Part shown: piece after piece, positions 1-39,559 of the stretch
Numbering within the stretch: the first letter of the stretch is position 1
How the letters are laid out: every line of letters begins with the position of its first letter
IMG/VR virus record: IMGVR_UViG_2565956762_000001
Coordinates: 1 to 39,559 of that record
From: a virus
Lineage: Duplodnaviria > Heunggongvirae > Uroviricota > Caudoviricetes
Length of the DNA stretch: 39,559 nt
Direction: 5' to 3' (one strand)
Notes under the pieces: model-generated
Seen by the model: only the letters and a program-made list of their open reading frames with translations
Database searches by the model: none
Told to the model about the DNA's origin: nothing
Program-made: the position numbers and the translations under genes

Positions 1-1284
1 TTACTTCTTCGCCTCTGCAACCACTTTGCTACCCACGCCGCGGTTATTGTATTCCCACATGCGGTTGTAGTTAGTGTCATTCAGATTGCGTTGTATTTCG
101 TCGCTATCGTCAACGCTGCCGGTGTTACCTGCGAATGGACGATTGGAAATCACCGCATCGGCCCACGGTTTCGCCGTGTTAAAACCTTCGTTGATGGCGC
201 TATCACGGATCACCACCTGACCGTTGGTATTGGCATCAACATCCAGCGAGCGGCCCAGTTGCGCCACGCCATCACCGGAAGCATTGAAACGGCTGTTTAC
301 GGCGAGGAAACCGTAATAGATGTTAGACAGCGTAGCCGGTGCAAACACATACGCTTCTTGCTGAGTACGTGAGTTCACCACGCGGAATTCGGTATTATCG
401 AACACCACTGCGCCGCGACCAGAAACGATATCCACATCCCCTTCAATATAGCTGTTGGTCACCAGAGTACGCGGCTGACGGTTGGTTTCCAGACGGTTTT
501 GCACACCACTGTTGGTGACAAAGAAGGTATTCTGACGACCGAGAATGTTGACGTTATTGATCTGCACTTTGTCGCCATCAGTACGCAGTGCCACCGCCGG
601 ATGGTTACCCGCATCTACGCTATCGCCCAGCGTGTTTTCGATGGTCAGGTTTTGCAGTTGCAGGCCATTGTTTTGTGACCAGAAGACCGCAGAGCAGAGA
701 ACGCCGATACTGTCGCTGCGTTTGCTCTGGCAGCTATCGTACATATACCACGCTGGTTTACCTGGCATATATTTGCCGCGCGGGTTGACGTCATGACGCC
801 AGTCGGCAGGGCTCATGCCCCCATCAAGGGAAAGCCCAATCTTCACATCAATCGGTTTTTCACCTGTACCGTACAGAGTAATTCCACCCGGAGCGGCAGG
901 GACATATACCGTTCCCTGATACTCACCAGGCATCACGGCAATATACTGGCGCTTGTTGGTGCGCTTGATAATTGCCGCATCTACCGCCGCCTGAATCGTG
1001 GTATGCGTTACACCTTGAGTACCCGCCGGGCCGACAACAAAGTCAGGTTGCGCAGGCAGGGTAATCGGGGAAGGATTCCACGCTGCCGCACCTGGTGTCA
1101 GGGATGCAAAATAGTGTTGAGCATCGAAATTCTGCGCTTCTTTTGCCGACAGAATCGGGCGAGAAGAGGTACCAGGCGCGGTTTGATCAGAAGGACGTTG
1201 ATCGGGCGGTGTTGAGCTACAGGCGGTCAGCGTCACGCCAAAAGCCAATGCCAGCGCCAGACGGGAAACTGAAAATGTGTTCAC
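1..1284 (-). CDS. ybhC: Host outer-membrane lipoprotein YbhC (pectinesterase-family)
   Basis: 427-aa ORF with lipoprotein-type signal peptide (…LTAC); protein recognised from memory as E. coli YbhC, which flanks attB-lambda. Stop at window position 1..3. Confidence 0.85.
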   Translation of the reverse strand: MNTFSVSRLALALAFGVTLTACSSTPPDQRPSDQTAPGTSSRPILSAKEAQNFDAQHYFASLTPGAAAWNPSPITLPAQPDFVVGPAGTQGVTHTTIQAAVDAAIIKRTNKRQYIAVMPGEYQGTVYVPAAPGGITLYGTGEKPIDVKIGLSLDGGMSPADWRHDVNPRGKYMPGKPAWYMYDSCQSKRSDSIGVLCSAVFWSQNNGLQLQNLTIENTLGDSVDAGNHPAVALRTDGDKVQINNVNILGRQNTFFVTNSGVQNRLETNRQPRTLVTNSYIEGDVDIVSGRGAVVFDNTEFRVVNSRTQQEAYVFAPATLSNIYYGFLAVNSRFNASGDGVAQLGRSLDVDANTNGQVVIRDSAINEGFNTAKPWADAVISNRPFAGNTGSVDDSDEIQRNLNDTNYNRMWEYNNRGVGSKVVAEAKK

Positions 1285-1330
1285 AGGTTGCTCCGGGCTA
1301 TGAAATAGAAAAATGAATCCGTTGAAGCCT

Positions 1331-1345
1331 GCTTTTTTATACTAA
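1331..1345. other. attL core (B-O-P'); P' arm with Int arm-type sites follows to about 1420
   Basis: Core GCTTTTTTATACTAA; downstream P'-arm text (…caggtcactatcagtcaaaataaaatcatt…) matches what I recall of lambda attP P' arm. Confidence 0.9.
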
Positions 1346-1418
1346 GTTGGCATTATAAAAAAGCATTGCTTATCAATTTTTTGCAACTAACAGGTCACTA
1401 TCAGTCAAAATAAAATCA

Positions 1419-2489
1419 TTATTTGATTTCAATTTTGTCCCACTCCCTGCCTCTGTCATCACGATACTGTGATGCCATGGTGTCCGACTTATGCCCGAGA
1501 AGATGTTGAGCAAACTTATCGCTTATCTGCTTCTCATAGAGTCTTGCAGACAAACTGCGCAACTCGTGAAAGGTAGGCGGATCCCCTTCGAAGGAAAGAC
1601 CTGATGCTTTTCGTGCGCGCATAAAATACCTTGATACTGTGCCGGATGAAAGCGGTTCACGACGAGTAGATGCAATTATGGTTTCTCCGCCAAGAATCTC
1701 TTTGCATTTATCAAGTGTTTCCTTCATTGATATCCCGAGAGCATCAACATGCAATGTTGTTGGTATGGCAATTTTTACGCCTGTTTTGCTTTGCTCGACA
1801 TAAAGATATCCATCTACGATATCAGACCACTTCATTTCGCATAAATCACCAACTCGTTGCCCGGTAACAACAGCCAGTTCCATTGCAAGTCTGAGCCAAC
1901 ATGGTGATGATTCTGCTGCTTGATAAATTTTCAGGTATTCGTCAGCTGTAAGCCTTGATCTCCTTACCTCTGATTTTGCTGCGCGAGTGGCAGCGACCGG
2001 GTTTGTTGTTATATGGCCTTCAGCTATTGCCTCTCGGAATGCATCGCTCAGTGTTGATCTGATTAACTTGGCTGATGCCGCCTTGCCCTCGTCAATGTAT
2101 CCATTGAGCATTGCCGCAATTTCTTTTGTGGTTATGTTTTCAAGTGGAGCATCAGGCAGACCCCTCCTTATTGCTTTAATTTTGCTCATGTAATTTATGA
2201 ATGTCTTCTGCTTGATTCCTCTGCTGGCGAGGATTTTTTCGTAGCGATCAAGCCATGAATGTAACGTAACAGAATTATCACTGTTGATTCTCGCTGTCAG
2301 AGGCTTGTGTTTGTGTCCTGAAAATAACTCAATGTTGGCCTGTATAGCTTCAGTGATTGCTATCCTCCTGTCTCGGCCTAAACCAAACTCTTTACCCGTC
2401 CTTGGGTCCCTGTAGCAGTAATATCCATTGTTTCTTATATAAAGGTTAGGGGGTAAATCCCGGCGCTCATGACTTCGCCTTCTTCCCAT
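1419..2489 (-). CDS. int: Lambda-type tyrosine integrase Int
   Basis: 356-aa ORF beginning MGRRRSHERRDLPPNLYIRNNGYYCYRDP…; recognised as lambda Int; adjacent to attL. Confidence 0.97.
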   Translation of the reverse strand: MGRRRSHERRDLPPNLYIRNNGYYCYRDPRTGKEFGLGRDRRIAITEAIQANIELFSGHKHKPLTARINSDNSVTLHSWLDRYEKILASRGIKQKTFINYMSKIKAIRRGLPDAPLENITTKEIAAMLNGYIDEGKAASAKLIRSTLSDAFREAIAEGHITTNPVAATRAAKSEVRRSRLTADEYLKIYQAAESSPCWLRLAMELAVVTGQRVGDLCEMKWSDIVDGYLYVEQSKTGVKIAIPTTLHVDALGISMKETLDKCKEILGGETIIASTRREPLSSGTVSRYFMRARKASGLSFEGDPPTFHELRSLSARLYEKQISDKFAQHLLGHKSDTMASQYRDDRGREWDKIEIK

Positions 2490-2685
2490 TTCTGATCCTC
2501 TTCAAAAGGCTACCTGTTACTGGTCGATTTAAGTCAACCTTTACCGCTGATTCGTGGAACAGATACTCTCTTCCATCCTTAACCGGAGGAGGGAATATCC
2601 TGCACTCGCGTACCCATCGACGAACTGTTTCAAGGCTTCTTGGGCGTCGCTGGCGTGCGTTCCACTCCTGAAGTGTCAAGTACAT
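2467..2685 (-). CDS. xis: Excisionase Xis
   Basis: 72-aa ORF MYLTLQEWNARQRRPRSLETVRRWVRE… recognised as lambda Xis; its 3' end overlaps the int start by 23 nt. Confidence 0.95.
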   Translation of the reverse strand: MYLTLQEWNARQRRPRSLETVRRWVRECRIFPPPVKDGREYLFHESAVKVDLNRPVTGSLLKRIRNGKKAKS

Positions 2686-2790
2686 CGCAAAGTCTCCGCA
2701 ATTACACGCAAGAAAAGCCGCATTGATGCGGCAATGGTAGGTCTGGATATCTTGAGAAATGAACAGGCCTCATCGAGTGTGAGGCTGTGG

Positions 2791-3135
2791 TTAGTCCTTG
2801 CGTAGTTCGCTAATTCTTCTGTAAGTCTCTGGTGCTTTGTTTCCGTGTATCTTCATTTCAGACTTCAACAGAGCAACGAGGGAATCCCATTCGTTGAGGA
2901 TTCCTTTGAATGCCGGAACGTGCTTTGCAACCTTGTCGAATGAATCTCTGATTTCTGGAACCTGCTCAACAAGTGCAACGCATCGTCGGAAATCGGCTGC
3001 GTCATGTGGAGCGCCGAAGTGATGACCATAGATATTCTTTTTCAGTCCACATGCGATTGAGGCAAGAGTTGCGCTACTGATGCCAACATCGCCAGTCGAT
3101 TGCCATTTCAAAACCTTCATAGCCAAATCTGACAT
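2791..3135 (-). CDS. Hypothetical protein (114 aa), early-left accessory gene
   Basis: Intact ORF in operon orientation directly upstream of xis; no domain recognised. Confidence 0.55.
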   Translation of the reverse strand: MSDLAMKVLKWQSTGDVGISSATLASIACGLKKNIYGHHFGAPHDAADFRRCVALVEQVPEIRDSFDKVAKHVPAFKGILNEWDSLVALLKSEMKIHGNKAPETYRRISELRKD

Positions 3136-3174
3136 TTCTTGTCTCCATAAAACAAAACCCGCCGTAGCGAGTTC

Positions 3175-3204
3175 AGATAAAAGAAATCCCCGCGAGTGCG
3201 AGGA
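3175..3204 (-). terminator. Candidate intrinsic terminator (minus strand) between ASCH gene and 114-aa gene
   Basis: Minus-strand hairpin tcctcgc-actc-gcgggga (7 bp with one G·U) followed by a T-rich run. Confidence 0.3.
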
Positions 3205-3207
3205 TTG

Positions 3208-3492
3208 CTATTCAGTGCCGATATTCACCTTTATCGCGAATACCTTTACCGGTTTATCACCGAAGTGCGGATGTGTGATTGTCTTGATTTCATATCCGTC
3301 GTACGGGACGTCAATTCTACGGCTGGAATCTTCGCGCTTCGGATATCCCTTCGTGATAATCAGGCGGTCATACTCCCGGAACATGATTCGCTTATTCCAG
3401 TAGTCATTACACAAGCGATACTCTTCCGTTTTCTCTCCGCGAATCATGGCATCGAAGTATTCACCTTTGACGGCAAGTTGCAGGTTAGCCAC
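3208..3492 (-). CDS. ASCH-domain (PUA-like) protein
   Basis: 94-aa ORF; N-terminal …KGEYFDAMIRGEKTEEYR… resembles the ASCH motif. Confidence 0.65.
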   Translation of the reverse strand: MANLQLAVKGEYFDAMIRGEKTEEYRLCNDYWNKRIMFREYDRLIITKGYPKREDSSRRIDVPYDGYEIKTITHPHFGDKPVKVFAIKVNIGTE

Positions 3493-3772
3493 GACCTTCC
3501 TCCTTTGGCTTGTGAATTTGTATCGTCATGCCGCTTTGAGTGGTGACTACAATGACAGAACCAGGCTGAAGACTGTTAAGATTGAATGCTTCGTAAAACG
3601 AATCCAAGGCCAGCGCTTTTTTATTCTTTCGGTTCCACCAACGCCATCCCTTGCTACAGACTACACTGACAATCCACTGCCCACTCCTGTAAGCCATATA
3701 AAACCAGATGAGCAAAACCTGAAGAAATGCTATCCAGTCAATAATCGTATATTTCGCGAAGGAGTACATCAC
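3485..3772 (-). CDS. Hypothetical small protein with hydrophobic N-terminal segment (95 aa)
   Basis: ORF overlaps neighbours by a few nt on both sides; hydrophobic stretch IIDWIAFLQVLLIWFYMAY. Confidence 0.45.
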   Translation of the reverse strand: MMYSFAKYTIIDWIAFLQVLLIWFYMAYRSGQWIVSVVCSKGWRWWNRKNKKALALDSFYEAFNLNSLQPGSVIVVTTQSGMTIQIHKPKEEGRG

Positions 3773-4464
3773 TTCACCTCCTGCTGTGGTGCTGCTGGCA
3801 TTTCACGCCAGTGCGTAACTGAGTGCGGATCCGGATATTCGGTGCCATCATCCCAGCGATTGCCATTCCACATTGCAGACCACATCTCACCGTCTTCATA
3901 CATGACCATTACCGGAATTAACTTATCCGGCATTCGCTCACTACAGCTTATCCAACTATCCGGAGTTACCGGATAGTTGCCATTCACAAGGTCAGCTCGA
4001 ACATATAGCGTGTCATCATGGTGCTGATTGTGGCTGCACCACGTTAATTCGCTTAACTCGCCATCTTCTGGCCATACTCCAGCCGTTTGCAGCCAGATAT
4101 GGGCTGGCGCATCTTGGCAAGGTGTATTAACTGGCAACTTGCAAGTTTGGCTTACAGGTTCGGCTTCCAGTTCTGCTATGCGCTTTTTTGCTGTTTCCAG
4201 CTCGCCCAGCAGCGCCAAGACGGTAGCCGGATTGGCTGCGGCGATGAATTCAGCATTGGCCTGCTGTTCCATTTGGAAATCTTCATCGAAACCGCTTTCA
4301 GGATGCGCTCCTTCAATTCTGCAAATGGGAATATATCCAGCAGCCTCGCGATGAATTAGTGCATCATCACCATCAAATCGGCCCTCTCCATATTCGAGCG
4401 ACCACTCGCCACACGTTGCTTTTTCTGCCTTAGCACGCAGTGCCTGATAGTCAATCTTGCTCAC
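3769..4464 (-). CDS. Ead/Ea22-like protein with C-terminal DUF551-like region
   Basis: 231-aa ORF; central …NAEFIAAANPATVLALLGELE… and C-terminal …SVTHWREMPAAP… resemble Ead/Ea22 and DUF551 families. Confidence 0.65.
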   Translation of the reverse strand: MSKIDYQALRAKAEKATCGEWSLEYGEGRFDGDDALIHREAAGYIPICRIEGAHPESGFDEDFQMEQQANAEFIAAANPATVLALLGELETAKKRIAELEAEPVSQTCKLPVNTPCQDAPAHIWLQTAGVWPEDGELSELTWCSHNQHHDDTLYVRADLVNGNYPVTPDSWISCSERMPDKLIPVMVMYEDGEMWSAMWNGNRWDDGTEYPDPHSVTHWREMPAAPQQEVK

Positions 4465-4913
4465 TGGTTACCTCCTTTGCGAAGCTCTGCGGCGAACTCG
4501 TTAAGGGATATGTAGCAATCTCCAAATGTTAACGAACCGCTCGACTGCATATGCTCCATAGCCATCTCCACGCCCTGAGCCCGCACTTCGGCCACGAAAG
4601 CGTCGGTGGCTGGGGTTTCGATATCGTTAATTTCAGGAAGAATCTCTTCCCATGTGGCGATATCGCCATTCAAATGCCATCCGGCAATTCCACTGGAGTT
4701 ATCCGCAACACTGCGAACGGCTTCAATAGTTTCATGCATTGCCGCATTCTCCGCCTCCAGCGCCGCGCACTTGGCCTCCGCTTCAGAAAATTTACGCACC
4801 AGATATTCAGCGTTTGTTTCGTTAACCTTTAAATCACTTGGGATGCATTTACCTTTCAGAAAACCATCCATCTCAATTAGTGACATTTGTTTCATTTCTT
4901 CCCACTCCGCCAC
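4461..4913 (-). CDS. Hypothetical protein (150 aa; true start may be an internal ATG)
   Basis: ORF in operon orientation; the ORF-track start is a GTG; acidic, helix-rich composition. Confidence 0.5.
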
Positions 4914-5056
4914 ATCGCATTCAGATATTTGTTGTCATTAACAGAACCGAAACTCTTTCTCTTAAGCAATTCCTCTCTCGATGGCATTGGCTTTACGCGT
5001 TGGCGAATAATCATTTCTGCCGGAAGAATGCCGGGATTGTATGCAAGTCCTCTCAT
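4892..5056 (-). CDS. Hypothetical small protein (54 aa), below the ORF-track cutoff
   Basis: Hand-translated [54 protein letters not shown]; its ATG overlaps the stop of the upstream gene (ATGA). Confidence 0.3.
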
Positions 5057-5334
5057 GATTTACTCTCCACGAACTGGTCAATAGCCATGCTAAGTGACAC
5101 ACCTAAAGTCTCGATATGTTGCTGAATATCCTGTAGCGTCTGCGCCTGAGATAACAGGATTTCACGGTTGCATAATTCTTTAACCAGATGCTCAAACTTG
5201 CTGTAATAACCGATACGGCTTAGTGTTTCTTTCCCTGCATTCTCGCCTTCTTTGATAATTCCTCTTTCGCTAAGAATCAGATCGTGTTTGGTTCCGGTAA
5301 TAACGTATTTTCCGAGGTCGATGTTTAGCTTCAT
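5053..5334 (-). CDS. Hypothetical protein (93 aa)
   Basis: ORF in operon orientation; no domain recognised. Confidence 0.55.
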
Positions 5335-5350
5335 TGTTAATTACTCCATG

Positions 5351-5665
5351 TTAATTTATTCGTATGCCTGCTCTTTCTTCATCGAGTTTTTTTAGCTTGT
5401 ATCGCATAGCTCTTACTGAATAAATTGAGCGGCAGGTTGCAATTGCTATTTCTTCTGCGGAGAACTTACCGAAAAGTGATACTTCGGCTCTTGTCCATCG
5501 TCTTCCACGAAGTCGGCTAACAATGTCAGCGCCAATCCTTGTTGCTTTCGCCATTACTGCTTTTTCAGTCCTTTCCAGTTTTTCTGCGATAACTTCAACT
5601 GGCATTGTTGTCGCTACTTCGCGCAAGAAATCGACTTCCCATTTCTCCCATGGAGTCTTTTTCAT
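5351..5665 (-). CDS. Hypothetical protein (104 aa), possible tandem helix-turn-helix DNA-binding repeats
   Basis: Two internally similar segments (W..E..L….E.A..L.RT/kA…RiG); inference only. Confidence 0.5.
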   Translation of the reverse strand: MKKTPWEKWEVDFLREVATTMPVEVIAEKLERTEKAVMAKATRIGADIVSRLRGRRWTRAEVSLFGKFSAEEIAIATCRSIYSVRAMRYKLKKLDEERAGIRIN

Positions 5666-5676
5666 AGGCGATACCG

Positions 5677-6165
5677 TTATTTGATAAGAAGTGAAGGTTT
5701 CCCAACTTTGAGTTGAGCGCCGGGGATATTTATTCCTGCTTTTAGTTGGTGTTTGATTGCCAGTTTGTCGGCTTTTATTGTTGTTTCAAACTCAACGTAT
5801 TCAGGAGGAAGGGCGCTTGAGTCGATGATTTCTACAGTTTCTGACGGTTTGCGGATTGTTACCTGGTGAATACCTGCTCGAATATTTTTCTTGCCAACCA
5901 TTTCAAGCGATGACGCTATATATGATTTGATGCTGTCAATCTTATTTTGAATTACTGCGGCTCGCTCATTCAGTGACTTTGCCTCTTCCTTGAGGCGTTC
6001 AGCATAACCAGATTCATTTTTAATAATGGCAAGAAGTTGCTCTATTTTATCGGTAAATTCTCCTTCCATGCCTTCTATTGTGTCAGCAATCATCTCTGGC
6101 TCTAAATCTGAATCCATCAGCTTTGCGTATTCATTGGCTATTTCATACAGTTTGCTCACTGGCAA
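5677..6165 (-). CDS. Siphovirus Gp157-family protein
   Basis: 162-aa ORF immediately downstream of RecT; C-terminal …LKAGINIPGAQLKVGKPSLLIK fits my recollection of the Gp157 family. Confidence 0.6.
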   Translation of the reverse strand: MPVSKLYEIANEYAKLMDSDLEPEMIADTIEGMEGEFTDKIEQLLAIIKNESGYAERLKEEAKSLNERAAVIQNKIDSIKSYIASSLEMVGKKNIRAGIHQVTIRKPSETVEIIDSSALPPEYVEFETTIKADKLAIKHQLKAGINIPGAQLKVGKPSLLIK

Positions 6166-7045
6166 CCTCCAGTTTCGCTTTGCATTCTGCGTAAATGGCT
6201 TGTACGTTCTGCTGCAATTTCATTCCAGATGTCAGGCGATATGCTTCTGCAAAATATCGCTTCAAATCATCCATGTTTTCAGCCTGGGCCATTTCATCAC
6301 AAAGAAGTTGTGCTTTATCCATTATTTCCTGCTGGCGTTTCCGTTCATCTTCGCGGATATCTTCCTCTGATTTGTGCGGCATAACTGGTTCCTGATGCAT
6401 ACCTTCATCTTCGTTAAGCAGGTGAATGGCATTATCCAGTCGCTGGGCTTTAGGCCAGTATTTGCTGGCGCGTTTAACTATTGTTTTACGTGCCATCTCT
6501 TCCCAGAATGTTTTCCACGGTCCATTCTTTGCCTTGCTCGTTGCTTCAACAGCTTTAATTTCTGCCAGACTCATTTCTTCAGTCAGGTAGTCACCATCTG
6601 CTGTTTTAACCGTGCAATAACCACCAACAATAGAGCCTCGCTCACCAAATGCGTTGTATTTGTGGGTTGGTGCTGAATCAAGGCCGTTTGATTCATAGGT
6701 GTCGTTTGAGTACACCAGTTTGCATTGCCCCCACTTAATTGAGCCTGTCGATTGCGCAAGATGAAGTAATCCCATATAGCTGATATCAAGGCAAACCATG
6801 CCGTCGCGCGGAACCAGATAAGCCAGTTTGCTGGCCGGGTTTAAGGTGATGCCGATCGCTGCAACATTGATGATGGCGTTCTGTGCGCTGGTTGGATTTG
6901 CCAGTGCTGTTTTAGCCAGGTAATCGTTTTTCTGGAAATACTGAATTGCAAACTGGCTTTCCTTAGCCCATGTCACCGTCTGTTCAGTCAATGCTCCGCA
7001 GAATAACTGCTCTTGCTGTTTAACGAATTCAACGATATTGCTCAT
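6143..7045 (-). CDS. recT: RecT-family single-strand annealing recombinase
   Basis: 300-aa ORF; sequence recognised as RecT-like; position equivalent to lambda bet / P22 erf. Confidence 0.8.
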   Translation of the reverse strand: MSNIVEFVKQQEQLFCGALTEQTVTWAKESQFAIQYFQKNDYLAKTALANPTSAQNAIINVAAIGITLNPASKLAYLVPRDGMVCLDISYMGLLHLAQSTGSIKWGQCKLVYSNDTYESNGLDSAPTHKYNAFGERGSIVGGYCTVKTADGDYLTEEMSLAEIKAVEATSKAKNGPWKTFWEEMARKTIVKRASKYWPKAQRLDNAIHLLNEDEGMHQEPVMPHKSEEDIREDERKRQQEIMDKAQLLCDEMAQAENMDDLKRYFAEAYRLTSGMKLQQNVQAIYAECKAKLEVASEQTV

Positions 7046-7353
7046 GCAGCTTCTCCATAAATATGTCTGCGTTTGAATATTGCGAAGGCATATTCAGCCT
7101 TAACTCTTTCGGTTATTGCATCCCAGAACCATTCAGCGGCTTTTTCCTGATAGTTACAGTCATCATCTTCCAGCCAGTCGATAGCGTCCTTAGTGTGTTC
7201 ATCTGGTTTATATGAGCGAAGCATTTCGCTTATTGGGTCGCAACGTTTGCAGAGGCGATCAACTTCACTGTTGATTCGTTCGTAATCTTCATCAGTAAAA
7301 CTTGCGATTATTTGCGATATTTCACGCTTATCATTCAGAGTCAGAATCATCAT
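7042..7353 (-). CDS. Hypothetical protein (103 aa) at the gam/abc position upstream of recT
   Basis: ORF overlaps the recT start by 4 nt; acidic; function inferred from position only. Confidence 0.5.
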   Translation of the reverse strand: MMILTLNDKREISQIIASFTDEDYERINSEVDRLCKRCDPISEMLRSYKPDEHTKDAIDWLEDDDCNYQEKAAEWFWDAITERVKAEYAFAIFKRRHIYGEAA

Positions 7354-7438
7354 CTTTCTCCTGTTCTTTGTGCTGATTGAGCATTTCTTTCATATGACGA
7401 ATGAATTCTTCGTCTGACCAGTTATCTGTAAAACTCAT
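7331..7438 (-). CDS. Hypothetical acidic micro-protein (35 aa) translationally coupled to cIII
   Basis: Hand-translated MSFTDNWSDEEFIRHMKEMLNQHKEQEKDDDSDSE; its ATG overlaps the cIII stop (ATGA). Sits where lambda has kil. Confidence 0.25.
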   Translation of the reverse strand: MSFTDNWSDEEFIRHMKEMLNQHKEQEKDDDSDSE

Positions 7439-7605
7439 GGACGGCCTTGTTGTTTCAAAATATCCCAAAGCTTTTCGAGCAAGCTTTTCATTCTTGGTTG
7501 TTTAAAGTCTGCTCCGGTTAAAATGTTTTTTCGTGAATGCTGTACCGATAAAATCGGGTTGAAAGGGCGAACCGATGCCGCCCCTGCAATAGCGAACTGT
7601 TGCAT
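7435..7605 (-). CDS. cIII: CIII-like regulator (FtsH inhibitor family)
   Basis: 56-aa product MQQFAIAGAAS…LLEKLWDILKQQGRP resembles lambda CIII (MQYAIAG…; …IDILNQPG). GGAG RBS about 6 nt upstream. The ORF-track 91-aa version starts upstream and spans a terminator hairpin, so I use the internal Met. Confidence 0.65.
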   Translation of the reverse strand: MQQFAIAGAASVRPFNPILSVQHSRKNILTGADFKQPRMKSLLEKLWDILKQQGRP

Positions 7606-7665
7606 AGGATGCTCCTTCTGTTTGATTGCATAACGAAAACGCCTCGAGTGAAGCGTTATTGGTAT

Positions 7666-7695
7666 GCATATAAAAAGGCCCTCACACTGGAGGGC
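7666..7695 (-). terminator. tL-type intrinsic terminator upstream of cIII (minus strand)
   Basis: Hairpin gccctc-(6 nt)-gagggc followed on the minus strand by CTTTTTAT. Confidence 0.55.
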
Positions 7696-7788
7696 AAAGA
7701 AGAGTTCCAATAATCAGAACAAGTCGGCTCCTGTTTAGTTACGAGCGACATTGCTCACATAGCAGACTCGTAAATCTGCTATAGGCGC

Positions 7789-7950
7789 TTATTCGCATCG
7801 CATGACAACATCAAATTTTTCGAGATTACTTTGTCGCAACAATCCTTCTTCTACGCGGTCAGCTTTTCTATAATTATCAAATTCGAAATGTTTAATTACT
7901 TCTTTTGTTTCTCGCTCTATAACTTCAACAATGTATTTCTTATTCATCAT
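7789..7950 (-). CDS. Hypothetical small protein (53 aa), below the ORF-track cutoff
   Basis: Hand-translated MMNKKYIVEVIERETKEVIKHFEFDNYRKADRVEEGLLRQSNLEKFDVVMRCE; ATG overlaps the upstream stop (ATGA). Confidence 0.3.
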   Translation of the reverse strand: MMNKKYIVEVIERETKEVIKHFEFDNYRKADRVEEGLLRQSNLEKFDVVMRCE

Positions 7951-8249
7951 TCTTCCCCAAGAGCTTTTCTGATTGCTGCAAGACCTTTATTAACAGCTCC
8001 ATACCATTCTGGATATGTTGTCTTTGTTCTATTTTTGGTTTGCTTAAGTAATAACTGAAGTGCTTCGAGAAGGTCAGGTGCTGCCGCTATTAGATTGGCA
8101 TCTTCAATGCATTGAACTTCCTCACAGATTGCAATATACGAACGCCAGCCTGCGCCATTTTCAAGTGAGGCTGCCTGGATGATTTTAATCTCATCGCCAT
8201 CCATCATTATTTCCCACTTACCTTCAGTACCTTTAAATTCCATGTTCAC
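7947..8249 (-). CDS. Hypothetical protein (100 aa), pL operon
   Basis: ORF in operon orientation between N and cIII. Confidence 0.5.
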   Translation of the reverse strand: MNMEFKGTEGKWEIMMDGDEIKIIQAASLENGAGWRSYIAICEEVQCIEDANLIAAAPDLLEALQLLLKQTKNRTKTTYPEWYGAVNKGLAAIRKALGEE

Positions 8250-8282
8250 CTCTGTTGTTTATGTCAAAAATAAAGGCCACCA

Positions 8283-8534
8283 TCAGGCAGCCTTGTTGTA
8301 AATGTTGCAGGTATCAAGTAAGTAATTAGATGGAGCGCCATAAATTATGAATTCATCGTTTGTCGGGTCCATCTCCATCTCTTGGCCTATTGCCATTCTT
8401 GCGTCAGTGTCATCAGCGGCGAAGCATAAAACAGCCCACGCACCCATTGTTTTAAAAAGAACTGCAATTGGCTGTGGTTTTACTGAATTTGCGTTAGCGC
8501 GAAAATCACAAATCGCACTTTCATGAAACTCCAT
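8283..8534 (-). CDS. Hypothetical protein (83 aa), pL operon
   Basis: ORF directly downstream of N. Confidence 0.45.
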   Translation of the reverse strand: MEFHESAICDFRANANSVKPQPIAVLFKTMGAWAVLCFAADDTDARMAIGQEMEMDPTNDEFIIYGAPSNYLLDTCNIYNKAA

Positions 8535-8542
8535 ATCTCACC

Positions 8543-8842
8543 TCAAATAAGTGGTTTACTTCCTAATTTCATTTTCTGGCGACCAACACAAGTCACACCC
8601 ATTTCGCTGCGTGGCTTGCGGTAGTAAATACCGTTCTGTTTACGATCGACTTCTTCTGCCTTCTTGCAGCGAAGGCTTCCGAGTGATGCTGCTTTGTCTG
8701 CTCTGACGCAACCAGAGAGCTTTAGCGCAATTTTTCGCGCCAGTCGCTGCTCTTGCATTGCCTGTTCACGTTGAGCCTGTCTGCGTGCTCTGCGGCGATT
8801 TCTGGCGTTATCGTCAGCCAGATATGTAATGACTACTGTCAT
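8543..8842 (-). CDS. N: N-like transcription antiterminator
   Basis: 99-aa ORF; arginine-rich N-terminus (…NARNRRRARRQAQREQ…); C-terminus …GVTCVGRQKMKLGSKPLI resembles the lambda N C-terminus (…ITCSGRQKIKGKSIPLI); located immediately downstream of nutL. Confidence 0.8.
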   Translation of the reverse strand: MTVVITYLADDNARNRRRARRQAQREQAMQEQRLARKIALKLSGCVRADKAASLGSLRCKKAEEVDRKQNGIYYRKPRSEMGVTCVGRQKMKLGSKPLI

Positions 8843-8947
8843 GTTGACCTCCGATGATTGACTTTGGCGGTGACGCGCCGGGTGCTTATCTTCCGGTTGC
8901 CGTCGTGCAGCTGCACTTCACATCACCCCAAAGCCAACTACTCTTTG

Positions 8948-8990
8948 GTTCCCGCATTTCGGCGGGACAATCCCATCAATGTTAAAGAGC
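8948..8990 (-). promoter_or_regulatory. nutL (boxA + boxB hairpin)
   Basis: On the minus strand GCTCTTTAAC (boxA-like) then hairpin TCCCGC-CGAAAT-GCGGGA; the same two elements recur at nutR. Confidence 0.6.
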
Positions 8991-9036
8991 CTGCCAATCT
9001 GTTCCATTTGGCTTCCAGCGTCCTGCTGATGGCTTA

Positions 9037-9119
9037 AATTTAAGATCTCTTTAATTAATGGTCAAGAGTATTTTTGAAGAAAACTTAAATTTTCTTTCGT
9101 AACTTAAGTTTGGCTTTGA
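9037..9119 (-). promoter_or_regulatory. pL promoter with OL operators
   Basis: Minus-strand TTGACC (9060..9065) – 17 bp – TAAATT (9037..9042); operator-like 18-mers ATTTAAGATCTCTTTAAT (9038..9055), ACTTAAATTTTCTTTCGT (9083..9100), ACTTAAGTTTGGCTTTGA (9102..9119). Confidence 0.55.
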
Positions 9120-9130
9120 TTTTTAAAGGA

Positions 9131-9156
9131 AATAAAAAAAAGGGGCGAATGCCCCC
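9131..9156 (-). terminator. Intrinsic terminator immediately after the repressor gene (minus strand)
   Basis: GC stem ggggc-gaat-gcccc followed on the minus strand by a 9–10 nt T run; abuts the cI stop codon. Confidence 0.6.
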
Positions 9157-9807
9157 TTATGGAAGGTTTGCTAGTTTTGCATCGACAACTACGCCGATGA
9201 TTTTGCAGTTTCCGTTGATCTCGATCATCGGATATTGTGGGTTAAGTGGTTTTAGAAACTTCCTGCCTGCATCAATAACTAACTTCTTGAAAGTTGCCTC
9301 GTTTTCTCCTTCGAGCTTTGCAACTACCAGTTTCCCGTTACGCGGCTCTACTTCAGGATCGACGAGTATTATCATTCCTTCAGGGATACTGAGACCGGCC
9401 GGAGCCGTCATTGAGTCTCCCTTCACGTCCAACCAAAACGAATCTTCTGAACAGTCTACGGTTGTATCGTACCAGTTATCTATTGCACGCTTATGATATG
9501 GTTCTACAGCTTCCATCCAGCATCCTGCGCTCACCCAGCTAATCAGAGGGTATGACCCTCTTGGATCATGCCTACTGTGATAGGCAATGTTTGAAAGACT
9601 TTCCTCTCCTTTCATCAGATAGTCAGGGGAACACTTCAACGCATTAGCCAGGGCGAGAAGATTCTCTCCATTTGGCTCTGTCTCAGAGCGTTCCCACTGA
9701 GATATGGCAACATTAGACACGCCGACCATCTTTCCAAGTGCGGCCTGCCTGATCTTGAGTTCTTTTCTCCGAGCGCGAATGCGCTCTCCCATCAATTGAG
9801 TTTTCAT
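9157..9807 (-). CDS. cI: Prophage repressor, P22 C2 / phage-21 cI type (HTH + S24 LexA-like autopeptidase domain)
   Basis: 216-aa ORF MKTQLMGERIRARRKELKIRQAALGKMVGVSNVAISQWERSETEPNG… recognised as P22 C2-like; GDSM and VVAKL catalytic motifs present. Confidence 0.93.
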   Translation of the reverse strand: MKTQLMGERIRARRKELKIRQAALGKMVGVSNVAISQWERSETEPNGENLLALANALKCSPDYLMKGEESLSNIAYHSRHDPRGSYPLISWVSAGCWMEAVEPYHKRAIDNWYDTTVDCSEDSFWLDVKGDSMTAPAGLSIPEGMIILVDPEVEPRNGKLVVAKLEGENEATFKKLVIDAGRKFLKPLNPQYPMIEINGNCKIIGVVVDAKLANLP

Positions 9808-9873
9808 AGTTAAGACATCTTAAATAAACTTGACTTAAGATTCCTTTAGTGGATAATTTAAGTGTTCTTTAAT
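9808..9873. promoter_or_regulatory. OR3-OR2-OR1 operators with divergent PRM/PR
   Basis: Three 18-bp half-symmetric sites AGTTAAGACATCTTAAAT (9808..9825), ACTTAAGATTCCTTTAGT (9833..9850), ATTTAAGTGTTCTTTAAT (9856..9873); PR −35 TTGACT (9830..9835), 16-bp spacer, −10 GATAAT (9852..9857). Confidence 0.8.
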
Positions 9874-9887
9874 TTCGGAGCGAGTCT

Positions 9888-10073
9888 ATGTACAAGAAAG
9901 ATGTTATCGACCACTTCGGAACCCAGCGTGCTGTAGCTAAAGCGTTAGGCATTAGCGACGCAGCAGTCTCTCAGTGGAAGGAAGTCATCCCAGAGAAAGA
10001 CGCCTATCGACTGGAAGTCGTTACAGCTGGCGCCCTGAAGTATCAAGAAAGCGCTTACCGCAAAGCGGCATAA
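9888..10073 (+). CDS. cro: Cro (P22-type)
   Basis: 61-aa ORF MYKKDVIDHFGTQRAVAKALGISDAAVSQWKEV… recognised as P22 Cro-like; first gene downstream of PR. Confidence 0.93.
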   Translation: MYKKDVIDHFGTQRAVAKALGISDAAVSQWKEVIPEKDAYRLEVVTAGALKYQESAYRKAA

Positions 10074-10079
10074 GCAAAT

Positions 10080-10124
10080 TGCTCTTTAACAGTCATGGTC
10101 ATCATTCCCGCCGAAATGCGGGAA
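10080..10124 (+). promoter_or_regulatory. nutR (boxA + boxB hairpin)
   Basis: TGCTCTTTAA followed by hairpin TTCCCGC-CGAAAT-GCGGGAA; matches nutL. Confidence 0.6.
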
Positions 10125-10181
10125 TACAACGCGCATAATTTGATGCGCATAACTTCTTATTTGTTAAGGAAATACTTACAT

Positions 10182-10460
10182 ATGCAACTTACAAGTACTC
10201 GCAAGAAAGCGAATGCAATTACAAGCAACATCCTGAATCGAATTGCTGTACGTGGTCAGCGAAAGGTTGCCGACGCGTTAGGGATTAATGAATCGCAAAT
10301 TTCGAGATGGAAAGACAGCTTCATCCCAAAAATGGGAATGCTTCTGGCTGTTCTTGAATGGGGTGTTGAAGACGAGGAGTTGGCGGAACTGGCTAAGAAA
10401 GTAGCCAGAATGCTGACAAAAGAAAAAGCCCCGAAGAACGGCGAATTCTTCGAGGCCTGA
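10182..10460 (+). CDS. cII: CII-like transcriptional activator (P22 C1 type)
   Basis: Product from internal Met MQLTSTRKKANAITSNILNRIAVRGQRKVADALGINESQISRWK…; AAGGA RBS upstream; the upstream ORF extension covers nutR and is not coding. Confidence 0.8.
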   Translation: MQLTSTRKKANAITSNILNRIAVRGQRKVADALGINESQISRWKDSFIPKMGMLLAVLEWGVEDEELAELAKKVARMLTKEKAPKNGEFFEA

Positions 10461-10494
10461 TGTAGAAAGACTGGATCAATCCACAGGAGTAATT

Positions 10495-11139
10495 ATGACA
10501 TACGAAAATGACAAATTCCAGGTTCTGAAGAGCATGAAGGTGCCAGATGATTTTAAATCAAATGGCTTTGTTTATGTGCTTTCGAATGAGTGCATGCCAG
10601 GAATTTATAAGATTGGGATGACTAAGCATTCACCAGAAGTTAGGGCTAAAGAAATTTCAGCCTCTACTGGCGTTCCTAAGCCATTTAAGGTGATAGCAGC
10701 CTTTCATTCAAATAATCCCGCATCAGATGAAAAACTCATTCATAAAGCCTTTGCAAAAGAGAGGCTTAGTGATAATCGAGAGTTTTTCAAGCTTGAAGAT
10801 AATGATCTTTCTGAATCTCTAAATGAAATAAGGGCGCTGGTTGGCCCTGAAAGAAATGGCGAGACGGCAGAATACGCAATTTACGACTCATTCATTTCTT
10901 TTCGCCATGAAAATGAGCTTGATCTTAATGAGGAGCTTATAGAGCAAGGTCTGGGTAGTGTAGTTGGTCATCTTCCTGCGGTGAAAAATTTCCTTATTCG
11001 CGCCGGAATTGATTACGCGAAGCAACTGATAAGCAAATATAACTCATCGATAGTTATTAATACAGATGGCAGTGTGGTGATGGTTAAGTCTCTTGAAGCC
11101 CAATGCTTTGATGCGGAGGTTGGAAATGAGCCTGGCTGA
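10495..11139 (+). CDS. T5orf172-domain (GIY-YIG-like) protein inserted between cII and O
   Basis: 214-aa ORF with AGGAG RBS; N-terminal …GFVYVLSNECMPGIYKIGMTKHSPEVRAKEIS…REFFKL… fits the T5orf172/GIY-YIG-like pattern; 3' end overlaps the O start. Confidence 0.7.
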   Translation: MTYENDKFQVLKSMKVPDDFKSNGFVYVLSNECMPGIYKIGMTKHSPEVRAKEISASTGVPKPFKVIAAFHSNNPASDEKLIHKAFAKERLSDNREFFKLEDNDLSESLNEIRALVGPERNGETAEYAIYDSFISFRHENELDLNEELIEQGLGSVVGHLPAVKNFLIRAGIDYAKQLISKYNSSIVINTDGSVVMVKSLEAQCFDAEVGNEPG

Positions 11140-11968
11140 AGTATTTTACCTGCCGAAGAGTGAACCTGTTGAACAGGAGCGAAGAGTGGCTGATATCGAT
11201 GATGGTTACACCAGATTCGCTAACGAGCTGCTGGAAGCTATCGCAAGTGCCGATTTAACCGCTCGCCAGTTGAAAGTTATGCTGGCCTACGTCCGGAAAA
11301 CATATGGATTCAATAAGAAAACAGATCGAATAGCCGATGAGCAAATTGCTCAGTTAACAGGACTGTCAAGGCAGAATGTTAACAAGGCTAAAAAAGAACT
11401 GATTTCAATGAATTGCCTGTTTATGGATGGAAATCAAATCGGTGTAAATAGGGAGGTATCTGCGTGGCAATTCAGCAAGTGTCTCCAAGTTAGCAACTTT
11501 GTCTCGAAGTTAGAGACAAAAAGTGTCTCCAAATTAGAGACACTCAATGTCTCGAAGTTAGAGACACACAAAAGACATTCTTTAAAGACAAAAGAAAATA
11601 TTAATAAACCCCCTATATCCCCCAAAAAAGTTTCTCAGAAGTTCGACCCGCTAGAAACAGAGTTGCCTGATTGGTTATCAGCAGAAATATGGTTGTCGTG
11701 GGTTACCTATCGCAAGGAGATAGGTAAGTCGATCAAGTCTAAGCAAAGCGTCACTCAGGCTATCAACGTTCTAAGCAGAAGTCTGGAGAAGGGATATACA
11801 CCTGAAGAAATTATAAACCAGAGCATCGCCAGTGGTTGGCAGGGGATTTTTGAACCAAAGACTCCAAAGGGGAAATCTCAACCGAGGCCGCAGCAGCGAG
11901 CTATGCAGGAAAACTTTGCCGCCAAAGATTACGGGCAAACTGAAATGCCTTCATGGGCGCAGGAGTGA
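11126..11968 (+). CDS. O: Replication initiator, lambda O-like (contains ori iterons)
   Basis: Product from MSLAEVFYLPKSEPVEQ… with GGAGG RBS; iteron array inside the gene; followed immediately by the helicase-loader gene. Confidence 0.8.
   Translation: MSLAEVFYLPKSEPVEQERRVADIDDGYTRFANELLEAIASADLTARQLKVMLAYVRKTYGFNKKTDRIADEQIAQLTGLSRQNVNKAKKELISMNCLFMDGNQIGVNREVSAWQFSKCLQVSNFVSKLETKSVSKLETLNVSKLETHKRHSLKTKENINKPPISPKKVSQKFDPLETELPDWLSAEIWLSWVTYRKEIGKSIKSKQSVTQAINVLSRSLEKGYTPEEIINQSIASGWQGIFEPKTPKGKSQPRPQQRAMQENFAAKDYGQTEMPSWAQE
11481..11612. repeat. Replication origin: four iterons plus adjacent AT-rich segment
   Basis: Four ~17-bp dyad-symmetric repeats (gtctccaagttagcaac, gtctcgaagttagagac, gtctccaaattagagac, gtctcgaagttagagac) spaced about 23 bp, then an A/T-rich stretch. 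Confidence 0.75.
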
Positions 11969-11970
11969 AT

Positions 11971-12864
11971 ATGAATACGACAAATGGTTACAATCTGGCA
12001 CTGCAAAGGCAACTTGTAGACTCAAAAATCAATGACATTTCTGATCTGAAACAGAAACTTGAGTTTAGCAAAATTGGATCAGCATCAGATGGAATGTCAG
12101 TTACCAGCACAGTGGAAGAGTGCGAGAAACACGGTAAATATACTTCCTATGAGAAATATCTGACCATCTCAGGAAAAAGAATTACTTCAAGTAAATCTGA
12201 GTGCCCACAGTGCCTTGAGGAGAAAATTCGTAAGAAAGAGATTGAACGTGAGCAGGCAGAACAAAGAGCAAGACAATCAAAAATTGAATATTTGTTGAAT
12301 TCTCTCAATATTCCAGAGAGGTTCAAAAACTGCACTCTTCAGAATTATGAGCCTGTTAACGATGATGCAAAGCGAGTTCTTAAGGTATGCCAGGCATATG
12401 CCAGTAAGTGGCCTGAACGCCTTCAAAAAGGTGGCGGACTGGTCATGTGTGGTAAGCCTGGAACTGGAAAGAACCACCTTGCACTGGCTATCGCTAGGCA
12501 CGCCATTATCGAGCATCAAAGCTCTGTGATATTTACCACTGCGTTGAAAATTGCCAGAGAGTACAAATCAACATGGTCTAAGGCCGCAACCAGAACTGAA
12601 GAAGAAGTCATTAGGCAATTTACGCATCCTGACTTGTTAATAATCGATGAGGTTGGCGTGCAGTTCGGCAGTGATGCTGAAAAGCTAATCATGTTCGAAA
12701 TTATCAACACCAGATATGAATACATGAAGCCAACAATCCTGATTAGTAATCAGAGCAAAGATGAACTTTCGGCATTCATTGGTGAGCGTGTTATTGACAG
12801 GATGAATGATGGCGGCGGGTGCACCCTTGCGTTTACATGGGATAGTTACAGGAGCAGAACGTGA
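11971..12864 (+). CDS. DnaC/IstB-like AAA+ helicase loader (replication protein)
   Basis: Walker A GKPGTGKNHLA and Walker B LLIIDEVG; ATG 3 nt after the O stop with AGGAG RBS. Confidence 0.85.
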   Translation: MNTTNGYNLALQRQLVDSKINDISDLKQKLEFSKIGSASDGMSVTSTVEECEKHGKYTSYEKYLTISGKRITSSKSECPQCLEEKIRKKEIEREQAEQRARQSKIEYLLNSLNIPERFKNCTLQNYEPVNDDAKRVLKVCQAYASKWPERLQKGGGLVMCGKPGTGKNHLALAIARHAIIEHQSSVIFTTALKIAREYKSTWSKAATRTEEEVIRQFTHPDLLIIDEVGVQFGSDAEKLIMFEIINTRYEYMKPTILISNQSKDELSAFIGERVIDRMNDGGGCTLAFTWDSYRSRT

Positions 12865-13151
12865 CTGGAAAAGAAATCATCCTGGAATATCTGAAAACTC
12901 ATGAACAATTCTCCCCGCATGAATTAGCACTGATCACCGGAATACCAAATAACAGAATCGCTCAAGCAGCAAGGCATATGGTGAAACAAGGACATTTGAG
13001 TGTTGTTGAGCGTAAGTGGAAGACGGTTATTTATGCAAAACGCAAAGTGAAGAAGGAGCCAATTAAAAGAAATCCAGATGGTACGGGGTGGGGATGTGCA
13101 AATCCAATGACGGCGTTTATTAATAGGGCGCTTATGGAGGTAAGGCAATGA
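12861..13151 (+). CDS. Hypothetical protein (96 aa), possible winged-helix
   Basis: GTG start overlapping the upstream stop (GTGA). Confidence 0.5.
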   Translation: MTGKEIILEYLKTHEQFSPHELALITGIPNNRIAQAARHMVKQGHLSVVERKWKTVIYAKRKVKKEPIKRNPDGTGWGCANPMTAFINRALMEVRQ

Positions 13152-13176
13152 CCATCTACATCACTGAGCTAATAAC

Positions 13177-13208
13177 AGGCCTGCTGGTAATCGCAGGCCT
13201 TTTTATTT
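13177..13208 (+). terminator. tR2-like intrinsic terminator in the nin region
   Basis: Perfect 8-bp stem aggcctgc-(8 nt)-gcaggcct followed by TTTTATTT. Confidence 0.6.
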
Positions 13209-13223
13209 GGGGGAGAGGGAAGT

Positions 13224-13550
13224 GTGACTGACTGGCAAATTCCAATCATCATTCTTTCCGGAGCTTCGCTGGTTGCTGGCTTTATCCTGCTGAAAAAGCA
13301 TAAAGACCGTGATCAAAAAGTCGAAGTTCTCTATGGGTATCCAGCGAACAGCACAACATGGCTGACCATTTACCACTACCGAAAATCAGGCCGCTGGGTA
13401 TTCGAATGGGATGATCTGTTCGCTGAAAAGCGACCAAAGTCATGGGGAGACATCAGCGAATGCATGATGTTTGAAGAAAGAAAATCCGGCGCAACCCGAG
13501 AAGAATTTAACGAAGCGTGGGCGCGATTAAGTGAGAGAGGGTATTTGTGA
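13224..13550 (+). CDS. Hypothetical protein with N-terminal transmembrane helix (108 aa)
   Basis: GGGAGAGGGA RBS then GTG start; hydrophobic N-terminus IIILSGASLVAGFILL. Confidence 0.5.
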   Translation: MTDWQIPIIILSGASLVAGFILLKKHKDRDQKVEVLYGYPANSTTWLTIYHYRKSGRWVFEWDDLFAEKRPKSWGDISECMMFEERKSGATREEFNEAWARLSERGYL

Positions 13551-13747
13551 GCAAGTACGAAAAATTAGATCAAAACATTCTTTCAATGCTGAGTGAAAGA
13601 CCAACACCTGTTTTTGATATCTGGCTTAAATGGCGGAGCAATGGAATGTATATCGAAACCATCGATCGCCGTATGCAATACCTGAGAAAGAAAGGGCTTG
13701 TTGCAAATGTGCGTGGGAAGGGTTGGGTGAAAATTAACCTGTCATAA
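13547..13747 (+). CDS. Hypothetical protein (66 aa)
   Basis: Start overlaps the upstream stop. Confidence 0.45.
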   Translation: MSKYEKLDQNILSMLSERPTPVFDIWLKWRSNGMYIETIDRRMQYLRKKGLVANVRGKGWVKINLS

Positions 13748-13758
13748 CGGGGATTGAT

Positions 13759-14070
13759 ATGGACGAATCAAGAAAGCAGTTTGAAGAATGGTTTGAAAAT
13801 TACACCGGATGTGATCCTAAAAATAAAATATACGCCAATATGGTTGAGATGTATTGGCAAGCGTGGCAGGCATCGCGAGCAGCTATTGAACTGGATATCG
13901 ACTGGCCAGAATCGAATGACGACTTTTGGAAAGATGGTGAAGAAGGTGCTTATGCGATGGGTTATGAGGATGGGCGTGACAAAACGGTAATTGCAGTAAT
14001 GAAAGCTATCAGAGCCGCTGGAATTAAAGAGAAGAATTTCGATGAAGCAAACAATATTCCTCCGAACTAA
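13759..14070 (+). CDS. Hypothetical protein (103 aa)
   Basis: ORF in nin-region operon context. Confidence 0.5.
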   Translation: MDESRKQFEEWFENYTGCDPKNKIYANMVEMYWQAWQASRAAIELDIDWPESNDDFWKDGEEGAYAMGYEDGRDKTVIAVMKAIRAAGIKEKNFDEANNIPPN

Positions 14071-14452
14071 GCAACAACAGCAAGCCGCAATCAACGCCAT
14101 CCTCGCAACACCACTCGATAAAGACAAGCCAGTCACCATCCGCATTACTGACTACAAGCGCAACCTTGACCAGAACGCAAAATTTCACGCGATGCTGGCG
14201 GATATCGCACGTCAGGTTCAATGGTGCGATAAGTGGTTAAAACCAGAACAATGGAAGGTTTTGTTGATTAGCGGTCATGCAGTGGCAACAAACCTGGAAG
14301 CTGATGTTTTGCCCGGGCTTGAAGGCGAATACGTCAACATTCGCGAAAGCAGCGCGCAGATGAGCGTGAAGCGCATGGCAAGTCTGATCGAGTACACAAC
14401 AGCCTGGGCTATTGGTCAGGGTGTCAGATTTACCGACAGGAGGTACGAATGA
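14042..14452 (+). CDS. ninB: NinB-like recombination protein
   Basis: 136-aa ORF with …[22 protein letters not shown]…, resembling lambda NinB. Confidence 0.75.
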
Positions 14453-14625
14453 GACGACAGCGACGAAGTTTCACCGACATAATCTGCGAAAACTGCAAAT
14501 ACCTTCCAACGAAACGCTCCAGAAATAAACGCAAGCCAATCCCAAAAGAATCTGACGTAAAAACCTTCAACTACACGGCTCACCTGTGGGATATCCGGTG
14601 GCTAAGACATCGTGCGAGGAAATGA
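14449..14625 (+). CDS. ninD: NinD-like small Cys-containing protein (58 aa)
   Basis: Hand-translated [30 protein letters not shown]…; ATGA overlap with ninB; position and size match lambda ninD. Confidence 0.45.
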
Positions 14626-14987
14626 CAATGGATTATTCACAGTTAAGTGATTTTGAAATTAACGTGGCGGTATTCGAAGCCATTCATAACGGATCACCGG
14701 ATTACAAAGAAGGTGAGAATGGCGCGATGGTGTTTATCTCATTTGAGGGAGACATTGTAAACGGAGACGCAGTTGAAGTAGAAGTTGAGCGCGGATCCTT
14801 TAACCCATGCGCAAACCCAGCAGACGCATGGCCGATTATTGAAAAATACAGGATTAGCATTATCAATCTCGATGAAGACGAGTGGGGTGCACGCGGTGTG
14901 GCCTACTGTAAATCTAAGCGAGCTATACATGAAAATCCCCTCCGCGCCGCCATGATTGTCTTTCTCATGATGCAGAGAATCCAATAA
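14622..14987 (+). CDS. Hypothetical protein at the ninE position
   Basis: Internal ATG (MTMDYSQ…) overlaps the upstream stop. Confidence 0.5.
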
Positions 14988-15163
14988 TGCTTAGCCCATC
15001 CCAATCCATTCAATACCAGAAAGAAAGCGTCGAGCGGGCTTTAACGTGCGCTAACTGCGGTCAGAAGCTGCATGTGCTGGAAGTTCACGTGTGTGAGCAC
15101 TGCTGCGCAGAACTGATGAGCGATCCGAATAGCTCAATGTACGAGGAAGAAGACGATGGCTAA
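14987..15163 (+). CDS. ninF: NinF-like small zinc-binding protein (58 aa)
   Basis: Hand-translated [58 protein letters not shown]; matches my recollection of lambda NinF. Confidence 0.6.
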
Positions 15164-15767
15164 ACCAGCGCGAAGACGATGTAAAAACGATGAATGTCGG
15201 GAATGGTTTCACCCTGCATTCGCTAATCAGTGGTGGTGCTCTCCAGAGTGTGGAACCAAGATAGCACTCGAACGACGAAGTAAAGAACGCGAAAAAGCGG
15301 AAAAAGCAGCAGAGAAGAAACGACGACGAGAGGAGCAGAAACAGAAAGATAAACTTAAGATTCGAAAACTCGCCTTAAAGCCCCGCAGTTACTGGATTAA
15401 ACAAGCCCAACAAGCCGTAAACGCCTTCATCAGAGAAAGAGACAGCGACTTACCATGTATCTCGTGCGGAACGCTCACGTCTGCTCAGTGGGATGCCGGA
15501 CATTACCGGACAACTGCTGCGGCACCTCAACTCCGATTTGATGAACGCAATATTCACAAGCAATGCGTGGTGTGCAACCAGCACAAAAGCGGAAATCTCG
15601 TTCCGTATCGCGTCGAACTGATTAATCGCATCGGGCAGGAAGCAGTAGACGAAATCGAATCAAACCATAACCGCCATCGCTGGACTATCGAAGAGTGCAA
15701 GGCGATCAAGGCAGAGTACCAACAGAAACTCAAAGACCTGCGAAATAGCAGAAGTGAGGCCGCATGA
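15156..15767 (+). CDS. ninG: NinG/Rap recombination-promoting protein
   Basis: 203-aa ORF with Cys clusters; recognised as lambda NinG-like; ATG overlaps the ninF 3' end. Confidence 0.8.
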
Positions 15768-15970
15768 CGTTCTCAGTAAAAACCATTCCAGACATGCTCG
15801 TTGAAGCATACGGAAACCAGACAGAAGTAGCACGCAGACTGAAATGTAGTCGCGGTACGGTCAGAAAATACGTTGATGATAAAGACGGGAAAATGCACGC
15901 CATCGTCAACGACGTTCTCATGGTTCATCGCGGATGGAGTGAAAGAGATGCGCTATTACGAAAGAATTGA
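15764..15970 (+). CDS. ninH: NinH-like protein
   Basis: 68-aa [40 protein letters not shown]…. Confidence 0.7.
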
Positions 15971-16613
15971 TGGCAGCAAATACCGAAATATTTGGGTAAT
16001 TGGCGATCTGCACGGATGCTACACGAACCTGATGAAAAAACTGGAGACGATAGGATTCGACACCAAAAAAGACCTGCTTATCTCGGTTGGCGATTTGGTT
16101 GATCGCGGTACAGAGAACGTCGAATGCCTGGAATTAATCACATTCCCCTGGTTCAGAGCTGTACGTGGAAACCATGAGCAAATGATGATTGATGGCTTAT
16201 CAGAGCGTGGAAACGTCAATCACTGGCTGTTTAATGGCGGTGGCTGGTTCTTTAATCTCGATTACGACAAAGAAATTCTGGCTAAAGCTCTTGCCCATAA
16301 AGCAGATGAACTTCCGTTAATCATTGAACTGGTGAGCAAAGGTAAAAAATATGTTATCTGCCACGCCGATTATCCTTGTGATGAATACGAGTTTGGAAAG
16401 CCAGTTGATCATCAGCAGGTAATCTGGAACCGAGAACGAATCAGCAACTCACAAAACGGGATCGTGAAAGAAATCAAAGGCGCGGACATGTTCATCTTTG
16501 GTCATACGCCAGCAGTGAAACCACTTAAATTTGCCAACCAGATGTATATCGATACCGGCGCAGTGTTCTGCGGAAATCTCACATTGATTCAGGTACAGGG
16601 AGAAGGCGCATGA
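15948..16613 (+). CDS. Ser/Thr protein phosphatase (lambda PPase / NinI type)
   Basis: Metallophosphatase motifs GDLHG, GDLVDRG, GNHE; start taken at internal [12 protein letters not shown]…. Confidence 0.9.
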
Positions 16614-17233
16614 GACTCGAAAGCGTAGCTAAATTTCATTCGCCAAAAAGCCCGATGATGAGCGACTCACCACGGGCCACGGCTTCTGACTCTCTTTCCG
16701 GTACTGATGTGATGGCTGCTATGGGGATGGCGCAATCACAAGCCGGATTCGGAATGGCTGCATTCTGCGGTAAGCATGAACTCAGCCAGAACGACAAACA
16801 AAAGGCTATCAACTATCTGATGCAATTTGCACACAAGGTATCGGGGAAATACCGTGGTGTGGCAAAGCTCGAAGGAAATACTAAGGCAAAGGTACTGCAA
16901 GTGCTCGCAACATTCGCTTATGCGGATTATTGCCGTAGTGCCGCGACGCCGGGCGCAAGATGCAGAGATTGCCACGGTACAGGCCGTGCGGTTGATATAG
17001 CAAAAACAGAGCAGTGGGGGAGAGTTGTTGAGAAAGAGTGCGGAAGATGCAAAGGTGTCGGCTATTCAAGGATGCCAGCAAGTGCCGCATATCGCGCTGT
17101 AACAATGCTAATCCCAAACCTTACTCAACCCACCTGGTCACGCACTGTTAAGCCGCTGTATGACGCTCTGGTGGTGCAATGCCACAAGGAAGAGTCAATC
17201 GCAGACAACATTTTGAATGCGGTCACACGTTAG
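16610..17233 (+). CDS. Q: Late-gene antiterminator Q (lambda type)
   Basis: 207-aa [34 protein letters not shown]… recognised as lambda Q; followed by pR'. Confidence 0.95.
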
Positions 17234-17266
17234 CAGCATGATTGCCACGGATGGCAACATATTAAC

Positions 17267-17313
17267 GGCATGATATTGACTTATTGAATAAAATTGGGTA
17301 AATTTGACTCAAC
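17267..17313 (+). promoter_or_regulatory. Late promoter pR' with downstream qut region
   Basis: TTGACT (17267..17272) – 17 bp – TAAATT (17290..17295), directly downstream of Q. Confidence 0.7.
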
Positions 17314-17340
17314 GATGGATAAATGCACTCGTTAAATAAA

Positions 17341-17368
17341 GCCCTGAGTTAATAGCTCGGGGCTTTTT
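17341..17368 (+). terminator. tR'-type intrinsic terminator in the late leader
   Basis: Hairpin gccctgag-ttaata-gctcggggc (one G·U) followed by TTTTT; about 40–65 nt from the predicted pR' start. Confidence 0.55.
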
Positions 17369-17378
17369 GCGTTACAAT

Positions 17379-17466
17379 CACAAAAGGAAGAGCGTTAGGT
17401 GAATCGGCGATACTGCCCCACAAGCCCGTTAATCGATAGAGGTAGACTAGCGCTCTTCCTTTTGTG
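17379..17466. repeat. 16-bp perfect inverted repeat with 56-nt spacer in the late leader
   Basis: CACAAAAGGAAGAGCG (17379..17394) and its exact reverse complement CGCTCTTCCTTTTGTG (17451..17466). Confidence 0.6.
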
Positions 17467-17789
17467 CTGAATTAAGCGAATACCGGAAGCAGAACCGGAT
17501 CATCAAATGCGTACAGGCGTCATAGCCGCCCAGCAACAGCACAACCCAAACTGAGCCGTAGCCACTGGCTATCCTGAATTCATCAGTGATAGTTACGCTG
17601 CGGCCTTCTACACATGATCTTCGTGAAAGCGGGCGGCATGAGGTTGCGCTAACAACCTCCTGCCGTTTTGCCCGTGCATATCGGTCACGAACAAATCTGA
17701 TTACTAAACACAGTAGCCTGGATTTGTTCTATCAGTAATCGACCTTATTCCTAATTAAATAGAGCAAATCCCCTTATTGGGGGTAAGAC

Positions 17790-18113
17790 ATGAAGATGCC
17801 AGAAAAACATGACCTGTTAGCCGCCATTCTCGCGGCAAAGGAACAAGGCATCGGGGCAATCCTTGCGTTTGCAATGGCGTACCTTCGCGGCAGATATAAT
17901 GGCGGTGCGTTTACAAAAACAGTAATCGACGCAACGATGTGCGCCATTATCGCCTGGTTCATTCGTGACCTTCTCGACTTCGCCGGACTAAGTAGCAATC
18001 TCGCTTATATAACGAGCGTGTTCATCGGCTACATCGGTACTGACTCGATTGGTTCGCTTATCAAACGCTTCGCTGCTAAAAAAGCCGGAGTAGAAGATGG
18101 TGGAAATCAATAA
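17790..18113 (+). CDS. S: Holin S (class I, dual-start MKM motif)
   Basis: 107-aa ORF recognised as lambda S; Met1-Lys2-Met3 dual start retained. Confidence 0.95.
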
Positions 18114-18573
18114 TCAACGTAAGGCGTTCCTCGATATGCTGGCGTGGTCAGAGGGAACTGATAACGGACGGCAGAAAACCAGAAATCATGGTTATGACGT
18201 CATTGTAGGCGGAGAGCTATTCACTGATTACTCCGATCACCCTCGCAAACTTGTCACGCTAAACCCAAAACTCAAATCAACAGCCGCCGGACGTTACCAG
18301 CTTCTTTCCCGTTGGTGGGATGCCTACCGTAAGCAGCTTGGCCTGAAAGACTTCTCTCCGAAAAGCCAGGACGCTGTGGCATTGCAGCAGATTAAGGAGC
18401 GTGGCGCTTTGCCGATGATTGATCGCGGTGATATCCGTCAGGCTATCGACCGTTGCAGCAATATCTGGGCTTCACTGCCGGGCGCTGGTTATGGTCAGTT
18501 CGAGCATAAGGCTGACAGCCTGATTGCAAAATTCAAAGAAGTGGGCGGAACGGTCAGAGAGATTGAGGTATGA
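18097..18573 (+). CDS. R: Endolysin R (lytic transglycosylase)
   Basis: 158-aa [27 protein letters not shown]… recognised as lambda R. Confidence 0.95.
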
Positions 18574-19007
18574 GCAGATTAACCACGATTATCTCCGCTC
18601 TGATTATCTGCATCATCGTCTGCCTGTCATGGGCTGTTAATCATTACCGTGATAATGCAATCGCCTACAAAGAGCAGCGCGATAAGGCCACATCCACAAT
18701 CGCTGACATGCAGAAGCGTCAACGTGACGTAGCAGAACTCGATGCCAGATATACAAAGGAGCTTGCTGATGCTAACGCGACTATCGAAAGTCTCCGTTTT
18801 GATGTTTCTGCTGGGCGTAAGCGCCTGCAAGTCGCCGCCACCTGTGCAAAGTCAACGACCGGAGCCAGCAGCATGGGCGATGGAGAAAGCCCAAGACTTA
18901 CAGCAGATGCTGAACTCAATTATTACCGTCTCCGAAGTGGAATCGACAAGATAACCGCGCAGGTTAACTACCTGCAGGAATACATCAGGACGCAATGCCT
19001 TCGATGA
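18570..19007 (+). CDS. Rz: Spanin inner-membrane subunit Rz
   Basis: 145-aa ORF with N-terminal TM helix and coiled-coil periplasmic part; ATGA overlap with R. Confidence 0.9.
18769..18954 (+). CDS. Rz1: Spanin outer-membrane lipoprotein Rz1 (embedded in Rz, +1 frame)
   Basis: AAAGGA RBS 8 nt upstream of ATG; signal peptide ending in lipobox-like VSAC followed by proline-rich [13 protein letters not shown]. Confidence 0.65.
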
Positions 19008-19172
19008 TAGCGATAATTTTACTCATCATCCTTCACATCTGGCTCTGTAGACAGGGTGGTGGTCACTTCTGGAGTGAATCCAGATTAAACATCTCATTGC
19101 TGATGCTTGATATTGAGCATCTTGCGCGCAGTAAGGGGCTGCGTTGAGATAAGAGCCAGTTCATTACAAATA

Positions 19173-19196
19173 TCAGGATTTAGCCTCGCATTTGCG
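19173..19196 (+). terminator. Candidate intrinsic terminator downstream of the lysis cassette
   Basis: Hairpin gcctcgc-attt-gcggggc (one G·U) followed by TTTTTT. Confidence 0.4.
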
Positions 19197-19351
19197 GGGC
19201 TTTTTTACATCTGCAGTAAACCGCGCATCGCAGCGCGTAACAATCCCGAGTCTTTCAGAAAGCTGAGCCTGAGAATTGCCGTATATGGTGGCGACCATCT
19301 CGGGGCGGCTTTTCTGTGCGAACAGGCTCATCTTTCTAAAAGGTAAACGCT

Positions 19352-19837
19352 ATGAATAACTTTGTTGAAATTACCTCAAGAATTGGTCGCATGTACCAAG
19401 ATTTTCTTATAAGTGGAAAGGGGTCTGGCGACATCATAGAGGAAATTGACAAGCTAAGTGCAGAGCTGAGAAGGAATGGGTGTGTTAATTCTATCTTTTT
19501 TGAAACTTTGCTAAAGCAAGGCTTCATGTTTGACATGATTAATTACAACAAAGTCGCACCCAGTGCTTCGCAAAAATCATATGTGTACGTTCTGCATGCT
19601 GAAGATAGTGGGCTAACAAAAATAGGGTTTAGTCGCAGGGTTAATAAACGAATTTCAGAGATATCTCGCATGAGTGGTGGGAAGCTAAATCTAATTGCAA
19701 AGATTCCGGCCGATAGAGAGCTTGAAACCAAATTGCACCAAAAATATTACAACTATAGGTCGCACGGGGAGTGGTTTAGCCTCAATCGTTGTCATTTGAA
19801 AGAGCTAAAAGAAATTCCTGGTAACGAACTGAAATAA
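19352..19837 (+). CDS. Second T5orf172-domain (GIY-YIG-like) protein, between Rz and terminase
   Basis: 161-aa ORF; …SYVYVLHAEDSGLTKIGFSRRVNKRISEISR…GEWFSL… fits the T5orf172 pattern; about 65-aa N-terminal extension of unknown function. Confidence 0.7.
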   Translation: MNNFVEITSRIGRMYQDFLISGKGSGDIIEEIDKLSAELRRNGCVNSIFFETLLKQGFMFDMINYNKVAPSASQKSYVYVLHAEDSGLTKIGFSRRVNKRISEISRMSGGKLNLIAKIPADRELETKLHQKYYNYRSHGEWFSLNRCHLKELKEIPGNELK

Positions 19838-20084
19838 TCCCCGGACTCACCAATTAACAGCAGTACCACGAAGCAACCCAAGCCAGTAAGTGGGGAAATA
19901 ACACTGGCAGCCACTGAAAGATGAACCTCCTGCCTGATGGCAAAAAAGATTCTTTGTGGTGGCGGACTGATGGAAAGACATCGGTTATTGCAGAGACCAT
20001 TCAATGAGTGGTCTCGACAATGGCTTATACCCTACACGGGATAACTTAACTGATATCCCTTTTAACGGATAAACGGAGCCAACA

Positions 20085-20327
20085 ATGGCAGAGATTATTC
20101 CCATGACTGAAGAACAGAAATTCCAGTTAGAGATTTACAAACTGGTCATGAACCAGAACGCAGCCGCGGAGGAAGCATTTCAATTCATTGGCACTGACGA
20201 ACTGAAGCTTGAGCTATTCAAAATTCACTTCCAGTCAGGCGGCGCTAATTCAGATATCACGACCCGCACTATCGAAGCGGTGCGTAAATCGAAGGAAGCG
20301 TTAGACCTGTTCACCACCGGAGCATGA
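20085..20327 (+). CDS. Hypothetical protein (80 aa)
   Basis: ORF with GGAG-type RBS (…aacggagccaacaATG). Confidence 0.45.
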   Translation: MAEIIPMTEEQKFQLEIYKLVMNQNAAAEEAFQFIGTDELKLELFKIHFQSGGANSDITTRTIEAVRKSKEALDLFTTGA

Positions 20328-20328
20328 T

Positions 20329-20502
20329 GTGAGCCGCGTAATCAATTTGGGTAAGGAGAAGAAATTCCCAATTACTCAAGAGCTATACGAGCGGCTGGAA
20401 AGCGTCATCCATGATTACGATGGTGAAATCAGTTTATGCGAGGCGATTGGTACACTCGAATTACTGAAGCAGTCACTGATTGAGGCCGCGAAAGAGTCCT
20501 CA
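20329..20502 (+). CDS. Hypothetical small protein (57 aa, GTG start), below the ORF-track cutoff
   Basis: Hand-translated VSRVINLGKEKKFPITQELYERLESVIHDYDGEISLCEAIGTLELLKQSLIEAAKESSA; start overlaps the upstream stop. Confidence 0.3.
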
Positions 20503-20533
20503 GCCTGAAATGACAATTAAGTGAGATGAATAT

Positions 20534-20560
20534 GGCAGCACTCAACATGCTGCCTTTTAT
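20534..20560 (+). terminator. Intrinsic terminator ending the plus-strand small-gene pair
   Basis: 7-bp stem ggcagca-(7 nt)-tgctgcc followed by TTTTAT. Confidence 0.5.
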
Positions 20561-20571
20561 CGTTGATTAGT

Positions 20572-20811
20572 TTAACCGCGAGCTTCACGACCGTTTTCGT
20601 CTTCAGGCACACGGAAACGCCAGTACTTATCTGGCTTAACCCAAACAACACTTTCACCGCTATCAACCCTGAATTTATTAATCACTTTTGTTGATAGCGC
20701 TTGGTTGCCATCCGCATTTTCTTTGAGGTGCTGCTCGTTATGTTGTTTAACGAGATAATCCACAACATCCTGCTGATAAAGGCAACCCTCTGTTGATAAA
20801 ACGGACATCAT
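20572..20811 (-). CDS. Hypothetical protein (79 aa), opposite strand to flanking operons
   Basis: Intact minus-strand ORF in the island between lysis and terminase genes. Confidence 0.45.
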   Translation of the reverse strand: MMSVLSTEGCLYQQDVVDYLVKQHNEQHLKENADGNQALSTKVINKFRVDSGESVVWVKPDKYWRFRVPEDENGREARG

Positions 20812-20855
20812 CCATGATGAAATATCATCAAGAGTTAAGGTTGGTGTGTTTGGGA

Positions 20856-21038
20856 CTATGGCTTTGGGGTAACGCGCTCAAGAGATTCCGGTTTGAAATA
20901 TCCTTGCTCAAGCTTCTTGCCAGCAAACCATTGACAAAGAAAAGAGTTACCGTGGGTAGATGAAAATGACCTGATAGTCATGTCAGGTCCGCCTGATTTC
21001 AGTTTAACAATGTCACCTGTTTTAAAGTCATCGTTCAT
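20856..21038 (-). CDS. DUF2158 (YodC-like) small protein
   Basis: Product from internal Met MNDDFKTGDIVKLKSGGPDMTI…; strong AAGGAGAT RBS 6 nt upstream. Confidence 0.55.
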   Translation of the reverse strand: MNDDFKTGDIVKLKSGGPDMTIRSFSSTHGNSFLCQWFAGKKLEQGYFKPESLERVTPKP

Positions 21039-21064
21039 AACAATCTCCTTATGGGAAGTAAAAA

Positions 21065-21592
21065 ATGGCACTCACCGACAAACAAGAAATGTTCTGTCGC
21101 GAGTACCTCATCGATTTAAATGCCACGCAAGCGGCTATTCGGGCGGGGTACAGCGCAAAGACAGCTAACCGTACCGCATCCGAAAACATGTCAAAACCTG
21201 ACATCCAATTCAGAATCGCCGAACTGAAAGCGCAACGCAATGATCTTGTTGGTATTAATGCAGAATATGTGCTTAATCGCCTTATTGAAATCGATCAGAT
21301 GGATGTGCTCGACATTCTCCTGCAAAACGGTGAGCTAAAACCAATTAAAGACTGGCCTAAGGTATGGCGCACAACGCTATCAGGAATGGATGTCGTGGAG
21401 ATGGTATCTGCAGATAGCACCGCACTTCTGAAGAAAATCAAATGGCCTGATAAGGTCAAAAATCTCGAACTTCTTGGTAAGCATGTTTCCGTTCAGGCGT
21501 TTAAAGAACAAGCTTCTCACGAGCTAACCGGCAAAGACGGCGGCGCAATCCAGATTGAAACATCACCGATGAGCACTCTATTCGGAAAATGA
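21065..21592 (+). CDS. Terminase small subunit
   Basis: 175-aa ORF directly upstream of and ATGA-coupled to the large terminase; N-terminal HTH-like region. Confidence 0.75.
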   Translation: MALTDKQEMFCREYLIDLNATQAAIRAGYSAKTANRTASENMSKPDIQFRIAELKAQRNDLVGINAEYVLNRLIEIDQMDVLDILLQNGELKPIKDWPKVWRTTLSGMDVVEMVSADSTALLKKIKWPDKVKNLELLGKHVSVQAFKEQASHELTGKDGGAIQIETSPMSTLFGK

Positions 21593-23001
21593 CCTCGATT
21601 AATCCTATCTTTGAACCGTTCATTGAGGCGCATCGCTACAAAGTCGCCAAAGGCGGTCGAGGTAGCGGCAAATCATGGGCAATTGCGAGGCTGCTTGTTG
21701 AAGCGGCGCGTCGTCAGCCAGTGCGTATTCTCTGCGCTCGTGAACTGCAAAACAGTATCAGCGATTCGGTAATCCGGTTGCTTGAAGATACCATCGAGCG
21801 TGAAGGGTATTCGGCTGAGTTTGAAATTCAGCGTTCAATGATCCGTCATCTCGGAACGAATGCTGAATTCATGTTCTACGGCATAAAAAACAACCCGACG
21901 AAGATTAAATCGCTCGAAGGCATTGATATCTGCTGGGTGGAAGAAGCGGAAGCGGTAACGAAGGAATCATGGGATATCCTGATACCAACCATCCGTAAGC
22001 CGTTCTCTGAAATATGGGTGAGCTTCAACCCGAAAAACATCCTCGACGATACCTATCAGCGATTCGTCGTAAACCCTCCTGATGATATTTGCCTGCTGAC
22101 GGTGAACTACACCGACAACCCGCACTTTCCTGAAGTCCTCCGTCTGGAGATGGAAGAGTGCAAACGCAGAAATCCGACACTGTATCGTCACATCTGGCTT
22201 GGTGAGCCGGTAAGCGCAAGTGATATGGCAATCATCAAACGTGAATGGCTTGAAGCCGCAACCGATGCGCACAAGAAACTAGGATGGAAAGCGAAAGGCG
22301 CTGTTGTTTCTGCACATGACCCGTCAGATACAGGACCAGATGCTAAAGGTTATGCATCGCGTCACGGTTCGGTAGTTAAGCGCATTGCCGAAGGTCTGCT
22401 GATGGACATCAATGAAGGTGCTGACTGGGCTACTTCGCTGGCGATTGAAGACGGCGCTGACCATTACCTGTGGGATGGTGATGGTGTTGGTGCCGGGCTA
22501 CGCAGACAGACAACGGAAGCGTTCTCCGGCAAGAAAATCACCGCCACGATGTTCAAGGGCAGCGAATCGCCATTCGATGAAGATGCACCGTATCAGGCCG
22601 GAGCATGGGCCGATGAAGTCGTACAGGGCGACAACGTTCGCACTATTGGCGATGTATTCCGCAATAAGCGAGCGCAATTCTATTACGCGCTGGCTGACAG
22701 ACTGTATCTGACATATCGGGCGGTTGTCCACGGTGAGTATGCAGACCCCGACGACATGCTGAGTTTCGACAAAGAAGTGATAGGCGAGAAGATGCTGGAG
22801 AGGCTGTTTGCAGAACTGACGCAGATTCAGCGCAAATTCAATAATAACGGGAAGCTGGAGCTTATGACTAAGGTCGAAATGAAGCAGAAGCTCGGTATTC
22901 CATCTCCTAACCTGGCTGATGCGCTGATGATGTGTATGCATTGCCCGGCATTGGTCCGCGAAGAAACTGAAATATACGTTCCCTCATCCTCCGGTTGGTA
23001 A
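21589..23001 (+). CDS. Terminase large subunit (ATPase/nuclease)
   Basis: 470-aa ORF with Walker A-like KGGRGSGKS near the N-terminus. Confidence 0.9.
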   Translation: MTSINPIFEPFIEAHRYKVAKGGRGSGKSWAIARLLVEAARRQPVRILCARELQNSISDSVIRLLEDTIEREGYSAEFEIQRSMIRHLGTNAEFMFYGIKNNPTKIKSLEGIDICWVEEAEAVTKESWDILIPTIRKPFSEIWVSFNPKNILDDTYQRFVVNPPDDICLLTVNYTDNPHFPEVLRLEMEECKRRNPTLYRHIWLGEPVSASDMAIIKREWLEAATDAHKKLGWKAKGAVVSAHDPSDTGPDAKGYASRHGSVVKRIAEGLLMDINEGADWATSLAIEDGADHYLWDGDGVGAGLRRQTTEAFSGKKITATMFKGSESPFDEDAPYQAGAWADEVVQGDNVRTIGDVFRNKRAQFYYALADRLYLTYRAVVHGEYADPDDMLSFDKEVIGEKMLERLFAELTQIQRKFNNNGKLELMTKVEMKQKLGIPSPNLADALMMCMHCPALVREETEIYVPSSSGW

Positions 23002-23003
23002 AC

Positions 23004-25130
23004 ATGGCAGAGACATTAGAGAAAAAACATGAGCGGATCATGCTCAGGTTTGACCGCGCCTATTCTCCACAGCAGGAAGTGCGCGAAAAGTGCATTGAAG
23101 CTACGAGGTTTGCTCGTGTCCCGGGAGGTCAATGGGAAGGAGCAACGGCGGCTGGAACTAAGCTTGATGAGCAGTTCGAGAAGTATCCTAAGTTTGAAAT
23201 CAATAAGGTTGCAACTGAACTTAACCGCATCATTGCAGAATACCGCAATAACAGAATCACCGTTAAGTTTCGTCCTGGTGACAGAGAGGCAAGCGAAGAG
23301 TTAGCCAATAAATTAAATGGTCTGTTCCGTGCTGACTACGAAGAAACTGATGGCGGTGAGGCTTGCGATAATGCATTTGACGACGCTGCTACTGGTGGTT
23401 TCGGTTGCTTCCGTTTGACGTCGATGCTGGTCAATGAATACGACCCCATGGACGATCGTCAGCGTATTGCTATTGAACCAATATACGACCCGTCGCGCTC
23501 TGTGTGGTTTGACCCTGACGCTAAGAAGTACGACAAATCTGACGCGTTGTGGGCGTTCTGCATGTATTCGTTGTCACCTGAAAAATATGAGGCTGAATAC
23601 GGAAAGAAACCTCCTGCTTCTCTGGATGTAACGTCTATGACCAGTTGGGAATATGACTGGTTTGATGAAGATGTTATTTACATAGCGAAGTATTACGAAG
23701 TTCGTAAAGAGTCTGTTGACGTCATCAGTTATCGACATCCAATCACTGGAGAGATTGCAACATACGACAGTGATCAGGTTGAAGATATTGAAGATGAACT
23801 GGCAATAGCTGGATTTCAGGAAGTGGCAAGGCGCTCAGTGAAGCGCCGTCGTGTGTATGTATCCGTAGTGGATGGTGATGGTTTCCTTGAGAAACCTCGA
23901 CGTATTCCTGGTGAACATATCCCCCTCATCCCGGTTTATGGAAAACGCTGGTTCATTGATGACATTGAGCGTGTCGAAGGGCACATTGCAAAAGCAATGG
24001 ATCCACAACGTTTGTACAACCTTCAGGTTTCAATGCTGGCTGATACTGCAGCGCAAGACCCCGGTCAGATCCCTATAGTTGGCATGGAGCAAATTCGTGG
24101 ACTTGAGAAGCACTGGGAGGCTCGCAACAAGAAACGCCCAGCGTTCTTGCCGTTGCGCGAAGTGAGAGATAAATCTGGCAACATTATCGCTGGAGCTACC
24201 CCTGCAGGATATACACAGCCTGCGGTTATGAATCAGGCATTGGCTGCATTACTACAGCAAACCAGTGCAGATATTCAGGAGGTTACAGGCGGCAGTCAGG
24301 CCATGCAGCAGATGCCAAGTAATATTGCTCAGGAAACGGTTAACAACTTGATGAACAGAGCAGATATGGCTTCGTTTATCTATCTGGACAATATGGCGAA
24401 AAGTCTTAAACGCGCTGGTGAAGTATGGCTGTCAATGGCGCGTGAAGTGTACGGTTCAGAACGTGAAGTGCGCATCGTCAACGAAGATGGAAGTGATGAT
24501 ATCGCTGTCCTGAGCGCACAGGTTGTTGACAGGCAAACAGGGGCTGTTGTTGCGTTAAATGACCTTTCTGTCGGTCGATACGATGTGACGGTTGATGTTG
24601 GACCAAGCTACACAGCACGACGTGATGCAACGGTTTCTGTACTGACAAATGTCCTTAGCTCTATGCTTCCAACAGACCCAATGCGCCCGGCAATTCAGGG
24701 TATTATTCTGGACAATATCGATGGCGAAGGCCTTGATGACTTCAAAGAGTACAACCGAAACCAACTGCTGATATCTGGTATTGCAAAACCACGCAATGAG
24801 AAAGAGCAGCAGATTGTTCAACAGGCGCAAATGGCAGCACAAAGCCAGCCAAATCCTGAAATGGTTCTCGCTCAGGCGCAAATGGTAGCAGCGCAGGCAG
24901 AAGCGCAAAAAGCAACTAACGAAACTGCTCAAACTCAAATCAAAGCATTTACTGCCCAGCAGGATGCGATGGAGAGTCAGGCAAACACTGTCTATAAACT
25001 GGCTCAAGCCAGAAACATCGATGACAAAGCAGTGATGGAGGCAATACGCCTTCTGAAAGATGTCGCCGAGTCACAACAACAGCAATTCCAGTCACCACCA
25101 CAGTCACCGGCAGACTTAATGCCGAGTTAA
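23004..25130 (+). CDS. Portal protein (P22/Sf6-like)
   Basis: About 709-aa ORF following the terminase; size and position match P22-like portals; start taken at the ATG after the terminase stop. Confidence 0.8.
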   Translation: MAETLEKKHERIMLRFDRAYSPQQEVREKCIEATRFARVPGGQWEGATAAGTKLDEQFEKYPKFEINKVATELNRIIAEYRNNRITVKFRPGDREASEELANKLNGLFRADYEETDGGEACDNAFDDAATGGFGCFRLTSMLVNEYDPMDDRQRIAIEPIYDPSRSVWFDPDAKKYDKSDALWAFCMYSLSPEKYEAEYGKKPPASLDVTSMTSWEYDWFDEDVIYIAKYYEVRKESVDVISYRHPITGEIATYDSDQVEDIEDELAIAGFQEVARRSVKRRRVYVSVVDGDGFLEKPRRIPGEHIPLIPVYGKRWFIDDIERVEGHIAKAMDPQRLYNLQVSMLADTAAQDPGQIPIVGMEQIRGLEKHWEARNKKRPAFLPLREVRDKSGNIIAGATPAGYTQPAVMNQALAALLQQTSADIQEVTGGSQAMQQMPSNIAQETVNNLMNRADMASFIYLDNMAKSLKRAGEVWLSMAREVYGSEREVRIVNEDGSDDIAVLSAQVVDRQTGAVVALNDLSVGRYDVTVDVGPSYTARRDATVSVLTNVLSSMLPTDPMRPAIQGIILDNIDGEGLDDFKEYNRNQLLISGIAKPRNEKEQQIVQQAQMAAQSQPNPEMVLAQAQMVAAQAEAQKATNETAQTQIKAFTAQQDAMESQANTVYKLAQARNIDDKAVMEAIRLLKDVAESQQQQFQSPPQSPADLMPS

Positions 25131-25143
25131 CCAGGAGTAATCA

Positions 25144-26028
25144 ATGGAAAACGAACTGATCATCGACGGTCAGGTTATTGACCTGTCTGAAACACAGGAA
25201 AATGCAGAAGAAACCATCATCCAAACAGAGTCACAGCCTGAGAATGAAAGCCAGGATGACAACGGTAAAGAGGTGGCAACTGATCCTGAAAAAACCGAAG
25301 AGACACCAGAAGATTACGCCTTGCGTATTGGTGATGAAGAAATTCAGCTTAACGCTGACGATGATGATCACATTGACGGGCAACCTGCACCGCAATGGGT
25401 GAAAGATCTTCGCAAAGGCTTCAAAGAAACACAGAAAGAAAATCGTGAGTTGCGCCGCCAGCTTGAGGAAGCATTAGCCAAGCCTGCGGAACATCAGCAA
25501 CCACAACCAGACGCTATTCCACCAAAACCGACTCTTGAGTCGTGTGATTATGACGAACAGGCGTTTGAACAGGCATTGACTGATTGGCATGAGAAAAAAG
25601 GCCGTGTCGAACAGCAGCAGCAACAAAAACTACGTCAGCAACAGGAATACCAACAGCGTTTCCAGCAAAGGGTAGAAGCGCATAAACAACGGGCAGCCAA
25701 ACTTCCTGTGAAAGATTATCAGGAAATGGAGGCCATTGTTCTTAGTGAGCTACCACCAATTCAGCAGGAAATCATCATTCACTGTGCAGACGAAGGCTCT
25801 GAACTACTCGCCTATGGCTTAGGTAAGAGCCAGCAATTACGCCAGCGTGTAGCCGCTGAGACAGATCCAATTCGCGCAGCATTCCTCTTGGGGCAGATTA
25901 GCAAACAGGTAAGCCTTGCTCCAAAACCAAAGAAAGCCATCAAGCCAGAGCCGGAAGTACGTGGTGGCGGTGCTGATGCGAAACAAGACGAATTCAACAA
26001 ATTATGCCCCGGCGCAAAAATCGAATAA
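25144..26028 (+). CDS. Scaffolding protein
   Basis: 294-aa acidic, Q/E-rich, coiled-coil-like ORF between portal and coat. Confidence 0.7.
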   Translation: MENELIIDGQVIDLSETQENAEETIIQTESQPENESQDDNGKEVATDPEKTEETPEDYALRIGDEEIQLNADDDDHIDGQPAPQWVKDLRKGFKETQKENRELRRQLEEALAKPAEHQQPQPDAIPPKPTLESCDYDEQAFEQALTDWHEKKGRVEQQQQQKLRQQQEYQQRFQQRVEAHKQRAAKLPVKDYQEMEAIVLSELPPIQQEIIIHCADEGSELLAYGLGKSQQLRQRVAAETDPIRAAFLLGQISKQVSLAPKPKKAIKPEPEVRGGGADAKQDEFNKLCPGAKIE

Positions 26029-26039
26029 GGAAAAGATAA

Positions 26040-36983: not shown

Positions 36984-38102
36984 ATGGTGGTTAACATGAG
37001 TGCCTTTTTCCTTTTTATTGCAGTAATTGGTGTAATTATAGATTTAGCATCTCCGGTGACAGTTTATGGTGTACAACTATTCCTATTTCCATTCGCATGC
37101 CTTTTTTTATACGCAAAAAGTGTAAGTAAAATGACGTATCAGTCATTATTATTTATAATAATGGTGGTATCTATTGTTATAATAAGTTCATTTATCCAGG
37201 TTTATATATCACAGCATAATGAGATATTATTATCACAGACGCTTAAAGTAATAATTTGGGTGGTGTCGTCATACTTGTTATATGTTGGATGTAAGGGAGT
37301 GGATAAAGATACTTTAGAGAGATCAATAAATGCAGCGCTAGTAGTTTTCATACTCTCTTTATTTATTCAAGTAGTATCGAAACTTTTATTTGGTTCTATT
37401 GTTGACTACTCTATGCTAATTGGTGGTGAACCATCAAGAAATATGATGACTGGAGTTGGGTTTAGGCCAACAGGGCTAACTGCAGAACCAAGTGTATATT
37501 GCGGAATAACAGCGTGGTTAATTACGTTACGATATGCAATTAATAAAAAGATTGATTATTTGTTTTTACTGTCATGCGTTTCAATGACGTTTACATTGTC
37601 ATTTGTTGGAATATTTCTTTGCTTTCTCATGCTATGTGTTGGTATGATGAGAATTAAGATGATTATCCCAGTGATAGCAATATTTGTGATTGGGTATCTT
37701 TCTGTTTTAAATATTGTAAATGACAGGATTGTTTTATTTCTATCTGGGGCTGATGGTAGCAATAATATAAAGATAGAGACCATTCTTGATTTTATTGGAA
37801 ATCAAAATTTATATATTTTTGGTTATGGTTTGATTGGTAAGTCAGAATCTGCGCCATCATTTTATGAGTCGTTATATGATATGACTATATTTGGAAACTT
37901 TATTACAATATTTGGTCTTCCATTTGGAGTATTATGCATAGTATTATATTGTGTTTTTATAATTAAAATTAAAATAACAAAAAGGGCAAAGCTAATGATG
38001 TTGCTATCATCTTTAAAAATTAGCCTGCCGTTTTTTGCTGTGTTTTATATGGCTATTGCTATGATATGTGCAATTTCAAATAAGAACAAAGCGTTAACGT
38101 AA
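36984..38102 (+). CDS. Polytopic inner-membrane protein, candidate O-antigen polymerase/ligase-like (Wzy/WaaL-like) conversion protein
   Basis: 372-aa ORF, very hydrophobic with around 10 predicted TM segments; visibly AT-rich DNA and atypical codon usage; sits between tailspike and attR. Confidence 0.65.
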   Translation: MVVNMSAFFLFIAVIGVIIDLASPVTVYGVQLFLFPFACLFLYAKSVSKMTYQSLLFIIMVVSIVIISSFIQVYISQHNEILLSQTLKVIIWVVSSYLLYVGCKGVDKDTLERSINAALVVFILSLFIQVVSKLLFGSIVDYSMLIGGEPSRNMMTGVGFRPTGLTAEPSVYCGITAWLITLRYAINKKIDYLFLLSCVSMTFTLSFVGIFLCFLMLCVGMMRIKMIIPVIAIFVIGYLSVLNIVNDRIVLFLSGADGSNNIKIETILDFIGNQNLYIFGYGLIGKSESAPSFYESLYDMTIFGNFITIFGLPFGVLCIVLYCVFIIKIKITKRAKLMMLLSSLKISLPFFAVFYMAIAMICAISNKNKALT

Positions 38103-38402
38103 CAACTTGCACATAATAACATCTCTTTTTTTAGTTTCTGGTGATTGTATTGTTATACTATAATCACCAGAATAAAACTCAGTTAAAGTGAATTTTTCTT
38201 TATCAATAGATATATAATCAAGAGAACGAGCCTCGTTAAAAAATTCTTTTTCAAGGCTAAATTCTACATCATCTAGATGCACTTTGGACGCATTTGATGT
38301 GTTAACTTTAACAAGATGAGAACCACATATTATTTCATTTATCTTTGCGATTGATGAATTACTAACCATAAAGGTAAGTATAAAAAACAAGTATTTAAAC
38401 AT
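38094..38402 (-). CDS. Small exported protein (102 aa) with N-terminal signal peptide
   Basis: MFKYLFFILTFMVSNSSIA… signal-peptide-like N-terminus; AT-rich; convergent with and overlapping the 3' end of the membrane-protein gene. Confidence 0.5.
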   Translation of the reverse strand: MFKYLFFILTFMVSNSSIAKINEIICGSHLVKVNTSNASKVHLDDVEFSLEKEFFNEARSLDYISIDKEKFTLTEFYSGDYSITIQSPETKKRDVIMCKLLR

Positions 38403-38788
38403 ATATCACCATCTTTGAAAAATATTCTACAAATAGTAGCATGAACATCATGCTAATTAAAGAAAGATTGCAAAACTATTTTCCATTTGTCAAGCACTTA
38501 GGTGATAAATGTATGGGGTTGTGATGTTTATATTTTAGTAAGTTCGTGATCATATAATTATTTACATGTAATGATATGTACCACATCAGGTGGTAGTATT
38601 TGTATCCACTTGAGGCAAAACTGAGAAACGCAAAGCTTTGTACTGGATTACAAGGCTTTATGTCATTCGATAGTTAAGGTGGGTCACTCTACCTTCTCAT
38701 CAATCCAGTCCGCCCACCACTGCATCATTTCTCTGCGCTTATCGAGATACTGAGCATGGTTGTAAATTCAGCTAACCCAGTGTGTTGA

Positions 38789-38831
38789 CAAAAAATTAGC
38801 GCAAGAAGACAAAAAAATCACCTTGCGCTAA
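38789..38831 (-). terminator. sib/tI-like retroregulation hairpin in the attP P arm (minus strand)
   Basis: 10-bp perfect stem ttagcgcaag-(16 nt)-cttgcgctaa followed on the minus strand by a T run; lies about 150–190 nt from the core on the side that is downstream of int in the circular phage. Confidence 0.45.
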
Positions 38832-38977
38832 TGCTCTGTTACAGGTCACTAATACCATCTAAGTGGTTGATTCATAGTGACTGGATATGTTGTGTTTTGT
38901 AGCATTATGCAGTCTATTTTTTAGACTAAATATATTATAACGCATTGATATTAATGGTTTTTAGTGTTTCACGTTCA

Positions 38978-38992
38978 GCTTTTTTATACTAA
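38978..38992. other. attR core (P-O-B'); P arm occupies roughly 38740..38977
   Basis: Core GCTTTTTTATACTAA followed by host CTTGAGCG; upstream text (…ctgttacaggtcactaataccatctaagt…) resembles the lambda attP P arm. Confidence 0.9.
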
Positions 38993-39082
38993 CTTGAGCG
39001 AAACGGGAAGGTAAAAAGACAAAAAGTTGTTTTTAATACCTTTAAGTGATACCAGATGGCATAGCGCCATCTGGCAGAGTGA

Positions 39083-39559
39083 TTAACTAAACATCGCAGT
39101 AATCGAGGCGCTTGCCAGAGAATGGAAATGGACGTTAAACCCGACCATCGCGCCGCTGGCACCTTCATCGACATCAATACGTTCTACATCCAGCGCGTGA
39201 ACGGTAAAAATGTAGCGATGGGTTTCGCCTTTCGGCGGCGCTGCACCATCGTACCCGGTTTTACCAAAGTCGGTACGCGTCTGCAAAACGCCGTCTGGCA
39301 TTGCTACCAGACCAGAGCCAAACCCTTGCGGTAATACGCGGGTATCCGCGGGTAAATTAACAACTACCCAGTGCCACCAGCCGGAGCCAGTTGGCGCATC
39401 CGGGTCGTAGCAGGTGACAACAAAACTTTTCGTTCCCACAGGAACATCATCCCACGCCAGATGCGGTGAAATATTATCGCCATCGTAACCCATGCCGTTA
39501 AAGACATGACGATGCGGCAACTTATCGCCATCGCGCAGATCATTACTGATGAGTTTCAT
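39083..39559 (-). CDS. ybhB: Host YbhB (PEBP/kinase-inhibitor-family protein)
   Basis: 158-aa ORF MKLISNDLRDGDKLPHRHVFNGMGYDGDNISPHLAWDD… recognised as E. coli YbhB; start codon at the last three bases of the window. Confidence 0.9.
   Translation of the reverse strand: MKLISNDLRDGDKLPHRHVFNGMGYDGDNISPHLAWDDVPVGTKSFVVTCYDPDAPTGSGWWHWVVVNLPADTRVLPQGFGSGLVAMPDGVLQTRTDFGKTGYDGAAPPKGETHRYIFTVHALDVERIDVDEGASGAMVGFNVHFHSLASASITAMFS

Follow-up and report, generated by a model that had tools for sequence, protein, structure and literature searches.

A mosaic block of eight small early-left genes, very probably of the ea/exo-xis type, in a P22/HK620-like prophage at the lambda attachment site

Gene organisation of the locus

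The window, a viral sequence of 39,559 nucleotides (IMGVR_UViG_2565956762_000001), carries a complete 37.6-kb prophage of the P22/HK620-like type, situated at the lambda att site beside ybhC. Its left end (1331..2685) is marked by int and xis together with the att core and the neighbouring ybhC; cro was identified in addition to the CI gene, and the structural and replication genes show a 97% match to HK620-like podoviruses. Eight ORFs, all on the minus strand, occupy positions 2791-5665 (Table 1) with products of 114, 94, 95, 231, 150, 54, 93 and 104 aa, as the sequence-only reading had listed them between xis and the Gp157/RecT genes; they are named here after product length. A recombination module of RecT and Gp157 (5677..7045) lies directly upstream of this chain, and the minus-strand order is N, RecT, Gp157, the eight ORFs, xis and int. 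The previously proposed placement in the early-left arm was borne out: the genes lie downstream of the N-like gene, the pL-like promoter and the CI gene, on the same strand. The promoter, the nut site and the terminators are consensus matches from a scan.

Table 1 Features of the prophage early-left arm. Junctions are given towards the next gene downstream on the minus strand; variable sites are counted by codon position 1/2/3 among related loci
Feature	Position	Strand	Product or evidence	Junction	Variable sites
lambda att core GCTTTTTTATACTAA	1331-1345; second copy 38978-38992		found twice versus 0 expected by chance
int	1419-2489	-	PHROG integrase match
xis	2467-2685	-	PHROG excisionase match
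terminator-like hairpin and T run	2717..2732	-	scan (GCCGCATCAATGCGGC TTTTCTT)
w114	2791-3135	-	114 aa	105-nt gap to xis holding the hairpin and T run	10/9/33
two tandem intrinsic-terminator-like hairpins	3206-3185 and 3174-3155	-	consensus scan
w94	3208-3492	-	94 aa	72-nt gap holding the two tandem terminator-like hairpins	15/11/50
w95	3485-3772	-	95 aa	8-nt overlap	10/9/26
w231	3769-4464	-	231 aa	GTGA or TGATG
w150	4461-4913 from GTG; 4461..4895 from ATG	-	150 aa (mechanical ORF, takes GTG); 144 aa from ATG	GTGA overlap
w54	4892-5056	-	54 aa	22-nt overlap from GTG, or ATGA from ATG at 4895	10/11/26
w93	5053-5334	-	93 aa	ATGA overlap	8/3/28
w104	5351-5665	-	104 aa	16-nt gap with GGAG	4/2/9
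Gp157 / Mu-Gam-like	5677-6165	-	Pfam Sipho_Gp157 1.2e-37; PHROG name 'Mu Gam-like end protection'
RecT	6143-7045	-	Pfam RecT 2.5e-33; PHROG name 'RecT-like'
N-like antiterminator gene	8543-8842	-	phrog_271 N-like, 9e-36
pL-like promoter (putative)	9065-9037	-	consensus scan
CI repressor gene	9157-9807	same as the eight genes	upstream of the eight genes

Read directly from the sequence, stop and start codons overlap by 4-8 nt at five of the seven internal junctions. The claim that almost all of the genes are joined in this way therefore holds for most of the chain but not for its ends, where the first and the last gene are uncoupled; w114, the last, has its own GGAG and no stop/start coupling to either neighbour. 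The genes had also been described as co-translated from pL, for which co-transcribed would be the appropriate term, and a pL transcript would have to continue past no fewer than three terminator-like hairpins; antitermination by N is therefore implied. The w150 product probably measures 144 aa rather than 150, because its homologs HK620 hkaH and HK446 gp27 start at the ATG corresponding to position 4895.

All eight are real, conserved and already catalogued genes. Every product matches a PHROG family (E 1e-23 to 1e-53), most show 94-100% identity to sequenced phage genes, and Pfam matches above threshold extend to DUF4752, DUF2737 and DUF5405, although only ASCH and Ead/Ea22/DUF551 had been thought recognisable. 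The characterisation of the region as largely uncharacterised was fair: most of the genes have no demonstrated function, relatives studied experimentally exist for only two of the eight families, and one gene, w150, has a characterised homolog, Oad2.

Predicted functions of the gene products

Every biochemical function given below is predicted. The three-gene run w93-w54-w150 reproduces gp29-gp28-gp27 of HK446. The w93 product is a DUF5405 protein of the Sf6 gp24 / HK446 gp29 type, 100% identical to HK446 gp29, with a predicted fold of four beta strands and two helices. Its neighbour w54, the DUF2737 homolog of gp28, encodes a basic protein of the P22 orf56 / HK620 hkaI / HK97 gp38 type (Pfam 5e-29; 94% identity to hkaI and 72% to orf56) and is flanked by ATGA overlaps at both ends. 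The acidic w150 protein, encoded after the DUF5405 and DUF2737 genes as gp27 is in HK446, resembles EaE, HK97 gp37 and HK446 gp27 (phrog_614 at 3e-48). It shares 42% identity with gp27 (BLASTP E 7e-35; 100% query coverage in tblastn), concentrated in the first 38 residues, one motif and the C-terminal LRKGGNQ, whereas the middle differs.

HK446 gp27 is Oad2 (OLD anti-defence 2), which inhibits OLD, a defence nuclease of P2 (bioRxiv 10.64898/2026.07.10.737580). It binds the tetramer of P2 OLD, an abortive-infection tRNase, and blocks its activation. Specificity is narrow: OLD is not inhibited by the HK75 homolog of Oad2, which shows 54% identity (bioRxiv 10.64898/2026.07.10.737580), and inhibition of OLD itself is therefore not inferable for w150 at 42%. 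By homology, w150 is probably an inhibitor of an OLD-type or another host defence protein.

Two domains were found in w231: an Ead/Ea22 N-terminus (Ead_Ea22, PF13935, residues 2-102; 2e-21, 77.5 bits against a cut-off of 27) followed by a coiled coil, and a C-terminal DUF551 (PF04448, residues 170-227; 2e-17, 64.2 bits against a cut-off of 22). By this domain content the protein is Ea22-like, of the 'V2' architecture described in PMC10834534. Over residues 1-120 the protein shares 72% identity with HK620 hkaG, and over residues 95-231 it shares 93% with the Gally 'EaA', an identity pattern that marks w231 as a recombinant of two known genes. According to PMC10834534 and PMC7093339, Ea22 is tetrameric and favours lysogeny, as established for the lambda and Stx proteins only. 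The lambda protein has just the Ea22 N-terminal region in common with w231 (25% identity, E 0.001). By analogy, w231 may carry a DUF551 head on an Ea22-like scaffold, the lysis/lysogeny bias being known from the lambda and Stx relatives.

The w95 protein (DUF4752, Pfam 2.4e-36; 96% identical to Gally g22) is predicted from sequence to be a small membrane protein, in which a single transmembrane helix near the N-terminus (residues 9-27; Kyte-Doolittle 19-residue maximum 1.78) is followed by a basic segment. In w94, the segment RGEKTEEYR supplies G19, K21, E24 and R26 of GxKxxExR, the conserved ASCH motif of the alpha1-beta2 region near the N-terminus (PMC6803910). ASCH membership rests on this motif and on a partial Pfam match confined to residues 6-28, which scores below the gathering threshold (14.3 bits versus 21.2); RefSeq names close homologs 'ASCH domain-containing protein'. 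The protein matches phrog_625 at 7e-51, and its relatives are encoded in 497 viral contigs, the best 80 being 95-99% identical. It is probably a small ASCH (PUA-like) domain protein that binds RNA or nucleotides. The last gene of the chain, w114, belongs to the orphan family phrog_1229 (1.3e-51) and is 97% identical to Gally g20; searches of Pfam, NCBIfam and the PDB gave no match, even with the family profile.

The w104 protein and the recombination module

The tandem HTH suggested earlier for the 104-aa product was supported by structural modelling and profile comparison. The AF2 model (pLDDT 81.8) consists of two three-helix bundles, with helices at residues 8-17, 23-30 and 34-44 and then at 59-66, 70-77 and 81-103. 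The family profile matches the NarL GerE HTH (E 0.003) and retrieves 3135 repeat-HTH proteins with Myb, Sigma70_r4_2 and GcrA domains. Many of these Myb/Sigma70_r4/GcrA-type proteins carry 4-11 repeats, whereas w104 has only two and no other domain. The single sequence falls just under the Pfam thresholds (HTH_12, 20.8 bits versus 21.4), and Foldseek returned no significant full-length structural match (best E 0.075). On the strength of model and profiles, w104 is a tandem HTH protein, Myb/SANT-like or sigma70-region-4-like, and probably a DNA binder. It is basic (pI 10), matches phrog_11492 and phrog_323, and is 99% identical to Gally g26. Its gene is the final one of a conserved RecT-Gp157-HTH block: Gp157 immediately precedes it in 80 of 80 contigs, and three-repeat relatives likewise follow recombination modules directly (Gam-YqaJ or Erf).

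This linkage bears on an alternative to an accessory role, in which w104 and w93 would functionally replace P22 Abc1 and Abc2, modulating RecBCD in the service of RecT, and the upstream part of the chain would belong to recombination. The two genes fill exactly the positions of abc1 and abc2, between the annealing protein and DUF2737, and the Gally record names its 99%-identical w104 homolog 'Anti-RecBCD protein 1'. Abc1 and w104 are alike in following the annealing-protein module immediately and in encoding basic proteins of about 100 aa with HTH content (an HTH is reported for P22 Abc1); the two families also have a W-x2-E...IA...GRS...V motif in common, and hhalign gives E 0.002 but a probability of only 13.5%. 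Significant sequence similarity between the two proteins was not found: BLASTP gave no w104-Abc1 match (E <= 1), and 260 of 2000 shuffles reached the observed score. As for w93, no BLASTP match to Abc2 was obtained and the hhalign probability of its family against Abc2 is 0.2%; HK446, moreover, has DUF5405 alongside a true Abc2, so that DUF5405 is no Abc2 substitute. With Gp157, the prophage already has an end-protection protein of the Mu-Gam type, and Abc1 itself lacks a defined molecular function. We therefore consider such a replacement unlikely.

Comparison with known ea and exo-xis regions

An accessory role is in keeping with the regions of P22 and lambda with which a comparison had been proposed, and which proved to occupy the same position as the block. 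The P22 ea region (eaC-eaG-eaA-eaI-eaD-eaF-orf45-eaE-orf56) and HK620 hkaD-hkaI occupy the same place, from the recombination module to xis/int on the pL strand, and contain the same kind of small ORFs with 4-nt overlaps; in position and overlap pattern the block matches P22 eaC-abc1 and HK620 hkaD-hkaJ. As the overlap pattern is annotated in both phages, the stop/start overlaps are the usual architecture of an ea region and no peculiarity of the window. Direct counterparts are orf56/hkaI for w54, EaE/hkaH for w150, EaD/hkaG for the N-terminus of w231 and, through DUF551, EaA/hkaE for its C-terminus. BLASTP against P22 and HK620 found no counterpart of w94, w95, w93, w104 or w114, which represent a different cassette set, and the recombination module is RecT-Gp157 here versus Erf-Abc1-Abc2 or Sak4-SSB there.

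The lambda/Stx 'exo-xis' region (orf60a, orf63, orf61, orf73, ea22, ea8.5) likewise agrees in position, early expression class and possession of an Ead/Ea22-family gene, and the architecture of w231 is that of the Stx 'Ea22 V2' variant with DUF551; orf60a, orf61, orf63 and ea8.5 of lambda are absent from the block. The exo-xis region is reported to influence lysogenisation and induction (PMC7093339). In the literature, RecBCD modulators and anti-immunity genes are described as forming a modular hotspot at this locus.

Proposed expression and role

The block is very probably the accessory part of the early-left operon, equivalent to the ea or lambda exo-xis region, in a complete prophage of the P22/HK620-like type that occupies the lambda att site; it is real, ordinary and already known in kind, and chiefly of value as a list of anti-defence candidates. 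We infer early, N-dependent expression. Upon induction or infection, the N-like protein would render pL transcription resistant to terminators, so that it would pass through the recombination genes and the eight small genes into xis and int, and upstream Shine-Dalgarno sequences and stop/start overlaps would couple the translation of five consecutive gene pairs. The block would comprise two parts: the end of a fixed RecT-Gp157-w104 recombination block, with the small DUF5405 and DUF2737 genes usually next, and a hypervariable array of independently exchangeable cassettes, w150, w231, w95, w94 and w114. The collective role is likely to be non-essential host takeover, counter-defence and lysis/lysogeny tuning.

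A more specific proposal, which we put forward tentatively and hold to be rather doubtful, is that the constant genes RecT-Gp157-w104-(DUF5405)-DUF2737 and the variable cassettes next to them form a counter-defence hotspot. Several of the unassigned small proteins would inhibit or decoy host immune sensors that watch RecBCD and recombination status, such as OLD-family nucleases and retrons; w150, acting on a new target as a divergent Oad2, would be one candidate, and the DUF5405 and DUF2737 proteins, w114 and the ASCH protein would be others. The w104 protein would then be a new cofactor of the Rec module, analogous to Abc1 and unrelated to it in sequence.

A role as lysogenic-conversion or defence 'morons', which the resident prophage would express to protect its host by superinfection exclusion or anti-phage activity, appears very improbable. 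In its favour, the sequence-only reading had attributed superinfection functions in general terms to such regions, w95 is predicted to be a small membrane protein, and terminator-like hairpins set off w114 on both sides. However, none of the eight proteins matches a PADLOC protein model at E <= 0.1, the consensus scan of 2400-6000 found a single promoter-like site, a weak one inside Gp157, all eight genes share the orientation of the CI-repressed pL operon, and the characterised relatives serve the phage through counter-defence or lysis/lysogeny control.

Mosaic synteny and distribution

Downstream of w104, 71 different gene orders were counted in 80 related contigs, a sample of near-identical w104 homologs with 3-kb flanks in which contig ends may explain some of the variability. 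Any single gene occurs in no more than 15-55 of these contigs, with the exception of DUF2737: w54, the most constant gene of the region, is found in 79. The diversity of orders argues for exchangeable cassettes and therefore against one system. The chain proposed earlier thus stands as a mostly stop/start-coupled series but not as one unit, the 104-aa gene belonging to the RecT-Gp157 block and the rest being shuffled.

That the eight genes nevertheless form a single co-functioning pathway or multi-protein complex, and are translationally coupled for this reason, is hardly credible. Five consecutive overlaps would give coupled, roughly stoichiometric translation, and HK446 and HK140 also carry the trio DUF5405-DUF2737-EaE/Oad2-like; against this stand the shuffled orders and patchy presence just described, the lack of w93, w54 and w94 in Gally and of several of the eight in P22, and the identical overlaps that join unrelated neighbours in P22 and HK620. 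Pieces of the region occur in 545 phage records and in 3720 of 5426 complete E. coli genomes, and none of the phage and E. coli records covers >=80% of it.

Coding evidence

In six of the eight genes, related loci differ chiefly at third codon positions (Table 1), and w231 and w150 are supported instead by strong family matches. The chance that some of the ORFs are spurious, with the real genes on the opposite strand, is negligible, even though a 116-aa plus-strand ORF antisense to w94 (3196-3546) matches phrog_20945 at E 2e-59, since the remaining plus-strand ORFs have no family match, this one is broken in 9 of 54 variants, and a plus-strand gene in place of w94 is effectively refuted by the codon-position counts (50 of 77 variable sites at the third position of the minus-strand frame among the 54 variants) and by synonymous:nonsynonymous counts of 59:36 in the minus frame versus 18:77 in the plus frame.

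Prophage setting of the chain

The window is a complete prophage, with exactly two copies of the 15-bp lambda att core, GCTTTTTTATACTAA (chance expectation 0), and 37.6 kb between them. Replication and virion genes are approximately 97% identical to those of HK620-like podoviruses; the two core copies, together with the ybhC-type gene end at the left border, point to a P22/HK620-like podovirus that uses the int/xis/att module of lambda. Between xis and the Gp157/RecT genes we identified eight ORFs, named here by the number of residues in their products (w104 to w114), and the listing agrees in position and length with an earlier sequence-only reading. All genes from N to int lie on the minus strand, and the chain thus belongs to the early-left (pL) operon, where that reading had placed it. 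Among phages, Lederbergvirus 'Gally' of E. coli LF82 matched the chain segment best overall. No RNA family reached the Rfam gathering score anywhere in the window.

Features of the prophage borders, immunity region and early-left operon, from left to right; junctions are those with the next gene in the direction of transcription
Feature	Position	Strand	Family, signature or context	Junction with next gene
ybhC-type gene, end	1-1284		left of att core 1331-1345	
lambda att core, first copy	1331-1345			
integrase gene, lambda type	1419-2489	minus	right of att core	
excisionase gene (xis)	2467-2685	minus		
terminator-like hairpin(s), one or two	2732-2717, within 2717-2785	minus	w114-xis gap; consensus scan	
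w114	2791-3135	minus	orphan family phrog_1229	105-nt gap
terminator-like hairpins, tandem	3206-3185 and 3174-3155	minus	w94-w114 gap; consensus scan	
w94	3208-3492	minus	ASCH signature GxKxxExR (G19, K21, E24, R26)	72-nt gap
w95	3485-3772	minus	DUF4752; predicted transmembrane helix 9-27, basic stretch after	8-nt overlap, GGAGG before
w231	3769-4464	minus	Ead/Ea22 N-terminus, DUF551 C-terminus	GTGA or TGATG, GGAGG before
w150	4461-4895 or 4461-4913	minus	grouped with P22 EaE, HK97 gp37 and HK620 hkaH	GTGA preceded by GGAGG
w54	4892-5056	minus	DUF2737; same gene as P22 orf56, HK620 hkaI and HK97 gp38	22-nt overlap from GTG; ATGA if ATG at 4895 is used
w93	5053-5334	minus	DUF5405; 100% identical to HK446 gp29	ATGA
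w104	5351-5665	minus	two HTH units; RecT-Gp157 neighbour	16-nt gap containing GGAG
Gp157 gene	5677-6165	minus		11-nt gap
four small genes between N and RecT	7042-8534	minus		
N-like antiterminator gene	8543-8842	minus	phrog_271 at 9e-36	
sigma-70-like promoter, leftward	9065-9037		consensus match only	
CI-type repressor gene	9157-9807		immunity region (8.5-10.1 kb)	
cro	9888-10073		immunity region (8.5-10.1 kb)	
lambda att core, second copy	38978-38992			

Coding status and junctions of the eight genes

Each of the eight products has a PHROG family match (E between 5e-23 and 9e-53). Every gene therefore has a place in a catalogued family, and the earlier view that only ASCH and Ead/Ea22/DUF551 could be recognised does not hold. 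Among related loci from viral contigs, variable sites in the minus-strand frames were distributed over codon positions 1/2/3 as 15/11/50 (w94), 8/3/28 (w93), 10/9/33 (w114), 10/11/26 (w54), 10/9/26 (w95) and 4/2/9 (w104). For w150 and w231, which are absent from these counts, the set contained no full-length relative that aligned without gaps; both have strong family matches instead.

A plus-strand ORF of 116 aa (3196-3546), antisense to w94, matches phrog_20945 at E 2e-59. The ratio of synonymous to nonsynonymous changes was 18:77 in its frame versus 59:36 in the frame of w94, and stops interrupted it in 9 of 54 variants. Substitution pattern and stops together show that this ORF is non-coding, a shadow of w94, and consequently phrog_20945 looks like a set of wrong-strand gene calls. 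The remaining plus-strand ORFs of the region had no family match.

Almost all ORFs had been described as translationally coupled. As read from the sequence, overlaps exist at five of the seven internal junctions, and the w104-w93 and w94-w114 junctions are gaps. Since HK620 hkaH and HK446 gp27 start at the residue that matches the ATG at 4895, w150 probably comprises 144 residues. P22 (abc1 to eaC) and HK620 (hkaJ to hkaD) likewise have 4-nt overlaps plus one gap of approximately 96 nt, at eaA-eaG and hkaE-hkaD, respectively, the place corresponding to the hairpin gaps here; with the same mixture of junctions annotated in both phages, the overlap pattern of the chain is the regional norm. The terminator-like hairpins within the operon suggest that a transcript of the whole chain would have to be antiterminated.

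A fixed block and a shuffled array

The intact 3-kb segment was found, at coverage of at least 80%, in no phage record and in no complete E. coli genome; 545 phage records and 3720 of the 5426 E. coli genomes nevertheless contain pieces of it at 90-99% identity. We surveyed synteny in the 3-kb flanks of 80 viral contigs with a near-identical w104 gene. Gp157 was directly upstream of w104 in all 80, and the gene directly downstream was DUF2737 in 43 and DUF5405 in 37, with DUF2737 found in 79 of the contigs. The other downstream genes followed 71 different orders and were present unevenly (Ea22-like in 55 contigs, DUF551 in 45, EaE/Oad2-like in 39, ASCH in 19, and DUF4752 and w114 in 15 each). 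These counts divide the chain into two parts: a fixed block of RecT-Gp157-w104, usually DUF5405 and then DUF2737, followed by a shuffled array. Compact operon style, rather than joint function, explains the tight coupling of the genes.

The DUF2737 gene sits at the boundary between block and array, and modules may also be exchanged by crossover at this conserved point.

Judged by sequence, the chain is the 'ea' region of P22, the equivalent of lambda 'exo-xis'. The comparison with the P22 and lambda regions, which the sequence-only reading had proposed, placed it with the same kind of region, largely uncharacterised as claimed; the literature (including PMC7093339) treats ea/exo-xis as a recognised modular part of lambdoid genomes that is largely uncharacterised. 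Most chain genes have counterparts in sequenced phages at 94-100% identity, and the chain is already known in kind: a standard feature of lambdoid/P22-like prophages and no new type of element.

The tandem-HTH protein w104

The 104-aa product had been thought to look like a tandem HTH, and the AlphaFold2 model, profiles and repeat-HTH relatives all agree with this. In Pfam it gave only a near-threshold HTH_12 match, in the second half of the protein. Relatives of 151-153 aa hold a third copy of the unit of approximately 45 residues (W-x2-E-x2-L ... IA ... RS-x3-V), and some of them score as Sigma70_r4_2. The family profile weakly matched the GerE-type HTH of NarL among PDB chains (E 0.003), and against 1.84 billion representative proteins it recovered 3135 at E <= 0.001, many of them 300-900 aa long with 4-11 matched repeats and scoring for Myb_DNA-binding, Sigma70_r4_2, GcrA and similar HTH families. 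The model consists of two three-helix bundles with a less confident linker (pLDDT 81.8, pTM 0.47). Foldseek against the PDB returned only non-significant matches (a CRISPR-repeat-binding protein, Pax paired domains, DUX4, Mos1 and NarL/RcsB), all of them bipartite HTH proteins, and the uncertain mutual orientation of the two modelled bundles probably accounts for the weakness of these matches. Pairwise alignment gave no significant result in a test for internal repeats; the evidence for the repeat comes from the structure, the profiles and the relatives with three copies.

The more distant three-repeat relatives (L006 5001-5459 and L007 1301-1756, two related loci) also lie immediately behind recombination genes, a Gam-?-YqaJ module in one locus and an Erf-? 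module in another, and are followed by DNA methyltransferase genes, Dam or other. Stop and start codons overlap in these loci, and the arrangement is reminiscent of the pairing of a GcrA-like HTH protein with a methylase. At least one protein with the w104 unit, among the relatives P0219-P0360, is fused to helicase domains.

Gally g26 (L001 6124-6438 in the Gally record), 99% identical to w104, is annotated as 'Anti-RecBCD protein 1, similar to P22 Abc1'. Homology to Abc1 was rejected: BLASTP gave no match, the hhalign probability was 13.5% and the shuffle test was not significant. The label appears, on this comparison, to have been assigned from position. Abc1 is reported to be HTH-containing and poorly characterised; lacking sequence support, the resemblance of w104 to Abc1 is positional and architectural only. 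By homology and fold, w104 is probably a DNA-binding protein that serves or regulates the recombination block.

The other products

In the w93 model (pLDDT 90.3, pTM 0.74) four strands precede two helices, a fold also predicted in phages of Salmonella, Morganella, Providencia, Bacillus, Cellulophaga and Lactobacillus, in all cases in uncharacterised proteins. PHROG labels DUF5405 a 'replication initiation protein', a name that appears propagated and was rejected, as we found no support for it, and homology of w93 to Abc2 was rejected after BLASTP and hhalign.

HK446 gp27 ('Oad2'), a relative of P22 EaE, binds the P2 OLD abortive-infection tRNase and stops its activation; a homologue from HK75 with 54% identity had no such effect on OLD (bioRxiv 10.64898/2026.07.10.737580, July 2026). 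HK446_027 was the tblastn match of w150 (BLASTP 42% identity, E 7e-35). Near-identity covers the first 38 residues, and both a further motif and the C-terminal LRKGGNQ are shared, making homology to Oad2 secure. By this homology w150, like Oad2, probably serves to counteract an immune protein of the host.

Residues 1-120 of w231 resemble HK620 hkaG (72%), and the C-terminal 137 (residues 95-231) resemble 'EaA' of Gally (93%). A recombinant origin of the gene is visible in these alignments, with the joint in the coiled-coil segment around residues 95-120. The architecture is that of the 'V2' Ea22 of Stx phages (PMC10834534). Ea22 proteins of lambda and Stx phages are described as pro-lysogeny tetramers (PMC10834534 and PMC7093339), and w231 would by homology probably bias the lysis/lysogeny decision in a like manner.

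Homology or fold suggests a place of action at the membrane for w95 and, for w94, probable binding of RNA or a nucleotide. In Pfam, w94 gave only a partial, sub-threshold match to ASCH, and RefSeq names its homologues ASCH domain-containing proteins. Among the best 80 of 497 viral contigs encoding a relative of w94, all copies were 95-99% identical, which gave no diverse set for a profile. For w114, Pfam, NCBIfam and PDB gave no match, with the family profile included.

Sequence searches of PDB chains with w104, w93, w114, w94, w231 and w150 gave nothing significant, nor did the family profiles of w104, w93 and w114, apart from the weak NarL match of w104. None of the eight products matched PADLOC defence models, and none had meaningful NCBIfam matches. 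Peptides of six of the proteins were not found in the supplements of the accessory-gene screen of Silas et al. 2023, which places these six genes outside the 200 tested. Well-characterised roles do not extend to all ORFs; w93, w54 and w114 are without an assignable role.

Proposed role of the chain

Very probably, these are early-left accessory genes delivered early through N-modified pL transcription and acting separately on the host. Upon inactivation of the repressor, N-modified transcription from pL would pass the internal hairpins, ribosomes would re-initiate from gene to gene at the overlaps preceded by Shine-Dalgarno sequences, and all eight products would be delivered early, each then acting on the host on its own, with functions suggested by homology or fold.

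A recent preprint (bioRxiv 10.64898/2026.07.10.737580) describes the locus as a hotspot of genes that modulate RecBCD or counter immunity, and the type of locus has recently yielded the counter-defence proteins Abc2, the OLD trigger gp33 and the OLD inhibitor Oad2. It is a doubtful proposition, which we rate as rather improbable, that the small products of the chain include several novel counter-defence factors linked with the recombination block, with w104 a sequence-unrelated analogue of Abc1. The practical use of the chain is as a shortlist of candidates. The families concerned (DUF5405, DUF2737, DUF4752, phrog_1229 and phage-ASCH) are all widespread, and as parts of the block occur in approximately two thirds of complete E. 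coli genomes, functions for them would annotate thousands of prophage genes. Two observations narrow the search: a tandem-HTH gene locked to RecT-Gp157, and a near-invariant DUF2737 gene before the shuffled genes.

Additional observations on the early-left genes

In related loci (L089-L168), w54 is under weaker purifying selection than its neighbours (synonymous:nonsynonymous 32:29). The Gp157 gene is Sipho_Gp157 according to Pfam and 'Mu Gam-like end protection' according to PHROGs; the last 23 nt of RecT are shared with its long form, which starts at TTG, and Gally annotates a form shorter by 16 residues. The four small genes between N and RecT (83, 100, 53 and 103 aa) belong to phrog_2471, 1273, 6949 and 3486, respectively, with function unassigned, and the 103-aa gene travels with RecT in related contigs.

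Follow-up and report, generated by a model that had tools for sequence, protein, structure and literature searches.

A RecT-Gp157 recombination module with a candidate Gam analogue in a P22-like lambdoid prophage of Escherichia coli

Positions 5677-7438 of the window, by which we mean the whole stretch of DNA that was analysed (39,559 nucleotides), are part of the recombination (Rec) module of a P22-like lambdoid prophage situated at the lambda attachment site in Escherichia coli. All ORFs of an earlier note, made from the letters of the sequence, were found at the positions given there and on the minus strand, including its two acidic proteins of 103 and 35 aa, and the proposed coupling of the 35-aa peptide to cIII is borne out by an ATGA overlap between the cIII stop and the ATG of the 35-aa ORF. 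The inventory of neighbours required one addition, namely a 104-aa Mu gp9/Abc1-like gene right after Gp157, which had been missed. On the minus strand the genes form a tightly coupled block running from cIII through the 35-aa peptide, the 103-aa acidic protein, RecT and Gp157 to the 104-aa HTH protein, with two small genes beyond it and two further recombination genes elsewhere in the prophage:

7435-7605, minus strand: cIII-like gene, 56 aa (phrog_550 'CIII', E 4e-22)
7331-7438, minus strand: 35-aa acidic peptide, pI 4.35 (phrog_17766, E 7e-16)
7042-7353, minus strand: 103-aa acidic all-helical protein, pI 4.65 (phrog_3486)
6143-7045, minus strand: RecT, 300 aa (PF03837)
6404-6955, minus strand: RecT core annealing domain, residues 31-214 (PF03837, E 2.5e-33; phrog_148, E 9e-92)
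6146-6430, minus strand: RecT C-terminal domain, about residues 206-300 (domain-type comparison across loci)
5677-6159, minus strand: Gp157-family protein, 160 aa from the probable GTG start at 6159 (PF05565, E 1e-37; phrog_253, E 1e-53)
5351-5665, minus strand: 104-aa basic HTH protein, pI 10.0, Mu gp9/P22 Abc1 family (phrog_323, E 8.5e-20)
5053-5334, minus strand: DUF5405 small gene (PF17399, 1.7e-5)
4892-5056, minus strand: DUF2737 small gene (PF10930, 5e-29; 72% identity to P22 orf56)
14042-14452, plus strand: NinB/Orf, nin region, outside the reported interval (PF05772, E 8.5e-53)
15156-15767, plus strand: NinG/Rap, nin region, outside the reported interval (PF05766, E 7.8e-92)

The start of RecT overlaps the stop of the 103-aa ORF in the same ATGA-type manner as at the cIII/35-aa junction. 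The true start of Gp157 is probably the GTG at 6159, within an ORF spanning 5677-6165, because the homologues are 160 aa long. In the proposed arrangement, leftward transcription from pL would read a single translationally coupled block extending from cIII to Gp157, the Mu gp9/Abc1-like HTH gene, DUF5405 and DUF2737. Terminator-like hairpins are seen at 7638-7695, just upstream of cIII, and a search of the whole window against Rfam returned zero RNA families. In the nin region, NinX lies between NinB/Orf and NinG/Rap, the latter two representing accessory recombination functions.

That RecT is paired with Gp157 and with no recognisable exonuclease, as claimed in the earlier note, was confirmed. 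Pfam profile scans that took in the complete set of left-arm ORFs together with those of the early right arm and the nin region yielded zero matches to YqaJ, Exo, RecE or DUF3799, so that the YqaJ/Exo nuclease whose presence among the adjacent ORFs the note had named as the check on its claim was not found there. Likewise, when the whole window was searched by tblastn with seven nucleases (lambda Exo, phi80 Exo, two YqaJ/Exo-type proteins, SEN22 ExoVIII, one DUF3799 protein and one RecE-like protein), no match emerged, and the cassette proteins matched no nuclease family in PHROGs. It can be argued that an unrecognised exonuclease hides among the unannotated neighbours, which include function-less genes of 114, 150, 100, 83 and 53 aa, or that one of two T5orf172/GIY-YIG-like proteins encoded elsewhere in the prophage provides it, which would make the module a two-component recombinase of the conventional kind. 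We consider this highly improbable, as the cassette proteins are small (35-162 aa) and carry no nuclease-family match in either Pfam or PHROGs, the flanking ORFs differ among otherwise identical cassettes, the T5orf172 genes sit outside the module, and E123 of Gp157, the candidate acidic residue that is invariant in the close family, is lost by eye in the divergent homologue of locus L100. No Exo, YqaJ or RecE-type nuclease gene thus adjoins RecT, as it does in two-component recombinases, and the module instead agrees with the P22 class of Zheng et al. (anti-RecBCD plus annealase, no nuclease, no SSB), for which HK140 with its shared cassette is the cited example, in having an annealase and in lacking both nuclease and SSB. 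Because no phage exonuclease lies beside RecT, the suggestion that the system relies on host functions is reasonable.

The arrangement itself is not unusual and turned out to be a published one. Phages HK140, mEpX1, Kapi1 and Gally carry the cassette at 94-100% identity, with the same genes in the same order, nothing substantive separating them beyond flanking accessory genes that differ in the usual mosaic manner. The cassette is carried by at least 265 of 5426 complete E. coli genomes (at least 80% covered), and the block is conserved in 76-79 of 80 closely related cassettes between mosaic flanks. In the survey of Zheng et al. 2025 (PMC12315714), HK140 is listed as 'SAP-4 + MuGam, no nuclease, no SSB', where SAP-4 denotes the RecT-type annealase and MuGam the type of anti-RecBCD function; the 103-aa gene is not counted into the HK140 module, and a nuclease is missing from 84 of the 246 Rec modules surveyed. 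The exonuclease-less RecT plus Gp157 arrangement is therefore already known, common and catalogued as the HK140 type.

By profile criterion RecT is a PF03837-family annealase (115.8 bits against a cut-off of 24, over residues 31-214), its core matching the solved RecT structure 7UB2 at E 7e-5. Identity to phi80 RecT amounts to 57% over 228 aligned residues (query 5-232), and the C-terminal domain is unrelated to the Exo-binding C-terminal domain of lambda Beta and phi80 RecT. The C-terminal domain of Red-beta is known to bind lambda Exo (PMC6393309). To compare what flanks RecT in related phages and prophages, we collected 199-203 non-redundant RecT loci. These loci were drawn via four related queries and contain many close relatives, falling into 5-24 RecT clusters depending on the threshold, and the independent exchange events behind the counts given below are for this reason few. 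The slot downstream of RecT is occupied by Gp157, Exo or YqaJ in a mutually exclusive manner, and its occupant follows the type of the RecT C-terminal domain: the type seen here is followed by Gp157 in 126/126 loci, the Beta/phi80 type by a lambda-type Exo in 68/68, and a third type by YqaJ in 5/5. This agreement holds in all 199 loci, and could partly reflect physical linkage, since the C-terminal domain and the downstream gene are adjacent in the DNA. A chimeric RecT in locus L245 switches type at 'KYWP' and matches its YqaJ neighbour. Taken together, these data lead us to infer that the C-terminal domain of the present RecT is a putative partner-binding module for Gp157.

Gp157 aligns to PF05565 over the full length of the profile (129.8 bits against a cut-off of 28.6; positions 1-162 of 162), and PF05565 is present in all of the best 120 of its 187 homologues. 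Its AF2 model (pLDDT 74) features a long coiled-coil helix at residues 21-88 followed by a small beta domain. The earlier note had treated the protein as a bystander of unknown role, a view that does not hold: its family is classed as Mu Gam-like end protection or anti-RecBCD by PHROGs, where phrog_253 is labelled 'Mu Gam-like end protection', by the annotators of Gally and by Zheng et al. 2025 (PMC12315714), and in the loci compared here Gp157 is the positional alternative of an exonuclease. Homology to Mu Gam itself found no support in our comparisons. The Mu Gam profile PF07352 had no match in Gp157 at E<=0.1, Mu Gam matched phrog_491 and phrog_2205 rather than phrog_253, and with shallow alignments, which would leave a remote relationship undetected, hhalign gave a probability of 1.3% (E 0.04) and the real HMM score was reached by 1669 and 723 of 20000 shuffles. 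Within the RecT loci, Gp157 never shares a locus with Exo or YqaJ. The exclusivity of the slot and the match with the RecT C-terminal domain suggest that Gp157 is probably the partner of RecT where other modules use an exonuclease.

On the opposite side of RecT, the 103-aa protein has no Pfam match, no sequence match in the PDB, and belongs to a PHROGs family of no known function (phrog_3486). Its AF2 model (pLDDT 81) consists of five helices, and a Foldseek search of the PDB, which we presume to contain Gam structures, with this monomer returned nothing at E<3. The family comprises 54 library matches, of which 32 are full-length (~100 aa) and were aligned, and a scan of species-representative genomes gave one locus. 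Across these contexts the gene is always the first of its Rec module, and it heads lambda-Bet/Exo-type, RecT/YqaJ-type and RecE-type modules in which there is no known anti-RecBCD gene; one such module, that of SEN22, is scored without an anti-RecBCD gene in Table 1 of Zheng et al. (PMC12315714). In the RecT loci the slot upstream of RecT (n=203) holds the 103-aa family in 114 cases, GamL in 84, Gam in 2 and none of them in 3, so that exactly one of the three is present in 200/203 loci and never two. The upstream gene also varies inside RecT clusters of 90-95% identity. Gam stands in place of the 103-aa protein in loci L040 and L044, and a lambda Gam homologue replaces both the 35-aa and the 103-aa genes before a RecT with an identical N-terminus. 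From its position, therefore, the 103-aa protein emerges as a candidate Gam analogue and RecBCD inhibitor.

This analogy does not extend to detectable homology. The Gam Pfam model matches 0/33 members of the 103-aa family, and an 81-sequence profile of the family scores against Gam and GamL profiles at P 0.2-0.3, equal to unrelated controls, while Gam and GamL find each other at E 1e-49. We had considered the 103-aa protein as a diverged Gam because both families carry, at corresponding positions, a DDDxx[FY]QExAAE motif (9.9 bits, reached by 23/20000 shuffles; hhalign P 0.002); the DDDxx[FY]QE hint was lost with the larger alignments and was rejected as evidence of homology. The proposal of the earlier note that one of the small acidic proteins may modulate RecBCD thus stands in part: the 103-aa protein occupies the Gam/GamL slot and is never found together with either, and neither it nor the 35-aa peptide has a detectable relation to Gam, GamL or Abc2 by sequence or, for the 103-aa protein, also by fold. 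One could equally suppose that the 103-aa protein is not directed at the host but is an annealase-specific accessory factor or chaperone, as Arf is for P22 Erf, given that its stop overlaps the RecT start and that in most contexts the next gene after it encodes a RecT or Bet-type annealase. The annealases it precedes nevertheless differ, being lambda Bet-like or RecT-like, it also precedes RecE-like nucleases with no adjacent RecT (SEN22, L089, L100), and it is replaced by Gam or GamL before RecTs with identical or nearly identical N-termini, all of which makes such a role improbable in our view.

The 35-aa peptide is present in 76/80 and the 104-aa HTH protein in 79/80 closely related cassettes; in other lineages an unrelated small ORF of 36-54 aa occupies the position of the former, and in two lineages a weak lambda Kil-like ORF lies near it. 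The 'WSDEEFI' motif of the 35-aa peptide resembles 'FSDEEFI' of P22 Arf within a weak match (38% over 21 aa, E 0.13), and an assignment as Arf, which would depend on these seven residues, is at best tentative. A match to phrog_2123 'recombinase' is confined to 21 residues, and that family's mEp043 member looks unrelated. For the 104-aa protein, phrog_323 is common to it (8.5e-20), to P22 Abc1 (1.3e-23) and to Mu gp9 (5.2e-29); since jackhmmer from the 104-aa sequence reaches Mu gp9 at 3e-13 and does not reach Abc1, we place it nearer gp9, while the annotators of Gally name the homologue Abc1-like. Searches of the window by tblastn and BLASTP found no homologue of P22 Abc2.

As to which gene supplies the anti-RecBCD function, the published classification points to Gp157 as 'MuGam', whereas the occupancy of the slots speaks for the 103-aa gene, either in its place or in addition. 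Were Gp157 a Mu Gam-type end binder and the sole anti-RecBCD function, the 103-aa and 35-aa genes would be unrelated accessory genes, serving for example in host takeover or anti-defence. Accessory genes are known from the region near cIII and kil, which would suit this explanation, as would the lack of detectable similarity between the 103-aa family and known RecBCD inhibitors. The label of phrog_253 and the description of HK140 as 'MuGam, no nuclease' with its 103-aa gene uncounted (PMC12315714) speak in the same direction. A sole inhibitor of this kind predicts, however, that Gp157 should exclude Gam and GamL, yet it co-occurs with them in 16 loci (14 with GamL, 2 with Gam) and excludes the exonucleases instead. 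The exclusion of Gam and GamL is a property of the 103-aa family, with 0 double occupancy in 203 loci, and this family also heads Bet plus Exo and RecT plus YqaJ modules that are otherwise without an inhibitor, so that we regard Gp157 as the only inhibitor as unlikely. Chi sites number zero in this prophage, in ENT47670 and in 50,000 of the 50,485 bases of Midgardsormr38, the latter two having a 103-aa family gene in the Gam slot and no detected anti-RecBCD gene; the absence of Chi fits the rule of Zheng et al. (PMC12315714) that modules with an anti-RecBCD gene are mostly without Chi.

We favour, with some confidence, a model drawn from these comparisons of gene content in which Gp157 would act as RecT's partner and replace the exonuclease, the 103-aa protein would replace Gam/GamL, and ssDNA would be supplied by the host. 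Here Gp157, a probable dimer, would bind and protect dsDNA ends as Mu Gam does, and would recruit RecT via the dedicated RecT C-terminal domain. The 103-aa protein would take the place of Gam/GamL and probably neutralise RecBCD or another host nuclease, and the ssDNA on which RecT acts would be produced by resection enzymes of the host or during replication, with possible assistance from Orf (NinB) and Rap (NinG). An end-capping protein should hinder resection, which speaks against the model as regards the supply of ssDNA to RecT.

A stronger, joint version, which we put forward as tentative and on balance doubtful, would make phrog_3486 a new class of RecBCD or host-nuclease inhibitors, without detectable homology to Gam, in the Gam slot of many enterobacterial modules and, at the same time, Gp157 a physical partner of the annealase that replaces the exonuclease, is recognised by the RecT C-terminal domain and is not a Gam equivalent (an 'annealase + end-binder' type of two-component recombinase). 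The exonuclease-less RecT module is in itself ordinary. If the 103-aa protein inhibits RecBCD, it would represent a fifth type of inhibitor for an enzyme seen as a hub of bacterial immunity, and several phage recombination modules would have to be reclassified; if Gp157 is the partner of RecT, this would explain nuclease-less phage annealases, those of Gram-positive phages included, and could offer new parts for recombineering.

Among known systems, P22 (arf, erf, abc1, abc2, orf56) resembles the module in that its annealase has no accompanying phage exonuclease; the two also share a tiny acidic peptide upstream, an Abc1-family HTH protein, DUF2737 downstream and a dependence on the host. The annealase is Erf in P22 and RecT here, the position of abc1/abc2 corresponds to Gp157, the 103-aa gene is an extra upstream, and Abc2 is missing; abc1/abc2, placed upstream by the earlier note, actually lie downstream of erf. 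P22 Abc2 reportedly turns RecBCD into the nuclease of the module (Murphy), and we see no indication of such hijacking in the present one. Lambda Red (gam, bet, exo) and phi80 (gamL, rec, exo) share with the module a three-slot layout after cIII/kil, consisting of a small acidic protein, an annealase and a partner, with the difference that here Gp157 is found in the Exo slot and a 103-aa protein without detectable Gam homology in the Gam slot.

In Mu, a gp9-family HTH gene likewise adjoins a protein with a possibly comparable layout of coiled coil and beta domain, the present one being labelled Mu Gam-like by others; the genes of Mu stand in the opposite order, an annealase is missing there, and no homology between Gp157 and Mu Gam was detected. 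This adjacency of an HTH gene and Gp157 is unspecific, because HTH genes of the gp9/Abc1-like or gp35-like kind are found behind Exo and YqaJ modules too. Finally, Gp157 and Mu Gam genes have been described beside Erf and Sak4 modules in phages of Firmicutes (PMC8093625). There, Erf-SSB and Sak4-SSB modules have a Gp157, Mu Gam, DUF1351 or DUF2483 gene upstream, such that a member of the Sipho_Gp157 family lies beside the annealase as it does here, with annealases of other families, an SSB, and Gp157 upstream of the annealase rather than downstream as in the module described here.

The window holds a P22-like lambdoid prophage that occupies the lambda attachment site. One end carries a ybhC-like pectinesterase gene (1-1284) and the gene for a lambda-type integrase (1419-2489), the other a PEBP/ybhB-like gene (39083-39559); a P22-type portal and tailspike head-binding domain are among the late genes. 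At the end of the prophage, immediately behind the tailspike gene, a 372-aa ORF without Pfam match (36984-38102) looks like an acquired accessory gene; G+C is very low from 36984 to about 39000 (31-32% vs about 47% elsewhere). The replication pair (11953-12864) comprises an O-like protein and a DnaC/IstB-type loader instead of lambda P, and two separate T5orf172/MUG113 (GIY-YIG-like) domain proteins are encoded between cII and the replication gene O (10495-11139) and just ahead of the terminase genes (19352-19837). NinB/Orf (14042-14452) and NinG/Rap (15156-15767) are found elsewhere in the prophage, and a calcineurin-like phosphoesterase of NinI type (15873-16613) in the nin region. The Rec module lies downstream of an N-like gene (8543-8842), on the minus strand:

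7435-7605 (-), cIII (phrog_550, E 4e-22)
7331-7438 (-), 35-aa acidic ORF
7042-7353 (-), 103-aa acidic ORF (phrog_3486)
6143-7045 (-), RecT (PF03837, 115.8 bits)
5677-6159/6165 (-), Gp157 (PF05565, 129.8 bits)
5351-5665 (-), 104-aa basic HTH protein (phrog_323)
5053-5334 (-), DUF5405 gene
4892-5056 (-), DUF2737 gene

ATGA overlaps join the cIII stop to the 35-aa start and the 103-aa stop to the RecT start, the RecT and Gp157 reading frames share 17 nt, and terminator-like hairpins on the coding strand occur only upstream of cIII, with none inside the cassette. Since Gp157 homologues are 160 aa long, the GTG at 6159 is the likely Gp157 start. The earlier note had described RecT and Gp157 (5677-7438) without a cognate exonuclease, which is confirmed here: no match to Exo, YqaJ, RecE or DUF3799 came from scanning all left-arm ORFs, the early right arm and the nin region with Pfam and PHROG profiles, and seven nucleases of these types found none by tblastn across the whole window. 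Both small acidic ORFs are likewise present upstream of RecT, the 35-aa one coupled to cIII by its overlap; P22 abc1/abc2, also placed upstream in that note, really lie downstream of erf in P22.

To compare neighbourhoods, RecT-centred loci were collected from IMG/VR with four queries, leaving 199-203 loci after removal of duplicates. Directly upstream of RecT we find the 103-aa family in 114 loci, phi80 GamL in 84, lambda Gam in 2 and none in 3 (one of these three being an insertion that splits the 103-aa gene from RecT), and never two of these families in one locus. Immediately downstream lies Gp157, lambda-type Exo or YqaJ, again mutually exclusive.

Upstream and downstream neighbours of RecT, by number of loci
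103-aa family, Gp157: 109
GamL, Exo: 67
GamL, Gp157: 14
103-aa family, Exo or YqaJ: 3
Gam, Gp157: 2
GamL, YqaJ: 1

In two single comparison loci, L040 and L044, the 35-aa and 103-aa genes give way to a homologue of lambda Gam (63% identical), and RecT is as in the window in its N- and C-terminal regions, with differences only in the middle. RecT clusters of 90-95% identity are mixed for the upstream gene (103-aa family, GamL or Gam) but uniform for the downstream one. Homologues of phi80 Mog ('modifier of Gam', TolA-like, annotated as an antitoxin for GamL) sit slightly upstream of 103-aa-headed and GamL-headed modules alike (L095 2756-3733, L102 2764-3729 and several IMG/VR loci).

The downstream choice is mirrored within RecT itself. 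Residues 34-204, the core, match the solved structure 7UB2 of RecT, and the protein shares 57% identity with phi80 RecT across 228 aligned positions; the last ~95 residues (window 6146-6430) are unrelated to the C-terminal domain of phi80 RecT and lambda Beta. This domain occurs in at least three unrelated types, and its type agrees with the downstream partner in 199/199 of the RecT-centred loci (L104-L336), a pattern to which linkage contributes, as the RecT C-terminal coding region adjoins the downstream gene, and which stems from few independent lineages (5-24 RecT clusters, by threshold): the window type is followed by Gp157 (126/126), the Beta/phi80 type by lambda-type Exo (68/68) and the third type by YqaJ (5/5). 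The RecT of L245 is chimeric, its core being 84% identical to that of the window and its C-terminal domain switching at 'KYWP', the end of the core, to the YqaJ type, and a YqaJ gene comes next. Lambda Exo is bound by the Red-beta C-terminal domain (PMC6393309), and the simplest reading, by analogy, is that the window-type domain would bind Gp157.

Gp157 is modelled by AF2 (pLDDT 74) as a helix (21-88) followed by a small beta domain. PF07352 found no match in it, hhalign against the Mu Gam profile gave a probability of 1.3% with the C-terminal regions aligned in register, and in HMM shuffle tests 1669/20000 and 723/20000 shuffles equalled or exceeded the real score, so that homology with Mu Gam rests on the assignments of others. 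In Firmicutes phages, Gp157 and Mu Gam genes adjoin Erf and Sak4 modules (PMC8093625). The 104-aa protein is grouped by phrog_323 with P22 Abc1 and Mu gp9 and reaches the latter by jackhmmer (3e-13); the gp9 gene directly adjoins gam in phage Mu (L006 5482-6325), and P22 abc1 adjoins abc2. Most Rec modules, with Exo, YqaJ or Gp157 alike, are followed by an HTH gene of this type or that of phi80 gp35.

The 103-aa protein has no Pfam match, belongs to a PHROG without known function (phrog_3486) and is modelled by AF2 as five helices (pLDDT 81), with neither a fold nor a sequence match in the PDB. An exhaustive profile search collected 54 family members, of which the 32 aligned at full length measure ~100 aa, most with E[AV]A as their C-terminus. 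Across 13 divergent contexts, taken from three phages and a number of contigs (genomic or metagenomic), the gene opens the Rec module in 13/13, usually after cIII and often a small ORF where upstream sequence was recovered, and its first partners differ: RecT then Gp157 (window, L097, L098); RecT then YqaJ or Exo (L091, L092, Cronobacter phage ENT47670, Erwinia phage Midgardsormr38); a lambda Bet-like annealase then a YqaJ/Exo-type nuclease (L087, L102 and L090, the last lambda Exo-like); and a RecE-like or DUF3799 nuclease (SEN22, L089, L100). Gam, GamL, Abc2 or a true Mu Gam homologue occurs in none of the 13. Gam and GamL are clearly homologous (hhalign E 1e-49), whereas the 103-aa family scores against either at the level of unrelated controls (P 0.2-0.3), homology being undetected; an early motif-level hint of kinship with Gam was lost in the later profile comparison. 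The 35-aa peptide shares with P22 Arf a short 'SDEEFI' motif alone (E 0.13). One database protein, P0025, fuses the N-terminus of this peptide to the C-terminal half of the 103-aa protein, apparently by deletion between two 'KDDD/EDDD' stretches. In L100 (4318-5163) and L101 (4095-4940), where RecT is absent, a 281-aa protein without Pfam match and with strong PHROG 'exonuclease' matches (RecE C-terminal-like) lies between the 103-aa family gene and Gp157; it may be one of the 'RecE-2' proteins of Zheng et al., described as lacking a nuclease domain (PMC12315714).

These data suggest a model where Gp157 would be the cognate partner of RecT in the place of the exonuclease, plausibly an end-binding, end-protecting dimer that recruits RecT, where the 103-aa protein, in the place of Gam, would be a candidate inhibitor of RecBCD or another host nuclease, and where host enzymes or replication would supply single-stranded DNA. 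The chief alternative, taken from the literature, makes Gp157 the sole anti-RecBCD gene and treats the 103-aa gene as unrelated; it is weakened by the joint occurrence of Gp157 with Gam and GamL and by the exclusion of both from loci headed by the 103-aa family. In phage Gally, Gp157 is annotated as 'Bacteriophage Mu Gam like protein' and the product of the 104-aa gene as 'Anti-RecBCD protein 1, similar to P22 Abc1'; RefSeq HK140 carries the PHROG label 'Mu Gam-like end protection'. The proposal of the earlier note that a small acidic protein may modulate RecBCD is its useful part, and for the 103-aa protein it now has comparative support from slot occupancy, albeit with no detectable homology to Gam or GamL.

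Chi (GCTGGTGG) is absent from both strands of the prophage (window 1300-38500), ENT47670 and the first 50 kb of Midgardsormr38, where ~4 would be expected in total; the sole copy in the window (39374, minus strand) lies inside the flanking host gene. SEN22-class phages are listed with 0/0 Chi, and the absence of Chi is weak evidence in line with the rule of Zheng et al., by which most modules that have an anti-RecBCD function are free of Chi (PMC12315714).

The lack of an exonuclease, correctly observed in the earlier note, proves to be an ordinary feature of an already known module, for which that note recognised neither the accepted role of Gp157 nor the Abc1/gp9-like gene. A 3.9-kb region is 93-94% identical to phages Gally, vB_EcoP-611R6, HK140, mEpX1, Kapi1 and Louie over the covered 63-79% of the query, their 103-aa proteins being 99-100% identical to that of the window. 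Among 5426 complete E. coli genomes, 265 cover at least 80% of the 2.1-kb cassette and 1103 contain part of it. A survey of Rec modules in 325 lambdoid phages comes from Zheng, Casjens, Davidson, Amundsen and Smith (Genome Res 2025, PMC12315714): a nuclease is missing from 84/246 modules, HK140 exemplifies a RecT-type annealase ('SAP-4') with a 'MuGam' anti-RecBCD protein and neither phage nuclease nor SSB, and 46 phages form the functional class 'anti-RecBCD + annealase only', with P22 as prototype. The cassette is thus a known and common Rec module without exonuclease.

Follow-up and report, generated by a model that had tools for sequence, protein, structure and literature searches.

A T5orf172/GIY-YIG gene cassette at the cII–O junction of lambdoid phages

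The junction between the cII-type gene and the replication initiator gene O in the P22/lambda-like phage DNA analysed here (the window, a whole stretch of 39,559 nucleotides) is occupied by a small cassette that some near-identical relatives carry and others lack. The cassette encodes a member of the T5orf172/GIY-YIG superfamily, predicted to be a two-domain protein kept by selection, in which a GIY-YIG nuclease domain is followed by a family-specific acidic C-terminal domain. The gene probably belongs to a known kind of selfish element, the homing nucleases, and a free-standing homing-type endonuclease is the best reading of the data, with a probability that we place at roughly 0.45. Most work on homing-type nuclease genes has concerned virulent phages, T4 and ICP1 among them. 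The loci described here provide clean filled and empty pairs with near-identical replication genes in the best-understood group of phages, the temperate lambdoid phages of E. coli.

Gene, cassette and operon setting

The features of the region are as follows (window coordinates, strand, description).

10182..10460, plus strand: cII-type activator gene, left neighbour (PF05269 Phage_CII, 3.5e-42; a longer ORF opens at 10095)
10426..10458, minus strand: oop-type antisense terminator inside the cII 3' end (14-bp stem, then a T run)
10470..10490, plus strand: lambdoid linker ACTGGATCAATCCACAGGAGT, 21 nt, left recombination flank, holding the AGGAG ribosome-binding site (RBS) at 10485-10489
10491..11170, plus strand: cassette-specific segment, 680 bp, in place of 52 bp of the empty allele
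10492..10500, minus strand: extended -10 (TGTCATAAT) of the oop promoter pO, kept; the -35 falls in replaced sequence
10495-11139, plus strand: predicted nuclease ORF, ATG start, 214 aa, T5orf172/GIY-YIG
10564..10830, plus strand: N-terminal predicted nuclease domain, residues 24-112 (GFVY 24-27, YKIG 38-41, R50, R95-E96-F97-F98)
10831..11136, plus strand: C-terminal family-specific acidic domain, residues 113-214 (pI 4.6, net charge -8)
11115..11119, plus strand: GGAGG Shine-Dalgarno sequence for O, within the 3' end of the nuclease gene (read from the sequence)
11126..11968, plus strand: replication initiator O (PF04492, 4.4e-36); codons 1-15 (11126-11170, MSLAEVFYLPKSEPV) are cassette-derived
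11480..11566, no strand assigned: four 19-nt ori iterons TGTCTC-N7-GAGACA inside O (repeat search, family D1)

Pfam and PHROGs searches identify the neighbours as a P22-type Cro (PF14549), cII, O and a DnaC/IstB-like loader. E. coli homologues of the cII-type gene are annotated as CII genes of 279-300 nt. The iterons are spaced by 20-24 nt, forming a lambda-style origin embedded within its own initiator gene.

The nuclease ORF begins 34 nt after the cII stop codon (10458-10460), and its ATG is preceded by the AGGAG motif at a distance of 5 nt. At the 3' end, the TGA stop codon (11137-11139) lies downstream of the O start, resulting in a 14-nt overlap. The first in-frame O start in the ORF listing is TTG 11093; ATG 11126 is taken as the real start on the basis of the annotated homologue in phage Bas106 and of the N-terminal alignment with phage N7. 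SD-like purine-rich sites (GGAGG, GAGG or a G run) are also found upstream of the initiator start in 6/6 related loci in which the nuclease gene overlaps this start (L027, L029, L005, L007, L009 and L028). A scan of positions 9700-12100 revealed no terminator-like site on the plus strand, and the only strong promoter-like site on this strand is PR (9830-9857); no promoter specific to the nuclease gene emerged from the same scan. The gene may therefore be regarded as an early lytic gene of the PR operon. A preliminary description of this DNA had reported the 214-aa ORF with its RBS, the 34-nt spacing, the overlap with O (here fixed at 14 nt, from ATG 11126) and a tight insertion in the operon with no flanking terminators, all of which hold.

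Filled and empty sites

Phage N7 carries the empty site. The window is 99.1% identical to N7 over positions 9800-10500 and 98.4% identical over 11171-11974, and 42 nt separate the two BLAST-aligned blocks in N7. The O gene of this phage uses the same RBS and ATGACA start; its O begins MTNTAKILNFGRGNF and is otherwise 98% identical. The filled site is found in phage Bas106 (CurroJimenez), the sole other carrier in the phage collection, where the gene is in the same place and 99.5% identical.

Of 5426 complete E. coli genomes, the gene is found in 19, in every case between a cII gene and a replication gene. The same O allele (>=98% identical) is found in 19 carriers and 25 non-carriers, and all 25 non-carriers lose similarity exactly at window position 11171. 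The gene is therefore not universal in this lineage, and the empty site that the preliminary description had proposed to look for at the cII–O junction does exist. Its boundaries, refined on 10 carrier and 7 non-carrier loci, map to 10491 and 11170 and are identical in all E. coli carriers.

The replaced 52 bp, identical in 7/7 non-carriers, correspond to the end of the O RBS spacer, the start codon of O and its first 15 codons. In carriers, the RBS and ATG that formerly served O are used by the nuclease gene, and O receives from the cassette a GGAGG, an ATG and 15 N-terminal codons that differ from the original ones. The GC content of the cassette is 0.403, compared with about 0.44 in the flanks. 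The window genome contains no copy of a 45-mer from the empty allele, and the conserved linker remains in it. The 21-nt linker is exact in the 18 fetched loci, both carriers and non-carriers, and is found behind at least four different cII modules.

Two candidate signatures of the cassette were rejected. The altered O N-terminus does not travel with the cassette across O families, as the O proteins of Gifsy-2, CUS-3 and a Klebsiella phage, which have no cassette, share the start motif M(S)NTAE/K-I with the carriers of those families; the N-terminus is foreign to the O body in the window lineage only. An A at -4 (10491) marks the cassette in the N7-type comparison, but the A variant of the linker is common, mostly before orf48-type genes.

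Carriers have at least five different cI/cro/cII immunity modules. Among 9 carriers and 7 non-carriers, 28 sites vary within the 804 nt of O on the right side of the cassette, and none shows a fixed difference between carriers and non-carriers. The O alleles of the two groups are interleaved by nearest neighbour; for instance, Bas106 is closest to a non-carrier. Nucleotide diversity (pi) in carriers and non-carriers, respectively, is 0.0033 and 0.0109 in the adjacent 270 nt (11171-11440), 0.0082 and 0.0060 at 11441-11710, and 0.0147 and 0.0148 at 11711-11974. Carrier diversity is thus about 3-fold lower in the 270 nt adjoining the cassette, in a small sample and in a pattern that ordinary recombination also gives. 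The interleaved O alleles and the local drop in pi suggest that the cassette moves from one O background to another and takes a short linked tract along; nuclease-stimulated conversion and ordinary homologous recombination would leave the same pattern.

In three carrier prophages (L013 4657-5567, L023 2401-3904 and L024 2401-3748), the O or DnaC-like gene is frameshifted or IS-interrupted, and the nuclease gene is intact.

Insertion of the cassette also affects the oop region. The empty allele of N7 features at the O start a minus-strand promoter-like sequence, TTGAGT-17-CATAAT with an upstream TG, together with an oop-type terminator identical to that of the window. The window keeps the terminator (10458 to 10426) and the extended -10 (10500 to 10492). 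The oop -35 element and the spacer lie in the sequence replaced by the cassette (window 10426-10530, minus strand; locus L001 1127-1221), and no promoter-like site passes the scan at the place of pO in the window. Loss of the -35 could change oop antisense control of cII and affect the lysis-lysogeny decision. The carrier Bas106 forms clear plaques on K-12, which its describers attribute to a missing attB (bioRxiv 10.1101/2024.09.12.612763). The cassette is compatible with lysogeny, since it is carried by 19 integrated prophages.

Protein domains, family and occupants of the slot

The N-terminal T5orf172 assignment proposed in the preliminary description is supported by Pfam matches far above the gathering scores, to PF13455 MUG113 (4.3e-16, residues 38-111, 59.7 bits versus a cut-off of 22.3) and PF10544 T5orf172 (2.3e-15, residues 24-112, 57.4 bits versus a cut-off of 20). 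In an alignment of 37 homologues, G24, Y27, Y38, G41, R50 and R95-E96-F97-F98, which map to the GIY, YIG, Arg and catalytic Glu positions, are invariant. An AlphaFold2 model based on the same 37 homologues has a mean pLDDT of 87, and the modelled nuclease domain has the GIY-YIG alpha/beta fold and matches SLX1 and I-TevI. Profile, motifs and fold concur in placing the protein in the T5orf172/GIY-YIG superfamily, and nuclease activity is predicted on these grounds. The name already in use in RefSeq is "GIY-YIG nuclease family protein", and T5orf172 proteins are called "Orf172 DNA-binding" in UniProt/BFVD. The NCBIfam search of the protein gave no match. PADLOC matches, obtained through the nuclease domain alone (PDC-S57, 6.4e-29; PD-Lambda-1, 8.5e-12), cover only residues 21-112. 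The PD-Lambda-1 match covers only profile positions 354-450 of about 491-496, and the best PDC-S57 model is matched only at positions 3-93 of 212, short of full length.

The C-terminal half, described earlier as unrecognised, is indeed so: residues 113-214 have no match in Pfam, and the sequence-profile search of the PDB with this domain also gave no match. In the BFVD viral predicted structures, matches are confined to the nuclease part, with none for the C-terminal domain. A phmmer search with this domain against 1.84 billion representatives retrieved only its own family and no other architecture, aside from spurious matches to two repetitive giant proteins. An Odn-like origin of the domain by copying from an initiator was rejected, as BLASTP comparisons with seven initiators and all window ORFs gave nothing below E = 0.6. 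Characterised GIY-YIG homing enzymes carry basic HTH or zinc-finger domains. No HTH, zinc finger or other recognisable DNA-binding module was found in the window protein, which is acidic as a whole, as is the entire family.

Both domains are under strong purifying selection (dN/dS 0.04-0.2), and the family is old, with saturated dS. Measured against an 83%-identical homologue (dS of about 1), the C-terminal domain (dN/dS 0.04) is more constrained than the nuclease domain (0.10).

We identified 52 homologues. Twenty-six are full-length (211-229 aa, 52-83% identity) and come from Klebsiella, Pectobacterium, Pantoea, Cronobacter and metagenome contigs. A larger sister subfamily of proteins of about 225-239 aa (35-47% identity) is found across Enterobacterales. 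In all nine distinct gene neighbourhoods examined, and in Salmonella phage S107, the gene is directly upstream of the replication initiator, the start of which it abuts or overlaps; the left neighbour is cII or YdaT. The initiators are of at least four types, namely O with a DnaC-like loader, O with lambda-P, the "MARSRNIKPGFF" type, and a primosomal/primase-helicase module.

In the sister subfamily, Phe is the last residue of 97/119 proteins, and the tips include DFDDAPF, DDSDIPF, DEPLPF, QLPVDF and QPVEF (proteins P0029-P0040 and P0057-P0165; loci L011 4001-4693 and L030 3001-3717). Recurrent tips in the same set read GIYGPxQPVEF, PQLPPVDEPLPF, PDFDDAPF and SDDSDIPF. These tips, which we take to resemble the SSB C-terminal tip or clamp-binding peptides, hint at a protein partner. 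The window protein has no Phe tip, as its tail overlaps the O start. One protein (P0032) that could be read as a fusion of the C-terminal domain to O (ENA contig L004, 3621-4609) was discarded: cI and the nuclease gene are also split on that contig, and a sequencing or assembly frameshift artefact is the most likely cause.

The slot between cII and the initiator serves as a junction for various modules and is not normally empty across the whole group. At 120 IMG/VR sites featuring the linker and AATTATG, 115 lead to small ORFs of 48-54 aa, of the P22 orf48 type, and 5 to the nuclease gene. Direct succession of cII and the initiator, previously stated for both lambda and P22, thus holds for lambda- and N7-type phages, while a small 48-54 aa ORF is usual in the P22 type. 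The small ORFs behind the linker CTGGATCAATCCACAGGAGTAATTATG (loci L035-L154) begin MTKRRKKYQ... or MTKQLSPYQ.... Salmonella phage S107 has a small orf48-type ORF plus the T5orf172 gene.

In phage Dewey (L003 833-1633), the same slot is filled by a gene encoding a 266-aa HNH endonuclease, in a similar RBS/AATTATG context. The Dewey gene is upstream of an initiator of the "MARSRNIKPGFF" type, which the T5orf172 subfamily precedes in loci L011 and L030.

Other genes were noted at or near this position. Klebsiella phage ST16-OXA48phi5.2 (L033 1-704) has in the slot a 266-aa "DNA-binding protein" gene, the stop codon of which overlaps the O start, and a KilAC-domain antirepressor is annotated beside O in Yersinia phages H213 and H214. 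Some carrier prophages have extra HNH endonuclease genes just past the replication genes, in the nin region (L014 6783-7394; L015 6770-7381 and 7867-8394), and nuclease genes appear to accumulate around the replication module.

Possible roles and comparison with known systems

As a free-standing homing-type endonuclease, the gene would be expressed from PR as an early lytic gene and translationally coupled to O, such that O expression would not be blocked. In a mixed infection, or upon infection of a lysogen, the enzyme would cut cassette-free lambdoid genomes at or near the conserved cII–O junction; the carrier genome itself lacks the 52-bp sequence of the empty allele. Recombinational repair would then copy the cassette, and a short flanking tract, from the carrier genome. 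Both the cleavage target and super-Mendelian spread are features that we infer, and the cleavage site is not derivable from sequence. The presence/absence polymorphism expected of a homing endonuclease gene is observed, and the preliminary suggestion of a homing-endonuclease-like gene is plausible in view of the empty sites and of the T5orf172 domain, which is catalytically intact by its motif residues, invariant in 37 homologues. Consistent with homing are also the sporadic distribution, with filled and empty alleles of fixed boundaries; carriage behind several immunity modules and lower diversity beside the cassette; the replacement of the empty-site 52 bp, with the 45-mer absent from the carrier genome; the lower GC content of the cassette (0.403 versus about 0.44); and the HNH gene in the same slot of Dewey. 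Moreover, T5orf172 genes have been described as homing-endonuclease genes located beside essential genes, including replication genes, at exchange boundaries (PMC10448857). The same suggestion is weakened by the acidity of the protein (C-terminal domain pI 4.6, net charge -8), in which no HTH or zinc finger was found, and by the nature of the junction, which accommodates orf48-type ORFs, an HNH gene and a gene for a 266-aa DNA-binding protein. Since the junction serves several modules, the filled/empty pattern could have arisen from ordinary homologous recombination between the linker and O, and the identical boundaries in all E. coli carriers fit a single origin. The age of the family, strong purifying selection in both domains, and the strict tie to initiators of at least four types look more like a functional link than a purely selfish element.

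This tie also speaks for a different account, in which the protein is a replication-linked accessory nuclease that would reach DNA through contacts of its acidic C-terminal domain with O, SSB, the clamp or the helicase loader, and would act on branched or replicating DNA, in fork or flap processing or in a rolling-circle or recombination-dependent switch. The constant location immediately upstream of the initiator in every context examined, though the initiators differ, the translational coupling to the initiator, the acidic and strongly constrained C-terminal domain, and the Phe tips of the sister subfamily (97/119), with their resemblance to SSB-tip or clamp-binding peptides, all point in this direction. 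Yet the gene is dispensable, being absent from 25/44 E. coli prophages with the same O and from phage N7, the window protein has no Phe tip, and the phage already encodes the recombination functions NinB and NinG. On balance we regard this account as unlikely. A further reading, in our view decidedly unlikely, is that the family is not a homing enzyme with a sequence target but a GIY-YIG nuclease that is directed to the replisome and has become fixed at the head of lambdoid replication modules. It would find its substrate through the contacts of the acidic domain, in the sister subfamily through the Phe tip, and may sabotage competitor or host forks or reshape the replication intermediates of the phage itself.

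The protein might alternatively be a domesticated conflict nuclease of lytic growth that destroys co-infecting or resident lambdoid phages or satellites, not necessarily copying itself, in a manner likened to ICP1 Odn or to marker exclusion; we consider this rather improbable. The nuclease domain matches PDC-S57 (6.4e-29) and PD-Lambda-1 (8.5e-12), PD-Lambda-1/SNIPE is a proven defence that cuts phage DNA (bioRxiv 10.1101/2025.11.03.685801), and in Odn a T5orf172 nuclease has been turned against the origin of a satellite (PMC8263062; PMC10448857). A sporadic accessory distribution under strong purifying selection and early expression from PR would also suit such a role. However, the defence models are matched by the nuclease domain of about 90 aa only, and the C-terminal domain is unlike O or any other window protein and occurs in no other architecture, which argues against a borrowed, Odn-like specificity domain. 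With regard to the defence gene proposed earlier, a form expressed in the lysogen is unlikely since no own promoter was found, and a lytic-growth nuclease acting on competitors is possible.

The other early proposal, a DNA-binding regulator, is very improbable. A non-catalytic DNA-binding or regulatory protein of the early operon would accord with the original annotation of T5orf172 as DNA-binding, with the "Orf172 DNA-binding" names in UniProt/BFVD and with the location of the gene among the regulators cro and cII. This is countered by the invariance, in 37 sequences, of all GIY-YIG motif residues, including the catalytic Glu in REFF, and by the acidity of a protein in which no HTH or other binding fold was found.

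Bas106 belongs to the BASEL collection and grows on K-12 with restored O-antigen (bioRxiv 10.1101/2024.09.12.612763). Its status as a carrier makes it practical to test directly whether the gene drives mosaic exchange at the classic cII–O boundary. If the protein works via the replication machinery, it would represent a new accessory function shared by the replication modules of many enterobacterial prophages. The acidic domain, still unexplained, and the connection with replication are also of value.

Several known systems share the catalytic domain. Structure-specific GIY-YIG nucleases of the SLX1/HIGLE group are 10-13% identical, with the likeness limited to the catalytic core, and differ from the window protein in having a RING/PHD domain and an SLX4 partner. 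PD-Lambda-1/SNIPE shares the T5orf172 domain and has in addition, ahead of this domain, DUF4041 and a membrane-associated N-terminal part, both lacking from the window protein. PDC-S57 models have a similar length (about 212-245 positions) and an N-terminal nuclease domain. Unlike both defence types, the window gene resides in a phage early lytic operon rather than in a bacterial defence island. ICP1 Odn (PMC8263062) is similar in its T5orf172 domain and association with replication, but carries a RepA_N domain copied from the initiator of its target, whereas the C-terminal domain of the window protein is unlike any initiator compared. The protein is not of the Odn, PD-Lambda-1/SNIPE or PDC-S57 type, as the second domains that define these types are not present.

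Like the T4 Seg proteins and I-TevI, the window protein features an N-terminal GIY-YIG catalytic domain followed by a second domain, and like the T4 Seg genes its gene lies as an insertion between genes, next to a conserved one; filled and empty alleles exist among relatives, and the junction is altered in carriers. T4 Seg proteins and I-TevI are basic, their DNA-binding modules can be identified and their cleavage sites have been mapped, and SegF of phage T4 performs "intronless homing". In contrast, neither such a module nor a cleavage site is detectable for the window protein.

The putative T5orf172 homing genes found in ICP1 and in other phages (Barth, Dunham and Seed 2023, PMC10448857) encode the same nuclease domain, PF10544, a GIY-YIG subfamily. 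[quoted passage not shown] Moreover, the window gene belongs to a temperate lambdoid phage, and overlaps and is translationally coupled to its essential neighbour. As with the ICP1-type genes, it is free-standing, lies beside an essential replication gene at an exchange boundary, and has relatives in which nucleases of another class (HNH) occupy the same locus.

Follow-up and report, generated by a model that had tools for sequence, protein, structure and literature searches.

The window, as we call the whole 39,559-nt stretch of DNA analysed here, is from a lambdoid phage and contains a late-control region in which all the features described below lie on the plus strand. An open reading frame (ORF) at 16610..17233 encodes a lambda-type Q antiterminator of 207 aa; the same frame is annotated as an antitermination protein in lambda, HK97 and mEp213. 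The late promoter pR' follows at 17276..17316, where a promoter scan found a −35 element (TTGACT, 17276-17281) and a −10 element (TAAATT, 17299-17304) with a 17-nt spacer and with qut between them, and the mEp213 and HK630 records annotate pR'/Qut on this same promoter sequence. Alignment showed that the window and lambda are identical from the end of Q to position +8 of the transcript. By homology with lambda, the pR' start (+1) probably lies at 17311, and a −10-like pause element, AACGAT, would occupy 17311-17316, judging from what is known of lambda. Further downstream are an intrinsic terminator (17338..17368), a long stem whose arms lie at 17379..17398 and 17447..17466, a possible second module (17462..17547) and the holin gene S (17790..18113), the first late-operon gene 3' of the leader, whose ORF is annotated as a holin in lambda, HK97 and mEp213. 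All three features described in the initial annotation, namely pR', the terminator close to it and the inverted repeat, were recovered at the stated places by promoter scan, inverted-repeat search and folding.

The terminator consists of a stem pairing 17338-17351 with 17353-17366 and a TTTTT run at 17364-17368; in the minimum-free-energy (MFE) fold it is a 13-pair hairpin followed by U5. A simple terminator scanner made no call at the 17338-17368 hairpin, probably because the fully extended stem makes the loop too short. Termination at this site would give a pR' RNA of about 58 nt, compared with 258 nt for StxS, which is processed to 74 nt. Short constitutive pR' RNAs, including lambda 6S RNA, StxS and IsrJ, are regarded as a by-product of antitermination (PMC7547250). 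A short leader with an early terminator is a common arrangement and not peculiar to this phage: the segment 17234-17381, covering promoter and terminator, is 96-97% identical to HK97, mEp213, mEp043, HK544, mEp235, HK542, HK140 and others. Having the same pR'/qut and the same early terminator, which folds as hairpin plus U5, the window's leader is by its sequence an ordinary HK97/mEp213-type short leader (the terminator being the tR' equivalent), already sequenced and annotated. Relative to lambda, the aligned leader is missing about 137 nt of the 6S RNA body.

The long stem begins 10 nt after the terminator's T-run, upstream of the holin gene and on the sense strand. Its 5' arm, CACAAAAGGAAGAGCGTTAG, and 3' arm, CTAGCGCTCTTCCTTTTGTG, are 20 nt each and 95% complementary, with 48 nt between them; the stem is made of 16 perfect pairs, one T.G pair (G.U in RNA) and three further pairs. 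The 16-bp perfect repeat reported earlier (17379-17394 with 17451-17466, enclosing a 56-nt spacer) proved exact, and in a comparison over the whole 39.6 kb its extended form, 17379-17398/17447-17466, was the window's longest inverted repeat within 150 nt. The suspicion that such a stem is unlikely to arise by chance was also borne out: by our estimate, about 0.001 perfect 16-mers would be expected within 100 nt (39559 × 100 / 4^16), and the stem is conserved in relatives, contrary to the refuting condition (no conservation in any related phage) that the initial annotation had named. Folding, proposed as a check, gave −65.4 kcal/mol for RNA 17311-17480 (z = −5.7, with 0 of 200 shuffles equally stable), and both the terminator hairpin and the long stem were present in the fold. 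A strong hairpin only 10 nt past a terminator could be a back-up terminator or attenuator that catches read-through of the first one. We consider this highly improbable, and rejected a second intrinsic terminator here: no U-tract follows the stem, after which the next bases are CTGAATTAAG, the scanner called no terminator there, and some members of the family described below sit in tRNA arrays, in which a stop in transcription would do harm. A promoter-like match, TTAATA-18-TACAAT (9 of 12), was also seen at 17349-17378, ending 1 nt before the 5' arm; if active, its transcripts would begin within that arm, but HK97 has not kept it, and such matches are only as frequent as chance predicts.

Lambda carries a homologous, imperfect hairpin of 75 nt at 44,788-44,862, which reads CACAAC-A-GG-T-AAGAGCATTG, 37 nt, CAGTGCTCTT-T-CC-GTTGTG. 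It starts 7 nt past the end of 6S RNA, whose end point and 194-nt length in lambda we assume here, and no duplex in the late leader of lambda other than tR' is longer than its stem. The lambda element is also carried by BL21(DE3). As in the window, it is the first structure after the pR' terminator, 5' of S and in the same orientation, and its arms are homologous to the window's (the window's 5' arm to lambda CACAACAGGTAAGAGCATTG). By contrast, the window's stem has neither the bulged A nor the U.U mismatch of lambda's and forms a near-perfect 20-bp duplex, several pairs have changed on both sides, and the interiors (48 nt in the window, 37 nt in lambda) are not alignable. Lambda-like sequence resumes at the window's 3' arm, from which the downstream leader is about 95% identical to lambda.

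The region is thus a mosaic, HK97/mEp213-type on the left (17234-17381) and lambda-like on the right from the 3' arm, with its junctions at the two arms. The idea of a swapped cassette in the Q-dependent leader therefore stands in part. Compared with lambda, the alignments indicate that only the short leader and the hairpin interior have been exchanged; the stem itself is not foreign, having its homologue in lambda at the same position. HK97 and mEp213, which share the window's pR'/qut and early terminator, showed no such hairpin in the alignment, nor did the late leader of phi80; the element is therefore dispensable. Closer to S, at 17634-17670, GGCATGAGGTTG...CAACCTCCTGCC followed by GTTTTG forms a terminator-like hairpin in the leader, about 120 nt 5' of that gene. 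It is conserved in lambda, HK97 and mEp213, and is a possible alternative location for the RNase III sites reported in lambda.

Scanning viral contigs with a pattern that comprised both arms (20 fixed bases) and left the interior free identified the element in at least 120 contigs, as at least 109 distinct sequences of 72-97 nt. The same pattern was applied to genomes, one per species, and there true members occurred in Enterobacterales only (Serratia, Klebsiella, Superficieibacter, Pectobacterium, Pantoea, Kluyvera, Chania, Rouxiella, Sodalis, Erwinia, Rahnella and Enterobacter). The remaining genome matches were chance matches and lambda-identical copies in unrelated assemblies: the 75-nt lambda element was present at 100% identity in Pseudomonas, Psychrobacter, Shewanella, Oceanobacillus, Segatella and other genera (loci L170, L172, L185, L188, L191, L200, L203, L207, L208, L215, L221, L228 and others). 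These copies, which often lie on low-coverage contigs, some of about 48.4-48.5 kb, look like contamination of public assemblies with lambda DNA. E. coli genomes have the element at a median of one place each.

Members share a stem of about 20 bp around an inner sequence of 40-55 nt, and among the matches listed the interiors fall into about 40 mutually unalignable clusters. Because the search pattern fixes many arm positions, much of the apparent arm conservation is there by construction; covariation, however, was seen at positions that the pattern left free. Across the arms, 94% of cells were paired and seven pairs had changed on both sides, a score that none of 500 shuffles reached. Diverged members outside the pattern also have compensated arms, such as AAGGGT/GCCCTT and AATAGT/ACTATT. 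The stem has three recurrent irregularities: one A bulges from the 5' arm, 33 of 63 arm sets have a U.U mismatch, and 34 of 63 have a U.G wobble. Most members are asymmetric, with the bulged A in the 5' arm only, while some, including the window's, are symmetric. The window's element belongs to this family by its lambda-homologous arms and stem of about 20 bp, and it has the lambda-type placement in a Q-dependent leader, after the pR' terminator and before the holin gene.

An Rfam search of the element at three sensitivities returned no family, the weak matches being to the terminator hairpin only, and a search of open-access literature for the arms and for the late leader returned nothing relevant. 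In that literature we found no description of a family of this kind, in which late leaders and tRNA arrays carry a conserved scaffold whose structured cargo can be exchanged. At loci L055, L062, L068, L020, L100 and L010, a small GC-rich hairpin usually lies 1-3 nt 5' of the long stem. In Stx-like leaders the sequence of this pre-stem hairpin is GGCCCTGAGATGTGATTAATAAATCAGGGC; apart from the missing T-run it looks like the terminator hairpin of the window, and the HK97-type tR' may be derived from such a pre-stem hairpin. In locus L045, an Rfam isrJ match (60 bits, 2710-2786) lies directly 5' of a family member, a position suggesting that this prophage makes IsrJ as its short pR' RNA.

We then examined gene context, counting the nearest ORF on the element's strand and requiring at least 100 aa for upstream ones. 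The nearest upstream ORF was a Q antiterminator in 44 out of 72 loci, from four unrelated Pfam families (PF03589, PF06530, PF06323 and DUF1133, the last of which we take to be Q-like), and the nearest downstream ORF was a holin, from six families, in 45 out of 87. Transfer RNA genes lay within 1.5 kb in about 30 loci, often abutting the element. In all 25 asymmetric-arm loci with a tRNA gene within 1.5 kb, by our tally, the tRNAs were on the element's strand. On the strand of late transcription, G.U pairs outnumbered A.C pairs by 57 to 12. This excess and the covariation of pairs indicate selection on pairing at the RNA level, and strand, context and G.U excess together argue that the element acts as a hairpin in the transcript and not as a site in DNA. 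Of the functions that the initial annotation had offered, a structured RNA element or putative processing site is thus best supported, by covariation, strand bias and context.

These data also bear on the view that the element works as DNA, be it a recombination "linker", a MITE-like inverted repeat that aids mosaic exchange or a protein-binding palindrome, with its RNA structure incidental. The window's mosaic junctions do coincide with the arms, breakpoints of cargo exchange lie within arms (see below), and some members, the window's included, have symmetric arms. A symmetric-armed subtype adjoins S24-peptidase repressor-like genes and other genes. Most members are, however, asymmetric and always on the tRNA strand, and an excess of G.U over A.C is meaningless for duplex DNA; these three points also disfavour the palindrome proposed earlier. 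Arms diverge by compensatory change and do not keep their sequence, and inspection of neighbouring genes found no transposase or dedicated recombinase consistently adjacent. The element occurs at about one copy per genome in a fixed context without scattering. We regard a DNA-level role as improbable, and rejected a MITE-like element given the single copy, the fixed context and strand and the roughly 40 unrelated interior clusters.

The association with tRNA genes is close. In tRNA-array members, the CCA end of a tRNA-Thr is followed after 2 nt by the stem, and in some loci a tRNA-Arg or tRNA-Gly begins with the last GTG of the stem as its first three bases. The window has a possible second module at 17462..17547, an inverted repeat whose lambda counterpart (44,852-44,946) is likewise one. 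In it, TTGTGCTG (17462-17469) can pair with CAGCACAA (17537-17544), 67 nt downstream, and CCCA follows, an arrangement we liken to an acceptor stem with a CCA end. The module and the 3' arm share GTTGTG-type bases, and the two stems are mutually exclusive at the base. At other loci the slot is filled either by a real tRNA, with an acceptor stem that starts inside GTTGTG, or by a module of the form GTTGTGrTGAAT...CAyCACAAC.

Such features might mean that the element is a remnant, a decayed tRNA or tRNA-like gene in a tRNA-prone region that now has no function. The late leader is a known site of tRNA genes, tRNAs occupy the equivalent position at neighbouring loci, the 3' arm merges into tRNA acceptor stems, and in the window a second acceptor-like stem with CCCA lies downstream. 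Against this, ARAGORN found no tRNA gene in the whole window and the Rfam tRNA model matched nothing even at E ≤ 10, which led us to reject a tRNA or tRNA-like gene as a candidate. Stem and cargo helices are, moreover, held by compensatory change across distant phages, and a cargo can be about 88-91% identical between phages and phage-plasmids with unrelated flanks. A functionless remnant is thus quite improbable in our judgement.

Interiors have been exchanged between otherwise identical surroundings. In two comparisons, L010/L057 versus L052 and L133 versus L121, unrelated cargo is framed by 150-nt flanks that are 90-99% identical on both sides, and the breakpoints lie inside the arms. As a class, interiors are not unusually stable relative to shuffled sequence (mean z = −0.18 for 40 clusters), and some of the cargoes have T-arm-like GGTTCGAnTCC hairpins. 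A covariance model built on the core of the window's cargo found no relatives among 100 loci with other interiors; the interiors are therefore really unrelated.

The window's own 48-nt cargo (17399..17446) consists of GUGAAUCGGCGAUA followed by a helix, P2, in which CUGCC (17413-17417) pairs with GGUAG (17441-17445) to enclose a 23-nt loop, CCACAAGCCCGUUAAUCGAUAGA. The same core recurs at about 88-91% identity in three settings. The first is lambdoid late leaders, with the window's arms or with consensus arms (L147). The second is E. coli phage-plasmids of about 110 kb (presumably SSU5-like), where the cargo lies between tRNA-Thr and tRNA-Ser within lambda-type arms. The third is Klebsiella phage-plasmids, where it lies 7 nt 5' of a tRNA-Asn and is closed, in place of the long stem, by a 7-bp stem of unrelated sequence with full compensation. 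Flanks are unrelated between the E. coli lambdoid phages and the E. coli and Klebsiella phage-plasmids, and orientation relative to transcription is constant in all three settings. Across them, the closing stem and P2 are 98.7% paired, with 7 out of 12 pairs changed on both sides. By this comparative evidence, the window's cargo is a conserved structured RNA module that appears to be under selection.

Three other accounts of the cargo were considered and rejected. The window has a GTG-started frame of 23 codons, but a stop interrupts that frame in the cargo of the E. coli phage-plasmids, and no ORF is conserved. Candidate pseudoknot pairings of 3-4 bp were found, none of them backed by covariation. 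As for an origin by copying from elsewhere, when all the loci retrieved were searched by BLAST with the interiors, the only matches were other elements.

Taking these results together, we propose that the hairpin is a putative RNase III-processed site of the Q-dependent late transcript that possibly releases its cargo, a reading to which we give a probability of roughly 0.55. The leader would be the untranslated 5' part of that transcript. Constitutive transcription from pR' would end at the 17338-17368 terminator, giving the RNA of about 58 nt; with Q, RNA polymerase would read through and transcribe the 88-nt hairpin at 17379-17466, whose stem of about 20 bp would act as a scaffold and whose inner 40-55 nt would be the member-specific cargo. 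Host RNase III would cut the stem, just as lambda late RNA is reported to be cut. The lysis-gene mRNA would thereby be separated from the leader 5' of it, or from tRNAs encoded upstream, and the upper stem with its cargo would come free as a small RNA of defined structure.

For Q-mediated lambda late RNA, RNase III processing sites are reported by Daniels, Subbarao, Blattner and Lozeron (Virology 1988), as cited in PMC7547250. Since the stem of the lambda hairpin is the longest duplex of the late leader besides tR', it is a likely site for RNase III on the strength of that citation, and the mapped lambda sites may well lie within the 44,788-44,862 hairpin. Several points fit this proposal less well. 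HK97, mEp213 and phi80 do without the element, the interiors are on average no more stable than shuffled sequence, and much of the arm conservation was imposed by the search pattern. RNase III has weak sequence requirements, and this enzyme therefore leaves unexplained why the arms keep their sequence and why the bulged A, the U.U and the U.G are so conserved. These irregularities could equally be features that prevent RNase III from cutting, and at loci where the element abuts tRNAs, tRNA-processing enzymes could set its ends without RNase III.

A different reading is that the element is a gene for a stable small RNA whose terminal stem sequesters the ends and shields them from exonucleases and RNase E, with the functional cargo at the tip. 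The ends would come from tRNA-type processing or trimming, the bulge, the U.U and the U.G would be there to keep RNase III from cutting, and the cargo might, for example, bind a protein or a ligand, imitate a tRNA or act as a decoy against defences. Elements that fill slots in tRNA arrays, packed against tRNAs, are consistent with this, as are the conserved helix irregularities, the T-arm-like hairpins of some cargoes and a cargo kept across unrelated phages with two helices maintained by compensation. The window's own stem, however, lacks both bulge and mismatch, and a near-perfect 20-bp duplex is a good RNase III substrate. In addition, lambda late RNA has reported RNase III sites (in the citation given above), neither the window nor lambda has an adjoining tRNA, so that other enzymes would be needed to form the ends, and Rfam gave no match, including to its tRNA and Y RNA-like models. 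We regard a stable small RNA as the main rival to RNase III processing, possible but less likely.

RNase III processing with possible cargo release also admits a broader extension, which we think unlikely to hold in full. The stem, lambda's included, would be a general delivery and processing scaffold for a large, rapidly exchanged repertoire of small RNAs in temperate phages and phage-plasmids of Enterobacterales, expressed from late operons and tRNA arrays. The cargoes, among them the window's 48-nt module, would act in trans on factors of the host or of rival phages, for example as decoys against tRNA-targeting or RNA-sensing defences, and swapping within the arms would reflect diversifying selection.

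Several known RNAs resemble the element in part. Phage T7 mRNAs contain RNase III hairpins and some 23S rRNAs contain intervening sequences excised by RNase III, and conserved internal irregularities sometimes direct the cutting. The T7 sites are, like the element, stems of about 20 bp within a long transcript, but they have no sequence relationship to it and no variable structured cargo. The enterobacterial 23S rRNA intervening sequences also have an inner part that varies and is discarded or released, but they lie inside rRNA and are unrelated in sequence. Species 1 and 2 RNAs of phage T4 are small, stable, structured non-tRNA RNAs of a phage tRNA cluster; they too are co-transcribed with, and packed against, phage tRNA genes, but they do not combine one conserved stem with variable cargo. 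Y RNAs and YrlA likewise have a long stem formed by their ends, a conserved bulge and a variable, sometimes tRNA-like cap, but a stem of unrelated sequence. Rfam gave no match to them, no Ro/Rsr gene was found among the neighbouring genes, and to our knowledge E. coli has no Ro/Rsr partner.

Small RNAs have also been described near the lysis genes of lambdoid prophages, downstream of pR'/Q: the anti-sRNAs AgvB and AsxR, and the Pas sRNAs/STnc100 (PMC4104026; bioRxiv 10.64898/2026.05.13.724894). AgvB and AsxR are 51-60 nt long, variable at the 5' end and conserved in the 3' part, which ends in an intrinsic terminator (PMC4104026), and Pas sRNAs end in an intrinsic terminator as well (bioRxiv 10.64898/2026.05.13.724894). 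By contrast, the window's hairpin has no terminator and varies in its middle, and it lies on the sense strand, whereas AsxR is antisense to stx2AB and the anti-sRNAs belong to convergent sRNA pairs. We rejected these RNAs as candidates given their different architecture and the lack of matches to RF02702, RF02703 and RF02076. M3 RNA of phi80, a non-tRNA RNase P substrate, was also rejected: the annotation places it at 36,229-36,288 as the oop homologue, and no such hairpin is present in the late leader of that phage. The K-12 cryptic prophages Qin and DLP12, checked for an sRNA over the element, are missing the element itself. Prophage Sp5 of EHEC Sakai has none between Q and the tRNAs, and published Sakai RNA maps are therefore uninformative about it.

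For the window itself the outcome is sobering, an ordinary terminator and a hairpin with a clear counterpart in lambda. The short leader was already known and the hairpin is a variant of lambda's; it is the view of a family that we did not find described in Rfam or in the open-access literature searched. Lambdoid late leaders have been studied mainly for Q antitermination, with the hairpin at most a lambda-specific RNase III site, yet it is one instance of a modular family that spans four Q families, six holin families and the tRNA arrays of phage-plasmids. As Rfam has no such family, thousands of prophages carry these elements without annotation, among them prophages of pathogenic E. coli, Salmonella and Klebsiella. 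The family raises the question of what the cargo RNAs are for and why they are exchanged.

Two further observations concern neighbouring sequences. In phage-plasmid and phage loci L002 (2870-3002) and L099 (605-712), the anticodon region of the tRNA genes is interrupted by about 35-57 nt of inserted sequence. One of these genes carries the annotation tRNA-OTHER (133 nt), the other is an Rfam tRNA match spanning 108 nt, and the insertions could be small introns or mark disrupted genes. In the window, an ORF of 161 aa 3' of the lysis genes (19352-19837) matches T5orf172/MUG113 (GIY-YIG-like) domains and is probably a moron or a homing-endonuclease-like gene.

Follow-up and report, generated by a model that had tools for sequence, protein, structure and literature searches.

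We propose that the AT-rich cassette of two convergent genes at the end of this P22-like Escherichia coli prophage is a polymerase-swap seroconversion module, in which a Wzy-type polymerase would re-link the O-antigen repeat units of the host and a small exported partner would block the resident Wzy, the pair being carried together with a tailspike for the unconverted O antigen. We put the probability of this reading at roughly 0.6. Its main supports are the family, predicted fold and locus context of the membrane protein, the occurrence of the cassette in O166 strains of Escherichia coli that keep an unrelated wzy of their own, the conserved association, on three different phage backbones, of polymerase and partner with one tailspike receptor domain, and a homologue in Salmonella bongori that is the only candidate polymerase for a closely related O antigen. 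The first-pass annotation of this DNA had already suggested a Wzy-like polymerase with a small periplasmic inhibitor, after the conversion logic of phages D3 and ε15, and taken as a whole that interpretation is partly supported by the analyses described here.

Location and composition of the cassette

The window, i.e. the whole stretch of 39,559 nt that was analysed, contains two convergent ORFs between the tailspike gene and attR, one at 36984..38102 (plus strand, 372 aa) and one at 38094..38402 (minus strand, 102 aa), which overlap by 9 bp at their convergent ends. Both the multi-pass membrane ORF and the signal-peptide ORF described in the first-pass annotation were thereby recovered. The features to which we refer are the following.

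1419-2489, minus strand: lambda-type integrase gene (prophage context)
34888..36936, plus strand: tailspike gene, P22-type (Pfam Head_binding, 1e-66)
36996..38102, plus strand: gene assigned as a Wzy-type O-antigen polymerase, 368 aa from ATG 36996 (the longest ORF, from 36984, has 372 aa)
38094..38402, minus strand: gene of a predicted small exported protein, 102 aa (about 82 aa once the signal peptide is cleaved), the conserved partner of the polymerase
38403..38683, no strand: AT-rich spacer, 281 bp, upstream of the small gene and presumably containing its promoter
38684..38767, minus strand: 3'-end remnant of an argW-type integrase gene (intS), 84 bp, where similarity to the JNE21-009 prophage ends
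38978..38992, plus strand: attR core (lambda att core), an exact repeat of the attL core at 1331-1345

The lambda att core (GCTTTTTTATACTAA) occurs in exactly two copies, at 1331-1345 and 38978-38992, against a chance expectation of 0, which confirms that the attR named earlier is real. P22 coat, portal and injectosome genes are located between the integrase and the cassette end of the prophage, and the flanking host genes are ybhC-like (pectinesterase) and ybhB-like (PEBP). The cassette occupies the slot of conversion genes of the gtrABC/oac type, between tailspike and int/att, as had been recognized from the P22-like order of genes. Its two genes are indeed the last before attR but are not flush with it, since 576 bp lie between, consisting of the AT-rich spacer, the intS remnant and a lambda-type att arm. 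Positions 32695-38767 match a prophage at argW in E. coli JNE21-009 with 99.8% identity, and the match ends 84 bp into its intS.

The marked AT-richness noticed at the outset holds: the cassette has 30.3% GC against 46.6% in the remaining prophage, and the lowest-GC window of the same length (1419 bp) outside it has 40.7%. Considering that a scan for promoter-like sequences near the cassette found 11 where 13.6 are expected by chance, a GC content of 30% might be taken to mean that the pair is silent cargo, AT-rich foreign DNA that is xenogeneically silenced and now functionless. We find this scarcely credible, as the ORFs are intact, with 98.8–100% identity, in more than 10 assemblies, and both genes are under purifying selection (dN/dS 0.10–0.18 for the polymerase and 0.28–0.46 for the small gene, calculated against homologues of 32–58% identity); moreover, the pair has survived decay of the rest of a prophage, and low GC is usual in O-unit processing genes (PMC7685785). 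We assume that the cassette is expressed in the lysogen, but neither gene has a promoter signal above chance. The spacer (38403..38683) gave no match in an Rfam search and has terminator-like hairpins at 38437-38455 (minus strand) and 38579-38595 (plus strand), in a promoter and terminator scan whose yield did not exceed chance.

The membrane protein as a probable Wzy-type polymerase

A GGTGG Shine–Dalgarno-like motif at 36987-36991 lies ahead of ATG 36996, the start shared by RefSeq and all homologues, and the sequence suggests that translation probably begins there, yielding 368 aa; the length of 372 aa reported before is correct for the longest ORF but probably not for the protein. Searches of Pfam, NCBIfam, PHROG and PADLOC with the membrane protein gave no significant match. 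A profile built from close homologues retrieves 413 representative proteins, and 13 of 77 diverse family members match Pfam Wzy_C (PF04932; best E 2.3e-10), with a match region in these relatives (about residues 200–350) that is equivalent to the same part of the phage protein; three relatives checked singly scored 17.6–23.1 bits, under the Pfam cut-off of 31.7 bits. An NCBIfam search across the family matched no member, and sequence searches of the PDB with the profiles of the membrane-protein and small-protein families returned nothing.

Topology prediction, which had been proposed as a check, indicates 12 TM helices in an N-in/C-in arrangement (AF2 helices, hydropathy and positive-inside rule). 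Two large periplasmic loops, 137–168 and 247–301, hold nearly all family-invariant residues, and among the 77 members D141, G148, R152, R161, G164, E168, P169 and G280 either never vary or are conserved to at least 90%. The predicted fold is nearest to WaaL, FtsW and RodA, with WaaL as the top structural match (AF2 model, pLDDT 65, moderate confidence), in agreement with the Wzy/WaaL resemblance suspected from size and topology; this places the protein in the WaaL/Wzy/SEDS fold class, within which polymerase and ligase are indistinguishable by fold. The protein might accordingly be imagined as a WaaL-like ligase, or as an enzyme of this fold whose task is to attach a different glycan or side group, and besides the structural match one may cite the Pfam description of Wzy_C as 'O-antigen ligase'. 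Such a function is nevertheless very improbable, given that homologues lie at the wzy position, beside wzx and glycosyltransferases, of four repeat-unit loci in which no second polymerase candidate is present. In the Wzx-dependent loci at cpxA-secB (Proteeae-type, L008), of Providencia rustigianii (L027) and of Acinetobacter rongchengensis (L029), the homologue is the sole polytopic protein other than Wzx; being the only polymerase candidate is a property of these homologues in repeat-unit loci, not of the phage gene itself. The absence of gtrA/gtrB partners also argues against a ligase or side-group enzyme: the region from the tailspike to attR contains no ORFs other than these two, and they show no match to GtrA or GtrB/GT2. 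Nor does either match Acyl_transf_3 (PF01757), to which the membrane protein shows no similarity down to E = 1, and the earlier exclusion of gtrA/gtrB-like genes and of a family-3 acyltransferase is upheld on both counts. We assign the membrane protein as a Wzy-type polymerase by family, fold, topology and locus context; the structural model supports a Wzy/WaaL-fold enzyme that is neither GtrC nor acyltransferase-3.

Conserved association with the tailspike

The tailspike combines an N-terminal P22 head-binding adaptor (about aa 1–113) with a receptor-binding/depolymerase part (about 35248-36936) that is 64–69% identical to one tailspike of the Kuttervirus phages 38, SS3, SS9 and PhaxI. In two further loci, L020 and L025, an equivalent receptor-binding part is joined to two other N-terminal adaptors and lies directly 5' of a polymerase/small-gene pair, in which the polymerases are 58% and the partners 32–35% identical to those of the cassette, and the two genes are again convergent and overlap at the polymerase 3' end. 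Polymerase, partner and tailspike receptor domain are thus kept together on three phage backbones.

O166 hosts and their resident wzy

An intact cassette is present in 4 of 5,426 complete E. coli genomes, and all four are among the 18 genomes with an O166 rfb cluster; the hypergeometric probability of four out of four intact carriers being O166 is 8.5e-11, a figure to be read with the reservation that the four carriers are not phylogenetically independent. The cassette is accessory, since 14 of the 18 O166 genomes are without it; JNE070796 is an example of a non-lysogenic O166 strain. DNA of the tailspike receptor-binding part was found in five of the 5,426 genomes, the same five that hold the cassette, and among complete E. 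coli genomes cassette and tailspike occur together and in O166 strains only.

A separate wzy, unrelated in sequence to the phage polymerase, is part of the O166 cluster, and the family profile revealed no relation to the resident O166 Wzy. In JNE21-009 the prophage polymerase and a resident 'O166 family O-antigen polymerase' exist side by side in one genome, and in E7476, MLI104K1 and OZ197100 the O166 wzx-wzy region is 99.5–99.6% identical, with wzy annotated. Truncation of the polymerase in OZ197100 was considered and rejected, since the ORF of 368 aa is complete there and the shortening is a matter of the annotated start alone. One O166 strain with a resident wzy has kept polymerase and partner within a decayed prophage remnant. 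Here, then, a temperate phage carries a wzy unlike that of its host while the host wzy is kept, and because the lysogens retain an unrelated resident wzy, the scheme of a 'second polymerase' known from D3 and ε15 holds for them; this part of the comparison drawn in the first-pass annotation stands, whereas the inhibitors known from those phages differ in type from the small protein.

That the resident wzy is intact in lysogens would also fit a phage polymerase that acted on another glycan (ECA, colanic acid or group 4 capsule), or that made the resident linkage as a back-up to keep the receptor long and unchanged. We consider both improbable: the restriction to O166-cluster genomes ties the polymerase to the O166 unit, S. 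bongori has an O166-like unit for which no polymerase candidate other than the homologue is present, and a redundant polymerase copy leaves the conserved partner gene unexplained.

The homologue in Salmonella bongori

The S. bongori homologue (CCC29560.1 / QXY84726.1; UniRef name 'O-antigen polymerase') is 57% identical to the phage polymerase over its full length and has the conserved loops in common. The rfb cluster of S. bongori comprises every O166 gene in the same order and at 60–70% identity, except wzy, of which only decayed fragments are left within a gap of 873 bp, and judged by these sequences the homologue is the only candidate polymerase of S. bongori O:66. It is located outside rfb, adjoining an acyltransferase-3 gene, an IS3 element and an integrase fragment, and since the phage integrase fragment and a remnant of the partner gene flank it, we infer its origin in a cassette of this type. 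The partner gene is a nonsense-containing, IS-truncated pseudogene remnant, and at least 24 contigs have an intact polymerase without it. Decay of the partner in this species is equally expected for any function of use to a phage only. The O66 and O166 antigens reportedly differ in inter-unit linkage. For S. bongori NCTC 12419 the predicted serotype is O:66 (PMC6712391), and Liu et al. (2010; pmid 20185508) call the O66 and O166 antigens 'closely related' in their title.

The small exported protein

The small gene has a GGTGA Shine–Dalgarno motif 5 nt ahead of its ATG at 38402, and its product has a hydrophobic N-terminus that lacks a lipobox and carries an SPase-I-type site (SIA/K, with ANA/G in one homologue). 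Invariant positions include C26, C98 and those of the motif FTLTE..SG.Y...QSP...R....C, and the protein is probably disulfide-bonded. It showed no relation to entries of Pfam, NCBIfam, PDB, PHROG or PADLOC and, by these comparisons, belongs to no known family; weak matches to DUF6488, Csx19 and Y_Y_Y were rejected as due to chance because diverged homologues do not share them. The AF2 model made without an alignment (pLDDT 43) was unusable. In all E. coli carriers, each with a resident wzy, the partner is intact and 97–100% identical. Draft assemblies with the small gene account for 229 index blocks, and one of them, GCA_000564835.2, matches the window at 100% identity.

Synteny, together with the decay seen in S. 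bongori, makes a block of the resident Wzy a candidate role for the small protein. It is conceivable that the polymerase is a converting one and that the small protein is no inhibitor of the resident Wzy but an accessory subunit or specificity factor, a Wzz chain-length modulator, a periplasmic factor that blocks the DNA or tailspike of incoming phages, or a moron that lies there by chance. We rate this as unlikely, though far from negligible. Membership of no known family would suit it, as would the faster evolution of the small gene than of the polymerase (see the dN/dS values above), which is what an arms race would produce; the inhibitors known so far are of another type, D3 Iap being a short peptide that mimics Wzz (PMC13228068), and decay of the small gene in a non-phage island fits any phage-benefiting function. 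An unrelated passenger, however, would not be expected to keep strictly to one place, its stop region overlapping that of the polymerase, through three lineages that have diverged, and a required polymerase subunit should have persisted in S. bongori, where the polymerase is intact without it; furthermore, the small gene was kept with the polymerase in the decayed prophage remnant of the O166 strain with a resident wzy.

Proposed mechanism and significance

In the seroconversion that we propose, the phage Wzy would take flipped Und-PP-linked O166 repeat units, provided by the host rfb cluster, within the inner membrane and join them by a linkage unlike that made by the resident O166 Wzy, most likely that of the Salmonella O:66 antigen (predicted as GalNAc-β1,3-Gal), which is closely related and has a homologous polymerase candidate. 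The co-inherited 82-aa periplasmic protein would most likely block the resident Wzy, or Wzy–Wzz coupling, such that only the phage-type polymer is formed. This altered polymer would be neither bound nor cut by the phage's own tailspike, and superinfection exclusion and a change of serotype may follow. A bolder extension, which we hold to be possible but doubtful, is that the 82-aa protein represents a new class of soluble periplasmic Wzy inhibitor or re-director, and that tailspike receptor domain, replacement polymerase and inhibitor make up a portable 'recognise, then rewrite' module able to create new serogroups. Once such a module became fixed, the silenced resident wzy would decay and then the inhibitor, which may be the state of S. 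bongori O:66 relative to E. coli O166.

We came across no description of a polymerase swap by an E. coli phage in the literature searched, and in a 2019 review of E. coli O antigens the combination of a second wzy with an inhibitor is no more than hypothesised, for O118/O151 (PMC7685785). If our proposal is true, the cassette, which is present in O166 strains that are diarrhoeagenic, is an actual instance from E. coli. It would give the 'missing' polymerase of Salmonella O:66 a testable identity and a phage origin, and it suggests a stepwise route from serogroup to serogroup. The small protein would be a candidate for the type of resident-Wzy inhibitor that was called unknown in work on Acinetobacter prophage Wzy (PMC13228068). 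Moreover, in-silico O-typing from rfb only would miscall the antigen displayed by lysogens, with a bearing on serology, phage therapy and glycoconjugate vaccines.

Comparison with known systems

Searches of 50,697 phage records with DNA and protein (tblastn, both cassette proteins) and a scan of IMG/VR found no relative of the cassette, and that neither protein is similar to anything in the phage records fits the expectation of a pair 'analogous but unrelated' to the D3 and ε15 genes. As far as D3 and ε15 are among the 50,697 records, the tblastn search revealed no homology to the conversion proteins of these phages. The module of the temperate phage D3 (iap, wzyβ, oac) supplies a second Wzy that forms a different inter-unit linkage and a factor that shuts off the resident Wzy. 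The cassette would have in common with it the logic of a second Wzy plus a factor against the resident one, the latter being a candidate only in our case, but D3 has oac whereas the cassette is without an acetyltransferase, and the cassette genes are convergent. The podovirus ε15 has a tailspike that targets the unconverted O antigen, and the re-linked polymer of its lysogens excludes the phage; conversion involves a β-polymerase and inhibitors of the α-polymerase and of O-acetylation. Unlike the prophage described here, ε15 is not P22-like, and its inhibitors are small hydrophobic proteins. The inhibitors known from D3 (Iap) and from ε15 are tiny membrane peptides and not soluble periplasmic proteins. 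Iap of D3, a mimic of Wzz, is a peptide of very small length (as cited in PMC13228068; Iap is also treated in PMC7685785, and iap of ε15 is mentioned in PMC8787464), whereas the partner in the cassette is exported, probably soluble, 82 aa long and has two Cys.

The gtrABC genes (P22, SfV; yfdGHI of CPS-53) and oac (Sf6) have their slot, low GC and role in lysogenic conversion in common with the cassette (PMC7685785; PMC8787464), but they add glucose or acetyl side groups, whereas the chemistry of the cassette would be polymerisation. Kapi1, an argW P22-like coliphage that modifies the O antigen by unknown genes (PMC8787464), was considered and is not homologous to the cassette. The S. bongori homologue resembles the phage polymerase in that it may act on the O unit of an rfb cluster orthologous to that of E. 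coli O166; it differs in belonging to an IS-flanked chromosomal island with an acyltransferase-3 neighbour and no tailspike, and, with both its partner and the resident wzy dead, it is presumably the sole polymerase and not a competitor.

Finally, a prophage of Acinetobacter baumannii encodes a depolymerase and an extra Wzy (Wzy1Ph/Wzy2Ph), upon which the inter-unit linkage changes and the product of the resident Wzy vanishes; the identity of an inhibitor of the resident Wzy is described as an open question by the authors, who identified none (PMC13228068). The target there is capsule, not O antigen, and Wzy1Ph belongs to the EpsG family, but that prophage and the one described here are alike in combining a tailspike depolymerase with an extra Wzy.

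Position and make-up of the cassette

The window holds a complete P22-like prophage of 37.6 kb with exactly two copies of the lambda att core (none is expected by chance), and it sits where lambda attaches in E. coli, between ybhC-like (pectinesterase-like) and ybhB-like (PEBP-family) genes. To the right of the integrase lie genes for P22-type terminase, portal, coat and injectosome proteins. The features needed here are:

1331-1345 and 38978-38992: lambda att core, GCTTTTTTATACTAA
1419-2489, minus strand: lambda-type integrase
34888-36936: tailspike with a P22 head-binding domain (1e-66)
36984-38102, plus strand: membrane-protein ORF, 372 aa
38094-38402, minus strand: small-protein ORF, 102 aa

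The first-pass annotation had described the last two as convergent, AT-rich ORFs unlike the rest of the prophage, and this holds: they overlap by 9 bp, and their GC content is 30.3 % versus 46.6 % for the remainder of the prophage, in which no other 1419-bp stretch falls below 40.7 %. The membrane protein likely starts at the ATG at 36996, giving 368 aa; a GGTGG motif lies upstream, and the same start is used in RefSeq and in all homologues. Window positions 34888-39559 are 100 % identical to assembly GCA_000564835.2.

The tail-to-tail overlap (38094-38102) has no terminator within it, so that transcription of either gene would yield RNA antisense to its neighbour. A pair of terminator-like hairpins, one per strand, occurs 5' of the small gene (38437-38455 and 38579-38595), and a promoter scan of the cassette gave no more promoter-like sites than chance. 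The interval from the gp16-like ejection gene to the tailspike (34724-34887) lacks an immI-type region (arc/mnt/antirepressor); one is present in several other carriers of the same module (cf. loci L014, L017 and L018, 9600-11900).

The membrane protein as a probable Wzy-type polymerase

The membrane protein matched no Pfam, NCBIfam or PHROG model, and a word-indexed search of 5.8 billion proteins returned only 13 relatives. When these were made into a profile and 1.84 billion cluster representatives were searched with it, 413 proteins were recovered; 13 of 77 diverse full-length family members match Pfam Wzy_C (best E 2.3e-10), the matches covering the equivalent region, residues about 200-350. 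The topology predicted from helix positions, hydropathy and the positive-inside rule, a check proposed in the first-pass annotation, has 12 TM helices, both ends cytoplasmic and two large periplasmic loops (137-168 and 247-301), within which almost all family-conserved residues fall (D141, G148, R152, R161, G164, E168, P169 and G280). Twelve TM helices with two large conserved periplasmic loops are the classical Wzy layout.

Polymerase and ligase are not separable by fold but are separable by gene context. In three loci the sole polytopic protein other than Wzx is a relative at 31-37 % identity; these are a cpxA-secB O-antigen cluster, the O-antigen cluster of Providencia rustigianii and an Acinetobacter rongchengensis capsule-type locus, the last in the order wzx-GT2-GT4-[member]-GT4-GT4-initiating transferase. 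The Wzy/WaaL-like character first noticed agrees with the Wzy_C-matching relatives, the 12-TM topology and the wzy-slot position of homologues, and we regard the identification as a Wzy-type polymerase as well supported. In some database sources the S. bongori homologue appears as 'O-antigen polymerase', while every source returned calls the E. coli genes 'hypothetical protein'.

An antisense ORF lies inside the polymerase gene, with 129-136 aa in three homologues and only 75 aa in the window (all minus strand: window 37556-37783; L020, a diverged polymerase/partner pair, 8423-8812; L004, an S. bongori island, 8411-8815; L025, a second diverged pair, 2945-3355). It is probably not a gene but a by-product of a coding strand that is AT-rich and hydrophobic.

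A mobile module linked to O166 strains

In three lineages the polymerase/partner pair comes immediately after a tailspike or fibre; the lineages share the receptor-binding part and differ in virion adaptor (P22 head-binding, Tail_spike_N and a third type); in the Tail_spike_N carrier phage, neighbouring genes encode baseplate and sheath-initiator domains. Among complete E. coli genomes the receptor-binding DNA occurs only in the same five that carry the cassette, so that tailspike receptor domain, polymerase and partner together form the unit of inheritance. At window positions 38684-38767 the 3'-terminal 84 bp of an argW-type integrase gene (intS) are joined to a lambda-type att arm (38768-38977), and the block 32695-38767 (ejection protein, tailspike, polymerase and partner) shares 99.8 % identity with argW-integrated prophages; the module has therefore been transplanted between P22-like phages with different integration systems.

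Similarity breakpoints recur at 36332 (inside the tailspike) and 37419 (inside the polymerase gene) in loci L002, L019, L025 and L026; a single mosaic segment, comprising the ~200 C-terminal residues of the tailspike and the ~140 N-terminal residues of the polymerase, is exchanged as a whole. Virulent Kuttervirus phages (Salmonella phages 38, SS3 and SS9; Escherichia phage PhaxI) have multiple tailspikes, one of which is 64-69 % identical to the tailspike receptor-binding part here (35248-36936); these phages may therefore also target O166/O66-type antigens.

The cassette is present in five of 5,426 complete E. coli genomes, intact in four (JNE21-009, an O166:H15 strain; E7476; MLI104K1; OZ197100) and decayed in one. 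All four intact carriers are among the 18 genomes with the O166 rfb cluster (hypergeometric probability 8.5e-11, the strains not being independent samples). Within the O166 cluster lies a resident wzy that shows no sequence relationship to the phage gene; since 14 O166 genomes lack the cassette, the latter supplies an accessory second polymerase. Strain MLI104K2 (L003, NZ_CP116925.1, 2500-8100) carries a heavily decayed tailspike and cassette at argW, 83-98 % identical in pieces and without intact genes; it lies outside the O166-cluster genomes, and its sister isolate from the same source, MLI104K1, is an O166-cluster genome with an intact module.

The S. bongori homologue and O66

The S. bongori rfb cluster contains every E. 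coli O166 cluster gene except wzy, in conserved order and at 60-70 % protein identity; in the place of wzy is an 873-bp gap of 26 % GC with only decayed O166-type wzy fragments. The same genomes (CP035676 and NCTC 12419) carry a polymerase homologue, 57 % identical, on an island that also includes an acyltransferase-3 gene, IS3 and an integrase fragment. Reportedly, O66 and O166 differ in inter-unit linkage and O-acetylation, and a wzy and a prophage acetyltransferase are said to have been predicted outside the cluster, which the island fits. The predicted serotype of NCTC 12419 is O:66 (PMC6712391). For O66 the repeat is given as -Gal-α1,6-Gal-α1,4-[Glc-β1,3]GalNAc-α1,3-GalNAc-β1,3- (PMC5016159), and Liu et al. 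2010 (pmid 20185508) describe the two antigens in their title as 'closely related'. The S. bongori gene is thus an O66 polymerase candidate, and the E. coli prophage gene, in strains making the O166 unit, is its homologue.

Across the islands (L004-L007, 5700-13300) we observed IS3-family elements, the acyltransferase-3 gene and the integrase fragment of 159 aa. One assembly has the island on two contigs with different flanks, an OspG-kinase-like gene adjoining in one (L005).

The partner and a proposed mechanism

Hydrophobic at its N-terminus, the 102-aa protein carries a signal-peptidase-I-type site but lacks a lipobox; the mature form, about 82 aa, is acidic and predicted to be β-rich. Word-based search with it returned near-identical copies only, and inspection of the neighbourhoods of diverged polymerases located two further versions: L020 (polymerase 58 % identical; partner 35 % by BLASTP, E 9e-18) and L025 (58 %; 35 % in the multiple alignment). 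In both, the two genes converge, the partner gene overlapping the 3' end of the polymerase gene. Invariant features of the partner are C26, C98 and the motif FTLTE..SG.Y...QSP...R....C. Both cassette genes are under purifying selection, less strict on the partner.

We suggest, with a probability of roughly 0.65, that the cassette converts the O166 antigen. The O166 unit would be built and flipped by host rfb enzymes; the phage Wzy, if expressed in the lysogen, would polymerise it via a different linkage, most likely of O66 type, with the periplasmic partner most likely keeping the resident Wzy from contributing. The product would no longer be recognised by the phage's own tailspike, excluding related phages and changing serotype.

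The E. coli lysogen has all three genes intact (resident wzy, phage wzy, partner); in OZ197100 the prophage has decayed to IS3 and a truncated tailspike, with polymerase and partner both intact; in S. bongori the resident wzy is dead, the acquired wzy intact and the partner dead, reduced to a 3' remnant with a stop codon at the otherwise invariant QSP and an IS element in place of its 5' part. Such a series is expected of a partner that serves solely to silence the resident Wzy. It is equally expected if the partner has some other function useful only to the phage, so the inhibitor role is one that we infer; taken on its own, inhibition of the resident Wzy is a plausible assignment that we hold with low confidence. 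The OZ197100 locus (L002, NZ_OZ197100.1, 4503-7412), in which RefSeq annotates 267 aa of the polymerase although the reading frame is open over all 368 aa, has the appearance of early domestication.

Comparison with known systems

A Gtr or Oac system was rejected from the cassette ORFs and Pfam matches; as first noted, there is neither gtrA/gtrB nor a family-3 acyltransferase. No paper describing the cassette was found in the part of the literature searched, and a review of E. coli O antigens mentions 'inhibitor plus second wzy' as no more than a hypothesis. The cassette names a testable E. coli polymerase-swap phage, explains where the Salmonella O:66 candidate polymerase came from, and puts forward a possible new kind of Wzy inhibitor.

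The conversion logic is that of D3 (iap-wzyβ-oac) and ε15, and the prophage Wzy-plus-depolymerase arrangement of Acinetobacter capsules parallels the module (PMC13228068). Judged by sequence, the cassette is not a member of the D3, ε15 or Acinetobacter gene families: neither protein had a match in 50,697 phage records or IMG/VR, which fits the initial suggestion of a pair 'analogous but unrelated' to D3 and epsilon15. D3 Iap is a short Wzz-mimicking peptide, whereas the candidate partner here is an exported, probably soluble protein.
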